Below, one piece after another: positions 1 through 64,000 of a stretch of DNA of 64,000 nt. Source of the DNA: Podarcis bocagei (Eukaryota). Where the stretch lies: the NCBI GenBank assembly GCA_964188305.1, contig OZ076901.1. One strand, written 5' to 3'. A model generated the notes under the pieces. It searched no databases. It saw only the letters and a list, made by a program, of their open reading frames with translations, and had not been told where the DNA came from. The translations under genes and the position numbers were made by a program. Numbering within the stretch: the first letter of the stretch is position 1; each line of letters starts with the position of its first letter.

Positions 1-438
1 GACAAGATCCAGGCCCCGGATTCCTTTAACGCAATATCCTTGGACATGGAGGGCCAGGCAATGGCCGACCTCCCCTCCCCCACACATCAATAAGCCAATG
101 CCTAACGGCCAAACCTTACAAGTTGTGATGATTGCTAAGAGGTAGGTGAAAACCAAGTGGCCAGTGCCAATCTGACAAATGGAAAAATTCCTACCTGTCC
201 CCTGTCCCAAGACAGACAACCAACCAAAGTCCAAAGCAAGACCAGAAGACATCTAAAATAAAAGGGTGGGTGGGCAGGTGTTTGACAGCGCAAAGCAGGT
301 GCACAGCACACGATGCACTGCCACTTATATACCCCCCCCCACGATCACCCCACTCAAAGTGATTGGCCAAAGAGGCATGGTGCCACCCCAGCATGGAAGG
401 ACTCACTCCACCCATGCAAGGGTGGGGTGAGCTGTGTT
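1..438 (-). mobile_element. ENE-bearing ~0.8 kb element, copy A (3' part runs off the window start)
   Basis: Shares GGATTCCTTTAACG and CCTTACAAGTTGTGA blocks and the U-loop motif with 45523-46336 and 58124-58917. TATATAAG on - at 324-331; 12-bp terminal hairpin CTCACTCCACCC/GGGTGGGGTGAG at ~402-431. Confidence 0.75.
141..195 (-). ncRNA. ENE-like RNA motif, copy A
   Basis: RNA: GGUAGG-AA-UUUUU-CCA...GUCAG(AUUGGCA)CUGGC...UGG-UUUU-CA-CCUACC. Confidence 0.6.
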
Positions 439-616
439 GAGGGCCTGCCCACAACCAGGACCATCTTTTAAGATGATCCAACATGTCCTGGAACTGGCCC
501 CGGAAACTACTTGGCAGCCAGTGCAGTTGCGCCAGGATTGGGGTTATATGTTCAAACTGTCTTGTTTTGCTGAGCAATCTGGCCACTGAATTTTGCACCA
601 GCAAAATTGAAGTTTC

Positions 617-935
617 CATACCCTCCAGCATTTCTACAATGAAAATAGTGACACCCTTTTTCATAATGACAATTTTACTATTAATACCCCATACATGTTA
701 CTGGGTTGCCCCAGCCACTCTGGGCAGCTCCCAACACATATAAAAGCATAATAAAACATTAAACATTGAGAAAACTTCCCTATAGAGGATTGTCTTCAGA
801 CGGCTCAGGGGTCGGATAACTCCATTCTCTCCAATGAAAACAGGGACATCCTAAGGAAAAGTGGGACTTTCTGGGACCAAATCAGAAACTCTAAATCCAG
901 GATGTCCCTGGAAAATAGGGACACTTGGAGGGTCT
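617..935 (-). mobile_element. Composite non-autonomous TIR element carrying an L2 3' tail
   Basis: TIR CATACCCTCC...GGAGGGTCTG. Internal L2 tail (CCCAGCCACTCTGGG..AACTTCCCTATA). Same internal junction at 8003-9262 and 17530-17820. Confidence 0.6.
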
Positions 936-1440
936 GAACTGTCTCGAGAGGCAATTGACACATTGCAGTAATCCAACATAGAGTGCAGGCCACAGAAGTT
1001 AGGCTATACGTGTCCAGATAGGGCAGTAACTGGGCCACCAGCCAAAGCCGACAAAAGGCACTCCCTGCCACCAGGCAACAGTACCTACTCCTTAAGAGGG
1101 AGTGTAAACCCCTCAAGAGCAGGCAGTCTCCATTCTTCCTTTCTAGGGAACCTCTGTCTTACCTGGATTGAGCTTCAGTTGATTGACTCTCATTCAGACC
1201 ATTACTGAGGCAAGGCAACTGTACAGCGTATCCACTGCCTCACCTGCAGGTGTGAAGGAGGAGCAAAGTTGTGTTTCATCAGCACACCACTGACAACATG
1301 CTCCCAAATTCTGGATGATTCCACTCAGTGGCTTGATATTGAACAACATGAGGGATAGAATTGAACTCTGAGGAGGCCATGATGCTGAAAAACAGTCCCC
1401 AAGAATCACCCACTGAAGACAACAATCCAAGTAGGACCAG

Positions 1441-2093
1441 TAGGACACATGCCCGACTGGCATGTTCTGTCCCTCCTGGTCGGTCGTTCGGGAGTTTCAA
1501 AAGCTTTCTCCAGCCCGAACATCACAGCGACTGATACCAAGAGGTATTAGAATGCTTTAGGATCCTGCAGAGTGTTAGCAGTTCGCATAACAGACTTAGC
1601 AGCACAGCATTTTGGCTAAACTGCATTTACCGTATTTTTTGCTCTATAAGACTCACTTTTTCCCTCCTAAAAAGTAAAGGGAAATGTGTGTGCGTCTTAT
1701 GGGGCGAATGCAGGCTGTGCAGCTATCCCAGAAGCCAGAACAGCAAGAGGGATCACTCCTTTCGCTGTGCAGCGATCCCTCTTGCTGTTCTGGCTTCTGG
1801 GATTCAGAATAGTTTTTTTCTTGTTTTCCTCCTCCAAAAACTAGGTGCGTCCTATAGAGCGAAAAATACGGTATTTACATTTAATACACTTGGAGCATTC
1901 TGACTTAGCTCCTTCCTCTTTCCAATCAGACAGCAAAGAGAAAGAACAAAGGACAATAGTCCCACATCACGGAAACACAGTAATACCAAAACATCCTGTC
2001 TCCGTCACTTCCCACTATGTGGAATGAAAACATACACCGTCATGTGATAGAAAACAATCCCCTGACTGCAAGCACGGAGCATGAATCCTAACA
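1441..2093 (-). mobile_element. Solo LTR truncated at one end, same family as 19854-20295
   Basis: Colinear with 19854-20295 (GACACATGCCCGACTGGCATGTTC..., GGACAATAGTCCCAC..., ...CTAACA end). Confidence 0.8.
1630..1871. mobile_element. Tc1/mariner (pogo/Tigger-like) MITE
   Basis: TIR CCGTATTTTTTGCTCTATA / TATAGAGCGAAAAATACGG with TA on both sides; splits the LTR at its poly(A) signal. Confidence 0.85.
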
Positions 2094-4169
2094 CCATGGT
2101 GCAAGAATCCTAACACCATGTTGCTGAAAAACAGTCCACAAGCATCACCCACTGAAGACGACCATCCAAGCAGGACCAGAACCACTGCAAAGCAGTGCCG
2201 CCGCCCCTCCCCCGACAATCCAGATAGCCTCTCCAGGAGGATACAGAGGTCGATAGTATTGAAAACCTCTGATAAGTCGAGGATTAACAGGGACACATTT
2301 CCTCTGTCTCTCTCCTGACAGATATAATCATATAAAGTGCCAAAGCCAGGCTAAAACACCATTGAAATGGATCTAAAACAGGAACTGTTTTAAGATTATG
2401 ATCCAGACAATGGAGGTTTGGGCAGTTTGGAACAAATAACCATCTTTTCCTTCCATATTTTTGCATTGACACTCCAAGCCCGAAAGCCAATTTACTCATT
2501 GATGTCACAGCTAAAAATTGGCCACTGTTTCTTTAATGCTAAAAGAACTAAGTCAGCATGAGTCAGCAGCCAACAATGACCCATGCAACCTTTCACCAAA
2601 TTGTACCTGTATATATACTGTAGAGTGGTCAATGTTAGTGTTGGGTGTGGGTTGCTTGGATGGTACAAAGCTGGTTGCGTTTGGTGTGTGTAAAAGCTGT
2701 TGGTCGTGGTTGAAGAAGATTTTTTAAGAATAAAAGCAGCGATACTCTGCAAGAATACTCTTTCTCAAAGACTCTTTTGTGCCAACTAAGGTCTGAGGAC
2801 TAGGCAAAGGAGTAAAAAGGAGGTCAGAACCTTTTCTTTTTCAAACACTGACAATTGACTGCCAGTGAGTGAGTGAGTGAGTGAGTGTGTCTGTGTGTAA
2901 TCATAACTGTGTGAGACTTGGTAAATCCTCATAAGTAAATGCAACAGTGATATCTCTAAGGTAATGGTGTTGATTGCACTAACCTCAGTGGCACACGTTG
3001 CTGCAAAGATTCCCAAGCAGATAGTTATGAGGTGGCACTGTCACCAGATGCATGTGAATCTTTCCCTTTCCCTCCCCATCCAGCAGGTTGTAGAGGGAAG
3101 GACAGATCATTCTTGCTAGAGGGCTGAATAAATTGGCTGCAGAATATTTTTTTTGAAATTAGGCTCAGGTTCATAAATTGCCCATCCTTGGCACAGGGCA
3201 GCATTTTGTTGGATGATGCTTGTTGGTCCCATGCATTCTATGAGCCATAATTTCTTATTTTTTCCAGAGGTCTATGCCAAAACCAGAAGAGCTGTAATTG
3301 CCATATATCTCTACTGCACATTCAAAACCTCCTGTTTCCAGCAGGTGTACTCTCATTAACACTCCATATAAGAAAATCCACATTTTTGCACAGCAAGATA
3401 CTGGTTTTTATTAATAAGCCTCCTATTTGTATACTTCTCCTTTTTATGAGGCCATTGTGTGAAAGCAAATGAACAGTTATTGCTCTGGGGCTTAGTTTAT
3501 TCCATAAATAACTGCAGTGGCTGGGAGGATAAATCTTTCCTAAAATACTGTTGTATTGTATAATCATGAAGGCATATGAATATTTTTCACATTAAGAGTA
3601 AAGGAAAGCACAGCCTGGATTGACAAGTAATAAGAAAACATACTCAGGGAAGAGGAAGACCTACACATAAACACATGCAAATATTGCTTGCGTTTGGCGT
3701 TGACAGTGCAATTACCCAATTTGCAGCAGTTATTAAGCCGCAGCCTGGGTCAATGACATTCAACTCATAGCTGAATCGCAGCCTGTGACTTGTGCCACCC
3801 TTTGTGCTGTTCTTCATTTGCCTTTCATAAAAGATCACCACCTCCACTGGTCTACTGCTGAAGGTCATTGCTGTTGCTCCTACAGTTACAACAAGACCAA
3901 AGGTCAATTGTGCAATGAATCATTATCTACCCATGAGGTTCCCTTCTTGTGCCTTTATGCAAGATCAGGGACTCAAGCAACAGAGTAAAGGGTATTATCT
4001 GGGTAGATCTTCCCAGAATCACCTGCTTGAGAGGTGAGGCAGATGGATAGCCAGGAAGCCGACTGCAGGTCAGTTTTGATATGGTAGCTGAAACCAAGAG
4101 TATGAGATGGAAAGGGGTGTTTAACAAAGAAGAAGGCAACAAATTTATCAACATAGTTTCACTGCAGTG

Positions 4170-4510
4170 CCCCGTATTCCAATAACATCCTGTTTAGACT
4201 ACTGCAACATGCTCTGTGTGGGGCTACCCTCAAAAATTGTCCAGGAGCTGTAACAGGTGCAGAATGATGTAGCTTGGATGTTGTGCAAAACACCATGAGG
4301 TAGGCACATTACTCCAATCCTCAAGTCAACCGCCCTGGCTGCCAGTATGGTACTGGGCCCAATTCATGGTGTTTGTGCTAACATACAAATCCCTAAGAGA
4401 ACTAGGACCCAAATACTTGAAGGAGCATCCTCCCCAGTATTTTCTCATCCTTAAATTTTGTTCTCTGAAGGAGAGACCCTGCTCATGTTGTAGTAGCAAG
4501 GTGAGCCAGA
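4170..4510 (+). mobile_element. Degraded L2 ORF2 3' fragment
   Basis: TTAGACTACTGCAAC..CTCTGTGTGGGGCTACCC (LDYCN.L.VGLP), CAGGTGCAGAAT, CATTACTCCAATCCTC (ITPIL). Confidence 0.7.
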
Positions 4511-5920
4511 GGTGATTTGGAACATATTGTAGCTTCTATAGTTTATTGAGAACTTTTCAATTCACAAGAACAACTCACACTATAGTCATCAGACACAAAT
4601 CCCAGATACCATATCTGAGTTCCAGGAAATCAATTTTAAGGAGACCTCAGTCAGCCTATACTAACTTGTTACTCTCCATGTGCTTTGAAATACACTTCCC
4701 ATCAGTCCTCACCACCACGGTCATGCTCATGGGAATTGTAGTCCAAAACAGTGGCAGGCGGGGGAGGGGGGTCACCAGGTTGGTGAAGAACAAAAAGCTT
4801 ATACTTTTCGCACAGGGGTTATTTCAAAACATTTATCTAGACTGCACTGCTCTCCATTGTATTGGAGATTGAGTTTCAGAGTAGTAAGTGCATTGATTAT
4901 GCTGAACCGGATACACAGCATGTTATGAACATAATACAGTAGATAGGCATAAGTAGCTTAATGGTTTTGTTAGGGTTGCTGGTCTGAAGCTAAATTGATA
5001 GGATGTTCATTTTGGGGGACAAGCCTTTTGAAAGCAATTCCAGTCTGGGTCTGAGACAAAATTGCTCAATCTTATGGTCAAATTTGACTCGGCAATTGTG
5101 TGATTGCAAGGATCACAACATGTTAGAATGAAAACAGCAGTGGAAAGTGTGTGCTTGCATAAGGATTAGGACACTGGTGCATGGGGAAAGGGGTTTAACC
5201 TCTTCCCTCCATGCCGTACTCCTGGTTAAAATCCCCCTTCCATATATGCCATTTGCCACAGAAAGGATGTTTCCTTTGACACCAATGTTCTAGAGGGGTG
5301 AGAATGGGATTTTCATTGGGACTTTGGAATGGAGGAAAATGTTTAGCCTTTTCTCCCCACATGCCATGGTCCCGATCCTGAAAAGATGCTTGCTTGCTTA
5401 TATATTTATTTGAAAAATTACAAATCTGAATTGTGATCACGCAAACATTCTGACCCTAAGGATCCTGGTCAGAATCAAAACTTTTATAAGACTAAGTGGA
5501 ATCCAATTTGATCCCTGAATTACCCAACCCTTCCTGAGGTACTCATCCCTAGTGGTGGCGCTGATGTGCCTTTGGGTTTCTGATATGACAACCTAAACAC
5601 CTTTTAGCTGCCTATGAATAATGTTTATGTTTTTCACTAACTATTTTGCATGTGAATCACAGCTGGACCCAATTTTCTTAGGAGACACTTTTGGAAGCAC
5701 ATCTATCTCTCTCCCCCCCCCCCAATCTCTCTTTTCTCATCACTTTCCAGAATTTTCTCTGAATGTTCTCCACTGCTATTTTCCCTCCAAAATGCCATGA
5801 AATGATGCTTGTTCTGCTGCATTGCAGAGGATGAAATATGGTGGCCAGGCTACTAACACACGTGCATAATAGAAAAAACAATGACCAAGAATCCTTGCAG
5901 AGGAATGGTCAGCAAAATAA

Positions 5921-6114
5921 GGGCCATAGCTCAGTGGTAGACCATCTGTTTTGCATGCAGTAGGGTCTCTTGTTCAGTCCCTGGCATCTCCAGGTATTGC
6001 TAGGAATGTGCCAAGCCTGAAACCACGAAAAGCCATTGCAAGTCAGCCTACACAATACTTAGCAGGGTAGACAAATTGTCTGACCCAGTATAAGGCAGGT
6101 TCCTCTGTTCCTAT
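5921..6114 (+). mobile_element. tRNA-derived SINE (Squam2-like)
   Basis: tRNA head GGGCCATAGCTCAGTGGTAGA (A box), GTTCAGTCCC (B box), tail AGGCAGGTTCCTCTGTTCCTAT. Confidence 0.75.
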
Positions 6115-6414
6115 CCAATGTCACTGCTCAGGATGAGCCACACCTGCGCTAAGCTGCTGGGGAATTCTTCTTCCCCCTGGAGAAATTCAGTGCAATTGCC
6201 CTTCCAATTTCTTTGCCCACAAATATGGTGAAGAAATTTGAATGACTACTGACACACAACTGCAATGTGAGTGTTGACAGTTGAGAAAGCAAAGTCATGG
6301 GAGGAGAAAGAAAAGTCAAGAAATATCAAAGCACAATATCATAACATAAAACTCCCCACCCAACTCACAGGAGTGTCATATGTTTTGCAGTTCATTTTCT
6401 TCTCCTTGTATTAT

Positions 6415-6564
6415 NNNNNNNNNNNNNNNNNNNNNNNNNNNNNNNNNNNNNNNNNNNNNNNNNNNNNNNNNNNNNNNNNNNNNNNNNNNNNNNNNNNNNN
6501 NNNNNNNNNNNNNNNNNNNNNNNNNNNNNNNNNNNNNNNNNNNNNNNNNNNNNNNNNNNNNNNN
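6415..6564. other. Assembly gap (150 N)
   Basis: Run of N. Confidence 1.
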
Positions 6565-7525
6565 AGCAACGGCGACAACAACACATCTCTGTCTGAAAAT
6601 GTGAATTCAGGACAGGCAGCGAGAGGAAATCCAATTCCAAATATAGAGCTCCTGCAAACAAACTGCTGCTAGGTACTGTAGATGCTGCTCTGTACGCCAC
6701 AAGATTGCTTACATGTTAAGTCATTTTGTGTGAAGGTTATGGAGGGAGCAGAGCTAATGATAGAGACATCCTCCCCTTGGGACCCATTGATTTTCATATT
6801 AGGATGGGTGGAACATTCCCAAGGACTATCAAGTACAGACAGACTCACACATACACAAAATGCTCCTCCTGAGAGGAAACATTGATTGCTGAGAACATGA
6901 TCACACAAAGGACTGAATTTTCTGCTGCTTAGAATAGTGTAGAGAGAAATAAAGGAAAGGGGACCGAATGGATTACCTGCATTCCATCACTTCATTGTTC
7001 AGGAGAGCCATTTCATTCTCTATTCACTGCTTCCTGAATAACAGTTTAACAAGGAGAATTTCTAAAATAGAATCTGAAGATGGAGCGGGTGCAACGCGTT
7101 GCCATTTTCAGCTTCTCCACAATTTACATTTGCATCTTTCCTAGATTGACTACATGCAAAAAAAAGGTAGGATTCCGGCACTTTGAATGGTTGTGTAGAA
7201 AAGGGAATTTCAATAGACATACAGTAACTTGCCATGGCCACTCTAATCTTCCCACATCTGCATGGATACATGACTGCCCAAAAAGTAAAAAAAGAGGACA
7301 AGAAAGATACAGTCCTCCACAATGAAATGAAAATGTTATTAACAAACACAGAATAAACAACATTATAATAGAAAGAGACCTGTATTACAGTAATCAGAAA
7401 AATCTTAGAGCAATATGTTGCTTTCCTTTATAAGAATTTCATACAACCAGTCTTTGTATCTCAATAATCAATAAACCCAGACAATTTCCCCCACTATACT
7501 ACTATAAAACCATTTCTTCCAACTA

Positions 7526-7666
7526 TAGGGGGGCTGAGGAAGTTTTGGACTTCCAAATTTTGTTGGACTCCAATTCCCATTAGCCCCAGTCAGTGTGACA
7601 AGTGGCATGGGATGACGGGACTTATAGTCAAACAACATCTCGAGGGCCAAAGTTTCCCCATTGCTG
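7526..7666. mobile_element. Degraded palindromic hAT-type MITE
   Basis: TGTTGGACTCCAATTCCCATT.../ATGGGATGACGGGACTTATAGTCAAACAACATCT; same family as 24382-24518 and 52651-52788. Confidence 0.6.
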
Positions 7667-8002
7667 ATATTCAACATTTGTTGGTAGGTCTGTAGCCCCC
7701 CAAATGCAGTGAGGTATCAGTGAGAGAAAGGGTGGGAAGGATGAATAGAAGCTGATGCAGTGTAGTGAGAAAAGGGAGGGAAAGACTGAACTTTTCAGTC
7801 TTGATAAATAATATCAAATAAAAAGAGTGGTGTCCTAGGTTGAAAATGAAAATGCCTAAACACACTCTTGGAGTAAGGCCTCCACTGGGAGTTTTCCTAA
7901 AGTGAAATGATCTTCTGGTGTTCTGAGGACAACTGAGACCTTAGGTAAGTAAGAGCTGACAACATTATTTTATAATTGGGGCTTACCTTTTCTTGCCAAT
8001 GG

Positions 8003-9262
8003 CAGACCCTCCAAGTGTCCTATTTTCCAGGGACAGTTGTGGATTTACAGAAGGCATCCCAGTTTCTGATTTGGTCCTGGAATGTCCTACTTTTCCTTAG
8101 GACATCCCTATTTTCATCAGATAAATATTGGAGGATATCCCTATTTTCATTGGATAAATATGAGTATGGAGTTATCTGACCCTCGAGCCACCGGAAGGCA
8201 GCCCTGTATAGGGAAGTTTTAAAATGTTTAATGTTTAGATATGTTGGAATCTGCCCAGAGTGGCTGGGGCAATCCAGTCACATGGGCAGAGTACAAATAG
8301 TATCATCAACTGCCGCATTAAGCAGTTGGTCCCTTACCTTTCCCACCCTGATCTGGCCACAGTGATCCATGCGACGGTCACCTCCAGGCTTGACTACTGG
8401 AATTTGCTCCACGCAGGGCTGCCCTTGAAAATGTCCCAGAAACTCCAGCGGGTGCAGAATGCTGCAGCGAGGTTTTTGACGGGGTCCCTGCCATGGGAGC
8501 ATATTCACGCGGTGCTTTACCAGTTGCACTGGCTCCTGGTGGAATATCGGGTCAGGTTTAAGGTGCTGGTTTTGACCTTTAAAGCCCTTTGTGGCTTAGG
8601 GTCCTCGTATCTATGGGACCGCCTCTCCTGGTATGCCTCGCAGAGGACCTTAAGGTCCATGAATAATCATAGTTTAGAGGTCCCGGGCCCTAAGGAAGTT
8701 AGATTATCCTCCACCAGGGCCAGGGCCTTCTCAGTGGTGGCTCCGACCTGGTGGAATGCTCTGTCCCATGATACCAGGGCCCTGCAGGATTTAACTTCCT
8801 TCTGCAGGGCCTGTAAGACAGAGCTATTCCAACTGGCTTGAACTTAGCCTGATCTTTTATTCCCCTTCCTTCCCTCCCTCTCCCCTCTTTATGAAGATTA
8901 CCCACTCTGGGATCCCACAGCTAATTCTCCCCTGTTCTCCTCGCTGACCCAAATAGGACTAACTTAGCCAGCTAGCCCTGATGATCATCTAATGTTTATT
9001 GGATGGTTTCCCCCCCAAATTGATTTTTAATTCTGAATTTATTGTTATTCACATTTTATACTGTATTTTATGCTTTTTTTGCATCAATTAAGTGTTTAAA
9101 ATTTGTTCTTAGCCGCCCTGAGCCCGGTTTTCTGAACTGGGAAGTGAGGGGTATAAATAAAAATTTATTATTATTTATCATCATCACCACCACCATCATC
9201 ATCATCATCACAACAACAACAATAGGGTGTCTCTATTTTCATTGGATAAATGTTGGAGGGGA
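8003..9262 (+). mobile_element. Composite TIR element (family of 617-935) interrupted by an L2 insertion
   Basis: Starts CAGACCCTCCAAGTGTCC; internal GGAGTTATCTGACCC-L2 tail; resumes after 9222 with CTATTTTCATTGGATAAATGTTGGAGGG. Confidence 0.55.
8310..9222 (+). mobile_element. 5'-truncated L2 LINE (ORF2 C-terminus, 3'UTR, simple-repeat tail)
   Basis: ORF 8260-8841: VIHATVTSRLDYWN..LQRVQNAAARFLTG..HIHAVLYQLHWL..RFKVLVLTFKAL..RAFSVVAPTWWNAL; tail (ATT)/(CAT)/(CAA)n. Confidence 0.9.
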
Positions 9263-10494
9263 TACAATGGCAAGCCCAACCCATCTTTGCAGAACCTAAT
9301 TAGTTAAAGATTAATTGCTTACAAGCTGGAAACATTTCTTGCAACAAAATTAAATATACGGTAGATAATAAATGATTTAAATCTAATCCACACCTCTCTA
9401 CTTTAGCAATTTTACTGACAACTTGCACCCAGGAACAGTTTCACAATTCCTCTGCATATGGTTGAGATCAACATTGATGTGACTGTATATACTAATGTTT
9501 AAAAATTCTTTTTGTGCAGTATTTGATAGATCTGTGGAGGTTTTTCTGCTCGTTGATCAAATACTGCATTATTTTTAAAAAATCTTTTTAAAAGCTCATA
9601 TGTGCCATCACATAAAAATTGTCCCATTCTCCTCTCCCTGGTATTTTATCAATGACTACAGAAGCACGTGCTGGTCAATAAAACATCACACACACACACG
9701 TACACATACACAAATGTGATGTGATAGTAGGCATATTCAAATCAGGATTGTGGTTTTTGCAATGTTCTATCAATATGCATATGTGCTTAAGTAAACGTGA
9801 ATGAACTGAAATAACTGAACATTGTGGCAAACTGTGCATGAACAGTACTCTGCAAAATTTGAAACAACATCTGGCAATTTGAAACTTAAAAAACTAGAGA
9901 TAAAAGAAGGTGGGCCATTTTGGAAGCAAAGGTGGACCACAAATTGCTGCCTTGTTTTGCATGCTCTTTTGTCCCACATGAAACTAAGGAGTAAAAAATA
10001 AAATAAAGTGTGTGTGTGTGTTGCACTTACATTGTTAATATTATAGCAGTGTCACACATTCCTGTTGCTTCATTCATTTGCTTTAGTTGTTAGTTACGGC
10101 TCAGTGGTTGTTTTGGCTCATAGAAAGCAACCACTCTTAGGGGGGAGTATCTAAGTAGTTCCACTAGCACAGGGACTTTTAGCTCTGCAATGAAACTTCT
10201 TCACCCACCCCTGTCCCTGTGTGACCCCCACACAATCCCAAAATTTGTTCAGGGATTTCCTGCAGCCCTATCAAAGTCTGGGAGGGTTGCCATGGCAGTA
10301 GGACAAGGATCCATTCCTCATTTCAGCCAGCCTTTGCTGATGGGATAGCACTGCATCAGGGTTGGAAAATGCCCTCAAACTCCTCCTTGGGAGATGTCCA
10401 GCATTGAATCTAGTCATGGTGCAAGCAAAGCATCCAGGGTCTCACGGGGTGACCGGAGTGAGAGCTACCAGCCAGGCAGAGATATCAATCCTAG

Positions 10495-10690
10495 CAGGCA
10501 TGCCATCTATGGGGGGGGGGCTGAGCCCCCAATTTTCAATGAGGGGTCTGCCCCCTCAATATTCTGCAGCCAGGCGGGCTCCATCGGGCCCTCCCGTGGC
10601 TGTGACTAGACCACATTGGGCTGCTTTCCACCATGTGACATCACACACACACCTGGTCCCCCCAATGTTGGGCAGAACTGGCCATGCCTG
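10495..10690. mobile_element. hAT-type MITE inserted in copy B
   Basis: TIR CAGGCATG/CATGCCTG; imperfect 8-bp TSD AATCCTAG/AACCCTGG. Confidence 0.65.
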
Positions 10691-10808
10691 AACCCTGGCC
10701 CCTTATGGAGTCCCCCTTTAGCATGCGGTCCTGCCATATGCAATTTCCACTCAAAGTAAACAAAGTTGTACAAAATGCCTAATGTAAGTAAGCCTTACTT
10801 CACTGTGG

Positions 10809-10870
10809 GAAAGGCAAAAAACCAAAAACCAAGGTGTCAACTGAGATTGAAAGGGGAAAAAAACCCTTTC
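10809..10870 (-). ncRNA. ENE-like RNA motif, copy B
   Basis: RNA: GAAAGG-G-UUUUUUU-CC...GG-UUUUUU-G-CCUUUC. Confidence 0.5.
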
Positions 10871-12370
10871 TGGCCCTGTCAACCAGCAGCCCAAATAGCT
10901 CAGTGAGGCTCTAATCTGTAGGTGGGTGGAAAGTTCATGGGGGGAAATGGCCCGGATCCCTAATGGGCATGGCCCTTTACAGGGCTCAACTCATGCTCTC
11001 ACTTGTGAGATCTCTCAGGATGATCCCATTCTGCAAGGTTTTATGAGAGCCAACAGGGAGACATGATTCCCATCTCCCCACTGCTTTCTGGGCCAAGATC
11101 ACCAGACAAAGCTGCTCCACATGCAATCATGCCTGGAACAAGGCTAGTCTATACTGCTGACCCTGTGCCTCCTTAAAAAGTACTTCAGACACCTAGCCCT
11201 GCTTTTCTAGTAATAAAGTGGATTCTTCACTTCCCTCAGAGCAATCACACCTCATTCTTTTGAATCACTGAAGACTGATCTCACTTCTAATCCTCCATGG
11301 TTTTTATCATTCCCCCCACCCCCTCATGGTCATGCTCTTGTCTTCATTCCTCCTGAGCTTCTCTCTAGAACTTGATAGCTCTTAAACTACATTCCATTGG
11401 CAAAGGAGAGAAATGCCTAGTTCACAGTTTATCATTTTTGTTTTAAAAAAGAAGCTTCTCCATATTAGATTTATCTGCAGTATTAAATCTCTCTTTGTTT
11501 TAATTAGTTCTGCCAAGTGATTCATGACATTTCATGACAATAATAGCAGCTCTGGGTATCTTTTTTTCCTTATTTAATCATTCTTCAGAGAAGTTTGGTC
11601 TGCAATGCATGGCTTTTAAGAACTCTGTGCTGATGTAAAAATGTTAATTTGCAAAATGAAAGTCGCTCCACTTTATCCTTTGCCAGACAGGTCTCCCCCA
11701 TGGCAAATCTACAGCTGTTAGGTGTCCTCTGAGGGGAGATGGGCTTTTGGCAAATATTTAGATTTATGACAGTTCAAAAGACAATTTAAACCTGCATAAT
11801 TAATTTTCATTAGAATTGATATGATGGATTTCATTTGTTTGGTAAATCATGATAATATACTGTAACTGCTTCAGCTCGAAGACAGCAATCATATGTTAAG
11901 AGGATATAGTGGAACAACGTCATGTGGCTGGTTCATTACTAAGATTGTAATTCTGCAATTGACAGTTCATTTATATATTTATTCAGGTAACAATTTAAAC
12001 CACGCCCTTCACGTTTTTGGATGGCAGTATCAGAAGGATCATATATTCCCATATTCTTGCCTTGAGATCATTATCAAAGGCCCTTCTCTGTGTGCCCTTG
12101 TGCAACCTGGGACACAAATATCTGAGAGAATAGCTGATTACATGCAGACCTGCCCATTTCCTTCAAATCTGCAGTCAAGGCCCTTCTGGTGATGTTTGCA
12201 CAGACAAAAATATGTAGCTAGTGGGCTTGGGAAAGGGCCTTTTTGTGGTGGCTCCACATCAGACAGCTTGAAGGTTGGTCTCCCAGGGGAGGACATTCTC
12301 AATGGCAGCCTCTAAGTTGCAGAACCCTCTCCCCACAGAGGTGTGTCTGGTACCTTCATTATACAACTTT

Positions 12371-12767
12371 TGTTGTTGTTTAGTCATTTAGTCGTATCCT
12401 ACTCTTCGTGACCCCATGGACCAGAGCATGCCAGGCCCTCCTGTCTTCCACTGCCTCCCGCAGTTTGGTCAAACTCATGCTGGTAGCTTCAAGAACACTG
12501 TCCCACCATCTCGTCCTCTGTCGTCCCCTTCTCCTTGTGCCCTCCATCTTTCCCAACATCAGGGTCTTTTCCAGGGAGTCTTCTCTTCTCATGAGGTGGC
12601 CAAAGTATTGGAGCCTCAGGTTCAGGATCTGTCCTTCCAGTGAGCACTCAGGGCTGATTTCCTTCAGAATGGATAGGTTTGATCTTCTGGCAGTCCACGG
12701 GACTCTCAAGATTCTCCTCCAGCACCAGAATTCAAAAGCATCAATTCTTTGGCGATCAGCCTTCTTT
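12371..12767 (-). mobile_element. BovB (RTE) LINE 3' fragment
   Basis: ORF MRVPWTARRSNLSILKEISPECSLEGQIL.LRLQYFGHLMRREDSLEKTLMLGK..GRQRTRW.D..RLND; (CAA)n tail. Confidence 0.92.
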
Positions 12768-15700
12768 AGCCTTTGCCAAATTGAGGTGTATATTTTCAGG
12801 ACCCACCTTACTTTTGTAATTTTAAATTGTTTTAAACTGTTTTTAGTATTGTGCTGTAACGTTGCATTTTTTAGAATGGAGGGTGGCTAACAAATTAAAT
12901 CATCACAATCACCACCATCATCATATGTGGAAATCCCACTGAGATGTGTCTAGCCTCCGCGTTATAACATTTTAGAAAAGAGATCATTACAAAGAGGGGG
13001 TGAGGAAGAATTATTGGTTTTTACAGTCAGAGTTTTATGGAATTGATGCATAATATAAGGCTGCCTCTTTCTCTGCTGTCTTGGAGTTATGCAACTGTCT
13101 ATTGTTTCATATTTTTATTGATGCAAACTGCTCCAGGGCTTATTGGAGACGAAAAAATATAATGTAATATAGAAATAACATTTAAATAAATAGATAAAGC
13201 AGGTGGCCACAAGAAAAATGGCCTTCACCATGGTAGCTTCTCACTTGTGGAATGCCCTCACTAGATATGCTATATTGCATTTTCAGTACAAAATAATTTA
13301 TTTTCACAGGGTTTTTGTTTTTTAAAAAACCACATTTATTTATTTAGATTTCTATGCCACCCTGATCATCCAGTGTGATGGACAGGCCTTGGCTCTGCCT
13401 CCTTCAGACCTAACAGCCACTGAGAACTGGGAAATAGACCAGCCTGCCAGGAGAGAGCACAAGAGAGAGGGAGACATTTAAGTCAAAGGCTGGCTGCTGA
13501 GAGTTGGATAGGGACAGGGACTCTCTGAGAGAAGGCAGGCAGGGATTGACTGTGGGTTATAGCTGGTTTTTAGACTTAGGAACTTTCTGTCTAGGTGGGC
13601 AGAAGGGGTCTCGGGCTATCTCAGCAAAGCAGATAAGTGTTGTCTCTTAGAGGAATCAGATTTTGAAGTGGTTCTCATTCAGGCTTAAAGACGGTCTGGG
13701 TACACAAGGTTCAATCTACCTGAGGGTAAGGCTGAGAGTTTAGGAAAGGTTGGAAGGGCTTTAGGGATAGTGTAAACCTATAAAATTGTGGCCAATACTG
13801 TTGTTATTTGTCTTGTTCAACATGAATTGCCCCCTCCTCCCAATTGGGCACATAATTCAGAGAAGAAAGCTGGTGAGACATATGGACAAATTGGGTGTAG
13901 CTTAAATCACCTTTGGGACAGATGGCTACAAGGCACAGGTGCAAAAACCCTGGAGGATGTAATAAATTTGATTGGGCTGGAGTAGTTTTATAAGAATATT
14001 CCCTAAGATGTGAGATGGGTAAGCGAGGATAAAAAGCCCCAAACTGTAGCTTATATTGCTCAAGCAATGAACAGCAATAACAGAGAGCTAGTAGGTTTTA
14101 CTTCAGGTTCTATCTCTGGGGCTGAGATCACTGTCATAAAACTTGAGTTGACCATTATACTAGGTCAAAAATAGCTAATTTAGGGGTTTGGTGGTCTGAG
14201 TTTTGAAGTCCCTGGGGCAGAAGTACCGGTAGGTATGAACAGTGGATTGGAAAGTAGCAGCCTGGCATGATACCACAGCACAGATTTTATAGGGGAATGA
14301 ATTTACTCAGTAGCTGAAACGGTTAAGCAGTGAAACCTTGAAACTAAATGCTGTGCTCCTGCAAGCCAAGCAAAGCCTAAGCATTGTTATGGCACCCCAG
14401 CATGAGCATGAGCCTTGATACTCTATTTAATGTGTTAAATGTGCATTTGTGTGTGGGTTTTTTTTTAAAAAAAAAACCCACCAAAATAATAAAATAGCAG
14501 ACAGAGGTGGCTGTTTCCGTTTTACATGTCTTTAAATTACATCAGCTATAATTCCTCCCATAGATTTGCTCTTCTGTAGCATAAATTAGTTGTTCACTTA
14601 GCCTCTTTCTCCTCCATTCAGAGTTTTGTGCATCATTTGTTCTTAGTAATGTGAAATTGTCTCAAGGCAACCAGAAGTCAGACTGTAAGATCATCCCATA
14701 CATTTAGAACAGTTTCCTCCCTCTAATTACTATTAGCAATTACTCCATTTGGAATATGGGTGAAAAGGTTAATGATTAACAACACATGACTGTCACTGAT
14801 TAAAGTGAAGCATATCTATGTTGCTGGGTGGCAAATTTGCAGGACCCTCATTTATTATTATTATTTTTTTGCATGTTGATCACACATTTTTCCTAAAGAT
14901 AATTCATAGAGGCTCACGTTGATCTGGTGACTTGATATTTCATTTTTGAATGTTAAGTGGTTTGTGTGCAGTCCTGATTTCCTCTCCCAGTGGGCAAGTG
15001 CTGCATTTGCCACAGTTGAGGGCAGCAATGCTTCTGAATATCAGTTGCAAGAAGGGGCGAGTGCCATTGTAATCAAATTCTACTTGTGGGTTTCCTACAG
15101 GCATCCGGTTGGCCACTGTGAGAATAGGATGCTGGACTACGTGGGCCATTGGCCTGATCCAGCCACCTGTTAATGGTCATTAGGATGGAATCATAGAATT
15201 GTTCTCATGTTCTTATGAATGGAGCTGAATTTATTTCCCACCTCTAGTATTCAGGCCTGGAAACTGACATCCTAGTGCCTGATCAGGGCTCCTAACTGCT
15301 AACATCTGCCCTGAGTCCTGTGTTTGAAATTTTATTTTCTCACAGTGCTCAGGGCACTCTAGGCCATTGGGAGAAATTAAAACAGCATCCCTGTCCACTT
15401 TCGGAGTGCTGCTTTTGCCACCTCTCTTTTACCCATAGGAGGATCATCAGTGTACCACCAGCAGGCACTTTGCCCATGGCCTCCTCATATTCCACAGGTA
15501 CAAGTTGCTTGCTGTGTACTGGCCCTCCGGGCTTCCCATACCAGGAATTGGCTGAGACAGCTTTTGGACACTATGCTTTTTGTTTCAGTTCCACATTACA
15601 AGCAGCAGCCTGCTACATGTTTCCTTTCAGTCCTCTGTAACCCTTTTTGTATCAAATGTGTTTTAGTTTACGCATCTTATGTGTGGCCTCCTCTTCAAGA

Positions 15701-15982
15701 TGCTTATTTGGGTCATACCCTGTTCTCACCCTCATTCCTTGTTGTCGTCCCCCACCCCAAGTCACCCTCTTCTCTCTTTCAACATCATCTTCTGCCCTAC
15801 CCATCCAGTGGCCTGCCCCCCCCCTCTCTCTTTTCAACCCTTGCAAAGGATTGCTGAAATTGGGCCAAAGCCCATGTAAAATTGAGTCAAGGGCAGTGGA
15901 TTGCCCATCCCTGCATTAGAAGACAGAATCATTTAACCTACCTCACAGGATTGTTGTGGACATGAAGTGAGGAGGAGAAGTA

Positions 15983-16187
15983 CAGTGGTACCTTGGTTTA
16001 CAACCATAATCTGTTCCGGAGGTCCGTTTGTAAACCAAAACAGGTTGTAACCCAAGATGCGCTTTTGCCAATGGCGCCTCCCCCAAAAAATTGTTTGCTT
16101 GCAAACTGGGACACGCACTTCCAGTTTGACGTGTTTGTAATCCAAAACGTATGCAAACCGATATGTATGAAAACCAAGGTGCCACTG
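15983..16187. mobile_element. Tc1/mariner MITE inserted in a Squam3-like SINE tail (~15934-16243)
   Basis: TIR CAGTGGTACCTTGGTTT/AAACCAAGGTGCCACTG; TA TSD. Confidence 0.85.
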
Positions 16188-17529
16188 TACTGTTTGCACC
16201 ATCCTGTGGTCATTGGAAGAATGGGGTATAAATGCATTAATACAGTATGTAAAATCCTCTAGGGCCACCCCACCCACATTACATTTTCAGTAACCAGTCA
16301 CATGATACCAGTTAATCTAAACAGTATGATTCTAACACAAGAGACATACGGTATGGCAGCACCCATGCTCTGAACGCCCTCTATCAACATTAGGAAGGCA
16401 TCCTCCCTATACTTAACAAAACAAAACTATTATTGTTATTTCAGCAAGCCTGTCCAGACATATAATTTAGTTGTGAATAGTTGCTTTTAATATCTTCTTA
16501 TTTTGAAATGTGCTCTTTCTTATCATCATGAAATTGTTTAGTTTCCCCCCTCAATAAATAAATAAATTATTGCCCTGGTAACGTCATTCCTTAAGTCACA
16601 TAAGGAACTCACTTTGCAGAGCTAATTGATATACAACGGTCATAAATATTTGTATTTTTATGTGTGCATCTAACATCAAGGGGGAAAAAATGTTCTTTAT
16701 TGTGTTATTTCTGTGTCATGAAACAGAATGTGTTGGACCTTGTCCAGTTGAAGCCAAGTTAGCATGAAATGCATTTTTTGTTATTATTATTATTGGATGG
16801 TGTGTTTTTTTATTAGTTGTCTTGATGAAAAAGTCAAAAAGAAGATTAACTGTTGCATTGCATCAAGAGGAAGGACACTCGCAAGTCTATCCAGCTAAAT
16901 TGGAAAGAATGGAGACCCACCTTGGGCAGAAATCGCCTTGAGTTTCCCCATCACTCAAGCCAATGGCAAGTAAGAATGCCATGTGTTTAATGATATGCTG
17001 AATGCCCTTGCCACCACAAATGCATGTCTCTATTGCTGTGTCATTTCTCAAATGACACTTTATTACAATAGCATTCAAAGTCCATGTTACATGGTAATCT
17101 GTCTTGTGGTATATAAAATGCACCAGGTAATGGCACTGAATACCACAGGAGGACAAAATGTCAAAAACACTTCCCCAGCTGAGCAATCAATGATTCACAA
17201 AACCTCTGATTATATAGAAATCTGACAGTAAAATCAACAAACAAATTGGTTATTTGTTCAGTTCTCTTAAGCAGGGGCTGTTTCCGAAACACACATCCAA
17301 CAGCTCTTCAAAAGAAGTAAAGCAGAGAATATAATGTAAAATAAGTATGCCATCTATTTCCTGCTGAACAGAAAAGGTTGTGCTGAGTGGTACACTTAGT
17401 TCTCCATTGAGTATATTTGTGCTAAAAAAAAAGGATGCAAGGCACAGAAATATATATATATTAATGACACAGTCTAAAAATATGCACACACAAACATGCA
17501 GAATGCCACCATATTGGGTATAATAATTA

Positions 17530-17820
17530 TCTGAGAAATGTTGGAGGGTATGGTAGGATATCCCTATTTTCATTAGAGAAATGTTGGAGGATATGGAATT
17601 ATCTGACCCCCCCCCCAAGCCATCTGAAGGCAGCCCTGTATAGGGAAGATTTTTTAATGTTTAATGTTTTATTCTGTTTTTATATATGTTGCAAGCTGCT
17701 CAGAGTGGCTGGGACAACCCAGTAAGATTCGTGGGGTATAAATAGTAAAATTATCATTATGGATAATTTTCATATTATCATTATGTTCCTATTTTCATCA
17801 GAAAAATGTTGGAGGGTATG
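17530..17820 (+). mobile_element. Composite TIR element with L2 tail (3' half)
   Basis: Repeated AAATGTTGGAGG, GGAATTATCTGACCC + L2 tail, ends GGAGGGTATG. Confidence 0.55.
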
Positions 17821-18590
17821 AAATTTGCATGAAACCTTTCTGAAGGGTGTTTAAAAACTCACTTATTAATATATTTCTCTCAAAATGTGCACTCTAAATG
17901 CACTTTATCTCGCATTACCTCCCATCAAAATATTTTAAACCTCTTTCTTTCTTTTTTCTTTTTAGCCATGAGTTGCATCGTAAAATTCTGGAAAGCGCCA
18001 ATCCTGTGTGAAACTGATTTCTGCGTCTCATGTAACTCTAGGAGGTATGGATAAGGTCAATTTGTACTGAATCAAAAAGGAGGAAATTCCTTAGGCATCC
18101 TTGCTTTTTGTCCAGTTCAGTATTCAGACATATTTCACTTCACTTCACATTTCACTCTGGATTGCCTCTCTCATTCAGTCTGTAGCAGAGTGTCATTCAG
18201 CTCCCAATGAAGGCTCCAATATTCATCTTTCCAATTTTTTAACTTGCGCAGTTTTAAATTCCATTTCTGTCAAACTGGATTTTTTTTTAAAAAAAGAAAA
18301 CCCTCAAAACATTGCCATTGTGACTATCATTCTTAATATTCATGACATGGTTACTGGCTGTCTGAAAATGATTGATCTTGTCAGGAGACTTGGTCCCTTT
18401 TCAAACCATACCAGCCTCTGTAAAACTGATGAATTAAACTAAGAGGACATCTCCTGACATTTGTAGCTCTCGACAAATGCTAGGCTGAAGTTAAACTTAA
18501 ATGATTTTTTTTTTTTTTTGGCTGAGGGAAAAAATGCCACCACATGGAGGGATCAATTTTTAACCATGACTTGGAAATGTTCATTTTCAG

Positions 18591-18719
18591 CTTCTGCCCA
18601 GGATACAGTTAAATATTTATTTCACCTTGCTAAGGGCACTTTCGGAAGAAGAAGAAAATCTGCATGATATTGGTGTGATCTTTGCAACCATTTTGCTGTT
18701 GGGTTGATCCTCTATGGAG
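18591..18719 (+). other. Candidate spliced exon (5'UTR-type, ends ATG GAG)
   Basis: Acceptor TTCATTTTCAG, donor GAG/GTATTT, GAAGAAGAAGAA enhancer-like run, non-repetitive; stops in all three frames before the terminal ATG. Confidence 0.3.
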
Positions 18720-19379
18720 GTATTTTTTATTTTTTTAAAAAAATTTAATATGTATATAGTTTTTGGCTTCTTGAAGAAGCCTCCTGTAAGATTGCAAAAT
18801 GCATTTGTGAACCCTAATAACTGAGGAAGGAGGGCTGTTTTAGCAGCATTAAGGGTTGGCTTGCTATTCTGTTGAACTTGTTTGTATTGAATGGGAGCTG
18901 GGAGTTGTAAACTATGGGTTTGCATCTTGCCCAGCCTATAGAACCATCAAATTGTAAAGTTAGAAGAGACACCAATGGTCATCTAGTCCAACCCCCTGCA
19001 ATGCTGGAATCACAACTTTGGTTCAGATCCCCATTTAATTAAGATCAAACCAACTGATTTGAATCAGAATTAGAAGCGGAATCCTGATTTGGAAAAACCA
19101 AGCTATATGCCAGCCTTTACTCTCGATTATGGAGATTTTAAAACAAAATTGGATGCAATTTAAACACATAGTAGGCCCTTCTGAGTAGATATAGCCTGCC
19201 CAGTTACAGACAAATTAGTCCAGAGCTTCATCACACAGCTTTTATCATATTTACAGCCCATGTTTCTTCCATGATGGTGCTCAGGGTGACTTGAGATACA
19301 TCAGAGTTCTTGACTTTTACGTTCATTCTCCCAAAGTTGTGGCAATGTGTTTGCTGTATGCAAGAAGCAAGCTGTCACA

Positions 19380-19410
<31 letters not shown>

Positions 19411-19639
19411 TTTTTGAGTTTAACAATTTCCTTTAGAAAGATCCTGATCATTTCCCCTTTTTAGAGATGTATGGGTAAAAGAGAAGGGGGGGGGGAGAGA
19501 CTCTAACCTGAGTCAAGATGAATAACAACTTGGAGCAGTTTAAAAAAATAAATAAATCCCCTCCACCCAAATTCATACACTGTCATCCCTAGATGTTGTT
19601 TCCCTCAAAAATGTATTGATGTTGGATGTCATGAAGGCT

Positions 19640-19815
19640 AATAGGAACACAGGAAGCTGCCATGTGCTTGGTATATCTAGCTCAGTATTGCCTACACTGG
19701 TTGACAGCATCTCTCCAGGGTTTCAGATGTTCCCAACCCTACCTGGAGGTGCTAGAGATTTAATCTGGGACCTTCTGCATGCAAAGCAAATGCTCTACCA
19801 CTGAACTACAGCCCT
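19640..19815 (-). mobile_element. tRNA-derived SINE (Squam2-like)
   Basis: GGGACCTTCTGCATGCAAAGCAAATGCTCTACCACTGAACTACAGCCC is the reverse complement of the tRNA head. Confidence 0.75.
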
Positions 19816-19853
19816 TACCCAGGTGTTCTTCAGTTGTATTTGCAGGAAGACAC

Positions 19854-20295
19854 TGTCAGAAGCTCAGCCTACACTCGAGTAGGACCGTGGCAGAGACACA
19901 TGCCCGACTGGCATGTTCTCTCCCTCCTGGTCTTTCATTTGGGAGCTTCAAAAGCTTCTTTCTGCCCGAACATCACAGCGACTGATGCCAACAGACACTG
20001 GCACACTTAGGGATCCGCAGCCTGTGCAGTCCGCATGACAGACCTCAGCAACTCAGCATTTTGGCTAATCTACTTTATTTACATATAAACACTCACGGAG
20101 CACTGCAACATGGCTCCCTCTCTCTAGCATCAGACAGCAAAGAGAAAAGAGAAAAGGACAATAGTCCCACTTCACGGAATACAGTAACACAAACATCCTG
20201 TCTCCATCACTTCCCAGTCTGTGGAGTCAAAACATACACCGTCATGTGAAAGACAACAATCCCTTGACTGCAATCATGGAGCAGGAATTCTAACA
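19854..20295 (-). mobile_element. Solo LTR (442 bp)
   Basis: TG...CA termini (TGTCAGAA/TTCTAACA), perfect 5-bp TSD GACAC, AATAAA on - strand. Confidence 0.9.
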
Positions 20296-23200
20296 GACAC
20301 ATGGTTCCAAGAATAAGGGTAACTAATTTGGGAGTTATGAATAAAACCCTTTGATGTTGTGCTGCATATCCTTTGCATGATCTGCTGGGCTTTTGATGGG
20401 ATTGGTGTACACTTAAGGATAAAACTAGTAGCTTTTACCTAGAGTTGGAAGAACTGAGCCAGAGCTATGCACAGCAGACTTTAAGGGCTCATGCATCCTG
20501 TCTTTTAATGTGGATGCAGATTTCCCCATTATCAGGGATCCTCCAAGAAGGAGAGGGTATAAGAAAATCTGGACTGAGGGAGGAGAAATTGTAGGAAGGC
20601 AGTGGTTCAGAAGAAAACATCATATGGACAATGGAGAATCTGTAGAGTTACAGGAAGCTTACTGCCCATACTAAACATCAGCAGCAATAGCATGGATGAG
20701 TCCTAAGGCCTGATTTAAAAGTTCCATTCTAGCTATCGTTGCGTTCAGAATGTCCTTCCCTACATAGTGAGGAACAATGTTTAAATGTCTCTGTTATATA
20801 TGTCAAATCCAAAACATAGGATGTTCAAATGCCAGCGTCAGCTGCCTTAAAGGCTACACAACGCTGGCATGAGGGGAGAATCACAGCCCCTGCACGTGTT
20901 TGGAATGAGGCTTCCTTCCTCTGTGTGAATCACCTGCATGGGGAAGGAGGCGGGGGCTTCTCAGCAGCATCTACAGGTGGTAAATGCCATTTCAATTAGC
21001 TGTAACTCCAGAGGGAGACCATATGGAGTGGAGCAGCAGCAAGAGTAATGAGATTTTGGTGACAGGGTAGTATGTCTTTTTTTTTCTTTCTCTTCCCTCA
21101 CCCCCCCCCCCGGTGTAAAATGTTGCTAGGGAAAAAATGAAGAGATGTTTAAAAAAAGGCGGGTGGAACCAAACTTAAACTTAACTTATTGGTGAGTGTT
21201 CCTAAGCAAAAGAGCACTGCAGAGACAATACAGAATTGTATACCTGGGCATATGATTTTGTATTGTAAAAAGTTTTGGCCATCTCATGTAGGGCTGTTTC
21301 ACAATGTATTCTTTTCATGGGTACATTTTGCAGACTCACTCTCCATCTGCTAAAAGTGTAATATTTATGGGGCAGCCACACTTTATAAACCAACCAACCA
21401 ACCAACCACATATACAGTACATGACTTTGGTGCGTACTGGGACTAATCACAGTATCTCTCTACCACTGGGGTGAAAAGGTGAGCTGTATGTGATTTAATT
21501 GCTACTGATCGTATGCATGTCTACTCAAAATAAAGCCCAACTGAGCCCAATGCATCTTTCTCCCATGTAAGTGGGTCTAGGACTGCAGTCTTAGAGAGCA
21601 ATCCTGCATATGGACATAACCATCAGCCTAGCATGGCTTTATGGGAGGCGGGTAGGTCCTATAGTCCTGCCACATTGGCTGAGGAAAGTGGGAGAGGGCA
21701 TACAGGTTGGGCATATTTTGGGCCCAATGTCATCATGTGAGAACAGTGGCTTTGGCTCAGAATCCAGGAGATTCAGGGGGGCTTTTCCCTGCCTCTTCCT
21801 CCTCAGGAGAACCTTGGTTCAGGGCTTTCTGCTAGCTGCTGTAAGCAGGAATTCTGATGCTCCAGTAGCACTTCTCCCCTGCTGCACATTCACTGAGAGG
21901 CCAGCAGAGTCTGGCAGGTGTTGGCAGAGTGACACCTCCGCCCAATCCAACTTCCCACACCTGCAAGGAGTGTGAATTGTTCACTTGGTGTGCAGTGGGA
22001 ACTGCAACTTTAAAATGTAAGGTTGTGCCTTGGATTTCATCAGTTGTTCTACTTATATGTTTTTATTGCTTTACTAAATGTTTACAATACTTTGGAGGGC
22101 AAGCTGCTTTAGGAGTTTGTCTTGAGCAGCGATCTAACAAAACTGAATAAATGAATGGTACGTAAGTTGAGGCTATGATGCGCCATACGTTTGCTGAAAT
22201 TTTGAAATGTGCAAATCTCTCTTTACCAAGCTATTCCTGCTGCTGTCCTCAGCTAAGGTGGGTGGTGGCAAGAGACAGAGACTTTTCCACTGTGGCACCT
22301 TGCAATGGTGCAATTAGGTAATTTTCAATGTGGGACCTAAATGGACTTAAGGGGGCATGGAGGTTCTTTAAATGGCAATGTGTATTACTTCACTTACTTA
22401 AAAAAAAGAAGAAGAAAGCAAGACAAGCCCTACTATATTTGGGGGCCTTCCTGCTGACTGGAACGCCTGGACTTCTGCCCCAAAGTCCTGCCTTGATGGC
22501 AACCCTGACATCTTCTCTCTTGAACTCTTCCTGTCCACTCATCCATCAGGCACCTTCTCTGATATCATGTAGGTAATAACTATAACTACCGTACTTCTTT
22601 TGACTGTTCATGGTATTCAATGTATGCTACCAAAGTGGATTTATTCATTGCTTTTCTCTGTCAGCGCTGAATTGCCACCGTTTATGCTACTGGTAACCAG
22701 CTGAATAATCTTGCAATTAAGAAGTGGGATATAACCATCAATTGTCTTCACCTTGTAGATGACATAATGTGTAAAGGCACTATGTCATTGAGGGCATAAT
22801 GACTGGAATAATCTCAAGGGTGGCTTTGAAGGGAACAGCTTTGTATTTAGCTTGTATCTACACACACACACAAATATCTATACAGATGTGAAGGGTAACA
22901 CCGCTCTACCCCTGCCTCCCAAACTGTTCTTGATCACCCCCAAAATGCATAAAGGTGCCCTTAATGAGAGTCATACAATCAGCACAGGTGGAGCCGTGCT
23001 GTAATACCAACAAAACTGCTGCCCATTTTGCTGGTTTCAAGTATAGCACATAAATGCCAGTCTGAACACCTGGGAAGCTGCCATCTGGAGGAACACAGAC
23101 ATTAGAAGGATGTTCTTTGTTTGAAATTGCAGATATGGGCATTGAGGATAATTGGCGTAGTACTGCATTCTCCATGGTTGTGCTTCTACTACAATGAGAC

Positions 23201-24023
23201 TGGAGCCCTGTTCGCCTCTGGTTCAAAGAGGACGTGGTCCTATATACAAAGCAAGAGAGTGGGCTTTTTTCTTTAGCAGTCCTGGCTACATTCCAGCAAA
23301 TATAATCTTGAGGAGCATTGCAGAAGTGTATCTGTGATGAGAATGAGATCTGAATCTCTATTCAGTCTACATATGTAAGGCTTTAAGTTTGGGATGGGTT
23401 TCCCCACCCACCCTAATCCTTTAAGTTCCTTAGGTTAATTGTATGCTAATGCATTCCAAATAAATTAGACAGCTAACTCATAAAATATTTATGAAACAGC
23501 TTTAAGGAGGGCTTTTCATAACAGAAATGACTGTTCTGAAATATACCACAAAACCTGCCCTAAATCCTGCTACATAAGAGGGTTTTACTTTAAAGTTTTC
23601 AGAATTGTACTGTTATCATATTAATCTCCCGCTCCACCACCATCTAAGGGTTTAGGTGATGTAGTTGTGTAGGATAATATTTCAGTTACTCATCCCCCTT
23701 CCTCCAATGCTGGTGGGTTTTTCTGCAGATATATTCTTCAACATGTCATTGATAGTGCATTAGCACATTAGCGGTGGATTTATTCTGGACCACCCGCATA
23801 TCATTAGTTGTTCTGGGGTTCTTCCCCAATGTTACCACGTCATTGCTGTCTGGAGTGACTCTCTTGCACTGTAACAGAACAAAAGCAGGGCAAAAAATCT
23901 TGAGCTGCTATGGTATAAAGTGACAAGATTTCAGCAAGCCACTACAGAACATGCACTGATTGGACATAAAAGGAGTATGTTTACCCCAAAACATTTGCAG
24001 GTGCAAAGAAGAGGAAGAGGAGG

Positions 24024-24155
24024 CAGTGGCGTAGCGTGGGTTGTCAGCACCCAGGGCAAGGCAAGTAATTTGCGCCCCCTAACCCGTGGATTTGCGCCCC
24101 CTAACCCTAACCCCCAGATGTTGTGCCCGGTGCGGCCGGCCCCCCCTGCACCCCC
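24024..24155. mobile_element. hAT-type MITE running into the gap
   Basis: Terminus CAGTGGCGTAGCG; internal TTTGCGCCCCCTAACCC duplication. Confidence 0.55.
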
Positions 24156-24314
24156 NNNNNNNNNNNNNNNNNNNNNNNNNNNNNNNNNNNNNNNNNNNNN
24201 NNNNNNNNNNNNNNNNNNNNNNNNNNNNNNNNNNNNNNNNNNNNNNNNNNNNNNNNNNNNNNNNNNNNNNNNNNNNNNNNNNNNNNNNNNNNNNNNNNNN
24301 NNNNNNNNNNNNNN
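24156..24314. other. Assembly gap (159 N)
   Basis: Run of N. Confidence 1.
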
Positions 24315-24381
24315 ATCTCAAGGTAGGGATCAAAAAGTCCCCTTTCTGAATCTCCAAAGAACTGCTGCCAATGGTGTAGGC

Positions 24382-24518
24382 CAGGCTTCCTCAACCTCGG
24401 CCCTCCAGATGCTTTGAGACTACAGTTCCCATCATCCCCTGACCACTGTTCCTGCTAGCTAGGGATCATGGCAGTGGTAGGCCAAAAACATCTGGAGGGC
24501 TGAGGTTGAGGAAGCCTG
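24382..24518. mobile_element. hAT-type palindromic MITE
   Basis: TIR CAGGCTTCCTCAACCTCGGCCCTCCAGATG / CATCTGGAGGGCTGAGGTTGAGGAAGCCTG; 8-bp TSD GTGTAGGC/GTGTAGTC. Confidence 0.88.
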
Positions 24519-26082
24519 GTGTAGTCAATACTGAGCTACATGAATCAATGGTCTGATTCATTTCCTTTGTTCCTATGTAAGGTCTGAAAGGTTCCTTCTA
24601 AGCACATTTGGCTGCATGCAATTATAAGCTTCTTTGCAACTGGAAACCCCAGTAATGCAGGGTTCCCAGTCACAAGGAAGCTTCTAAGCACATTTGGTCA
24701 AATGCAGAAGTGACACTCCAGATGGGGCAGGTAGATCACTGAAGGAGAGGGGCAAGTGGTGCACATGCAATGGCAGTGGTGCCAGATGGGCTCTGCCAGT
24801 GCATTTAAACCATGTTGAGCTCCTCTCCCTTCCCCCAATGGCTAAGCAATAGCAGCCCATCTGCCAGGAAGCTTACATAAAGGCCCCACGCAGCAAGCCC
24901 CTTCTGCTTCAAAGACTTCTTCAGACCATCCCCCTAAAAGGAGGGGTGGTGCAGACAGGGATCAGATGGTGGGTGTGATGCCAGCATGTGTGTACGCACT
25001 TCCACACACACACTTTGTCCACACACTTTGAACAAATGCAGGAGTAGGACTGCTGTTTGAATTGAATGCAGAGCTCCTCCCTGACTGCGCTCTTCCATTG
25101 CCTCACTGTTCAATTCCCCTTCATTAATTATGCAACAAAGTTTTCGAGTGTGTTTGATACTGTTTTCTCTTTCCAAGGTGTTGTGCCATAATGGTATATT
25201 AAAATGTTGACATACGCTCTTGGGTCTTTTAGCTAAAGCTGTCATAAAAATAAATTATTCATATTATAAGGATGAAAGTCAAAGTCACACAGCCTCATAA
25301 TGGCCATGTTAACACCTCCCTTAAAGCTAATACCTTATTTAAGGGTTTTAAAATCAAGGAAGTTAGCTTGTTAGTTAAGAATTGCAGAGATGGAAGGTTG
25401 CCAAATACGCTGTTTCCCAACTCTGTGCTGCAGGGATGCGGGGAAGCAGCATGAATTTCCCCTCCAGTGCCACTTTGAAAAATACAAGAACTCTCTAGTA
25501 GTGGTGTCTGAAACCTTTCCTTGCTGAGTTAGACTACTGATAATGCATATTTGGACGTTTATTTGCAAAATCGGATGTACAATTTGCTATCTTCCACTGT
25601 ATTCCTTCACAGAAAAAAAAAGTCACATCCACACCATACTTAAAGCTCTATAGTGTCAGCTTAACAGTCATGGCTTCCCCCAAAGAATTATGGGAACTGT
25701 AGTTAAGGCTGCTGAGAGTTGTTAGGAGATCCCCTATTCCCCTCACAGAGCTGCGGTCCCTAGTTCGCCCACTGGCATACCCAGGTTGGCGTGGGAAAGG
25801 GCTCGTGATAAAACTCCCCACCAGCCACTGCCAATCAGTGCAGAAAATGCTGAGGACCATTGGTCTGCCTCAGGTGTTGGGAGTGATGCAACAATGGTTT
25901 CAGTAAGTTATCTGAACCACTGGGAAGTGGAGCAGGAGGTAATAGGCAGAAAGACAACCTGTTTTTCCCTCACTGACTCCTTGTTGAGTAAGCACCTGTT
26001 CTAAGGCTTTACTTCCTCACTCCTCCTCCTTCAGTGAGTTCACATTATATCTTCCTTGTAACTTCGTGACTCCATGATGACC

Positions 26083-26083
<1 letters not shown>

Positions 26084-26129
<46 letters not shown>

Positions 26130-27975
26130 TTTATTATTTATACTGTGCCCGTCTGGCTGGGTTTCCTCAACCACTCTGGGTGGCTTACAACATACCTAAA
26201 AACATAATAAAACATCAATCCTTAAAAACTTCCCTAAACAGGGCTGCCTTCAGATGTCTTCTAAAAGTCAGATAATTGTTTGTTTTCTTGACATCTAAAG
26301 GGAGAGTGTTCCACAGCGATGGAGCCACTACCGAGAAGGCCCTTGAACTGGCTCCCTGTAACTTCACTTCTCAGAGTAAGGGAATCAGCCGAAAACCCTC
26401 AGAGGAGGACCTCAGTGTCCAGGCTGAGTGATGGAGGTGGAGACGCTCCTTCAGGTATAGTGGGCCAAGGCCATTTAGGGATTTAAAGGTCAGCACCAAC
26501 ACTTTGTATTGCACTGGGAGCCAGTGAAGATCCTTTAGGACTGGTGTTATATGGCCCCGGTGGCCACTCACAGTCACCAGTTTAGCTGCCGCATTCTGGA
26601 TTAGTTGTAGTTTCTGAGTCACCTTCAAAGGTAGCCCCACGTAGAGTTCATTACAGTAGTCCAAGCGGGAGATAACCAGGATATGCACCACTCTGGTGAG
26701 ACAGTCTGTGGGCAGGTAGGGTCTCAGCCTGCGTACCAGATGGAGCTGGTAAACAGCTGCCCTGGACACAGAATTGACCTGCACACTTCCATGGACAGCT
26801 GTGAATCCAAAATGACTCCCAGGCTGCACACCTGATCTTTCAGGAGCATGGTTACCCTGTTCAGGATCAGGAAGTCCCCCACCCCCACCCACCCCCTGTC
26901 CCCCCAAAACAGTACATCTGTCTTGTCAGGATTCAACCTCAATTTGTTAGCCACCATCCATCCACCAACTGTCTCCAGACACTCACACAGGACCTTCACT
27001 GCCTTCACTGGTTCTGATTTGAAGGAGAGGTAGAGCTGGGTATCATCTGCATACTGATGAACACCCAGCCTAACCATTCTGATGATCACTCCCAGGGGCT
27101 TCATGTAGATGTTAAAAAGTATGGGACATAACTCTGAGGCACTCCACAAGTTAGAGCCCAGGGGTCCAAACACTCACCTCCCAAACCACTTTCTGGACAT
27201 GGCCCAGGAGAAAGGAGCAGAACCAGTGCCTAACAGTGCCCCAGCTCCTCTAGATAATCCAGTAGGATGTCATGGTTGATGGTATCAAAGGCCATTGAGA
27301 GATCCAGCAGAACTAGGAAACAGCTTTCACCTTTGTCCCTACCGCGCCAGAGATCATCAACCAGCACGACCAAAGTTGTTTCAGTCCCACGATTGAGGCC
27401 TAAATCCTGATCCAAATGGTCCGCATTCTCCAGGCATCCCTGGAGTTGTTCCGCAACCACCCGCTCAATCATTTTGACCAACAATGGAAGATTTGAGACT
27501 GGGCAATAGTTAGCCATATTGACCCGGTCCAAAGATGGTTTTTTAAGAAGCGGTTTAATAACCACCTCTTTTAGTAGGTCTGGGAAGGCTCCCTCACAGA
27601 GGGAAGCATTCACCACCCTGCGGAGCCCATTGCCCAACCCTTCCCGGCTTACTTTTATAAGCCAGGATGAGCAAGGAGACAGGTGATCGGTTTCACTCGT
27701 CCAAGCAGCCTGTCCACATCTTCAGAGGTAACAGATTGGAATTGATCCCATGCAACATGACCAGACAGGACCCTTGCACTTTTCTGCCCTGGCCCTGTTC
27801 CCACAGTCTATCTCTTTCCAAACCTGAGTGACTTTATCTGCAAAGAATTTTGCAAAATCATTGCAGGAGATCTTGGGGTCCCTACCAGGCCCCTGTGACG
27901 AAGGTGACTCTGTTAGATTGTGAACCACTGAAAGAGTCTCCTGATGCTGTTCTCTGCAGATGCAATAGAAGTGAC
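26084..27975 (-). mobile_element. 5'-truncated L2 LINE (frameshifted RT, 3'UTR, (ATT)n tail)
   Basis: ORFs: KPLLKKPSLD..NY.PVSNLP, LVLLDLS.AFDTINH, HQYADDTQLY, LRLNPDKT, SRLDYCN, HITPVLKDLHWLPV. Confidence 0.93.
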
Positions 27976-29384
27976 GAAGGAAGTCCTCTTCCTCTACATC
28001 TACACTTGTACTCATAATCACTTTGTTTGCCAGGAGTAATAAACCATTCTATATTCTTTCAATCAACAACCTTATCAGACTATTTATTTCTTCCCTAAGC
28101 TGCAATATATACACCAAACCAATATAAGGCAGCCTCCTACATTCCTAGTTCATACTCCTGAGATAACCTCTGAATTTTGATTGCATAAGAAAGTGTTTGG
28201 CTGAAATGTTCCTTCGAGGTTTAACAGGGCTTATTTCCAAATAAATGTGTTTAGGCTAGTGGGGCAGGGCCCCTCTCAGCTGACTTTCCTGATTGACTGA
28301 ATTTCAGTGCAAGAAGAGAAGTTAGTGTCGGAATATTGTATAGAATTAAATAAAACATTTGTAAAGCTCAAACTGGGATTTTAAAACCATGGATTTACAA
28401 AGCCTTCCGGGATACAGCCATCCGTACAGTTAAGCCTCACAATTTATTTAGGCCTTTCTTGTGGGCCCAAGTGAGTTTTTAAACATTATCTGATCAACAT
28501 AAGAGCATTAACCTCTTTTTCATTACCCATAAAATATGAATGAAAAGATTAAGCTGGTGCCATCCAGGGTTCCTTCAAAGGAATCAATAACCGTAGTCTT
28601 AGTAAACTTGTCTGGTTATTTTTTGTTTTTTGTTTTAAAGATGGAGCTTTCGTTAAAAAGGAGGGAGGGAGAACAGTTAACTGCTTGCAGAGAAATGGAC
28701 ACTCTTCCTTCAGTCTGCAGAACTTCAGGAAAGGCTACTCACAGTGGTCTGAGAATCTGAAGGACCTTCTGCCTGTGTGTGAAGAACTTCAACCAAATCT
28801 CTGCTCAGGTTTACCCCACTTCCTGAGGTACTAGGGTTGAATCCAAGATCCTCTACCAAATCAGCCTGATTTGGGGTGATCTGCGATTCAACCAGGATAG
28901 GTTGTTGCAGCCCTGGATCACCTCAGGTAAGATCGGGTCCAGAGCTATAAAGAGGGCAGTTGAGTGATGAGAAGAGGGACAGAGAAGGAGATGCACATAG
29001 TTTTATTCTGGGCTTTCTTTTATGATTCTGTCTTAAATGAGGTAGCCTTTTCTGAATTGCTACCTGTTCCAAATGCAGGGCTGGCTAGACAGGCACAGCA
29101 GTGTGGACTCAGTGCATAATTGATTTGGTAGTGCTGGAAGGAGATGTTTGGTTTGGCAGTCACTAGGACATGTTTTGGGATAACTTGTATACAGGGGAAA
29201 GGCTCCACTTGAACTTGGATGGAACCAGATAAAAGGTGAGGCGTGCTCAGGTATTAAAAATCATCCTCTAGGGATGAAGGGGAATTTTTAAATTATCATT
29301 TAAATGTCTGGAGGGGTGAGTTTGGTGGTGGTAGGAACCTGGGCAGGCTGTGGAAGGTTGTAGGGAGCACAGAATTCTGGCATA

Positions 29385-29560
29385 AGGAATCTTATACTGA
29401 TACATACAATTGGTCAGCCTAGCTCAGTATGCTCTGCACTGACTGGCAGCAACTGTCAGTGGTTTCAGAAAGGGGTCTCTGCCAGCCCTACCTGTTGATG
29501 CCACAGAGTGAACCTGGGGCCTTCTGCATGCAGAACAGATGCTCTACCATTGAGTTGCAA
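29385..29560 (-). mobile_element. tRNA-derived SINE (Squam2-like)
   Basis: GAACCTGGGGCCTTCTGCATGCAGAACAGATGCTCTACCATTGAG; CTAGCTCAGTAT body. Confidence 0.7.
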
Positions 29561-29742
29561 TGCTTAATGAGCTGCATGCAGCCTGGAGGCCACAGGTTGC
29601 CCACCAATGAATTCAGTGTTAAAATGCCTTCTGTACATGTTGTGACAGATGTTATAATAATGTGCTGCTAAATGATTAATATGTAAACTGTTTGAATTTT
29701 TAGAGTATGTATACATTTTACCCTTAAGGCTCTGGAGATCTA

Positions 29743-29745
<3 letters not shown>

Positions 29746-29795
<50 letters not shown>
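29746..29795. repeat. (CT)n microsatellite
   Basis: Directly visible. Confidence 0.98.
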
Positions 29796-29798
<3 letters not shown>

Positions 29799-31782
29799 TG
29801 GAATAAGACAGAATAAGTCCTCTGAAAGTCACTAGAACTATGCAGATTTATGCCAGTTAAGGATCGGACTTAAAAGCTTCCAAGTCTTAATTAACTTTGT
29901 GCGCCATTCTTAACACATAATACTCTCGGATGAATTAATGTTTAAGCTGTTATCACCTGTGAGCTGGAGAGCATGCATTTGAATAGAAAATGATTCTCAC
30001 TCCATTCTTGTGCAGTTTTAGCTTCCATAAAATAGTTGATTTCTCCTCACTAATGTCAGTTAAAAGCAACAGAAAAAATCTAATACTCTCGTGGCACATG
30101 CTGCAGGATTTGCAGGTCTCACATGAGCAGAACCTAGGCACTCTCTCCTCCCAACAATGACATTAGCAATCTAACACTCTTCTGACATAGAAGGCAGAGT
30201 GCAGGTGAGTTCTGCCTAAAATGTACTGGAATTCCCCACTTTTATGTTGGTCTTGCAAGCAGCCATGCTCCTGCTGCCATGGGCATGCCGCGGCAAAGTG
30301 GCGGTGGGTCCATTAGGGCATATAGATGCCCCACTGACTTCAGCAGACCCACATCTGCCTTCCTTCTTACATACAGCCAGTTCAGTGGGTGGCATTGTGT
30401 GTTGTATCCAAGTAGCTTCTACTTGTATTTAAATTGAAATTAATGGACCTAGGTTTCCCATGGTTATTGATAGGAATGGGTCTACTCTGAGTATGACTAG
30501 CATTGGGTAATACCCAATGCATCATCTTCCTCTTTGTTAATCTCAGGCTGTATTCATGCTGCAGTTTCGTTTTTCGTTTTTTCATTTTCCTGACATTTCC
30601 CTAACTTTTATTCTGTGCATTATATTTGAACTTTCACACAATGTAAAAACCAGTTCCAGAAAACTAAAGGAATGCAATAGAATACAGCACAAGTTTAGTG
30701 CTCACTTCTGTGTCATTTGATTCGGGGGGGGGGGGGGAATCTTGTTTTCAGGCTCCTCAGCCCAGAAAATCATGGAAGTTTTGCACAGCAATTTCTCCAC
30801 CTTTTTTTATGTGTTGCATTGTGAGATCTCATCCTGACATGCAGTGCATTCCCTGCCCATTTCAAGCCTTGCACCTTTTTTGGCAGATGAGAAATGTGCT
30901 AGTATTTCAGAAAAGAAAGTAATGCTGAAAAGGTAAAGCCTGGAAGAATGGCAGGATGTCCAGGGAGGGGGACAGGATGGAGAGATGTATCATGAACCAT
31001 GAGAAAAAAGCAATGGCCATGTGCATTCAGGGTGGGTCATGGAACTAACATGTCTGTTTGCATAACAGTTGACATCTGTTGCTTGTTGTTGGTGTGTGAA
31101 TGACATTTACTGCAACATGGCAGTATGGCAGCCAATAGGTGATGGAACAGGCATATGCAGAGTGAAAGGAACGTTTGGAAATGTGACAGAAGTTTTAGCC
31201 TTGTAAACAGTTAAACTATCACAATAAACCCCACAAGGGAATGCAGCCTCAGTGTTGCCTTGAAGAATTGGGCAAGCAGGACAGTAGAATTTGTTGGCTC
31301 TGATTGTCATTGACTGTGGTGCCACCTACTGTCAGCCTCCCTGCCTTCCATCCTATTGGCCTCAGTGGGCACCAACCACTGCTGCTGCAATGCTTCTGGC
31401 AATTCCTGGTTAAGCCCAGCCCTCATAGCTGAAATTAACTTAAGACCCATTCAGCCATGTGAGACTGTAAATGGGTGACCTCAGATTGCAAGGTGGGAAA
31501 GTAGGTCAACTAGAACATGCTCACCCCAATAATCCCCCTGGGGAAAGTAAAGTTGACAATTGTCACTTGCCTATTTGGTAACTTCAACAGGGTGTCCCTC
31601 TGACCTGCTTTACAGAGGACAGTCCCCTATTGGAACAGCTGTCAGAGGACAGTTGCCTGTTCCAGGCTTGGGGGATGAAATTGTTGGTTTGGGGAAATAA
31701 AAATGGTGGGCCAGATTCTGGTGCACTAGCAGAACGCATCCGACAAGAATAAATGCTTGTTCTGATAGAATGATTGAGTTAA

Positions 31783-32043
31783 GAGAGCCAGTGTGGTGTA
31801 GTGGTTAAAAGCGGTAGTCACATAATCTGGGGAACCGGGTTCGCTTCCCCGCTCCTCCACATGCAGCTGCTGGGTGACCTTGGGCCAAGTCACACTTCTT
31901 TGAAGTCTCTCAGCCCCACTCACCTCACAGAGTGTTTGTTGTGGGGGAGGAAGGGAAAGGAGATTGTTAGCCGCTTTGAGACTCCTGAAGGGGAGTGAAA
32001 GGCGGGATATCAAATCCAAACTCTTCTTCTTCTTCTTCTTCTT
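31783..32043 (+). mobile_element. tRNA-derived SINE (Squam3, form with (CTT)n tail)
   Basis: GAGAGCCAGTGTGGTGTAGTGGTT..GGTTCGCTTCCCC..CACCTCACAGAGTGTTTGTTGTG..(CTT)n; near-identical inverted copy at 35179-35419. Confidence 0.85.
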
Positions 32044-33095
32044 AAACAGTAGTGCCTCCACTTGCTGGAGTTAATTCAGAATTTTCCTGTTTAATTCTCA
32101 TGCGGGTGCCAAACCTACATCTGATTGCCAATCTGCTTGAAAGGCCCTTAGTGTAATCCTTGCCTCATTGCCTCTCCTCCTCCTCCTCCTCTTTATTATT
32201 TTATTTATAAGGTGCCTAATATTATTAGATGTGTGCAGAGAATGAATAAATACATAAATGGGCCCCGCCTGAAGACTTCCAATCTAAACTTTCCCATGAA
32301 AGTCCATTCAGGAGTTTTCATTTCTGACCTGCTCCCCCACCAAACTGCTCATCAACATCATTAGGGTTGCATGTCTCTAATACACATTATTCTCCAACCC
32401 TCGCTCCAAGCTAATGCAGCTTGACAGCAAATGACTTTCAGAATGAAACTGCAACCTCTCTGGAAGTCAAACACAACAGCAACCTGGGGGCATTTACATT
32501 TTCTTGTCCACCCCTATGATTTCGCATGTAGAGAAGTTATCCTTTTGAGTGGGGCAATTGGTCTTTAAATCCTCAAATCAGCTGGCAAAAAGCTGCTCCT
32601 TGGTTGCTTTGTACCATTTTGTGGACATCTACTTTAGGGCAGGAGGAAACAACATTTTATTCTAGAATCTGAGTACTTTATTTTTTTCTACATAGTCCAC
32701 ACACAATTTATCTCCTAAGTCAGACAAAATAAACAGTGATCATAGGTAGGATCACCTGATTTAATCCCAATTTTCCCTTCAAGGGAGACCCCTGGAACTG
32801 ATGGTGGATGATGGTGGAGAGGAGAGAGAGTATTGCGGGGGAGGGGGGTGGATTTGGTTTCATGCATCCCATAGCTATTTACCCCTAAGAAAATGTGGCC
32901 TTAGTCCCCAAAAAGATTTCTTACCCCTGCTATACACATTTAACTGGAAGCATATCCATGGAAATGGGAGCAAAAATTGCCACTATTTGCATGTTCTTCC
33001 ATGGTCAAGAACAGAAACAAGTGGGTGCGAGTGGTATTCACTGGTGAGGGGTTTTTTTTAGTTCACACACACACACACATATAAATTTCTGCACT

Positions 33096-33212
33096 CAGGT
33101 AGGTAGCCGTGTTGGTCTGACGCAGTAGAAATAAATTTAGAAATTGCACACAAAAGCTTATACCCAGAACAAACTTAGTTGGTCTCTAAGGTGCTACTGG
33201 ACATTTTTTCCC
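33096..33212. mobile_element. Penelope-like element terminal remnant with a decayed hammerhead half
   Basis: GTAGCCGTGTTGGTCTG and GCACACAAAAGCTTATACCCAGAACAAACTTAGTTGGTCTCTAAGGTGCTACTGG resemble reptile PLE termini; CTGCACT direct repeat on both flanks. Confidence 0.65.
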
Positions 33213-33393
33213 CTGCACTGTTGTTGATGTTTCTCTTCTGTTGAAATGTATTGAAGTTAATTATATTGAAATTAATTATGCTTGTTTCTGCAAAAGTGGG
33301 TAGCAAGACAAATAATGTAGGTTTTAGCAGAAATCAAACTTTAGCAGAATGGCTATTTGTGACAAACACAGAACTGGATAGGAATTGCTGCAT

Positions 33394-33395
<2 letters not shown>

Positions 33396-33438
<43 letters not shown>
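33396..33438. repeat. (AT)n microsatellite
   Basis: Directly visible. Confidence 0.98.
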
Positions 33439-33441
<3 letters not shown>

Positions 33442-34214
33442 CTTACTTCTGAGTAGACATGTGTAGCATTGCACTTTACTCTGTTTTGGAGGCTTTTTGT
33501 GGGTTTTGGTACAAATACTTCATTGAAAACTATATTGCGGATGCAGTTCCCTTCACTACAAACATTGAACTTCCTTGGATTCCAGAGCAAAAAGTTTTAA
33601 GCCACTATTACTTGCTGAACAAACATCTCAAATAGTAAATTATTCTGGTTGTTCCACCACCATAAATGCAAATATAAAAGAGGAACAATCTTTTATGACT
33701 CCTTCTTATAAACTTTAATTGTTTATAGTCTTCAAAGGCAGTTACATAAAAAAATTCAATCAATTTTCAATAGGGGTAAAAAAGTCTCCAGGAGAGAATT
33801 TATAACCATTTCTTGAACATTACATTGGCATGAAAGACTATATTTTAAAGGAAATGTTGTAGAAAGTATTTCTCCCTGTGTAACATTACATTCATTTTTC
33901 CTCTGCATCTCGAGTTTACAGCAATACTAATCCCGAGCCCAAATTGTGCCTACTGTTTAAGCGGAGTGTGCAACATTTTCCTAATTGCTTCTACTGATAT
34001 TTCTGTTTGGCTGACAAATGTCACCACACGTATGGGACATTTGCCAACACACCTTGAAAGAAGACTCCACAGAAAAGCTTGGGAGATTTTGTAAAATATA
34101 TATTCATTAAAATATAACAAGTTTGGGGATCTGCAAATCAATAACCCAATTAGCCAAATCAAAATATACTCCAGTCAGGGAGTATATGGTTTGTTTAGGA
34201 TGTTAGGGGAGGAG

Positions 34215-34831
34215 GAGAACATCTGGTGGAGGACACATTGTGCTCCTTCTGAGGTAGTTTGTCCCATCCTGTACTGAGCTCTCACCTGTGGTTCCTAGAT
34301 GTGTTTGCACTTTCAGGACCACACCCCAGGAAACGGCTTTGACTGGCTGACTAAACCAGGTGAGGGTAGCTGATGGGTCTGAAACCTTTGGTGAGTTAGG
34401 GACTTCTCCTATGTGAAGATTGAACAGACGAGATCAATAGTGATCCAACGGTCAAGAAGGTTGTTTCTGGACATGTTGTAGAGGGAAGTGAGGGGCAGAT
34501 GGGGCTCGTCAACCTGGGAAGGAAAACTCTGATCCTAAACCTCTGCTGCCTTGTGGGAGTGGAGTCCCCAAGATGGTTGGATGGCACCTTGTACACCTCC
34601 TTCTGGCAACTCTTGCAGTCAAGCTGGTACCAAATGTATTGCTCTCCTTTCCTTTCCTGCTGGGGGAAAGGGTGTCTTGGTTGGCATCTTGGCAGCTCAG
34701 GAACTCCATACACACTGCCCCGGCTTGCACTCTGGGGAGGTGACTTTGGTTCTGCAATCACAGAGGTTTCACTTCACCCCTGGAGGCATGTGTCATTGTC
34801 TCTTGAGACAGATAGATGACAACAACCAACC
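34215..34831 (+). mobile_element. Probable RTE-clade 5'UTR-derived non-autonomous element
   Basis: GAAGGAAAACTCTGATCCTAAACCTC..CTGCCTTGTGGGA and AAACCAGGTGAGGGTAGC..ATGGGTCT resemble RTE 5' regions; ends in ACAACAACCAACC. Confidence 0.4.
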
Positions 34832-35178
34832 TGGCACACATGCTCTCTAATTGGAAATGAAATGAAGCAGGGCCTGTTTCCAAATAAAACATGCATGTGC
34901 TGGCTTATTACTTGCCATTCCTCTTGAACTAGCTTGCTAGTGTGCAGAGTGCCAGATGGTTGCTACCCAACATCTGTCAACAGATGTTGACAGGATGCTC
35001 TGACCTGTGATTTAGCAGCCATTTCTGGGCTGGGATGATTTCCTAGGATGCCTGTCTTAGTCCAGAAATTCAGTTGCACAGTCACAGTTGGAACATCTGA
35101 GACTTGAAGGAAGCTTCTCATCCCTTTGCATAAGGATTCTTGCTGCACATGCTCAGTACAAACTTCTGTGAGAAAGTT

Positions 35179-35419
35179 AAGAAGAAGAGTTTGGATTTGA
35201 TATCCCGCTTTATCACTACCCAAAGGAGTCTCGAAGCGGCTAACATTCTCCTTTCCCTTCCTCCCCCACAACAAACACTCTGTGAGGTGAGTGGGGCTGA
35301 GAGACTTCAGAGAGAAGTGTGACTAGCCCAAGGTCACCCAGCAGCTGCATGTGGAAGAGCGGGGAATCGAACCCGGTTCACCAGATTATGAGTCTACCGC
35401 TCTTAACCACTACACCACA
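35179..35419 (-). mobile_element. Squam3 SINE
   Basis: Reverse complement of 31783-32043. Confidence 0.85.
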
Positions 35420-38400
35420 GGAGGGGTGTTCACTTGTAGGATAGCTTGAGTTGCATAGACTGCATGTGTCTATTCCACTGAAGAGAACAATCTGGGACTA
35501 AGACCAATCACTCTGCCACTAACAGCCATCTAGCTCCAAGGTGAAGCTAGAAATAACCGTAGGACAGCATACCATATCAATATTACCTTAAAAACCCATC
35601 TGTTAAGGGTGTGGCCCTTAACAGATGTAACTTTTTGTCATTTTGGAGCTTATCAGCTGGTGTTTTCATTGCAAGGGCTTGCTCTCACATAGCCCTACAA
35701 CCAGAGCCACAGTGTAATCCAGTTTTGCATATTGTGCACTCAGTCAGGAGTGCCGAATAAAAGCTAAAGTGCAAGAGGGTAGGAAATTTTTGCTTTCCCG
35801 TGCCTCGTCTGCCTGTGCATAATAGCACAAATGACATTAGATAATTTAGAGAATATTTTCATCTGCATTGCTGCACTGTATGCTTATGTCCTTCGCCATC
35901 TGCTGCCTGTTGCGACACTGGGCAGGAGCATTTTGATTGGTTTCCTCATTGTCCTGTAGAGCCTTCAATCGTCTCCCACACCGAAAAATAACATTACAAT
36001 CAAATGCAATGTACTGCGGTGATGTTCTGCTATTTCCAGATTGTGCTGTGCTGCTTCGGCTTTGCTGAATAGATTCTGTAAATAAGATTTTCAAATCCCA
36101 CATATGGTTTAATGATAGAGCAAATATATGATTGAGTACTGTAGGTTATGGGATGCCTTGAAACTTGCTTCAGCTGCAGAAGTCGTCTCTGCAAGGCCCT
36201 AATCTTTGAGATTTCCGTGTCAAATGGAGAGGGTAGTGGAACAACACTATTTTTGAAGGCATTAACTTAAGCATATGTGTGTATGTGTGTGTGTTTGTGG
36301 TCTTGCCTTGTTGCTTATAGAAGTTGAAACAATTCAAGTGACAGCCTGTCTTTTTTCCAAAAACCAAATCCCACAATACGGCATTTTTCTGAAAGTAGTA
36401 CTCCCTTGTAAAATTGTGTTTTTGCAATCTCACAGTGGGGTTCCACATCTCTGCTCTGTCAATATTTCATACTGCAAATATGATCAGTTTGCACAAACTA
36501 AAGAATGGGAGGGGGGTAAGCCACCCTGATGCCCTCTAGGGCATTGCTGTCTTGTTGAAAACCTGTATAAACAGAGAGCTTGTTCAGATAAATCTAATTT
36601 GGGGAACTGAAAGTGTTGTTTCAGCACTTTCAACAGCCTATTCCAGACAGTGATGTCCCCAACATTTTGTAATTATCTTGTTCAAGACACAAATTTGTCC
36701 ATCTTGTAATATTTGGCTGTATTGTGAATCAAGTGACTTGCCACCTGCACCCCCAATTCACTTTCTCTCACTCACCTGGAATGTAAAAATGAGATTTTGC
36801 ATTTGCTGGATCTTGTTTTCAGCAGACCAGACCCTCAAAGCTGGCTTTTTTTCTAGATGCACACACACAAGTTAAAAACTCATTACATGAAAAACCACAT
36901 TCTTTGCTATGAAATGGTGACAATTACAAAGCCAACTGCCTTGTAAGGTTATGTGACAATTAGTTTAATATTGATCTCTTAAATTTGTTTAAAATCACTT
37001 TGATTGCTATGAATCATGTCATTTTATGGGAATAGCCTATATCACCTGTTATTGCTGGCAATAATCAAGTTGCAGAAAGAGGCACAGAGGAAAGGGCCAG
37101 TGAAGAAGAAGAAAGTTGCTCTGTAATGAATATGCATGTGATTTTTGCCCATGTGATATACTTTAAAACTCAAGACTGTCACAGAACATAAAGTACAAGG
37201 CAACCACCCTTTTCAGGTGTCATTATGAATGCATAAAAGGGCCTGCCCATGATATGGCTATAGGTCACACCCATGGCCAATGCAAACTTGGCATCAGAAG
37301 GGCTCCTTCCATAGGGATGTGAACCTTGATCTACCCTTTGCATCCCTTTGGAGAAAGTCTCGCATATGTACATCTGTAAGTGGGTAGGCTTCCTTTACAC
37401 TTCTGCCAATCATGTGGCAGCCAGGGGAGTGGCCAGCTTACAGGTCAGCACCTAGGATGTGGGGCTAGCTGGACGTATTCACACAACCATAGGAACCTGC
37501 CTTTTACTGAGCCAGACCACCCTGGTTGACCTTCTCGGTAGATTGGTGTCTTGTGGAGGTCATCATACTTGGCATGTCCCTGAAAAGTTTCAGTCCTCTA
37601 GCAGTTGGTATTCAAAGATGTACTGCTCTGACAACTTAAATATATCATAATGTTTTCAAAAAGCAGTAGTTTCCCAACCTTTTATCAGGTATATCAGAAT
37701 AGAGTTAGTGGCACCATCACGCAGCTGCTGGGGTCTAGGTATCTCAGGTGAGACCATCACTATGAACATTCCTTCCTCCCACCCACTTCTTCCCCTGGCT
37801 TATAGCAGCAGTTGATGGGTCTGAGGCACTGCCCACCATTTTGAATTTCCCACAATGTTCTGGGGCAATCCTACACTGCGGCAGTGTGGGCAGGGCCCTG
37901 CTGAAGGTATCTTGCTGCCTGGGGTGAGGAACAAGATGCATCCCCTTTATTCAATGTACAGAAGCCAACTCGATTGGCCACTTAAATTCATTCAACGTGA
38001 CTGGAGAATGTTCTCTGCTATACCTAAGACAGAGGGCTAGTTTAGTAGGGGCAGGACAGGTGGTACAGCATAAAAAGTCTTCCTTCCAACGGAGGGCAAT
38101 GAGCAACAGAGACTGCCAGGGGGCTCTCCTTGTTGCCTCACCACCACCAACTGCTGCCTGAGGTCACCACTTCACTTTGCCCAATGGCAGAGTCAGCCGT
38201 GGATGTGGAAAACTTAAAATGGCTTGCAGTGCTGCTGCTGCTACTCATTGCCTGCCATTGCCAGTAAACCCGTCATTCATCCACAGATGCACTATATCAG
38301 GCCATGAGGGTGTACTTTTTGGGTTCTCCCCTCACACTGGGAGCAGTTTCTGCCCTCCTCTTTCCCCAAATAAGGAGAAAAGATAGCTGGAAGGGAAGAT

Positions 38401-39329
38401 AAAGGATCTTGACCTTTGAAAAAGCTACAATCCTGAGCTACAATGTTCTAGACCCATATACAACAGAAACATATTCTTATTAAAAGAGAAATAGTTTCAA
38501 ATATTTTAGGGGTGAGGGAGAATTCACCTTCTCTCTCTCACTCTCTCTGCTTTTGCAACTCTAAAAATAAAATAACTTCAGATGATGTGAAAATTGTTAC
38601 AGCACTGTTGCAATGCTGACATTTTCAGGGAGAAAAGTCTTTGTTAATTCCCTTTCTATTTTTTTGGAGTGGCATAGTCTTTTAAAGTTCTTTCAGTTTT
38701 TCTTTTGACAGCAGATTGAATCCGTTAATAGGAAGATTTAGGATTTTTCAATCTCCCGTCTTGATTTTTTCATTCTTATGCCTTTTTTGCATGATTACCT
38801 AACATACTTTGTGGGAGCTAATTTAATCAACCTCTGCCCACATCTCCAGTATTTATCATAAGGCTGCTTTACTCCAAAAGGACTTAAAAGAGACATAAGA
38901 TCATGACATTACATTGATCAAGAATATAATTTATTTAAGCCCAAATACTTACAAACTGATTTAAATACTAATGAGGCTGAAAGTTATAGAGTGGCAGAAT
39001 GAGAGCAAGACTCCCATATAAAGCAGTGCAATTGCTTTTATCACAAGCCATTTTTGCAAAGGTTGTAAAAGCACTCTGAGTAAAGGGCAAGGCCATCATA
39101 TGAACACTTTGCAGGATGGCAGCCTTATCCTAAGATGGTGATGGTGGAGAAACCAAAGGTGGGTGGACTGCCCTTGGTGTGTCAGGTGGCTGACACAGCT
39201 TTGGAGCTTTCTATATTGACTTATCATGGAAGATTATTATGATTTTGCATCAGTGCTCCTTACATGATCAGCATTCCTTTAAATGAACCCAGGCCCACAG
39301 AAAAATAGAGTATTTCTATCCTGTTATCC

Positions 39330-41870
39330 CATAGTAGTTTCTTACATCTGGTTTTCTTAAGACAACACTGTGTGGGAATTGTAAAATTCCAGAGAAGCTT
39401 TTGCAAGGGTCCTGTGGTGATGCCTTCTGTAGGGATTATTGGCTATTCATTCAAGAGTTACAAATTTTGGCAATAATTTTCCTATCTTTGGGCTGCAGCT
39501 CACTCGTTGCATCATTTATTCTGTTATCACTAGGTTGGGCACTGCTTTCCTTTTGGGTGAAGACAGAGGCCATGTTAGAGTTGAGCAGTTCTGCCTTCTC
39601 TCTGTCGCCCAATAGCATTTCTCCATCTTCTCCATGCAAGAGATCTACTTGTTTGTTCTTCCTCTTTCTTTAAACATTGCTGACAAAACATTTTTATTCT
39701 TATTTTAATCTCTCTTGCAAGCCTGAGCTCATTCTGAGCTTTGACCTGGCTGATTGTCTTCTTGCAAGTGCTGGCTACTCATGCATATGCTTCCTTTGTG
39801 ATTCCCCCTTTCCTCCAAATCTTATACATGCCCTTCTTAAATCTCAGCTCATCTGTAAGCACCATATGCAACCACACCAGTTTCCTTAACTACACCCAAC
39901 TTTTCTTGTTGGAATAGTCTGCATTTGGACCTTTAAGAAACTCCTGTCCATCTTGAACACCCTTCTCTTTGAGTATTTCCGACCATGGGATCTCACCCAG
40001 TAGCTCCTTAAGCTTTCTGAAATCCACCTTCTTAAAGTCTGGAGTGCATGTCCAAGTATACCCAGCTTTCCCTTGGCTCTGTATCATGAAACCCAGGAAG
40101 ACAGGAGCACTTCCTTCCAAGGTTCCCAGTACTTCCCGTTCTTCTATCAGTTCCTTGCTGTTGGTGAGGATCAGGTCCAAGATCCCCTTGTTGTTTTCCA
40201 CTTTCTGGGAAATGAAATGGCCAGGGAGGCAATGGAGGAATTCATTGGCCCTTACATTCTTGGCAGAGTTTGAGTTCCAACAAATACTGGGGAATTTGAA
40301 TTCTCCAATGCCTACTATATCTCACCTTTTGAATGTTGGGTAATCTGTTCTAGGAAGGCATCATCAAGGTCCTCAAACTGGCTTGGAGGTCTATAGCAGA
40401 CACCCACAGTAAGGTTACTATTGTTTCCCTCTCCTACAATTTTTACTCATATACTCTCAATCTGCCTTCCATGCTTGGAATATACTCAGCGTTGAGAGTG
40501 GATTTCATGCTCTTTATTCAGCTCATAGTGGTAAGGAGGAATGAATGTTGCCCCAAAATATCTGCTTTATATACATTATTTACACAATAAGCTGCACATG
40601 ATAGGCTTATTCGAGATTCTCCTGTAGGCCAATCAGGTTGTGGATTCAATTCCACCTGGAGCTGGGTGGCTCCTGCGGACCAATCATACTGCTGCATTGT
40701 TCTAGGACCAAGCAGACTGCTGCATTCTGAATCCTATTGTTCTAGGACCAATCAGACTGCTGCATTTTGGATCCTATTCATCTCAGTACATAAACAGTGC
40801 TCCAGGTCATGGATCTCTTCACAAGTGTACACACAATAAACAATAAATAAAAATAAAACAATTATTTATACCCCGCCCTCCCTGGCCAGAGTCAGGCTCA
40901 GGGTGGCTAACACCAATAAAATCACAGTAAAAACATAATAGGGGAAAAAGAGAGAGGGGGAAACCCAATTTAAAAATACAGGTTAAAATGCAATTTACAA
41001 ATAATGCTACTCCTCCTCCCTTCCTGTTTGGTCTATACCCATTATTTCTTACATTACAGTCATGGGTCTCATCCCACCAGGTTTTAGTAATGCCTATTAT
41101 GTCATATTTGCCATGATGTATTATGAGCTCAAATTCATCTTGCTTGTTTCCTATACATTAGAGACAAGTGAAACCACAAGTCGTTCCCTCCAGCTGCTTC
41201 TTTTCTGTAGTTTGCTGCCCTTTAGCAGATTTCTGAAGCACCATCTTAGTTTAGCGTGTATCAATGAAGCTATTATCCCCAGTACCATGTGTTTCTCTGC
41301 CATCTGTAATATTGTCTCATTCCCCCTCGGGATTTCATTTAAAGCTCTCCTGATCAGGAGAGTGGCAGGAATTGTTCTGTACACCTCACCTTCCACAGAC
41401 ACCTTGGTGTCTTCTGAAGTCTGCAACTGCTGTCCTTGTTCCTCTGGCCCAGAACTGATGTTGGATGGGAGGTCATGGAATCCATTTTTCAGTTCCAGTG
41501 ACTCCAGACAGCCCTGCTTCTTTGTGTCATGTTCCTCTAGGGATTCGTATCCTGTTATAGGTGAATATCTTCCTCCCTAGGGAAATCCTACCTGCATCAC
41601 TGTTCCAGGGCAGTCTATTTTGCTCTATCGAGAAATTACTCACCTTGCCCACACTTGAAGTTCGGACAGAAAGGCCTCAAGTTCCCGTGCTTTCAGTTTG
41701 CACTTGCTGCAAGTGTTGTGTTGCACTTTCTCAGACAGAAAGACAAACATGGCACAGGTGATGCAGGTCACAGCAGCGACTCCTTCATCATCCATGTCTC
41801 TTGGTCATATGTGCAATGTGAGGGGCCTCCCTCTCAAATCACTCACACAAACATCCCTGTTTCCAAGTTC
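39330..41870 (-). mobile_element. Degraded CR1 LINE: ORF1 remnant plus ORF2 endonuclease region, with internal deletions
   Basis: ORF1 VTCITCAMFVFL..TCSKCK; ORF2 start GNKQDEFE; ILDLILTN.KELI, DF.KLKELLGEIPW, DREKAELLN..ASVFT. Confidence 0.85.
40490..40796 (-). mobile_element. Short solo LTR inserted in the CR1
   Basis: On -: three GGACCAA(T/G)CA(G/T)ACTGCTGCATT repeats (CCAAT), TATATAAAG, AATAAA; termini CGTTGAG...TAAACA (one end decayed). Confidence 0.7.
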
Positions 41871-42728
41871 TGGTCATGAGCTCCCAGAGACTGCAGTAAG
41901 GTAAATAGAAACTGCTCGATCTATTACAAAGAAATGCTTTGTATTGTGTTGTACTTTGTAAAAGTAGAATACAAGTGCTAATAGAAACAAAAGATTGCTC
42001 AGTTCTTTGGTTGAATTAGAAATCTGCTATAGATAGGAGGAAGCTAACAGTAATGTGGAGAAGTGAGGATGCTAAATGCCCTATAGACATGAAAAGAGGC
42101 TCACCTGGTGCATTCATTACATACCTTTAGGTGCCAGGCTGTGTAACATCCTGTGGCCTTTTAAATGTGTTTTCTGGTGTGTTCTGTGCACTCCCAAAAC
42201 TTTGTCTTTACATTTTCATCACAGGTTAACAGAAAATCAAATCAAGCATTTAACCAATCCCTGCCAGGAATTATTGAAGGTACCTGAAGCCCAGTGAAGA
42301 TCCATTCCTCCTCCCACAATGTTGCCAGATGCAATGCAACTGTGCAAAGAAGTTGAATGGCATATTAATTTAATGCCCAACAAATATTCACTTTCAACCA
42401 TCTGCAACTTCTATTCCAGAAATCTCAGTGATGGATTCACATGACAAGTCGGGGCCACTGAGAATAATAATTAAAACATCTAAATAATCATATTATAGTA
42501 TTGGGAGCCAATAGATTCATCATTATTTAAACAATGTACTGAAAACATGTTAGGCCTCTGTGGAGATGATATTGTTTAATATACGTTGCAAACCAGGCAC
42601 ACATATGGGAATTCTGCTCTATTTTTTGACAACTTTGAACAATAGACTTGCAAGGAAAAAACTTACAACACTCATAGAACTTTATCTGCTCCAGACAGCA
42701 AGGGAAGTTGCATGTCTTGCATGTCTTA

Positions 42729-42963
42729 TGCCAGTGTAGTCTAGCGGTTAGAGTGCTGGACAGCATCTGGAGATCAGGGTTCAAATCCCCACTCTCCCAT
42801 GAAGCTCACATAATGACCTTAGGCCAATCATTGTCCCTCAGTCTAATCTATTTCATTGGATTGTTGTCAGGACAAAATGGGGAAGGGGAAAGCCATATAT
42901 GCCCCCTTGAGCTTCCTAGAGTAAAGGCAGAATATATGTGTAATGATAATAAATGAATAAATA
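42729..42963 (+). mobile_element. Older Squam3-type tRNA SINE
   Basis: GCCAGTGTAGTCTAGCGGTTAGAGTG..GGGTTCAAATCCCC..TGACCTTAGGCCA..; AATAAAT tail. Confidence 0.75.
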
Positions 42964-43145
42964 CACTCTTTCCATTATTTTCTCTGTAGTCAAGAGGACT
43001 TGGCACTTGCAATTGTTTATGTAGAGACAACAGCATTTCCCCTGTTCCCTAGCTTTATTGTAGAACTGTGCAAATGGCCTCTTGAAATAGGTTCTCTAAC
43101 CTATTTGTGGACAGAGGAACTGGAGGAATTATTATTTATTGATTT

Positions 43146-43745
43146 TGTGGGATGTGAAACACAAGAGCAGTCAAGTACAACATCCCTAGAGTGGACTTAA
43201 AAGGGGATGTCTGGACCAGCCAGTTGGAACCTCCCATTTCTCCTAAGCTGGGACAGACTTCCTCTGCATGTGACTAGAGGTGGGCGTGGCCTCACCTGTG
43301 CAGGTAACAAAAGCATAGGACTGGCCGCCATCTCCCTCTCTCTGACAACATTCATCAAAGAAACAACATCTGCTTAGCCTAAGATGCTCTCTGGGCTTCA
43401 AGCCAAGAGAGGACAAAGGCACTGTCTCCTTATGGGATAGTTTCCAGGTATATTACTTTTCTAAGCTAAGTCTGCCTTCTGGGATCCAATTGTGAACAGA
43501 ATGTGTGAGTAAACTCTTTTTATACTTTTATAGAAGACTGTGTCATGACTATTCTTTTGAAAAGGGAATAAGGGGAAATACCAGGACAGTTATTTTAAAG
43601 GCTTATACAGGCCTAGCACACCTATCTGCTGCGTTAGTTTTAAAAGGGGAATGTTACTCTGCTAAATGATGAAACTTGTTAACAAATGTTGGGAAGGATA
43701 TAATTAAAAAATATATCCTCCCCTGCCTCCCTAAACATTCCCACA
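43146..43745 (+). mobile_element. Solo LTR (600 bp)
   Basis: Inverted ends TGTGGGA/TCCCACA, perfect 5-bp TSD GATTT, GGGCGTGG box, AGTAAA/AATAAA signals. Confidence 0.85.
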
Positions 43746-44587
43746 GATTTTATAACAGTAAAGGACCAAAGGTAACTCACAACAGGAATCTAAACAGACA
43801 ATAAAATGAATTTTAAAAGCACCTAATTGGCTGCTTGTTCATCTATTTGCATCGTGCACAATTATCCAAGGGGAGGGGATTTATTTGGTCCACTTTTCTC
43901 CACAAACTGAGCTTATTTGACAATCCTGAACTTGACTGTGGATCAGAAAACAACTCTTGATCACATGATGCAGTTTTCCAGATTTTGCAATGCAGTTTCA
44001 GTGTAAAAAGGTACCTATAATAATGTGTATTTTACCACTAAAGTGGGCATTTTATGGGAAAATGAACTGAAAAGCTTTGAAAATATATATTTTGATGAAA
44101 ATCCATGCAAACATAACATGTAGCAATGCATGTAATATTGTGTACAACTTAAATTTTTAAAATTCACATAGAACTATGAGTGAATTATCACTGATCTGGC
44201 CACCCCTGTCCAAGATTCTGGACATAGAATCTTCCTAGGGCATTGTGGGAAAGAAATGGTGTCTGCTTCCAAAAATGGAGAAATTTGGAGAAAAATCTGC
44301 AACATGGTCTTTCTAATTTTCTGGAGATTGAGGGGCAGGGAGGAATTGAGAAAAAGAAATAACTTTTATATATATAAAAAAGTCTGATTTGCTCTGCTTT
44401 TGCACCACTCTTCCTGATATTTTTCTTGTAGAAATTTTAAAATGACTTCTAGGATGCAAACTTTGCCACTATTTTCAGCTCCTTCAGTTCATTTGCATTG
44501 TTCACCCTCTGTGTTGCTGATGCATCTGCACTGATAAAACAAGATACAAAGACCAATCTGTTCGGATTTGAGTTTCTTAATGCTGTA

Positions 44588-44916
44588 CATTAGGTCCAGT
44601 CGTGACTGACTCTGGGGTTACGGCACTCATCTTGCTTTATTGGCCGAGGGAGCCAGCGTAGAGCTTCCGGATCATGTGACCAGCATGACTTAGCAGCTTC
44701 TGGCAAACCAGAGCAGTGCACGGAAACGCCGTTTACCTTCCCGCCAGAGCGGTACCTATTTATCTACTTGCACTGTGTGCTTTTGAACTGCTAGGTTGGC
44801 AGGAGCTGGGACCGAGCAACAGGAGCTCACCCCGTTGTGGGGATTTGAATCTCTGACCTTCTGATCGGCAAGCCCAAGAGGCTCAGTGGTTTAGACCACA
44901 GCGCCACCCGCGTCCC
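44588..44916 (-). mobile_element. Sauria SINE (Squam1)
   Basis: GGCCGAGGGAGCC..TTTACCTTCCCGCC..GGTACCTATTTATCTACTTGCAC..TTAGACCACAGCGCCACCCGCGTCCC. Confidence 0.9.
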
Positions 44917-44934
44917 TTATTTTCCCATTAAGTA

Positions 44935-45370
44935 ATTATTATTATTATCTATTAGATTTATATACCGCCCTTCATCATGCCCTTCATCATGATATCTCAG
45001 GGCAGTTCACAAGAAAAATCACAACTAAATAAATAAATAAATAAAACAAGGCAACAAACCAATAGCCGCCGTCCTCCCACAAGCACATTTCAAAGGCTGT
45101 ATAATATTAATCAGCCCAAGGCCTGATCGAAAAGGAACAAGTTTGCTTGCCACCTAAAGATATACAATGAATGCACCAGGCAAACCTCGCTGAGGAGAGT
45201 GTTCCAGATACAGGGAGCCCACTGCATCAAAGGCCCGTTCTCGTGTTGCCACCCTCCGGACCTCACGTGGAGGAAGCACACGAAGAAGGGCCTCAGATGA
45301 TGAACGCAGAATCTGGGTCGGTTTATATGGGGAGAGGTAATCCTTGAGGGATTGCAGTCCTGAGCCATAA
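44935..45370 (-). mobile_element. L2 3' fragment
   Basis: ORF LKDYLSPYKPTQILRSSSEALLRV..RERAF; L2 tail ATTTATATACCGCCC. Confidence 0.8.
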
Positions 45371-45522
45371 TGGAGATTGGTTGAAAAAAATGCAAGAAAA
45401 ATGTTCAGCACAACACTTTCACATAGGGCTGAACAAACAGACTTGTACCATACAACAAAAAGAATGCATTTGGAAACAGGCCAGGTAACATAAAACCTCT
45501 AATGCAGTTAAAATTCCCATTT

Positions 45523-46336
45523 GCATGTCGAGGTCCCCAATCCACCCCCAAAATAACTCACAACGGACACGTAATTTTTGTTTAAGATTTTTGGCATGAT
45601 TTTGGCCACAACTTTATTCAAATACAAACCGTGAGTGGTTGTTTAGGCATTGGTTAAGACTATCTGTCCCCCCCCCCCCCACCTGGGGACAGAACTGACT
45701 TCCGGGCACCACCGAAAGACAGTGCGGGGGAAAGCAAGTCGGGGAGAAATGGAGCTGAGTCACAGGCCCTCAATTCTCATCCGCATGCTCCCCGAAGGCT
45801 TGCCGGCCCTAGTCCCATTCCAGGGATTGGACGAAAAGATGGCAAGCCCCAGGATTCCTTTAACGGAATTCCCTTTCCACAGCAACCTTGGAGGGGCAGG
45901 CCCAGCCTATCCTAACCCCTCCTCCACCAATTTATAACCAATGCCTAACCGCAACCTTACAAGTTGTGACGATTTGCTACGCAGTAGGCAAAAACCACCC
46001 AGCCGGCCAGTTTGCCAGGTGGAAAAATTCCTACCAGGCCCCTGCTCAAAGGCAGACGACACCATGACAGGCATAGCAAGGTCAACGCAATAACCCCTTA
46101 CTCTAGGGCGGGTGGGCGGGTGATCCGTTGCACGCAGCAAAAGAGAAAGTACAAGGCTGCGTGCAGAGTATTTAAACCTTTTACCCCTCCCACCAAAATT
46201 GCAACATAACTTTTGCCCCAGCAACTCAGCAATCCAATCACTGCCCCCTGGCCATCTTGGAGAACTTACCCAGCAACAAAGGGGGTGGCTCAGTAGACCC
46301 CACCGCAACACGTGCTCTCCCTGAAGGAGAACACGC
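45523..46336 (-). mobile_element. ENE-bearing element, best full copy C (814 bp)
   Basis: Flanked by TTT/TTT; ends GCATGT...ACACGC; terminal hairpin GTGCTCTCC/GGAGAACAC. On -: AAGATGGC, ATTGG, TTTAAATA (46169-46176), U-loop motif, AATAAA (45613-45618). Confidence 0.8.
45983..46035 (-). ncRNA. ENE-like RNA motif, copy C
   Basis: RNA: GGUAGG-AA-UUUUU-CCACCUGGC-AAACUGGCCG-GCUGGGUGG-UUUUU-G-CCUACU (6-bp lower stem, U5/U5 loop, 9-bp upper stem). Confidence 0.65.
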
Positions 46337-49300
46337 TTTACTGATCCTCAGTCCTGATTTTCCTGTTTTGTGTTAATATTGGTTTCTGTGGGACAAGGTC
46401 TGCATGCACTGGGACAAAGGACAGTAGGGAAATTTGATCCAGTTCTCATTTATAAGTGGCTCACCCTAAATCACTGCAAAACAGCCACCCTTCAAAATCT
46501 GAACTTTTCTGAATTCCGTAATGCAGTTTTCCAACCAAGCAGTGTGAACAAAAATACATATCAATCATATGCTAGGGTAAAGGGTGCATAAGAATGTAGG
46601 TAGTAGTGAAAATACCATACAAAAATGCATTGCATGAAGGGAAATTGACTGATTCACCCATAAAAAAGGCTCTAGGCCTGAAAGGACCCTTGGTTGTTTC
46701 TTTATTGAGTTAACTTTGTTTCTTTTAAGGAAGTGGACAAAATCCAATTCAGAACAGCTGCAATAAACCAGCATTGTCACCTTGGGCTGGCAATAAGTTC
46801 TTTCAGTATACTTCATACACTGTGGCAACGGAGACCAACCACAGTTTCATATAAGACAGCCAATCTCTTCTCGTTTCTTGCATGGGGGTGAATGCCCCCC
46901 GCATTATGAAGAGTAGAGTAAAATTGCAAGGTATAAGGAATTCTTTATGAAAACAACTAGAAGCAGGGGAAAAAGGAAGAAATAAAGTGTATGTCTTTGT
47001 GGGGGGGGGTCATATTTGTGTTGTTGATCCTCGTTTCAATGAAGGTTTAAAATGTAAATGACAAGTGAAAGAATAGGAATGAAGTATCTTTAAAGTTGCA
47101 ACAAATCATTTTATATTGATAGAATCCTGGGCTTCGATCCAAACACAGCTCTTGCCTTAATGCAAGCTGATTTCAGGCGACTTCAAAATAGCCCAGATAC
47201 TTTGGTGATTGGCAGGTGCTATAGAGGCAGCTGCCAAAATCAAATTGATTTTCCCCACCCCAACTTCTTCTTTTGAAGGACTTGATCTTTTTATATGAAG
47301 CTAAAAATGAAAGCACGTACATATGATTTCTGGGCTGGTTTTAAATTTTTTGATGGGAGCTAAGTACAGCAAAGGATGGCCAATGATTTAAAAAATGGAA
47401 AGAAAGTGGGGTGTTTGTGTACGTTTCAAGAGATGTAAGGAAATTGTCTCAGGTGGGGGAATAAATGTGTCCCTGTTTTCTTTTAAAGCCAAATCTAGCC
47501 CAATTTACACTATCTGAAACAATATGTGAAATGAAGAGTAGTCATCATCCAAAAATGTTTTTGAAAAATTTTCTCTGTGTGTGTTGTTTTCTCTAATATA
47601 TATAATTCACACTTTCCTGAATTTTGCAATGCAGCTTGCCAGCCAAATAATGTTTACAAATAATGCATATCGTAGGGTAAGACGCGCATAATAATGTATA
47701 TGCCAGGGAAAACAACATACAAAATTCTTTATATTGGGGGAAATTACTTTGCTACAATGTTTATATTAGGCACAATTATATAGAAATTTGTGTCTTTTAA
47801 AAAAAAATCCAACTGATGTAGAAATGTGTAGAACTGAATTTAAGACTTGAACCTGGGAGAAACCATAATTGACAGATTTGCCTATGCCTAGATGTTCTTT
47901 ACAAATTACTGCAGTGCGGGGGGGGGGGGGACGGGGACACAGCACTGCATGCCTGTGCTTGGTTTCATGATTAAGCATTTTGAGCTCACCACAATTGTTC
48001 TAAGAAGGATGAACTTTAGTCTTCTCCAAATGGTGGCTTCTACAGCTATGTTCCATTAACAGATGGAACTAGCTCAAGAATTCACTAGGCAGAAAACTCA
48101 ATTGCACTTGAGAGCATGGCAGTTAGAGATCACATAATCAACTCCTTTGGATACAACAGGTTGGAAGTGGGATTCACTACTGGGGGGTCCAGCAAAGGAA
48201 CATAAGTTCAAAAATGGTGCAAAGATGAGGATCCACTCAATGTTCATTGTTCAATAAAAAAAAAAGTCCAATGTGTTGGGGGAGGGGGCGGAGATGAGCA
48301 GAAAACAGAAAGAGGAGGAACTTGAAAAAGCCTCTTCTAATCCACTGAGAGCTCTTTGCTTGCTAGCACATTTCACACATCTGTTGTGGGCTCAAGAGAT
48401 ATGGATTCCAACAGCAATATAAATGAATTCAAACACACATTACAGGTCTGATTAATTTTCTGCTGGGGACATTTTTAAAATACTTGTCAAGTAATCTTTG
48501 TGTCGTGCGGCATATGATACGACTCCCAAGTACTTGTTTCTTCCATATGGGGAAGGCTTGCCAATATTAGCAGCACTGAAGTCTTGGAGTGCTGCTGACT
48601 GCTAATATTCTGGAAGACTGGTGTTATTATTGGCAGGGTTTCTCCTGATGTTTCAGAAAGAATAACAGGTGGCAACAGAAGGATTTGTTCATATTGAAAC
48701 ATTTATAATTTCTTGTAGCTTTGAGATTTCCCCCCGGGCGTTGAAGGGAGTCTGAAGTAACCTTTGTGTCTATGCAATGCATGAAAAATGCTTTGCCCAA
48801 ATTTCTCCACAGATTTAGGAATTCCAAATTACCTTGCTCCTTTATGGAGAGTTTATATCCAATTATGGATCATGGACTGCTCATCACAACATTGCATAGC
48901 CAGTCAGATTCAGTTAGGCGTTTACCTTGTTGATGGCAAACCAGGATTATTTAAAAAGAGAGCAGAGGTTTTGTGGGCTATTAACATTCAAGTAATCTCA
49001 GTAATCAGAAAGATAAAGAGAAACAAAGCACATTTTTTGCAGTCCCTGACTCTGACCATTTCCCTTACTTTGCAGCAGGAATCCTTGAAAAATCGCTGAA
49101 AATGATTTGTATTTAAAAAACAAATTTTAATCAACTCTGAATGCAAAATGGTTCCTGCAGTGCTTCTATTCATTTAATATTGGAATCGATTTAACAGTGT
49201 TAAAATACACTGCGCATATTGAATTATTATTATTATTAAAACACATGCCCCCCTTTTCTCTCTAAAACAAACTCAAAAGTGCTTCAAAAATAGTCCACTG

Positions 49301-50164
49301 AACACACACACACACACACACACACAGGGAAAAACCAATTCAAATTATTCATATCAGTTTCATATAAAAAAACCCGAGAGCAAGCTCCCCCCCCCCCGAA
49401 CTTTTTCACATTGGGTGTGGAGCTCATCTCTTCCACCTGCACACACTACTCAAAAATAGCATCACTGCAATTATAAGTGCAAAGGCTTTACTTTTTGTGC
49501 AGTTTCTTTTGAAAAATGCATGCTTGTGAATCAGTAAATGTTGGGAGCAGGGTAAGAGGTACAAAAGCATTAACGGGATGAAAAACTCCAGCAAACTGTA
49601 CATGTCCAATTCCATATTTAATTTTAGAAATTATCTCACAGTGCAAAAGTGCAACTGTATTCAGTTGAGGCTTACTCCCAGGTAAGTCCTTATAGGATTT
49701 TGGCCTTAGGTAAACTGGAATTAAGGAAATGTGAAATAAAGGGCAAAATAAGCCAGTACAGTATGAACTCATTGTTAAGGATCAAGAAGAGTTTGTTTGT
49801 TTTTTCCAGTTCAATTTTAATGCAAATCTACTAAACCAAAACACAGCTATCCTTCATAATATGCAGTTCTCTGTACACAACCAAAACACACATACATTCA
49901 AAATATACATATTGGGGGGATCAGCATGCAAAAGTTGTGTATGTTAGTGGTAATAAGATGGAAACAAATGCACTGTATTAAGGGAAATTGCTTGCAAAAT
50001 TGTGTATATTAGGGAAAATGTGTATATTAGGAGCGTGAAAAAGTGTGAAAAACGCTACCATTATTTTCTGTGCTAGGGAAGGGAATGAGAATACAAATGC
50101 AGAAATTGGGTGAACCGAACTGAGGATTTGAAAAATAAGAAACTTTGAGAAACTTTTGGTCTAT

Positions 50165-50310
50165 GAAGCTCAGTATTGCTCACACTTTGGGCTTGCAGCT
50201 CTCCAGGGTTTCTGAGAAGCGTCTCTGCTAGCCCAACCTAGAGATGCTATGGCTGGAAACTTTGACCTTCTGCATGCAAAACTGATACTGTACCAAGAGC
50301 TATGACCCAG
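50165..50310 (-). mobile_element. Degraded Squam2-like SINE
   Basis: AGCTCAGTATTG..CTCTCCAGGGTTTC..GACCTTCTGCATGCAAA..GAGCTATGACCC. Confidence 0.6.
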
Positions 50311-51700
50311 CTCTGCTCATCTCTAATGCTCTCTTCTTCCCATTTATTTTAAAGTAGTTTGGGATAGTAAGTAGGAAGAAGGGAGTCACTGCCTGGGTTT
50401 CTTCTATCTGCCAGCTGGCATGCAATCAGCCTGTGTCTCTTTGGGTGCCTGAACACTTCAGTTCTACTACAAATCTTTAATGAGATGTAAGGGGGGGGGG
50501 TTAGTCTGGATCCCTATTATAAATGCTCCCGTGCCAAATACATTCTTGGTGCAATCACTAAGTAAGATCCCTATTTAAAGGTCAGTTTTGCTCATTCCTC
50601 TAAGACCATTAAAGACTGAGCATCCATTACAAGTCCTGCCTAGCCTATTAGAAAGGTCAAATGTTGTAAGGAAGCATACCTTTCAGTTATAAATGTAATT
50701 ACGCTTCCTGAAAATCACATTGCTTGCATTCTTTTTGGAAATACATAATGAGATTTTTTTCTTCTTCTTCTTCACACAGACGCAGCACAGCAGAACTGAT
50801 AAACCCTTTGTAAGGCACCAAAAGATTTGGAGAGAAGATCTCCTCTGCTTAGTTCAAAAGCAAGATGATGGCAGTGTATAGAGAAGCACCTCTCAGAACA
50901 CTTTCCATCAAGGGCGCTGCCGTGATTAGAAATGCGGCTCTGATGTGTCCACAATGGCAAGATTATAAGAAAGCCTGTTAAGCATTTTATTAGTATGAAT
51001 CTCAATTGTGGGGATTTCATCAGTCGCTTCACAACTATTTAAGACAGCAATTCTAAGTCACAGTCCTGGTCCCAGGAAAATGAATAAGTCTAGCTTGAAT
51101 TAGTTTAGCACAATGATTCTCGAGTGATGATCAGACAAGGCAGGCCACTGAAATCAGATTTATTTGTTCATTTTAAGAAATGATCCAAACTGTTACCTCA
51201 TCTCAAATCAGAGCACAACTCTGAGCACAATTTAAACATTGCTTTGCAAAATGCAGTACAGTCCTATGCATGATTGTTTAGAATGAAATTCTCTTGTGGC
51301 CAATGGGATGGCAGAGCATTCTTAAATTTTGGAGGTGGAGGATTGGAGAGATGGCACTGTTCCACCTCTAAAGCTCTGCTGGCTTGTGCCAGACAGGGAA
51401 GGAGGTGTTGGTGAATGGTTTGATTATTTTTTGCTCCTCCCCTGAAACTTAAAGTCTGTATCCAATATTCTCTGTCTGCTAGCACAAGGGGCTCTTGCAC
51501 TACTGGGTGGGTGAGTTGATGAAGGGCAGTATACTAATTGAATAAATGATTTAATAAATAATAATAACAATAACAACAATGGTTGGCACAATCTATTGTA
51601 AAACAAAGTTACCTGCATTTACTTGGGCAACCATATTCCACTGGTATAAAACATATTGCCAGCAGAACAAGTACTGTTTAATGTTAAGTGACTAGCACTA

Positions 51701-51924
51701 CAATGGTCCCTTGGGTTACATATGCTTCAGGTTACATACGCTTCAGGTTACAGACTCCGCTAACCCAGAAATAGTACCTCAGGTTAAGAACTTTGGTTCA
51801 GGATGAGAACAGAAATCGTGCTCCAGCGGCACGGCAGCAGCGGGAGGCCCCATTAGCTAAAATGGTGCTTCAGGTTAAGAACGGACCTCCAGAACGAATT
51901 AAGTACTTAACCGAGGTACCACTG
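51701..51924. mobile_element. Tc1/mariner MITE
   Basis: TA-flanked; right TIR CGAGGTACCACTG; internal TTCAGGTTA repeats shared with 55717-55860 and 56760-56834. Confidence 0.85.
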
Positions 51925-52650
51925 TACAATGAATACAATTCTCATTGTCCATTAAAAAACAATTGGGGGGATCTCTACTGAACCCCCCAACCCCATAATT
52001 CCCCATGTTGAGGCATAACAATGGATATTTCCAATGGAAATATTACCAGTCTGGAGCTTTCTATGAGCATAGGATGACCTCTATAGCAAATGTGGCCCCA
52101 CAAATCATCATCTCCTCCAGCTGGTGTATCTGGGGATTAGGATTGCTTTGTTCCTCCTTAGAGCTGGTAGAATTGAACTCTCATACAAATTCATGTTCCC
52201 GATTAAGAATGAGTGTTCAGTGAAAAACCCATATAGCATTAGCTCCAGGATAAGCAGCCTCCTTCTGATCTCACCCTCAAGGACGCATCAGAGGTGTCCT
52301 ATCATTCATTCATTTATTCATTTATTCTTTAGACTGAGGACTCAGCTATACAGCTGCAAATAAAATGTCTTAAGTGCATTATACAAATATGACACTAGAT
52401 GGCAATGGTGAGCTATGGCAAATTCAATATATTTTTCATTTTTATTTTTTTAAGCATTTTCACAGCATTCGTTATATGTGTCTAGAGTCCACCTGATACT
52501 CACTGCTCTCAGACAAGGAGGTTCTCTGAAGTGGCTTACTACAATTAAATCCAACTAAAAGTTGTGGTGTTGTTGCTGATTGTTTTAAAAAAGCTTGAGT
52601 GTTTTATATGGACGTCTTTTCTGGCCTCTAGAAATTGATTCTCTCTAGAG

Positions 52651-52788
52651 CAGCCTTTCTCAACCTGTGGGTCCCCAGATGTTGTTGAACTACAACTCCC
52701 ACCACCCCTAGCTAGCAAGGCCAGAGCTCAGGAATGATGAGAGTTGTAGTCTGACAACATCTGGGGACCCACAGGTTGAGAACTGCTG
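52651..52788. mobile_element. hAT-type palindromic MITE
   Basis: Long TIR CAGCCTTTCTCAACCTGTGGGTCCCCAGATGTTG; perfect 8-bp TSD CTCTAGAG. Confidence 0.92.
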
Positions 52789-53145
52789 CTCTAGAGAGTA
52801 GAAGGGCTTTCTTATATATTTAGGGACCACCTCATGGGTAAATAACCAAAGATACAGCTCTTGGAGAAGGTTCTGAGAAGCCAAGAGAGTTCTTTCTCTA
52901 TATCAGGGATGTGAAACCTTGGGCCCTCCAGATGTCGCTGAACAGTTCATGAGCATAGTCCTTACGGGCTGAGGTTTATAGGAAGTGGAATCCAACAACA
53001 TACAGTATGTGCCTTCTCCAGGGCTGTGATGCTTCCTAAAAAGCATGGAAAAGGCAATCTTACCACTTCTCTTCAAGAAGGGCTAATACTGAAAGACCCT
53101 AAAAAAAGTGAGACCAGGGAGGATTTGGTCTAATCTGGACAGATC

Positions 53146-53327
53146 TTGAAGCTGAGGCTCCAATACTTTGGCCACCTCATGAGAAGAGAAGACTCCCTGG
53201 AAAAGACCCTGATGTTGGGAAAGATGGAGGGCACAAGGAGAAGGGGACGACAGAGGATGAGATGGTTGGACAGTGTTCTCGAAGCTGCTAACATGAGTTT
53301 GACCAAACTGCGGGAGGCAGTGGAAGA
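53146..53327 (+). mobile_element. BovB 3' fragment lacking the tail
   Basis: KLRLQYFGHLMRREDSLEKTLMLGK..RWLDSVLEA..KLREAVED. Confidence 0.9.
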
Positions 53328-53330
53328 TAT

Positions 53331-53480
53331 TTGTTGTTGTTTAGTCGTTTAGTTGTGGTCTGACTCTTCGTGACCCCATGGACCAGAGCACGCCAGGCAC
53401 TCCTGTCTTCCACTGCCTTCCGCAGTTTGGTCGAACTCATGTTAGTAGCTTCGAGAACACCGTCCAACCATCTCGTCTCT
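53331..53480 (-). mobile_element. BovB 3' end, inverted relative to 53146-53327
   Basis: TTGTTGTTGTTTAGTCGTTTAG..GACTCTTCGTGACCCCATGGACCAGAGC. Confidence 0.9.
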
Positions 53481-53617
53481 TCTCATCCCCCTTTTAAAAA
53501 CTCCTCCTGGCCCAACCCTACCCTCTGCCTGCATCCCATGATAACACTTACTCTCACCTCTTCTCCTCATGGAGTCACCCGCTGCCCACACAAACTCCCA
53601 CCTGCACAGTTTTGAGG

Positions 53618-53665
<48 letters not shown>

Positions 53666-53785
53666 TTATTTATTTATTTCTACCCCACCCATCTGGCTGG
53701 GTCTCCCCAGCCACTCTGGACAGCTTCCACCAGAAGGTTAAAAATATATTAAAACATCAGTTATTAAAAACTTCCCTAAACAGGA
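53618..53785 (-). mobile_element. L2 3' tail with (ATT)n microsatellite
   Basis: (ATT)n + CCCATCTGGCTGGGT..CCCAGCCACTCTGG..AACTTCCCTAAACAGG, matching ~26130-26245. Confidence 0.8.
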
Positions 53786-54743
53786 TGAGGATGAGCTCGA
53801 ATATGTGAAAAAAGGCAAAAACAGGACAGGGGACACTTTTCTCCCAAAAAAGGACGATCATATTTTTTAAGGGACAGGTGGCATTGCAACTTGCTGGGTA
53901 TGACCTCAGACCTAGGGGGCTAATACACCTATCTCTGGCCCATAGACAGGGCCAGCCCAAGAATTTTTGGCACCTGAAGTGACAAAATGATGCTACCTCC
54001 CCCAGGGAAGAAGGGGTGAGAGATGTTCTATATCAGGAACGTGAGGGAAATCTAGTGGGATTCAAAGGCTGTTGTGTGTGTGTGTTGGGAAAGGGCTTGC
54101 TCTGAATCTGGGCAGGCGCAGAGCCCAGGAGACTGCAGAGGGCAGCCCCCCTCCATTTCCTCCCTGAGGGTGGAAGGAGATGAGCAGCATCTCCTATTCA
54201 CTGAGAAGCCATTGTGGAGGCAGCATTGCACAGTGGTTTCTTGGCGAATAGGAGGCACTGCTGATGGCCTCTCTCTGACCCTAGGGAGGAAATGGAGGCA
54301 GCTGCTGAGTGGGCAGCAGATCCGTCCTCCAAGAAGCATGTCATAGCCATTGCTCCCACTGTGGCTGCAGCACCAACAGTGGGCAGTGGATTCCTTAGAG
54401 GCCAGATCTGCTGTCCCTGTGGATCCTGCCACCTGAGGTGGCTGCCTCTCCTTCTCTCATGGATTGGGTGGTCCAGTTCTGCTCCTGGGATTCTACTTAT
54501 TTCAAGGCTGCCTTCATCACCCTGCTGTACCCCATCCTGGGCCACATTCACACCATATATTTAAAGCACTGTGATGCCACTTAAAAAAATTATGGCTTCC
54601 CTCAAAGAATTCTGGAAGCTGTAGTATGTTAAGAGGCCTGATAGTGTTTAGGAGACCTCTTTTCCTCTCAGAGAGCTACAATTCCCAGAGTGGTTTAACA
54701 GTTCATCGCTCTTCACTGGGACCTCTAGTTCTGTGAGGGCAAT

Positions 54744-55603
54744 GACTGCTCACCGCATTAACTGGGGGGCGGCTTTTGCATGGTTGTGCGCAGGCCCCCC
54801 TGGAGACTACGAGACCCCCGGCAAGGTAGCTGGCTTCACCGCCCCCCTGAGCCAGATACCTGGAGCTTCCCACTTAACCTCAGCAATCAAACAGTCCTGA
54901 CTGGGAGGGGGGGCGTTGCCATGGGAGTTGGCCAGGTAGAGTTAGGACCGCCAACACTCACAATTGAGGATGCAACTTACCTGTTGGTCCTCAGTCAGCT
55001 CCTGAACTTCCCCCACCCTGCCCTCCCTTAGTTTATGCCTTCTTTCACGGTTTAACCTTCTTCTTTACAGCTATGCAGGCACTGCTGCAGTCCTAGATGG
55101 TTGCTGTTGAGGGACCGGGAAGGAATTTCCCTGCATTGGCAGGTTTCGCCTTCCCCGTAGCAAAATGTCACAACTTTGGCGGTTTGTAGGCCTTGGGTGG
55201 AATACTTTAGTCTATCTTCCCTCAATGGGGGGGGGGGCATGAAGCGGTGACCCACGCCCCCCCCCCCCGTGGCAGCGATCACAGGGTTCCCCTTTAAAAG
55301 GGTTATTTTGAGGGGAGGCACTGGCCATACGCCAATGGGTTGTCAGTGCTCTACGATGCGGCAAAGTGGGAGGGCAGACATTCTCCAGAGGCAGTCCAAT
55401 CCCCACACATTCTGGATAACCCTGATGTTCCCCAGATCCCTGGCTGGGGACTGGCAGGGATAAACACCCAATGCCTAAGCCAAGGTCTTCCTACATCTGA
55501 GAATTTAATAAAGTTGTGGCCAATTTTAATCCCATAACACGTCCAGTGTCATTATTCCTCCCGGGGGTTGCCTGGGGCCTAGGGGGTCTCCACCTCTCCG
55601 TGC
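54744..55603 (+). mobile_element. ENE-bearing element, divergent full copy D (860 bp)
   Basis: Flanked by (GC)AAT on both sides inside the host MITE; U-loop motif; GTAGCAAAATGTCACAACTT; AATAAAGTTGTGGCCAA at 55507-55523 identical to copy C. Confidence 0.75.
55117..55155 (+). ncRNA. Minimal ENE-like RNA motif, copy D
   Basis: RNA: GGGAAGG-AA-UUU-C-CCUGC(AUUG)GCAGG-UUU-CG-CCUUCCC. Confidence 0.55.
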
Positions 55604-55716
55604 AATAAGGGTCTCCTAACAGCTCTCATGAACCTCCCTTTACAAAGTTATAGCTCTCATAATGATTTGAGGGAAGCCCATATGATTTAAAGTGGTATCG
55701 TAGTCCTTTAAATATA

Positions 55717-55860
55717 CAGTGGTACCTCGGCTTACATATGCATCAGGTTATGCATCAGCAGCAGGAGGCCCCATTAGCTAAAGTGGTTCAGGTTAAGAAC
55801 AGTTTCAGGTTAAGAACAGACCTCTGGAATGAATTAAGTTCTTAACCTGAGGTACCACTG
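55717..55860. mobile_element. Tc1/mariner MITE (deletion derivative)
   Basis: CAGTGGTACCTC/GAGGTACCACTG; TA TSD. Confidence 0.88.
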
Positions 55861-55960
55861 TACGTATGATGTGAATGTGGCCCTTGAGCAATTAACTGCA
55901 ACAATGCCCCTTTCTTGCATGGATGGGTAGAGAGGTATGGGAGGGCTCAGGCAGTGCTTA

Positions 55961-56395
55961 CAGTGGTGCCTTGCAAGATGAAATTAATTCGTTCTGCAAG
56001 TTTTTTCTTCTTGCGAGTTTTTCATCTTGCGAAGCACGGTTTCCCATAGGAATGCATTGAAAATCAATCAATGCGTTCCTATGGAGACCGTCCGGGGACA
56101 GAGGGGAAGCGCCGCGCGCCTTCCCCTCTGTCCCCGGACCTGTTTAAAGCAAGGGAAGGGGCAGCGGGGAGAATCGCTTCTCCCCGTTGCCGCCCCTTGG
56201 TTCAAAAGGGGTCCGGGGAGAGAGGGGAAGGCGCGCTGCGCTTCCCCGCTATCCCCGGAGCTTGTGGGGCAAGCTTCGTTTTGCGAAGCAAGCCCATAGG
56301 GAAATGCGTCTTGCGAAGCGGCTAAGAAAACGAAAAACTCCTTCGTCTAGCGAGTTTTTCGTCTTCTGAGGCGTTCGTCTTGCGGGGCACCACTG
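55961..56395. mobile_element. CpG-rich Tc1/mariner (Tigger-like) MITE
   Basis: CAGTGGTGCCTTGCAAGA/TCTTGCGGGGCACCACTG; TA TSD. Confidence 0.88.
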
Positions 56396-56430
56396 TATTG
56401 GTATGAGAACAGGAGCATTAGCCTTGAGCC

Positions 56431-56741
56431 AGGGGCGGAGGAAGGGGGTGCAGTGGGTGTGGGCCACCCCAGGTGTCACCACTGAGTGGGGTGGCAAAAT
56501 GCTGGGCAGCACTCACTGTGGGGCCTACAGCACGCCCAAACCACACGTCTCTGCTGAGAGTGATGATGTGGCTTGAGTGCTTGCAGACTCTGCATACCCC
56601 AAATGGTCCACCCGCTGGCTCCCCCCCCCCCAGCTGTAAGGTGGCTGAGTGGGAGGAGGCAGGCAGACTCCAGAGGCCCCGCTGAGCACCCTGCCCTGGC
56701 TGGCCCCACCCCAGGTGCCTGATCACCTTGCTCCATCGCTG
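56431..56741. mobile_element. GC-rich hAT-like MITE
   Basis: CAGGGGCGGAG.../...CTCCATCGCTG ends; CCACCCCAGGTG repeated; no clear TSD. Confidence 0.45.
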
Positions 56742-56759
56742 CGTATTTTCTTCCTTATA

Positions 56760-56834
56760 CAGTAGTACCTCGGGTTACAGATGCTTCAGGTTACATACGC
56801 TTCAGAATTAAGTTCTTAACCCGAGGTACCACTG
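56760..56834. mobile_element. 75-bp Tc1/mariner mini-MITE
   Basis: CAGTAGTACCTCGGGTTA/TAACCCGAGGTACCACTG; TA TSD. Confidence 0.88.
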
Positions 56835-58123
56835 TATAGAATATCTGTTCTTTATTAGGTGACCACTGAATTAAATTGCATCTCCCTTTCGCCAGGTATA
56901 GCCTGCAACATGGGGTCGGAATAACAGATAAGGCCTCTTTTAAATCCTTCATTGCAACTTAAAGAGAATATTGATTATATTATTTTAGTGTGTAAAGTAA
57001 AAGACTGTTTCTGGCCTTTATTTTAATGACCCTTTTCAGCATTGGCATCGACAAAAAAAGATGCTAGGAGGATTATAATTTTCCTCTACTGAGCTCTTAG
57101 AGACATACTTAGCCATTGTGGCAAACTTAGCCTGACATAATGATAATTTTAGGATGTTTTGTTCATCCTCTGATATTTATATTCATTCTTATACTTAGCA
57201 GAGCCTGCTTGACCTTTCCCTGTATGGCACAGAGGCCTACCACATTAATATAGAGTCTAATGCTATTTAAATGGATTCTAGCGTTCTTTAAGCATTAACA
57301 GAAAGAGCCCAATTCTCTCTCTAAATCACATGCACCTGTGTCCAAAGCTAGCTGTGTGACAAAGGGAAAAAAGCTACACTGTTGGCTTAGAATCAGAGTG
57401 AGCCACAATCTAAATGGAGCCCTGAAGTGGCTCAGTCGTAATGTTTTGGGGAAAAGTGGGGGGGGGACGTTCTGACTGACCCATTTCTTTACGCCAGGGA
57501 TGAATAACCAGTAGCCCCCCACCATGTTGCTGGATTCCACCTCCCATCATCCCCAGTCAGCGCATGGGAGTTGCACATGTGCTTCTTGTGCATTAATAAC
57601 AGCATTAATGACAGACACAGAAAACAGAACACAACAGTAAATAGAATGCAAAGTTAACCTAAATATAACTAAGGAAGGAAACTAAGGTAAGCAAAGGGAC
57701 ACTTCCTAAGTGACTATGACTAAGACAGACAACAAACATTTTCTTTGGGGTGGAGCATATAAGGATGGGACTGGGCTTAATCGGAAAAGGATTAGAAACA
57801 CACAGGTATATGGCCAGGTAAGGTACTCTGAAAGAAACAAGACACAAACTGAACAAATCCCACCAAGCTCCACCAAACTTTTTTTAAGAGACAGAACTTA
57901 CTGTACAAAGGAGTAAAAGCAACGTGAACTTTGCAAAGCGGGAAGGCATTTTAAAATTTCACCACCATAATGATGATGATTGATTGATTTTTTCCTAAAG
58001 GAACTCAAGGCAGCTTACAAATAAAAGCAAGAACCGCTAAAAACATCAAAAAAGCAATCATTAAAAAAACCACCAATTAAACACTGATGGAATTAAATAT
58101 ATATACAAACATAAAATCTGTTT

Positions 58124-58917
58124 GCGTGTTCAGACTCAGAGACCTCCCCCCTAAATAAACACACAATTGACTAAAATTTTAGTTTTGGGTTTTGGCAGAA
58201 TTTAGGCCACAACTTTGTTGATTACAGAAGGGGAGTGGTTGCATAGGCTCTGGTTCGACTAGCTCCCTGCACCCTTGCAGGCAGCACTGACCCAGGGCAC
58301 CAGTATAGGTCAGCCTAGGGTGAACACCTGAGGAAGGCGGAAAACCCGGGAACAGACTCTGTTCACTCCCCAGAAGCTTCCCTGGACTCAGGCATGGGCA
58401 CAAGCCCCTCTCGGGGGTTGACTAAACCAAGTTGAGTCCCTGGATTCCTTTAACGGAATGCCCTTCACATAGGGATGGTGAGACCGTTCTCCCATCCCTA
58501 TCACCTGAACCAGAGCCTATCCGCAACCTTACAAGTTGTGACGATTTGCTACATGGCAGGCTAAACCCAAAGGGCAACAGTCCATCAGCCAACTGGGGAA
58601 AATTCCTGCCTTGTCCCTGTCCCAACGACAGACGACACACAACGGCATAGCAAGGTCAATTGCAAAATACCCTAAATATAGGGAGAGGTGGGCGAGTGTT
58701 CTGAATGCACGAGCCAAAAGAGGAAGCCCTGGGTCACGTGCATAGGCATATATAGATCCCTCGATCTGTTTAGACTGCACCCCATTGGCCAGATTGCACC
58801 CTGCAGTGAGGGACCTACCAATCGGGTGTTGTGGCTGTCCAATATACCCACTCATAACACAGGAGTTCAGTCTCCAGGTCTCACCACAACAAGTGCCCTC
58901 TTTGAGGGAAGACATGC
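58124..58917 (-). mobile_element. ENE-bearing element, full copy E (794 bp)
   Basis: Flanked by TTT/TTT; ends GCGTGT...ACATGC; terminal hairpin CCCTC/GAGGG; TATATAT at 58748-58754; poly(A) signal reads AACAAA (58214-58219). Confidence 0.8.
58555..58610 (-). ncRNA. ENE-like RNA motif, copy E
   Basis: RNA: GGCAGG-AA-UUUU-CCC...GUUGGCU...GGG-UUU-AG-CCUGCC. Confidence 0.55.
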
Positions 58918-61039
58918 TTTAAAACATACCAATAATTATAATAAAAAGAGCACAGCACCAGCCCTTTAATTAAAAGCAGTCATGTTCCCCTGCTGGCAGA
59001 AGGACAACAAGGAGGGTGCCAGTCTAGGTTCTCCAGGGAGAGGGCTCCAAAGTCTGGGAGCGGCCACTGAGAAGGGTCTCTCCCAAGCCCCCACCAAGCA
59101 TGCCAGGACTAAGAGAAGGGTCTCCTGCAAAGGAGGCTTGTATGAAGGAATGCCATCTTTCAGATAGCTTGGACCAAAGTTGTGTAGGTCATAACTAGGA
59201 CTTTAAACTGTGCCCAGAAACAGACCGGTAACCAAGGAAGCTATTCTAACAAGGGAGTATAATGCTCTCTATAACACCCCCCCCCCAGCACTGTTAATGG
59301 AGAGTGTTGAGTGTGATTCTAGCCTCCAATGTACTTCTGTGGAGAGTGAGTTCCACAGCTTAAGGGCCATCACAGCGGTCAGTGTCCCTTCCCAGCTTAG
59401 GTTCTGATGCTGGAGAAAATACTAAGAGGGCCTCTTTGCTGATCTTATCACCTGAGATGGTTTACAGAGAAGGAAGCAGTCTTTCAGATATTTGGTCTGA
59501 ACTATTATCATGCCATCTGCAATGTTCTTCCTGAAGGTGGAAAGTCAAAATTATGTGAGAGCGGTATCTAGGAACCAGGAAATGACAGTATTCAATAGGG
59601 TTATATTCATTTAATATTGACATGGGATTCTAAGAAATTAGCTGGAAAACTGCACCATGATGGTGATGGCGATGCTGTGAACATGTATGAGGCTTTACAG
59701 AGCAAGAAAAAGACAGATTCACTACCCAACAGAGCTTGCGATCCAACGTTGGCAGGCAAAAGGAGGGGATGGAGTCAAAGATACCTAGAGGAAAAATGTT
59801 TATATGCTCCATTTCAGTAGAGAATGAGGGCTAAAGGATAAAAAATTACACTGGCCTTTCTCATCAAGCTGATATTTTATGGTCTGTAACCAAATGCTGT
59901 TAAATGATTGCATCTTGCTAAAGTGTGTAAATCAATAAAGTAAAATAATAATAGTACAGCACATATTTCACTATTATCAGTCTCTTCAGTTAAGAAGTGC
60001 TGTCCTGCTAAAGAAAGAAAACTGCACAGATGCAGCAAATTTGTAAAGCATCTGTTGTGTCTCTGCGTGATTAGGCTACCTAAAAGGAACCAGCATATAG
60101 GCATATGATGAGACAGTCAGTTAATGGTGCAGCTAACCCCTTTGTGCTGTGGAAGAAAGCTTTTGTTTCTACACTTTGATTTGCACTATTGCAGGCCTGT
60201 AAACCCTTTTATTGCTTCGTAGTAAAGCTGGGGGAAGGGCTAATCTTTTCACCAGTCTTCTGCAATGGTTTCTGATGTTTATCTTAGCTCCTCCCTTACA
60301 AATATTGTTGTTGTTGTTGTTTAAAAAACATTTTAGAAGGTTAAGACTCCACTGCTATGAAAGATATATCCTCTCTCCCCCCCCCCCCCGCAAAAGTTTG
60401 GGAATAAACAATCTCATTAGCATTTGTTTTTCTAAGGGACACTTCTTTGATAATTTCATTTTACAGCAGGATGGGCTTACCATTTGCATTTAAATGAAGG
60501 CTGCTGAAGGAAGATGCAGAATTCAATTTTATCTAGCTGATAAGATCCTGGCAATGAAGATTACAGCTCATGGTTTGAAACAAACCAGAGCTCACTAATC
60601 ACTTCACCCTTACAAGTTGCTTGGATCTTGAAAATGATCAAATGAAATATGGTGTCTTTAGTAGCATGTACAGAAACTCCAAAAAAGCAAAGAAAACACA
60701 GTTCATGATTACACTACAATGTCATAACATCAATTGATCAGGACTGGCAAGTTCAGACAAACATGGATGGATATTGTGATTGACCACCATTGAAATCCTG
60801 AAAACAGAGGGTTTGATTGATTGTTTTGGCAATGATGAAAATGAATTCAAATATGCATTAGCACTTTCAGCTGTCCTCTATTCCAGGTTTCGTTTGACTT
60901 TACACAAGCCACATCTGCTTTGATCTATCACATAGGCCTCATGTAGAACACAGTTAAATAACATTGTATTGTGCAGAATGTGCCTCTGAGAAAGATCAAG
61001 TTAGAATGTTGAAGTCATAATGCAGCACACATTGCCCTG

Positions 61040-61765
61040 GCTGGTGTGACCCATGAACGCAGCAAAAGAACAAGAATATACAATGGTGACGGGATAAAAT
61101 CGGGCCAAATGTTAATGATAGCAGCAAGCAGCATGATGGTTGGCATGGGTCCCAGGATCAGTTCACCATTCCGCAAGCCTCATGTTGATAGAATGGATCC
61201 GCCAGGTTTGGGCCACCCCAAACCTGTTCCATGGGAGTTGGCCAATGTTGAACCTTGCCATGGTAGAAGCCAAGCAAGCAAGGTCTCACTGGGCAACCAG
61301 GGTGCAGATTCCTATCAGGCAGATACCTCAAACTTGGGGTGCTGTGGTCAATCTTCCCCTTATGGGCCCCCCCTATACTATGTTGATCCTGCCCAGTGCC
61401 ATTTCCACCCTCATACAAACAACGTTCTTCACCTAACAAGGAAAGGCCATAATTTCACAGAGGGAAAGGTGAAAAAACCCAAACAAGTGCCAAACAGGTT
61501 GAGAGAGAAAAATTCCTTTCCAGCCCTGTCAGCCCACAACCCAAAATTGCTCAGTGAAGGCTCTAACCCGAGGGTGCGTGGGTGGGAAGCTCACAAAACA
61601 AAATGTCCCTGAACTCCAGGGAAAGCAGCCTTATATAGGCATTTACCTCCCCATGCAAGGGCTCATGGGGCAGGTTTTTCCCTTGAGCCTATCACACAGA
61701 GAGGATTTTGCTGCCATCTGTGGGCACAGCGCTGCCAGGCAAAGGTGTCCCGTGCTTATTGGGCA
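61040..61765 (-). mobile_element. ENE-bearing element, copy F (older subfamily); boundaries approximate
   Basis: TATATAAG on - at 61630-61637, CCCACCCA.GCACCC block, U-loop motif; colinear with copy B. Confidence 0.6.
61463..61521 (-). ncRNA. ENE-like RNA motif, copy F
   Basis: RNA: GGAAAGG-AA-UUUUU-CUC...UUUGGCA...GGG-UUUUUU-CA-CCUUUCC. Confidence 0.55.
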
Positions 61766-61799
61766 CAGAAGAAGGCCTGTCATCAGAATAGTAGATGTC

Positions 61800-62505
61800 T
61801 GTGAAGATTATAAAGGGTCTGGAGACCAAACCTTATGAAGAATGGTTGAGAAAGTTGGGTATGTTCAGCCTGGAGAAAAGTAGAAGCTTGTTTTCTGCTG
61901 CTTCCGAAGTTAGGACTCAAACCAATGGATTCAAATGACTAAAAAAAAAAAAAGAAGAAATTCCAGCTAAACACTTTCTGGTGTTGGGCTAATCGAGAGT
62001 GGAATGGAGAACCTTGTAAAGTGGTGGTTTTAAATAGAGGTTTAAACAGAGGCCATCTGCCAGGGATTCTTTACCTGTGATTCCTTCATTGCAGGGAATT
62101 GAACTGTTATTATTGTTTTTGTTTTTAGTATATTTATACTCCACTTTTTATCCCCAGTGATACTCAAGGTGGCTTACAGATAAAAATTTGTTGTTGTTGT
62201 TGTTTAGTCGTTTAGTCGTGTCTGACTCTTCATGACCCCATGGACCAGAGCATGCCAGGCACTTCTGTCTTCCACTGCCTCCCGCAGTTTAGTCAAACTC
62301 ATGTTGATAGCTTCGAGAACACTATCCAACCATCTCATCCTCTGTCGTCCCCTTCTCCTTGTGCTCTTAAAAATAAGAACCACTAAAACATTGAAAAAAT
62401 GATAACTTAAAAAAACAATTAAACATTGATCCATATGGGACTGCTGCATATTCCTGCTTTGCAGGGTGTTGGACTAGATGATTCTTCCAACTCTATGGTT
62501 CTATG
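61800..62505 (+). mobile_element. CR1 3' end fragments, interrupted by an L2 tail and BovB
   Basis: AAGGGTCTGGAGACCAAACCTTATGAAGAATGGTTGAGAAAGTTGGGTATGTTCAGCCTGGAGAA (KGLE.K.YEE.L..LGMFSLEK); CR1 terminus TTCCAACTCTATGGTTCTATGA. Confidence 0.75.
62188..62365 (-). mobile_element. BovB 3' end
   Basis: TRRRGRQRMRWLDSVLEA..VHGVMKSQTRLND; (CAA)n tail. Confidence 0.9.
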
Positions 62506-63862
62506 AGAGAATTAAAACTATATACATATATAAAATCTGTTTAAAATATACCAATAATTACAATAAAAACAGCACAGACCATATGACCCACGAGGTCTTC
62601 AATTCTATGATACTCTGATTATATTTAAAATCAAGGCAAAGACCAGTCCTATCGTTCTAGACAATATCTATGGCTTTTTCCCCCTTTTACATTAGGCCCA
62701 TAAAGTTATTGCCTTGGCCAAGCTCAAGTCCACTGCTGTCTCCTTTGCTTAAAGAACATTTGCTTATTTCAAGGTCAAACCCAGTTAACTTGCTGCATGA
62801 ATTAATATTTTTAGATCACAATGTCTAGTTTCCTCTAGTGCCCCAGCTATTTTGCATACTAAAGTGGAGTCTTAAAATGGATCCATCTTAACAAATAAGT
62901 TGTAGAAACTTTTAACAAGATATCTAGCAGTCCTCATCTGCCCCACTTTAATAAGGGTTTTACCACTCTTATAAGGTTAAATGTTTGCCACAGTGATGCA
63001 TTAATAACTCAAAACCTTTAATTATGTCAGTGCCCCATTTAATTAAACCCAACATGATAAACTGTCAGCACTTCCATTATGAACCCCTATTTTGATTGGC
63101 TTATAATGCAGTGATAAAAATTCATTTCATGCTCCAAAATGACATACAAGGTCTCCACTTGAGAGTGACGGTGGTGGTTATTACTGTTATATATAAACAG
63201 CTGTATCCATTTGGCATTTGCAAACAATGTGTGGTTTAAAGGACAAAAACATTAAAAAGAGCCTGGCATTGTGTTTGGAAAGGGCAAATCTTTTAAACAT
63301 TTTTTGCACAATTTCCTACTCCCCATCCAACCTTGCCTATATTTCATCCAACTGAATTAGATATATGTGTGTGCTGTGGTCTTCTAATTGGTTTATATGC
63401 ATCCGAATACCTTGTCATGGCCCAGAAGTCCTCAGAATATTGACTTATAAACCAGTAACCTGGTCACTGCAGTTTGGATCAATTGAAGTTTCTGAGTTGT
63501 CTTCTAGGGCAACCCCTGACAGAGTGTCTTGCAATAATCCAGACTGGAAGTTAGCAGAGCATGGAGAACAGTGGCCAAACCATTTCTGCCCCAAATGGGC
63601 CATAAGTGCTTCATAACTAGACGTCTCTGGGCAGCTGACTAACTATGCAAGTGAACAAAAAGTACAAAATTATTTAAAAACAAACAAAGCTAAAATACAA
63701 CTAGTACTTAATTTAAATCTTAGATGCCCAGATTAACCTAAGAGTAACCTTAACCTCCGGTTGTTGCTGAGCTACAATGACCACCATTCTGATCACTAGC
63801 TATTCCATCTAAACTTGATGGCCAATGAAGTCTTACCACATCTGGAGAAGCAAAGTTATTTG

Positions 63863-64000
63863 CAGTGGTTTTTTTCTTGGGGCATGCAGGGGTACGCATA
63901 CCCCTAAACATTTTGTGAATCTTTGTACTTTTGCCCATTTGATATATTTATTTTCCCCCGATTTGAACTATAAAATGGTAATCTTCTTGAGTCAAAATGA
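63863..64000. mobile_element. Probable hAT-type MITE running off the window end
   Basis: CAGTG start and internal palindrome AGGGGTACGCATACCCCT. Confidence 0.45.

Follow-up and report, generated by a model that had tools for sequence, protein, structure and literature searches.

ENE-type poly(A) clamps have been described in a handful of herpesvirus and insect-virus RNAs, in MALAT1/NEAT1, and in some 200 transposons, nearly all of which belong to plants and fungi. The ENEs of plants are mostly double-domain. Tycowski reportedly placed transposon ENEs, in 2016, in "numerous non-metazoan and one fish species," and Zhang is said to have described in 2017 the MALAT1-like loci (tancRNAs) of Anolis. 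Pairing of the AAUAAA region is known from the HIV-1 poly(A) hairpin and the HTLV-1 RexRE, which bridges the signal and the site, where it belongs to the U3-R-U5 layout of the LTR and regulates use of the signal.

One review (PMC7583470) defines an ENE as a U-rich internal loop that lies beside G-C pairs and forms five U.A-U triples together with A-minor triples. The G-C pairs flanking the loop are essential (PMC12501189). Transposon ENEs named in reviews come from plants, fungi, a slime mould, and stickleback retrovirus-like elements (PMC7583470), and the 2025 Evade paper attributes most of the approximately 200 ENE motifs to plants and fungi (PMC12501189). An earlier note on this DNA, made by a model from the letters alone, had said that transposon ENEs come mainly from these two groups, in agreement with the reviews. 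Some transposon ENEs sit within LTRs, according to a further paper (PMC13541005), and the gain proposed for the transposon is protection against deadenylation (PMC12501189). Multi-copy MALAT1-like modules have been reported in anole lizards (PMC10869381; PMC12941219). The reviews of transposon ENEs include none from an amniote, and our literature search yielded none from a reptile transposon. Nor did the literature search turn up support for a remark in the earlier note that a similar motif occurs in some vertebrate CR1 3' UTRs.

The window, a stretch of 64,000 nt from Podarcis bocagei, contains six hairpin sites (copies A to F) that could be read directly on the strands given below. A profile built from the six copies matched exactly these six places in the window when searched with nhmmer. 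We also scanned both strands of the window, with filters off, using a covariance model of the junction built on the copies, a check that the earlier note had proposed. This returned the six copies at 68 to 105 bits and no seventh copy, the next best hit scoring 11 bits. Over about 300 aligned bases, pairwise identity among the six is 43 to 69%. Members of one group, {A, C, E} or {B, F}, share 64 to 69%, and the other pairs 43 to 53%. On this sequence similarity, the six sites are homologous parts of one repeat of about 800 bp. Two copies are complete, copy C at 45523 to 46336 (minus strand; 814 bp, ends GCGTGT...ACATGC) and copy E at 58121 to 58920 (minus strand; 800 bp, ends GCATGT...ACACGC), each with AAA on each flank. 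Copy C is homologous to copy E along its full length (nhmmer, 1 to 814 versus 58916 to 58147). Copy D lacks the first ~195 nt of the element, and the 3' part of copy A falls past the window edge. A gapped 22-base pattern matched 35 metagenome contigs and 0 viral contigs; the nhmmer family profile matched none of the 35, so we regard these pattern matches as chance.

All six hairpins have their parts in the same order. A lower stem of 6 to 7 bp is followed by AA (G in copy B), 3 to 7 U, and an upper stem closed by G-C pairs; then come the apical loop, a second run of 3 to 6 U, a spacer of 1 to 2 nt, and the 3' strand of the lower stem. Copy C (45982 to 46036, minus strand) has the lower stem (U)GGUAGG/CCUACU(G), AA, U5, the upper stem CCACC/GGUGG, U5, and a G spacer. 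Copy E (58554 to 58611, minus strand) reads GGCAGG/CCUGCC, AA, U4, CCCAG/UUGGG, U3, and an AG spacer. In copy D (55117 to 55155, plus strand), whose apical part is shortened, the series is GGGAAGG/CCUUCCC, AA, U3, CCUGC/GCAGG, U3, and CG. Copy A (140 to 196, minus strand) is built of AGGUAGG/CCUACCU, AA, U5, CCA/UGG, U4, and a CA spacer, and copy F (61463 to 61521, minus strand) of GGAAAGG/CCUUUCC, AA, U5, CUC/GGG, U6, and likewise a CA spacer. Copy B (10808 to 10871, minus strand) has GAAAGG/CCUUUC, G, U7, a weak CC/GG upper stem, U5GGU6 (tracts counted as 7/6), and a G spacer. The shared architecture at six sites, as claimed in the earlier note, is thus confirmed by direct reading, and its lower-stem sequences were correct to the base. 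Its statement that the upper stems differ and still pair is true of A, C, D, E, and F; in copy B we find only the weak CC/GG.

As in the ENE definition, the internal loop is U-rich with tracts on both strands. The lengths of the facing tracts correlate (r = 0.82, n = 6, p = 0.046, relatedness uncorrected), which is suggestive only. In every copy, two C-G pairs of the upper stem directly border the U-tracts on both strands (with U.G once, in F). On the lower side there are two invariant G-C pairs, which are set off from the U-tracts by the AA on the 5' strand and by 1 to 2 nt on the 3' strand. The sequence AAUUUUU is invariant in four of the six copies. Between the lower stem and the U-loop lies a conserved purine-purine mismatch, which is A.G, A.A, or G.G.

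We ran RNAalifold on a plain MAFFT alignment of ~140 nt from each of the six copies. The prediction comprises helix P1, the small hairpin P2, and both the lower and the upper stem, and the AAU5 / U5N loop is left open and unpaired. Across the whole junction, 86 to 87% of cells are in standard pairs, compared to 35 to 53% when the partners are slid by 1 to 3 columns, and 11 to 12 pairs are altered on both sides, compared to 1 to 5 in the slid controls; these statistics describe six related sequences of a single window, which also served to derive the structure. None of 500 shuffles attained the observed paired percentage or covariation score. The slid-partner controls retain the relatedness of the copies, while the shuffle control ignores it. 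The lower stem is 95% paired, and one of its positions is U-A in A and C, C-G in E, and A-U in D, B, and F. The adjoining position is G-C in A, C, D, and E and A-U in B and F. The upper stem also covaries, its third pair being A-U, C-G, or U-A on direct reading of the six copies. P1 is UUGCUAUG/CGUAGCAA in A, C, D, and E and UCACUG/CAGUGA in B and F.

There are 24 invariant columns in the 114-position junction. Twelve of these fall within the 19 columns of the ENE core (AGG-AA-UUU / UUU-N-CCU) and the other 12 within the 95 positions elsewhere (Fisher p = 1e-5), making the U-tracts and the neighboring G-C pairs the best-conserved part. The earlier note had set down beforehand that U-tracts no more conserved than their flanks would speak against it, and they proved more conserved. 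Its description of the flanks as poorly alignable between subfamilies agrees with the 43 to 50% identity that we find there, and the compensatory base changes that it reported in the hairpin are present in both the lower and the upper stem, where pair types vary among copies. The conserved U.G/G.U pairs would be A.C on the opposite strand, and therefore the RNA is read from the hairpin strand. Taken together, these data make us highly confident that the hairpin is a selected RNA structure on the strand given for each copy. Of the selected RNA-stabilizing triple helix claimed in the earlier note, the selected RNA structure is upheld by the compensatory changes and the conserved G.U pairs, and the stabilizing triple helix stands as a proposal, which we take up below.

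A simple descriptor of the ENE shape matched solely this repeat family in the window and gave 0.05 matches per dinucleotide shuffle. The isolated hairpins are not unusually stable (z of -0.1 to -1.9). The MFE structure of copy B favors a competing local hairpin, and the copy C fold has the AA paired to two U, which shrinks the loop. In the MFE structure of the whole predicted transcript of copy E, the hairpin is present with its loop open.

The hairpin is one arm of a three-way junction, which is closed by the covarying helix P1 and has P2 as its other branch. In copy C, the 5' strand of P1 is at 46072 to 46079 and the 3' strand at 45974 to 45981 (minus strand), the latter directly adjoining that of the ENE lower stem. 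Since this strand is continuous between them, P1 and the lower stem probably stack on each other, in a stack of roughly 15 bp. In copies C, D, and E, a very conserved block that follows immediately 3' to the ENE can pair with the region of the poly(A) signal, ~360 nt downstream. This pairing gives the predicted helix LR1, GUCACAACUU / AAGUUGUGGC, which has 10/10 bp, is identical in the three copies, and begins 3 to 4 nt after P1; its 3' strand starts with the final two A of AAUAAA. The 5' strand in copy C (minus strand) lies at 45961 to 45970, 3 nt past P1, and the signal (45618 to 45613) and the 3' strand (45614 to 45605) overlap within 45605 to 45618. In copy E (minus strand), the 5' strand is at 58533 to 58542, and a degenerate signal, AACAAA, overlaps the 3' strand at 58206 to 58219. 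The corresponding positions in copy D (plus strand) are 55167 to 55176 for the 5' strand and 55507 to 55520 for AAUAAA with the 3' strand.

A second predicted long-range helix, LR2, consists in copy C of UUAGGCAUUGGUUA at 45935 to 45948 and UAACCAAUGCCUAA at 45643 to 45656 (minus strand). Its strands are at 58508 to 58520 and 58243 to 58255 in copy E (minus strand) and at 55186 to 55199 and 55465 to 55478 in copy D (plus strand). LR2 has 14 bp and is 95% paired, compared to 22 to 49% with slid partners. When C, D, and E are compared, five of its pairs show compensatory changes, as in UUAGGCAUUGG/CCAAUGCCUAA of C versus AUAGGCUCUGG/CCAGAGCCUAU of E. In partition functions of the whole predicted transcript, the pairing probability of LR1 is 0.9 to 1.0 in C and E; the MFE structure of copy D lacks LR1. 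For the B/F subfamily, RNAduplex gave inconsistent partners only. CA dinucleotides, as candidate cleavage sites, occur 9 to 21 nt past the hexamer, i.e., 2 to 13 nt beyond LR1. In linear sequence, ~390 nt separate the hairpin from the likely poly(A) site. If both long-range helices form as modeled, LR1 and LR2 would place the predicted poly(A) site 2 to 13 nt from the base of the ENE stack.

From 5' to 3', the element consists of a subterminal hairpin, a CCAAT box, a TATA box, a C-rich CCCACC block, and P1/P2/ENE, followed by the very conserved block, a central domain of ~300 nt, AAUAAA (AACAAA in E, AAUAAA in C and D), and a GU-rich tract. The subterminal hairpin near the promoter end covaries, and its sequence is wholly different among A, C, and E. 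A TATA-like box stands at the aligned position in A, C, E, and F and, weakly, in B; the boxes read ATATAAG in A, TTTAAATA in C (46169 to 46176, minus strand, with an inverted CCAAT at 46234 to 46239), TATATATG in E, and TATATAAGG in F. We found no ORF common to the copies. Open reading frames of 134 and 128 amino acids overlap C and E, and a coding role was rejected for them, as their frames differ relative to the hairpin and they share no common protein. Because of the CCAAT/TATA and AAUAAA layout and the lack of a shared ORF, the repeat looks like an intronless Pol II noncoding mini-gene. A small Pol III RNA ending at the first T5 is ruled out by the covariation across both T-runs: the lower stem and P1 covary across them, and the RNA must therefore read through.

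The class of the element has features on two sides. Counted from the 5' end, the CCAAT/TATA boxes lie at ~160 nt, and AAUAAA stands ~95 nt before the 3' end, an arrangement that resembles a U3-R-U5 layout. An LTR would also have TG...CA ends and a target-site duplication of 4 to 6 bp. This LTR-like layout competes with the 6-bp inverted ends (GCRTGT...ACAYGC), the AAA that alone flanks each side of the two complete copies, and the covarying subterminal hairpin. No paired copies or internal coding region of the LTR kind were found in the window, and canonical Helitron ends (TC...CTRR) are absent from the element.

We compared the copies with Rfam families, a comparison likewise suggested in the earlier note, and it produced no match at any copy. 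With Rfam 15 at the gathering score, the sole match in the whole window was a tRNA at 19744 to 19815. At E <= 10, copy C and positions 54900 to 61900 (copies D to F) gave chance-level matches only, with no ENE, mascRNA, or MALAT1 model among them. Rfam 15 may not hold a PAN-type ENE model, and the absence of a match is weak evidence. The chance-level matches were to anti-hemB, HCV_J750, and miRNA models on a GC-rich stretch.

How could a U-rich loop, a junction, and a distant poly(A) signal work together? The reading that we favor, at about even odds, is that of an ENE of the PAN type, which binds poly(A) and is carried by an intronless, noncoding transposon RNA made by Pol II. In this model, the ENE-like hairpin and P2 would branch off the P1-closed three-way junction in the element RNA, while LR1 and LR2 would pair with sequence around and upstream of AAUAAA and close off the central domain. 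The cleavage/poly(A) site would thereby come to lie 2 to 13 nt from the point where P1 meets LR1. From there, the growing poly(A) tail could run up the stack of P1 and the lower stem, from the lower toward the upper stem. As far as we know, this is the polarity that known ENE structures require, in which the 3' U-tract pairs with the tail in Watson-Crick and the 5' U-tract in Hoogsteen fashion. On its way, the tail would make A-minor contacts to the lower invariant G-C pairs and pass the purine-purine mismatch, possibly a hinge. About five adenosines would be inserted between the facing U-tracts as U.A-U triples, and the two invariant C-G pairs of the upper stem would cap them. The tail would be shielded from deadenylation, and the steady-state level of the element RNA would be raised. 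We infer the transcription start, the cleavage site, triplex formation, and stabilization.

The predicted context, an intronless Pol II unit with its poly(A) signal adjoined through the LR helices, fits an ENE. Copies D and E, with 3 to 4 U per strand, and copy B, almost without an upper stem, count against the ENE reading. We consider membership of the lizard hairpin in the ENE class plausible but incomplete, because the G-C adjacency is one-sided, proximity to the poly(A) tail is only predicted, and no model matched. A little short of an even chance, in our estimate, is that the single-domain ENE, the purine-mismatch hinge, the three-way junction, and the LR helices of at least 24 bp make up a self-contained 3'-end protection module. 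Just as tentatively, the LR helices of such a module would partly sequester AAUAAA and hand the tail over from ~390 nt.

The covariation and conservation data show selection on the shape and on the U's but do not reveal what the U's contact, and the same selected structure could use its U-loop as a protein-binding or RNA-RNA docking site with no poly(A) clamping. We judge this rather unlikely. The candidate partners, which carry the same low probability, would be hnRNP C, HuR, or PTB, an Sm-like site, or a packaging, export, or dimerization signal. The AAUUUUU of four of the six copies does resemble the Sm-like motif RAU4-6GR; in the Sm consensus, however, the U-run is followed by a G and lies single-stranded between hairpins, and here a paired C follows. 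Length-matched, facing U-tracts bracketed by G-C pairs suit a U.A-U triplex, and a single-strand binder needs none of this. In addition, LR helices that join the poly(A) site to the base of the hairpin have no obvious role at a docking site. In favor of a docking site are the spacer between the lower G-C pairs and the U-tracts, which is unlike the literature definition of an ENE, and the lack of an ENE-type match to the copies in Rfam.

A variant on the MALAT1 theme would have the U-tracts capture an encoded A-run downstream of LR1, as a blunt or internal triplex or a plain duplex. The A-runs past LR1 are CCAAAA and GCCAAAAA in C and GCCAAAA in E, and in these two copies runs of at least four A occur solely downstream of the poly(A) signal, 2 to 30 nt past LR1. 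Their length loosely follows that of the U-tracts (A5 with U5/U5 in C, A4 with U4/U3 in E). However, the A-runs are not kept in D, B, and F, and ordinary polyadenylation is what one would expect from a canonical AAUAAA that has a GU-rich tract downstream. In addition, no tRNA-like or RNase P-type 3'-processing element and no mascRNA-menRNA match was detected at the copies, and we consider capture of an encoded A-run improbable. A full MALAT1-like tancRNA module was rejected: no copy has a mascRNA-menRNA/tRNA match, the U-tracts are uninterrupted, and AAUAAA is present instead. As there is no tRNA-like element and the U-tracts are uninterrupted, the hairpin is not MALAT1-like.

A hairpin without present function, through ancestral inheritance, a covariation artifact, or a DNA-level constraint (cruciform or transposition signal), could draw on there being only six sequences, on shuffles that ignore relatedness, on a structure taken from the same sequences, and on isolated folds that are not significantly stable, but it is very improbable given that a neutral stem of 6 to 7 bp would hardly stay paired in all six copies at 43 to 50% identity, that one lower-stem position has three pair types, that controls keeping relatedness drop to 35 to 53% paired, that conserved G.U pairs point to RNA of this strand and not to DNA, and that half of the invariant columns lie in the ENE core.

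Returning to the poly(A) clamp, what is new here, as predicted from the alignments, is the P1 three-way junction, the LR1/LR2 pairing with the AAUAAA region, and the CCAAT/TATA boxes upstream. If the clamp reading is true, this would be the first transposon ENE of an amniote, and protection of poly(A) by transposon-borne elements would reach as far as amniotes. A new mode of linking an ENE to a distant poly(A) site would come with it, since the clamp would be coupled to the tail by the tertiary architecture of the RNA, and not by linear nearness. ENE searches limited to the last ~100 nt or to strictly adjacent G-C pairs would then miss a class. A compact module of ~110 nt plus long-range helices could, moreover, be of use in RNA-stability engineering.

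The closest relative in form is the KSHV PAN ENE. In both, an internal loop between G-C pairs holds two U5 tracts that face each other, and the tract length would permit about five triples (PMC7583470). Both also have one or more extra unpaired nucleotides on the 3' strand beside the lower stem and belong to an intronless, noncoding, polyadenylated Pol II transcript, which for the lizard unit is predicted from sequence. In contrast to PAN, the lizard hairpin has an AA mismatch between the lower stem and the 5' U-tract and is an arm of a three-way junction. It shares no sequence or Rfam-level similarity with the PAN ENE. The poly(A) site is ~390 nt away in the lizard element versus ~100 nt in PAN, and nearness would come only via the LR helices.

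With the transposon ENEs of plants, fungi, and fish, and of Arabidopsis Evade/Copia93, the lizard hairpin would share a U-rich loop in the element's own polyadenylated, intronless RNA. It is single-domain, unlike most plant ENEs, and it has a squamate host and a carrier without an ORF. We know of no plant, fungal, or fish transposon ENE for which tail delivery by long-range helices has been described. Like MALAT1/MEN-beta, the hairpin is a U-rich stem-loop in what appears to be a vertebrate noncoding RNA, with 3'-end protection proposed here. In the MALAT1 type, the U-tracts are broken by C/G, the A-rich tract is encoded and has G/C register marks, and a tRNA-like substrate of RNase P follows downstream, whereas the lizard U-tracts are uninterrupted, no tRNA-like structure was detected at the copies, and AAUAAA is present. 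On these sequence features, the lizard hairpin and the anole MALAT1-like loci are different families. Finally, the retroviral R-region structures resemble the lizard element in local or long-range pairing that involves AAUAAA in an LTR-like layout. Those structures have no U-rich triplex loop, whereas the lizard pairing would mainly serve to juxtapose the 3' end and the hairpin.

Within the central domain of the ~800-bp repeat, i.e., the ~300 nt between the ENE-like hairpin block and the AAUAAA region, we observed a second small hairpin that covaries among copies. It lies at ~45860-45875 (−) in copy C, ~58445-58460 (−) in copy E, and ~55300-55315 (+) in copy D. Copies A, C, and E carry AUUCC-GUUAAA-GGAAU at this position, and copies D, B, and F carry CCC(U)-loop-(A)GGG. 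Compensatory changes were found at many alifold pairs across the entire central domain.

The promoter-proximal end of the repeat, upstream of the TATA box, carries a subterminal hairpin. Its stem is GUGUUCUCC/GGAGAGCAC in copy C (46300-46336, −), CCCUC/GAGGG in copy E (58885-58920, −), and GGAUCAUCUU/AAGAUGGUCC in copy A (~440-480, −), three sequences that are wholly unlike one another. Since the predicted transcript of the repeat excludes this hairpin, its position is a hint that it acts as part of either a longer RNA or a single-stranded DNA intermediate. The hairpin also bears on the question of which class of element the repeat belongs to.

The window holds other features as well. The broken reverse transcriptase ORFs at 26371-27637 (−), with Pfam RVT_1 in two fragments (E values of 1e-8 and 9e-8), resemble the decayed remains of a LINE-like element that is not related to the ~800-bp repeat. 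At 56036-56258, both strands of a GC-rich stretch gave many weak, sub-threshold matches to unrelated miRNA models; the stretch probably represents a repeat that is palindromic or of low complexity. A much younger repeat occurs close to copies B, D, and F (12370-12634, 53137-53327, and 62194-62367); it is an independent, recently active short element whose ~100- to 190-bp copies are 91 to 96% identical.

The only match at gathering score when Rfam was searched with the whole window was a tRNA-like sequence at 19744-19815 (−; 42.8 bits). It contains several non-standard pairs and, rather than being a tRNA gene, probably represents the tRNA-derived head of a SINE. ORF translations at 45154-45411 (−) and 58966-59130 (−) share the motif ...RAF(D/S)(A/V)...PRLW...P.E.R.APSL. 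The motif is typical of squamate SINE-derived sequence. It is found downstream of copy C and upstream of copy E, and the insertions are therefore separate.

Follow-up and report, generated by a model that had tools for sequence, protein, structure and literature searches.

The locus analyzed here lies in a 64,000-nt stretch of the Podarcis bocagei genome (assembly GCA_964188305.1, contig OZ076901.1), referred to hereafter as the window, and consists of a unit read on the minus strand, copy C, which is one of six related copies (A to F) in that stretch. No homologue of the copy C flanks was found elsewhere within the 64,000-nt window, and the copies did not share flanking sequences among themselves. 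Along copy C, a CCAAT/TATA promoter within the first ~190 nt is followed, ~140 nt further on, by an ENE-like hairpin and, towards the 3' end, by an AATAAA signal with a GU-rich tail. The individual elements and their positions are compiled in Table 1.

Table 1. Elements of copy C, listed from the whole unit and its borders to the 3' tail (positions refer to the window; letters A, D, E and F denote other copies of the family).
Feature	Position	Strand	Description
Whole unit, copy C	45523-46336	-	814 bases; probable solo terminal-repeat unit with LTR-like U3-R-U5 logic; the copy E alignment starts and stops exactly here
5' flanking trinucleotide AAA	46337-46339	-	Equivalent AAA of copy E at 58918-58920
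3' flanking trinucleotide AAA	45520-45522	-	Equivalent AAA of copy E at 58121-58123
5' terminal hexamer GCGTGT	46331-46336	-	Inverted repeat of the 3' end; read from the sequence
3' terminal hexamer ACATGC	45523-45528	-	Read from the sequence
Terminal hairpin	46311-46335	-	Arms 46335-46326 and 46320-46311, loop 46325-46321; 10-bp stem (one G-T pair), 5-nt loop
YY1-like word AAGATGGC	46258-46251	-	Read from the sequence
CCAAT box (ATTGG orientation)	46234-46238	-	CCAAT boxes upstream of TATA also in E, A and F
TATA box TTTAAATA	46169-46176	-	Aligned position reads TATATAT in E and TATATAAG in A
Predicted transcription start zone	46140-46152	-	Initiator-like TA+1CTTT; placed by the 25-30 nt spacing after the TATA box
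Pyrimidine tract	~46150-46135	-	Begins ~25-30 nt past the TATA box, at the predicted start zone
ENE-like hairpin	45984-46035	-	6-bp lower stem, UUUUU/UUUUU internal loop, 9-bp upper stem; from covariation and folds
GUCACAACUU	45961-45970	-	5' arm of a possible long-range helix; within the best-conserved block of the family
AAGUUGUGGC	45605-45614	-	Putative 3' partner of GUCACAACUU in a long-range helix; overlaps the last bases of AATAAA
Poly(A) signal AATAAA	45613-45618	-	Retained in D; AACAAA in E
Predicted cleavage zone with CA dinucleotides	45585-45600	-	13-28 nt past AATAAA; predicted from the sequence, no read support
GU-rich downstream element	45542-45570	-	U5-like tail; alignable in C, E and D

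Direct reading of the sequence placed every motif that an earlier note had listed for copy C at the minus-strand position given there, the pyrimidine tract ~25-30 nt past the TATA box included. The YY1-like word AAGATGGC was likewise found where it had been reported, but it has no counterpart in copies E, A or D and is probably a chance occurrence. An exact reverse complement of this word, GCCATCTT, lies ~410 nt downstream in the same copy, at 45836-45843 on the minus strand; the match is not conserved and is probably also due to chance. Over the predicted start block, copies C and E were identical at 21 of 30 positions.

The six copies claimed for the window all exist. Four of them were recovered as homologous sequences by nhmmer, namely C, E (58124-58917, minus), D (~54776-55591, plus) and A (position 1 to ~473, minus), the last of which is partial and cut by the window start. 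The BLAST-alignable portions of these four copies were only ~73-75% alike. A covariance model of the hairpin additionally picked up copies F (61459-61527) and B (10804-10877; 28 bits, E ~4e-6), and a placement of copy B at ~18084 was rejected on the basis of this model. Copies B (10384-10929, minus) and F (61228-61581, minus), which are ~71% alike over ~350 nt, constitute a second, distant subfamily that has little in common with copies C, E, D and A beyond the hairpin block, and in which the U tracts of the ENE-like hairpin are longer (in B, UUUUUUU/UUUUUU). No AATAAA was seen downstream of the hairpin in either B or F. With regard to the surroundings of the copies, copy A is apparently inserted into a decayed LINE fragment, and copy D apparently lies between inverted-repeat arms at 54560-54740 and 55640-55720 (tttaaagcactgtgatgccac... 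/ ...gtggtatcgtagtcctttaaa), which may represent an insertion into a palindromic element.

TATA-like words and AATAAA each occurred about once per kb per strand in the window, and both were present in comparable places in ~0.6% of random 814-nt segments. Single motifs alone are not significant; what carries weight is their recurrence at aligned positions in diverged copies. TATA boxes were confirmed in copies A (331-324), E (58754-58748) and F (61637-61630), the box being kept in varied spellings at the aligned position of C, E and A (Table 1), while copy F harbors TATATAAG at a similar distance from its own hairpin. Both the sequence and the alignment bore out that copy D, which has lost the box, is without TATA, and the poly(A) hexamer of copy E reads AACAAA (58219-58214), as had been reported. 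In the alignment of C, E, D and A, the promoter region upstream of TATA showed 30-45% identity. Conservation peaked over the 3' half of the hairpin and the following GTAGCAAATCGTCACAACTTGTAAGGTT (80-95%), over the CCAAT-like, AATAAA and GTTGTGGCC block (~75%), and over a CCGTTAAAGGAATCC block at 45852-45866 (minus), ~120 nt past the hairpin, which copies C, E and A have retained and copy D has retained in part. Since promoter, ENE-like hairpin and AATAAA recur at matching positions in copies that are ~73% alike, the layout is real rather than the product of chance, and selection has preserved the order of promoter, ENE and poly(A) signal in copies that have diverged.

The hairpin of copy C comprises a lower stem GGUAGG/CCUACU, an internal loop AAUUUUU/UUUUUG and a 9-bp upper stem formed by CCACCUGGC and GCUGGGUGG. 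A U-rich internal loop between the lower and upper stems, as is characteristic of an ENE, was thus present in C, and similar loops were observed in A, F and B. Copies E and D carry just 3-4 U on each side of the internal loop, and their hairpins may have decayed. In a covariation test that comprised only five sequences, with upper stems that were not alignable, every one of the 30 lower-stem cells in the five aligned copies was paired, and two of the six pairs changed on both sides (U-A, C-G and A-U at one position; G-C and A-U at another). This lower-stem score was matched by 4 of 500 shuffles, and slid controls were 37-67% paired. When the hairpin was folded alone, the ENE shape was the minimum-energy structure in E, A, D and F, and an alternative fold that zips the U tracts together was preferred for copy C. 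Taken together, shape and covariation support the presence of an ENE-like element, which may stabilise the RNA by joining the poly(A) tail in a U-A-U triple helix.

Apart from a tRNA at 19744-19815 and noise, searches with Rfam 15 gave no family over the whole window at gathering score, nor any within 45300-46600 at E <=10; a single-domain ENE model may not be among the Rfam families. The tRNA match, on the minus strand (RF00005, 42.8 bits), could be either a tRNA gene or the head of a SINE, and the sequence from around 19668 to 19804 is repetitive, with further copies at 29419-29553 and 50156-50295.

At the 3' end of copy C, AATAAA is followed 13-28 nt on by CA dinucleotides and then by the GU-rich stretch from 45570 to 45542, which is how poly(A) sites of vertebrates are normally arranged. 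The hairpin and the poly(A) signal are ~370-420 nt apart. The 10-nt sequence GUCACAACUU is located 13 nt past the hairpin, and its complement, AAGUUGUGGC, is found ~350 nt downstream at the poly(A) signal; both arms are identical in C, E and D. The resulting long-range helix was present in the minimum-energy fold of the predicted 559-nt RNA, but it stood only marginally above shuffled sequences, 1-6% of which do as well, and its arms are invariant and offer no covariation support. A helix that bridges hairpin and poly(A) signal is therefore treated here as a possible lead.

The same conservation data bear on whether the unit could be a non-autonomous DNA transposon, for example a Helentron-like element read on the plus strand, in which the promoter- and poly(A)-like words would be incidental. 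Such an element would account for the 6-bp terminal inverted repeats, for the identical TTT flanks on the plus strand and for a hairpin that lies 1 nt from the plus-strand 3' end in C. However, this end hairpin, partly retained in copy E, is missing in A and D, and the covarying ENE-like stem together with the position-conserved TATA and AATAAA are all found on one strand. Moreover, the termini of the unit are conserved less than its interior, i.e., the hairpin, the core and the poly(A) block, which is the pattern of selection on an RNA and not on transposase binding sites. We regard a DNA transposon as extremely improbable.

The borders of the unit were compared between copies. Copy C ends in GCGTGT..ACATGC and copy E in GCATGT..ACACGC, i.e., GCRTGT..ACAYGC. 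An identical AAA trinucleotide was found on both sides of C and of E, two clean cases that amount to a weak test, and copy D is flanked by TTT and AAT instead of AAA/AAA. Neither TG..CA ends nor a 4-6 bp duplication common to C and E was found when all boundaries within +/-14 nt were scanned. In copy E, a 7-bp direct repeat, TATGTTT (58922-58928 and 58107-58113), lies a few bases outside the AAA; it is absent in C, and may reflect either chance in AT-rich DNA or an alternative target duplication. When the ends of C and E are joined head to tail, the junction reads ACAYGC-AAA-GCRTGT, in which a 3-nt core separates two inverted half-sites; targets of site-specific recombinases have this form.

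Published DIRS-like elements begin and end with NTT on their sense strand, and the AAA that flanks our unit on the sense strand is unlike it. Retrotransposons with a tyrosine recombinase carry an identical trinucleotide at both ends, one stemming from the circle junction and the other from the target (PMC7192593; PMC3266345), and in a Xenopus tyrosine-recombinase retrotransposon this trinucleotide is TTT (PMC9210276). Hundreds of DIRS-like copies are present in Anolis (PMC3266345). Furthermore, solo AB repeats are on record for Ngaro elements; they have been called 'reminiscent of solo LTRs', and their origin is attributed to recombination of the 5' repeat with the 3' repeat (PMC8547959). The Ngaro solo repeats of Cafeteria burkhardae resemble copy C in being isolated terminal-repeat units devoid of a coding region (PMC8547959), and likewise in having one and the same short sequence at either flank, which is what insertion by a recombinase should produce. 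Copy C differs from them in its lizard host, its ENE-like hairpin and its sense-strand AAA, and it is known here from the terminal unit alone. Overall, termini and flanks fit tyrosine-recombinase elements of the DIRS/Ngaro type better than integrase-type LTRs.

A solo LTR of an integrase-type LTR retrotransposon or ERV would have to be divided into ~190 nt of U3, ~555 nt of R, which is unusually long and would contain the ENE, and ~70 nt of U5. As in copy C, promoter and poly(A) signal are contained in such LTRs within a unit of several hundred bases that exists in many solo copies; the order of CCAAT/TATA, poly(A) signal and GU-rich tail is U3-R-U5-like, and ENEs within both the 5' and the 3' LTR have been reported for plant and fungal elements (PMC13541005). 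This origin is nevertheless unlikely, given that the ends read GCRTGT..ACAYGC rather than TG..CA, that C and E have only AAA/AAA in place of a common target duplication of 4-6 bp, and that, with an R of 555 nt, the 5' LTR would contain a functional poly(A) signal. The sole group of LTR retrotransposons with 3-bp duplications, Troyka, has CGCCA..TGGCG ends and is restricted to aquatic animals, being absent from land animals (PMC12440569); it was rejected on account of its termini, which differ from the ends of C and E, and of a host range that excludes reptiles. A Penelope-like terminal repeat was also rejected, since no hammerhead ribozyme match was obtained in 45300-46600 even at E <=10.

We searched for coding remnants of a parent element in the surroundings of the copies. 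Among the 84 stop-free frames of at least 90 aa in the window, neither a reverse transcriptase nor a tyrosine recombinase remnant adjoined any copy, and the only pieces of this kind were LINE-type reverse transcriptase fragments unrelated to the copies. These decayed LINE reverse transcriptase and 3' ORF fragments are located at 26374-28048 (minus), 8239-8838 (plus) and 194-697 (minus). No B1-like repeat was found upstream of any copy within the window. A stop-free frame that runs across copy C (45910-46347, minus) gave no matches in a protein search of public assemblies, and it is broken by indels between the copies, so that it is not coding. Exact-pattern scans for the conserved core in metagenome and viral contigs yielded 0 matches.

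In the light of its defined termini, its identical AAA flanks and the existence of multiple diverged subfamilies, copy C is better understood as the end-piece of a mobile element than as a self-contained gene. We consider it probable that an old retrotransposon family gave rise to copy C as a solo terminal-repeat unit, which is most likely the LTR-like end-piece of a tyrosine-recombinase (DIRS-order, Ngaro-like) element, a parentage suggested by the sequence of its ends and flanks.

The opposite reading, put forward in the earlier note, was that a solo copy forms a self-contained intronless Pol II gene, from which a ~550-nt capped, polyadenylated and ENE-protected RNA would be made as a functional product, either PAN-like or a piRNA precursor. 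The region 44800-47100 was therefore compared, at 90% likeness, with the raw reads of three RNA runs of unspecified tissue, two of them bulk RNA-seq and one single-cell (2026), of which ~12%, ~12% and ~6%, respectively, were read. None of the indexed runs recorded as RNA contains the stretch. Inside copy C, read depth in the three runs ranged from 0 to 14, with patchy coverage in both orientations. Reads followed the conserved blocks 45570-45723, 45801-46108 and 46263-46339, in the second of which coverage was highest over the hairpin and core; the predicted start region, 46109-46262, was almost empty. At nearly every listed position all reads differed from the window sequence, which indicates that they originate from paralogues. 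The unique flank at 46340-47100 had essentially no coverage, with a few reads in one bin (46494-46570), and close relatives of copy C accounted for tens of reads among ~12 million. No pile-ups of read starts or ends were detected across copy C in any of the three runs. Small runs of guessed type (X1-X14) were not counted as RNA evidence; one of them, X2, yielded only short paralogue contigs.

By far the most covered part of 44800-47100 was a tRNA-derived SINE at 44800-44953 (loose ends GGGGATTCGAACCGCCGACC...), whose depth reached several hundred-fold in each of the three RNA runs; its word depth in the small run X2 was very high.

Copy C is thus not visibly transcribed as a discrete RNA in the sampled runs. 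No discrete transcript with the ends that had been predicted, i.e., a start near 46145 and a poly(A) site ~15-30 nt past 45613, was present in the three runs, and the few tens of partial paralogue reads on conserved blocks lend no support to the proposal that the family is an abundant source of stable nuclear RNA or piRNA precursors. From the description of a solo copy as a mini-gene, the order of promoter, ENE and poly(A) signal stands, and a ~555-nt RNA could be made from it in principle; the self-contained gene is very unlikely in view of the missing discrete transcript and of termini that are those of a mobile element.

That promoter, hairpin and poly(A) module are contained within a single 814-nt unit and were kept across diverged copies would agree with a Pol II gene. 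It may also be reasoned that, should full elements have a second copy of the promoter-bearing repeat at their 3' end, each of them would contain a nested short transcription unit, and this is the single way in which the mini-gene idea might yet prove right. On the other hand, neither a discrete transcript nor any pile-up of starts or ends was seen in the two bulk and one single-cell runs, in which the reads were few, bidirectional and paralogous; defined termini with identical flanks are the mark of a mobile element; and every one of the features would be equally needed by a full-length retrotransposon RNA. We hold a functional solo gene to be very unlikely. Still a little less probable is a broader version, in which every unit, whether it stands alone or terminates a full element at the 3' end, is actively transcribed as a short unit, and the resulting ~550-nt ENE-protected RNA accumulates in the germline or embryo with a role of its own. 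If this were true, the RNA could serve, for example, as a decoy for deadenylases or silencing factors, or as a piRNA precursor, and it would represent a vertebrate genomic counterpart of the viral PAN RNA.

In the retrotransposon end-piece that we favour, the gene-like elements of copy C would be the promoter and 3'-end module of the parent element itself. The CCAAT/TATA Pol II promoter in the first ~190 nt would drive the parent element, and its 3'-end module would consist of the ENE-like U-rich hairpin, AATAAA, the cleavage zone and the GU-rich tail, both the transcription start and the cleavage site being predicted from sequence. The conserved 10 nt past the hairpin may pair with the poly(A)-signal sequence ~350 nt downstream and thus bring the poly(A) tail next to the hairpin. 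In the full element, the module could then hold the poly(A) tail in place as part of a U-A-U triple helix, and the genomic RNA would be deadenylated more slowly. Recombination between the repeats of the parent element would have left the solo unit behind, and this unit, having retained the parental signals, would come to resemble a 550-nt gene.

ENE-type poly(A) clamps are known from herpesvirus PAN RNA, from some insect and giant viruses, from the 3' ends of MALAT1 and NEAT1, and from plant and fungal transposons. In KSHV PAN RNA the ENE clamps the poly(A) tail, an element reportedly described by Conrad and Steitz in 2005 and by Mitton-Fry in 2010. As with the RNA predicted for our unit, PAN is an intronless Pol II transcript with a U-rich internal-loop hairpin. 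It is, however, an abundant viral RNA whose ENE lies ~120 nt from the 3' end, while copy C is a member of a repeat family for which no discrete RNA was detected in three runs.

The ENEs of plant and fungal transposable elements are said to have been the subject of a study by Tycowski, Shu and Steitz in 2016. In these elements, as in copy C, a hairpin with a U-rich internal loop precedes the poly(A) site towards the 3' end of the retrotransposon RNA, and some of the hairpins are embedded in LTRs (PMC13541005). In the Arabidopsis element Evade/Copia93, the ENE blocks deadenylation of the RNA and raises mobility (PMC12501189). The hairpin of copy C, known from sequence alone, differs from the plant and fungal examples in that it is single-domain, resides in a vertebrate host, and is separated from the poly(A) signal by ~370-420 nt that a helix may bridge. 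In the ENE literature covered here, transposon cases are mostly plant and fungal, and a case in a vertebrate transposon is not described.

There is nothing unusual about a solo repeat that contains both a promoter and a poly(A) signal, and ENEs in the RNAs of plant and fungal transposons are already known. Three points would be new, namely the vertebrate host, the occurrence in what is probably a tyrosine-recombinase element, and a helix that may bridge ~350 nt. The gene-like look of copy C is what the solo end-piece of a retrotransposon should show, and in genome annotation such units should be masked as repeats and not be recorded as lncRNA genes. If the hairpin works as proposed, lizard retrotransposons would use an anti-deadenylation device like that of Arabidopsis Evade, to which a long-range helix would have been added that brings a distant poly(A) site to the clamp.
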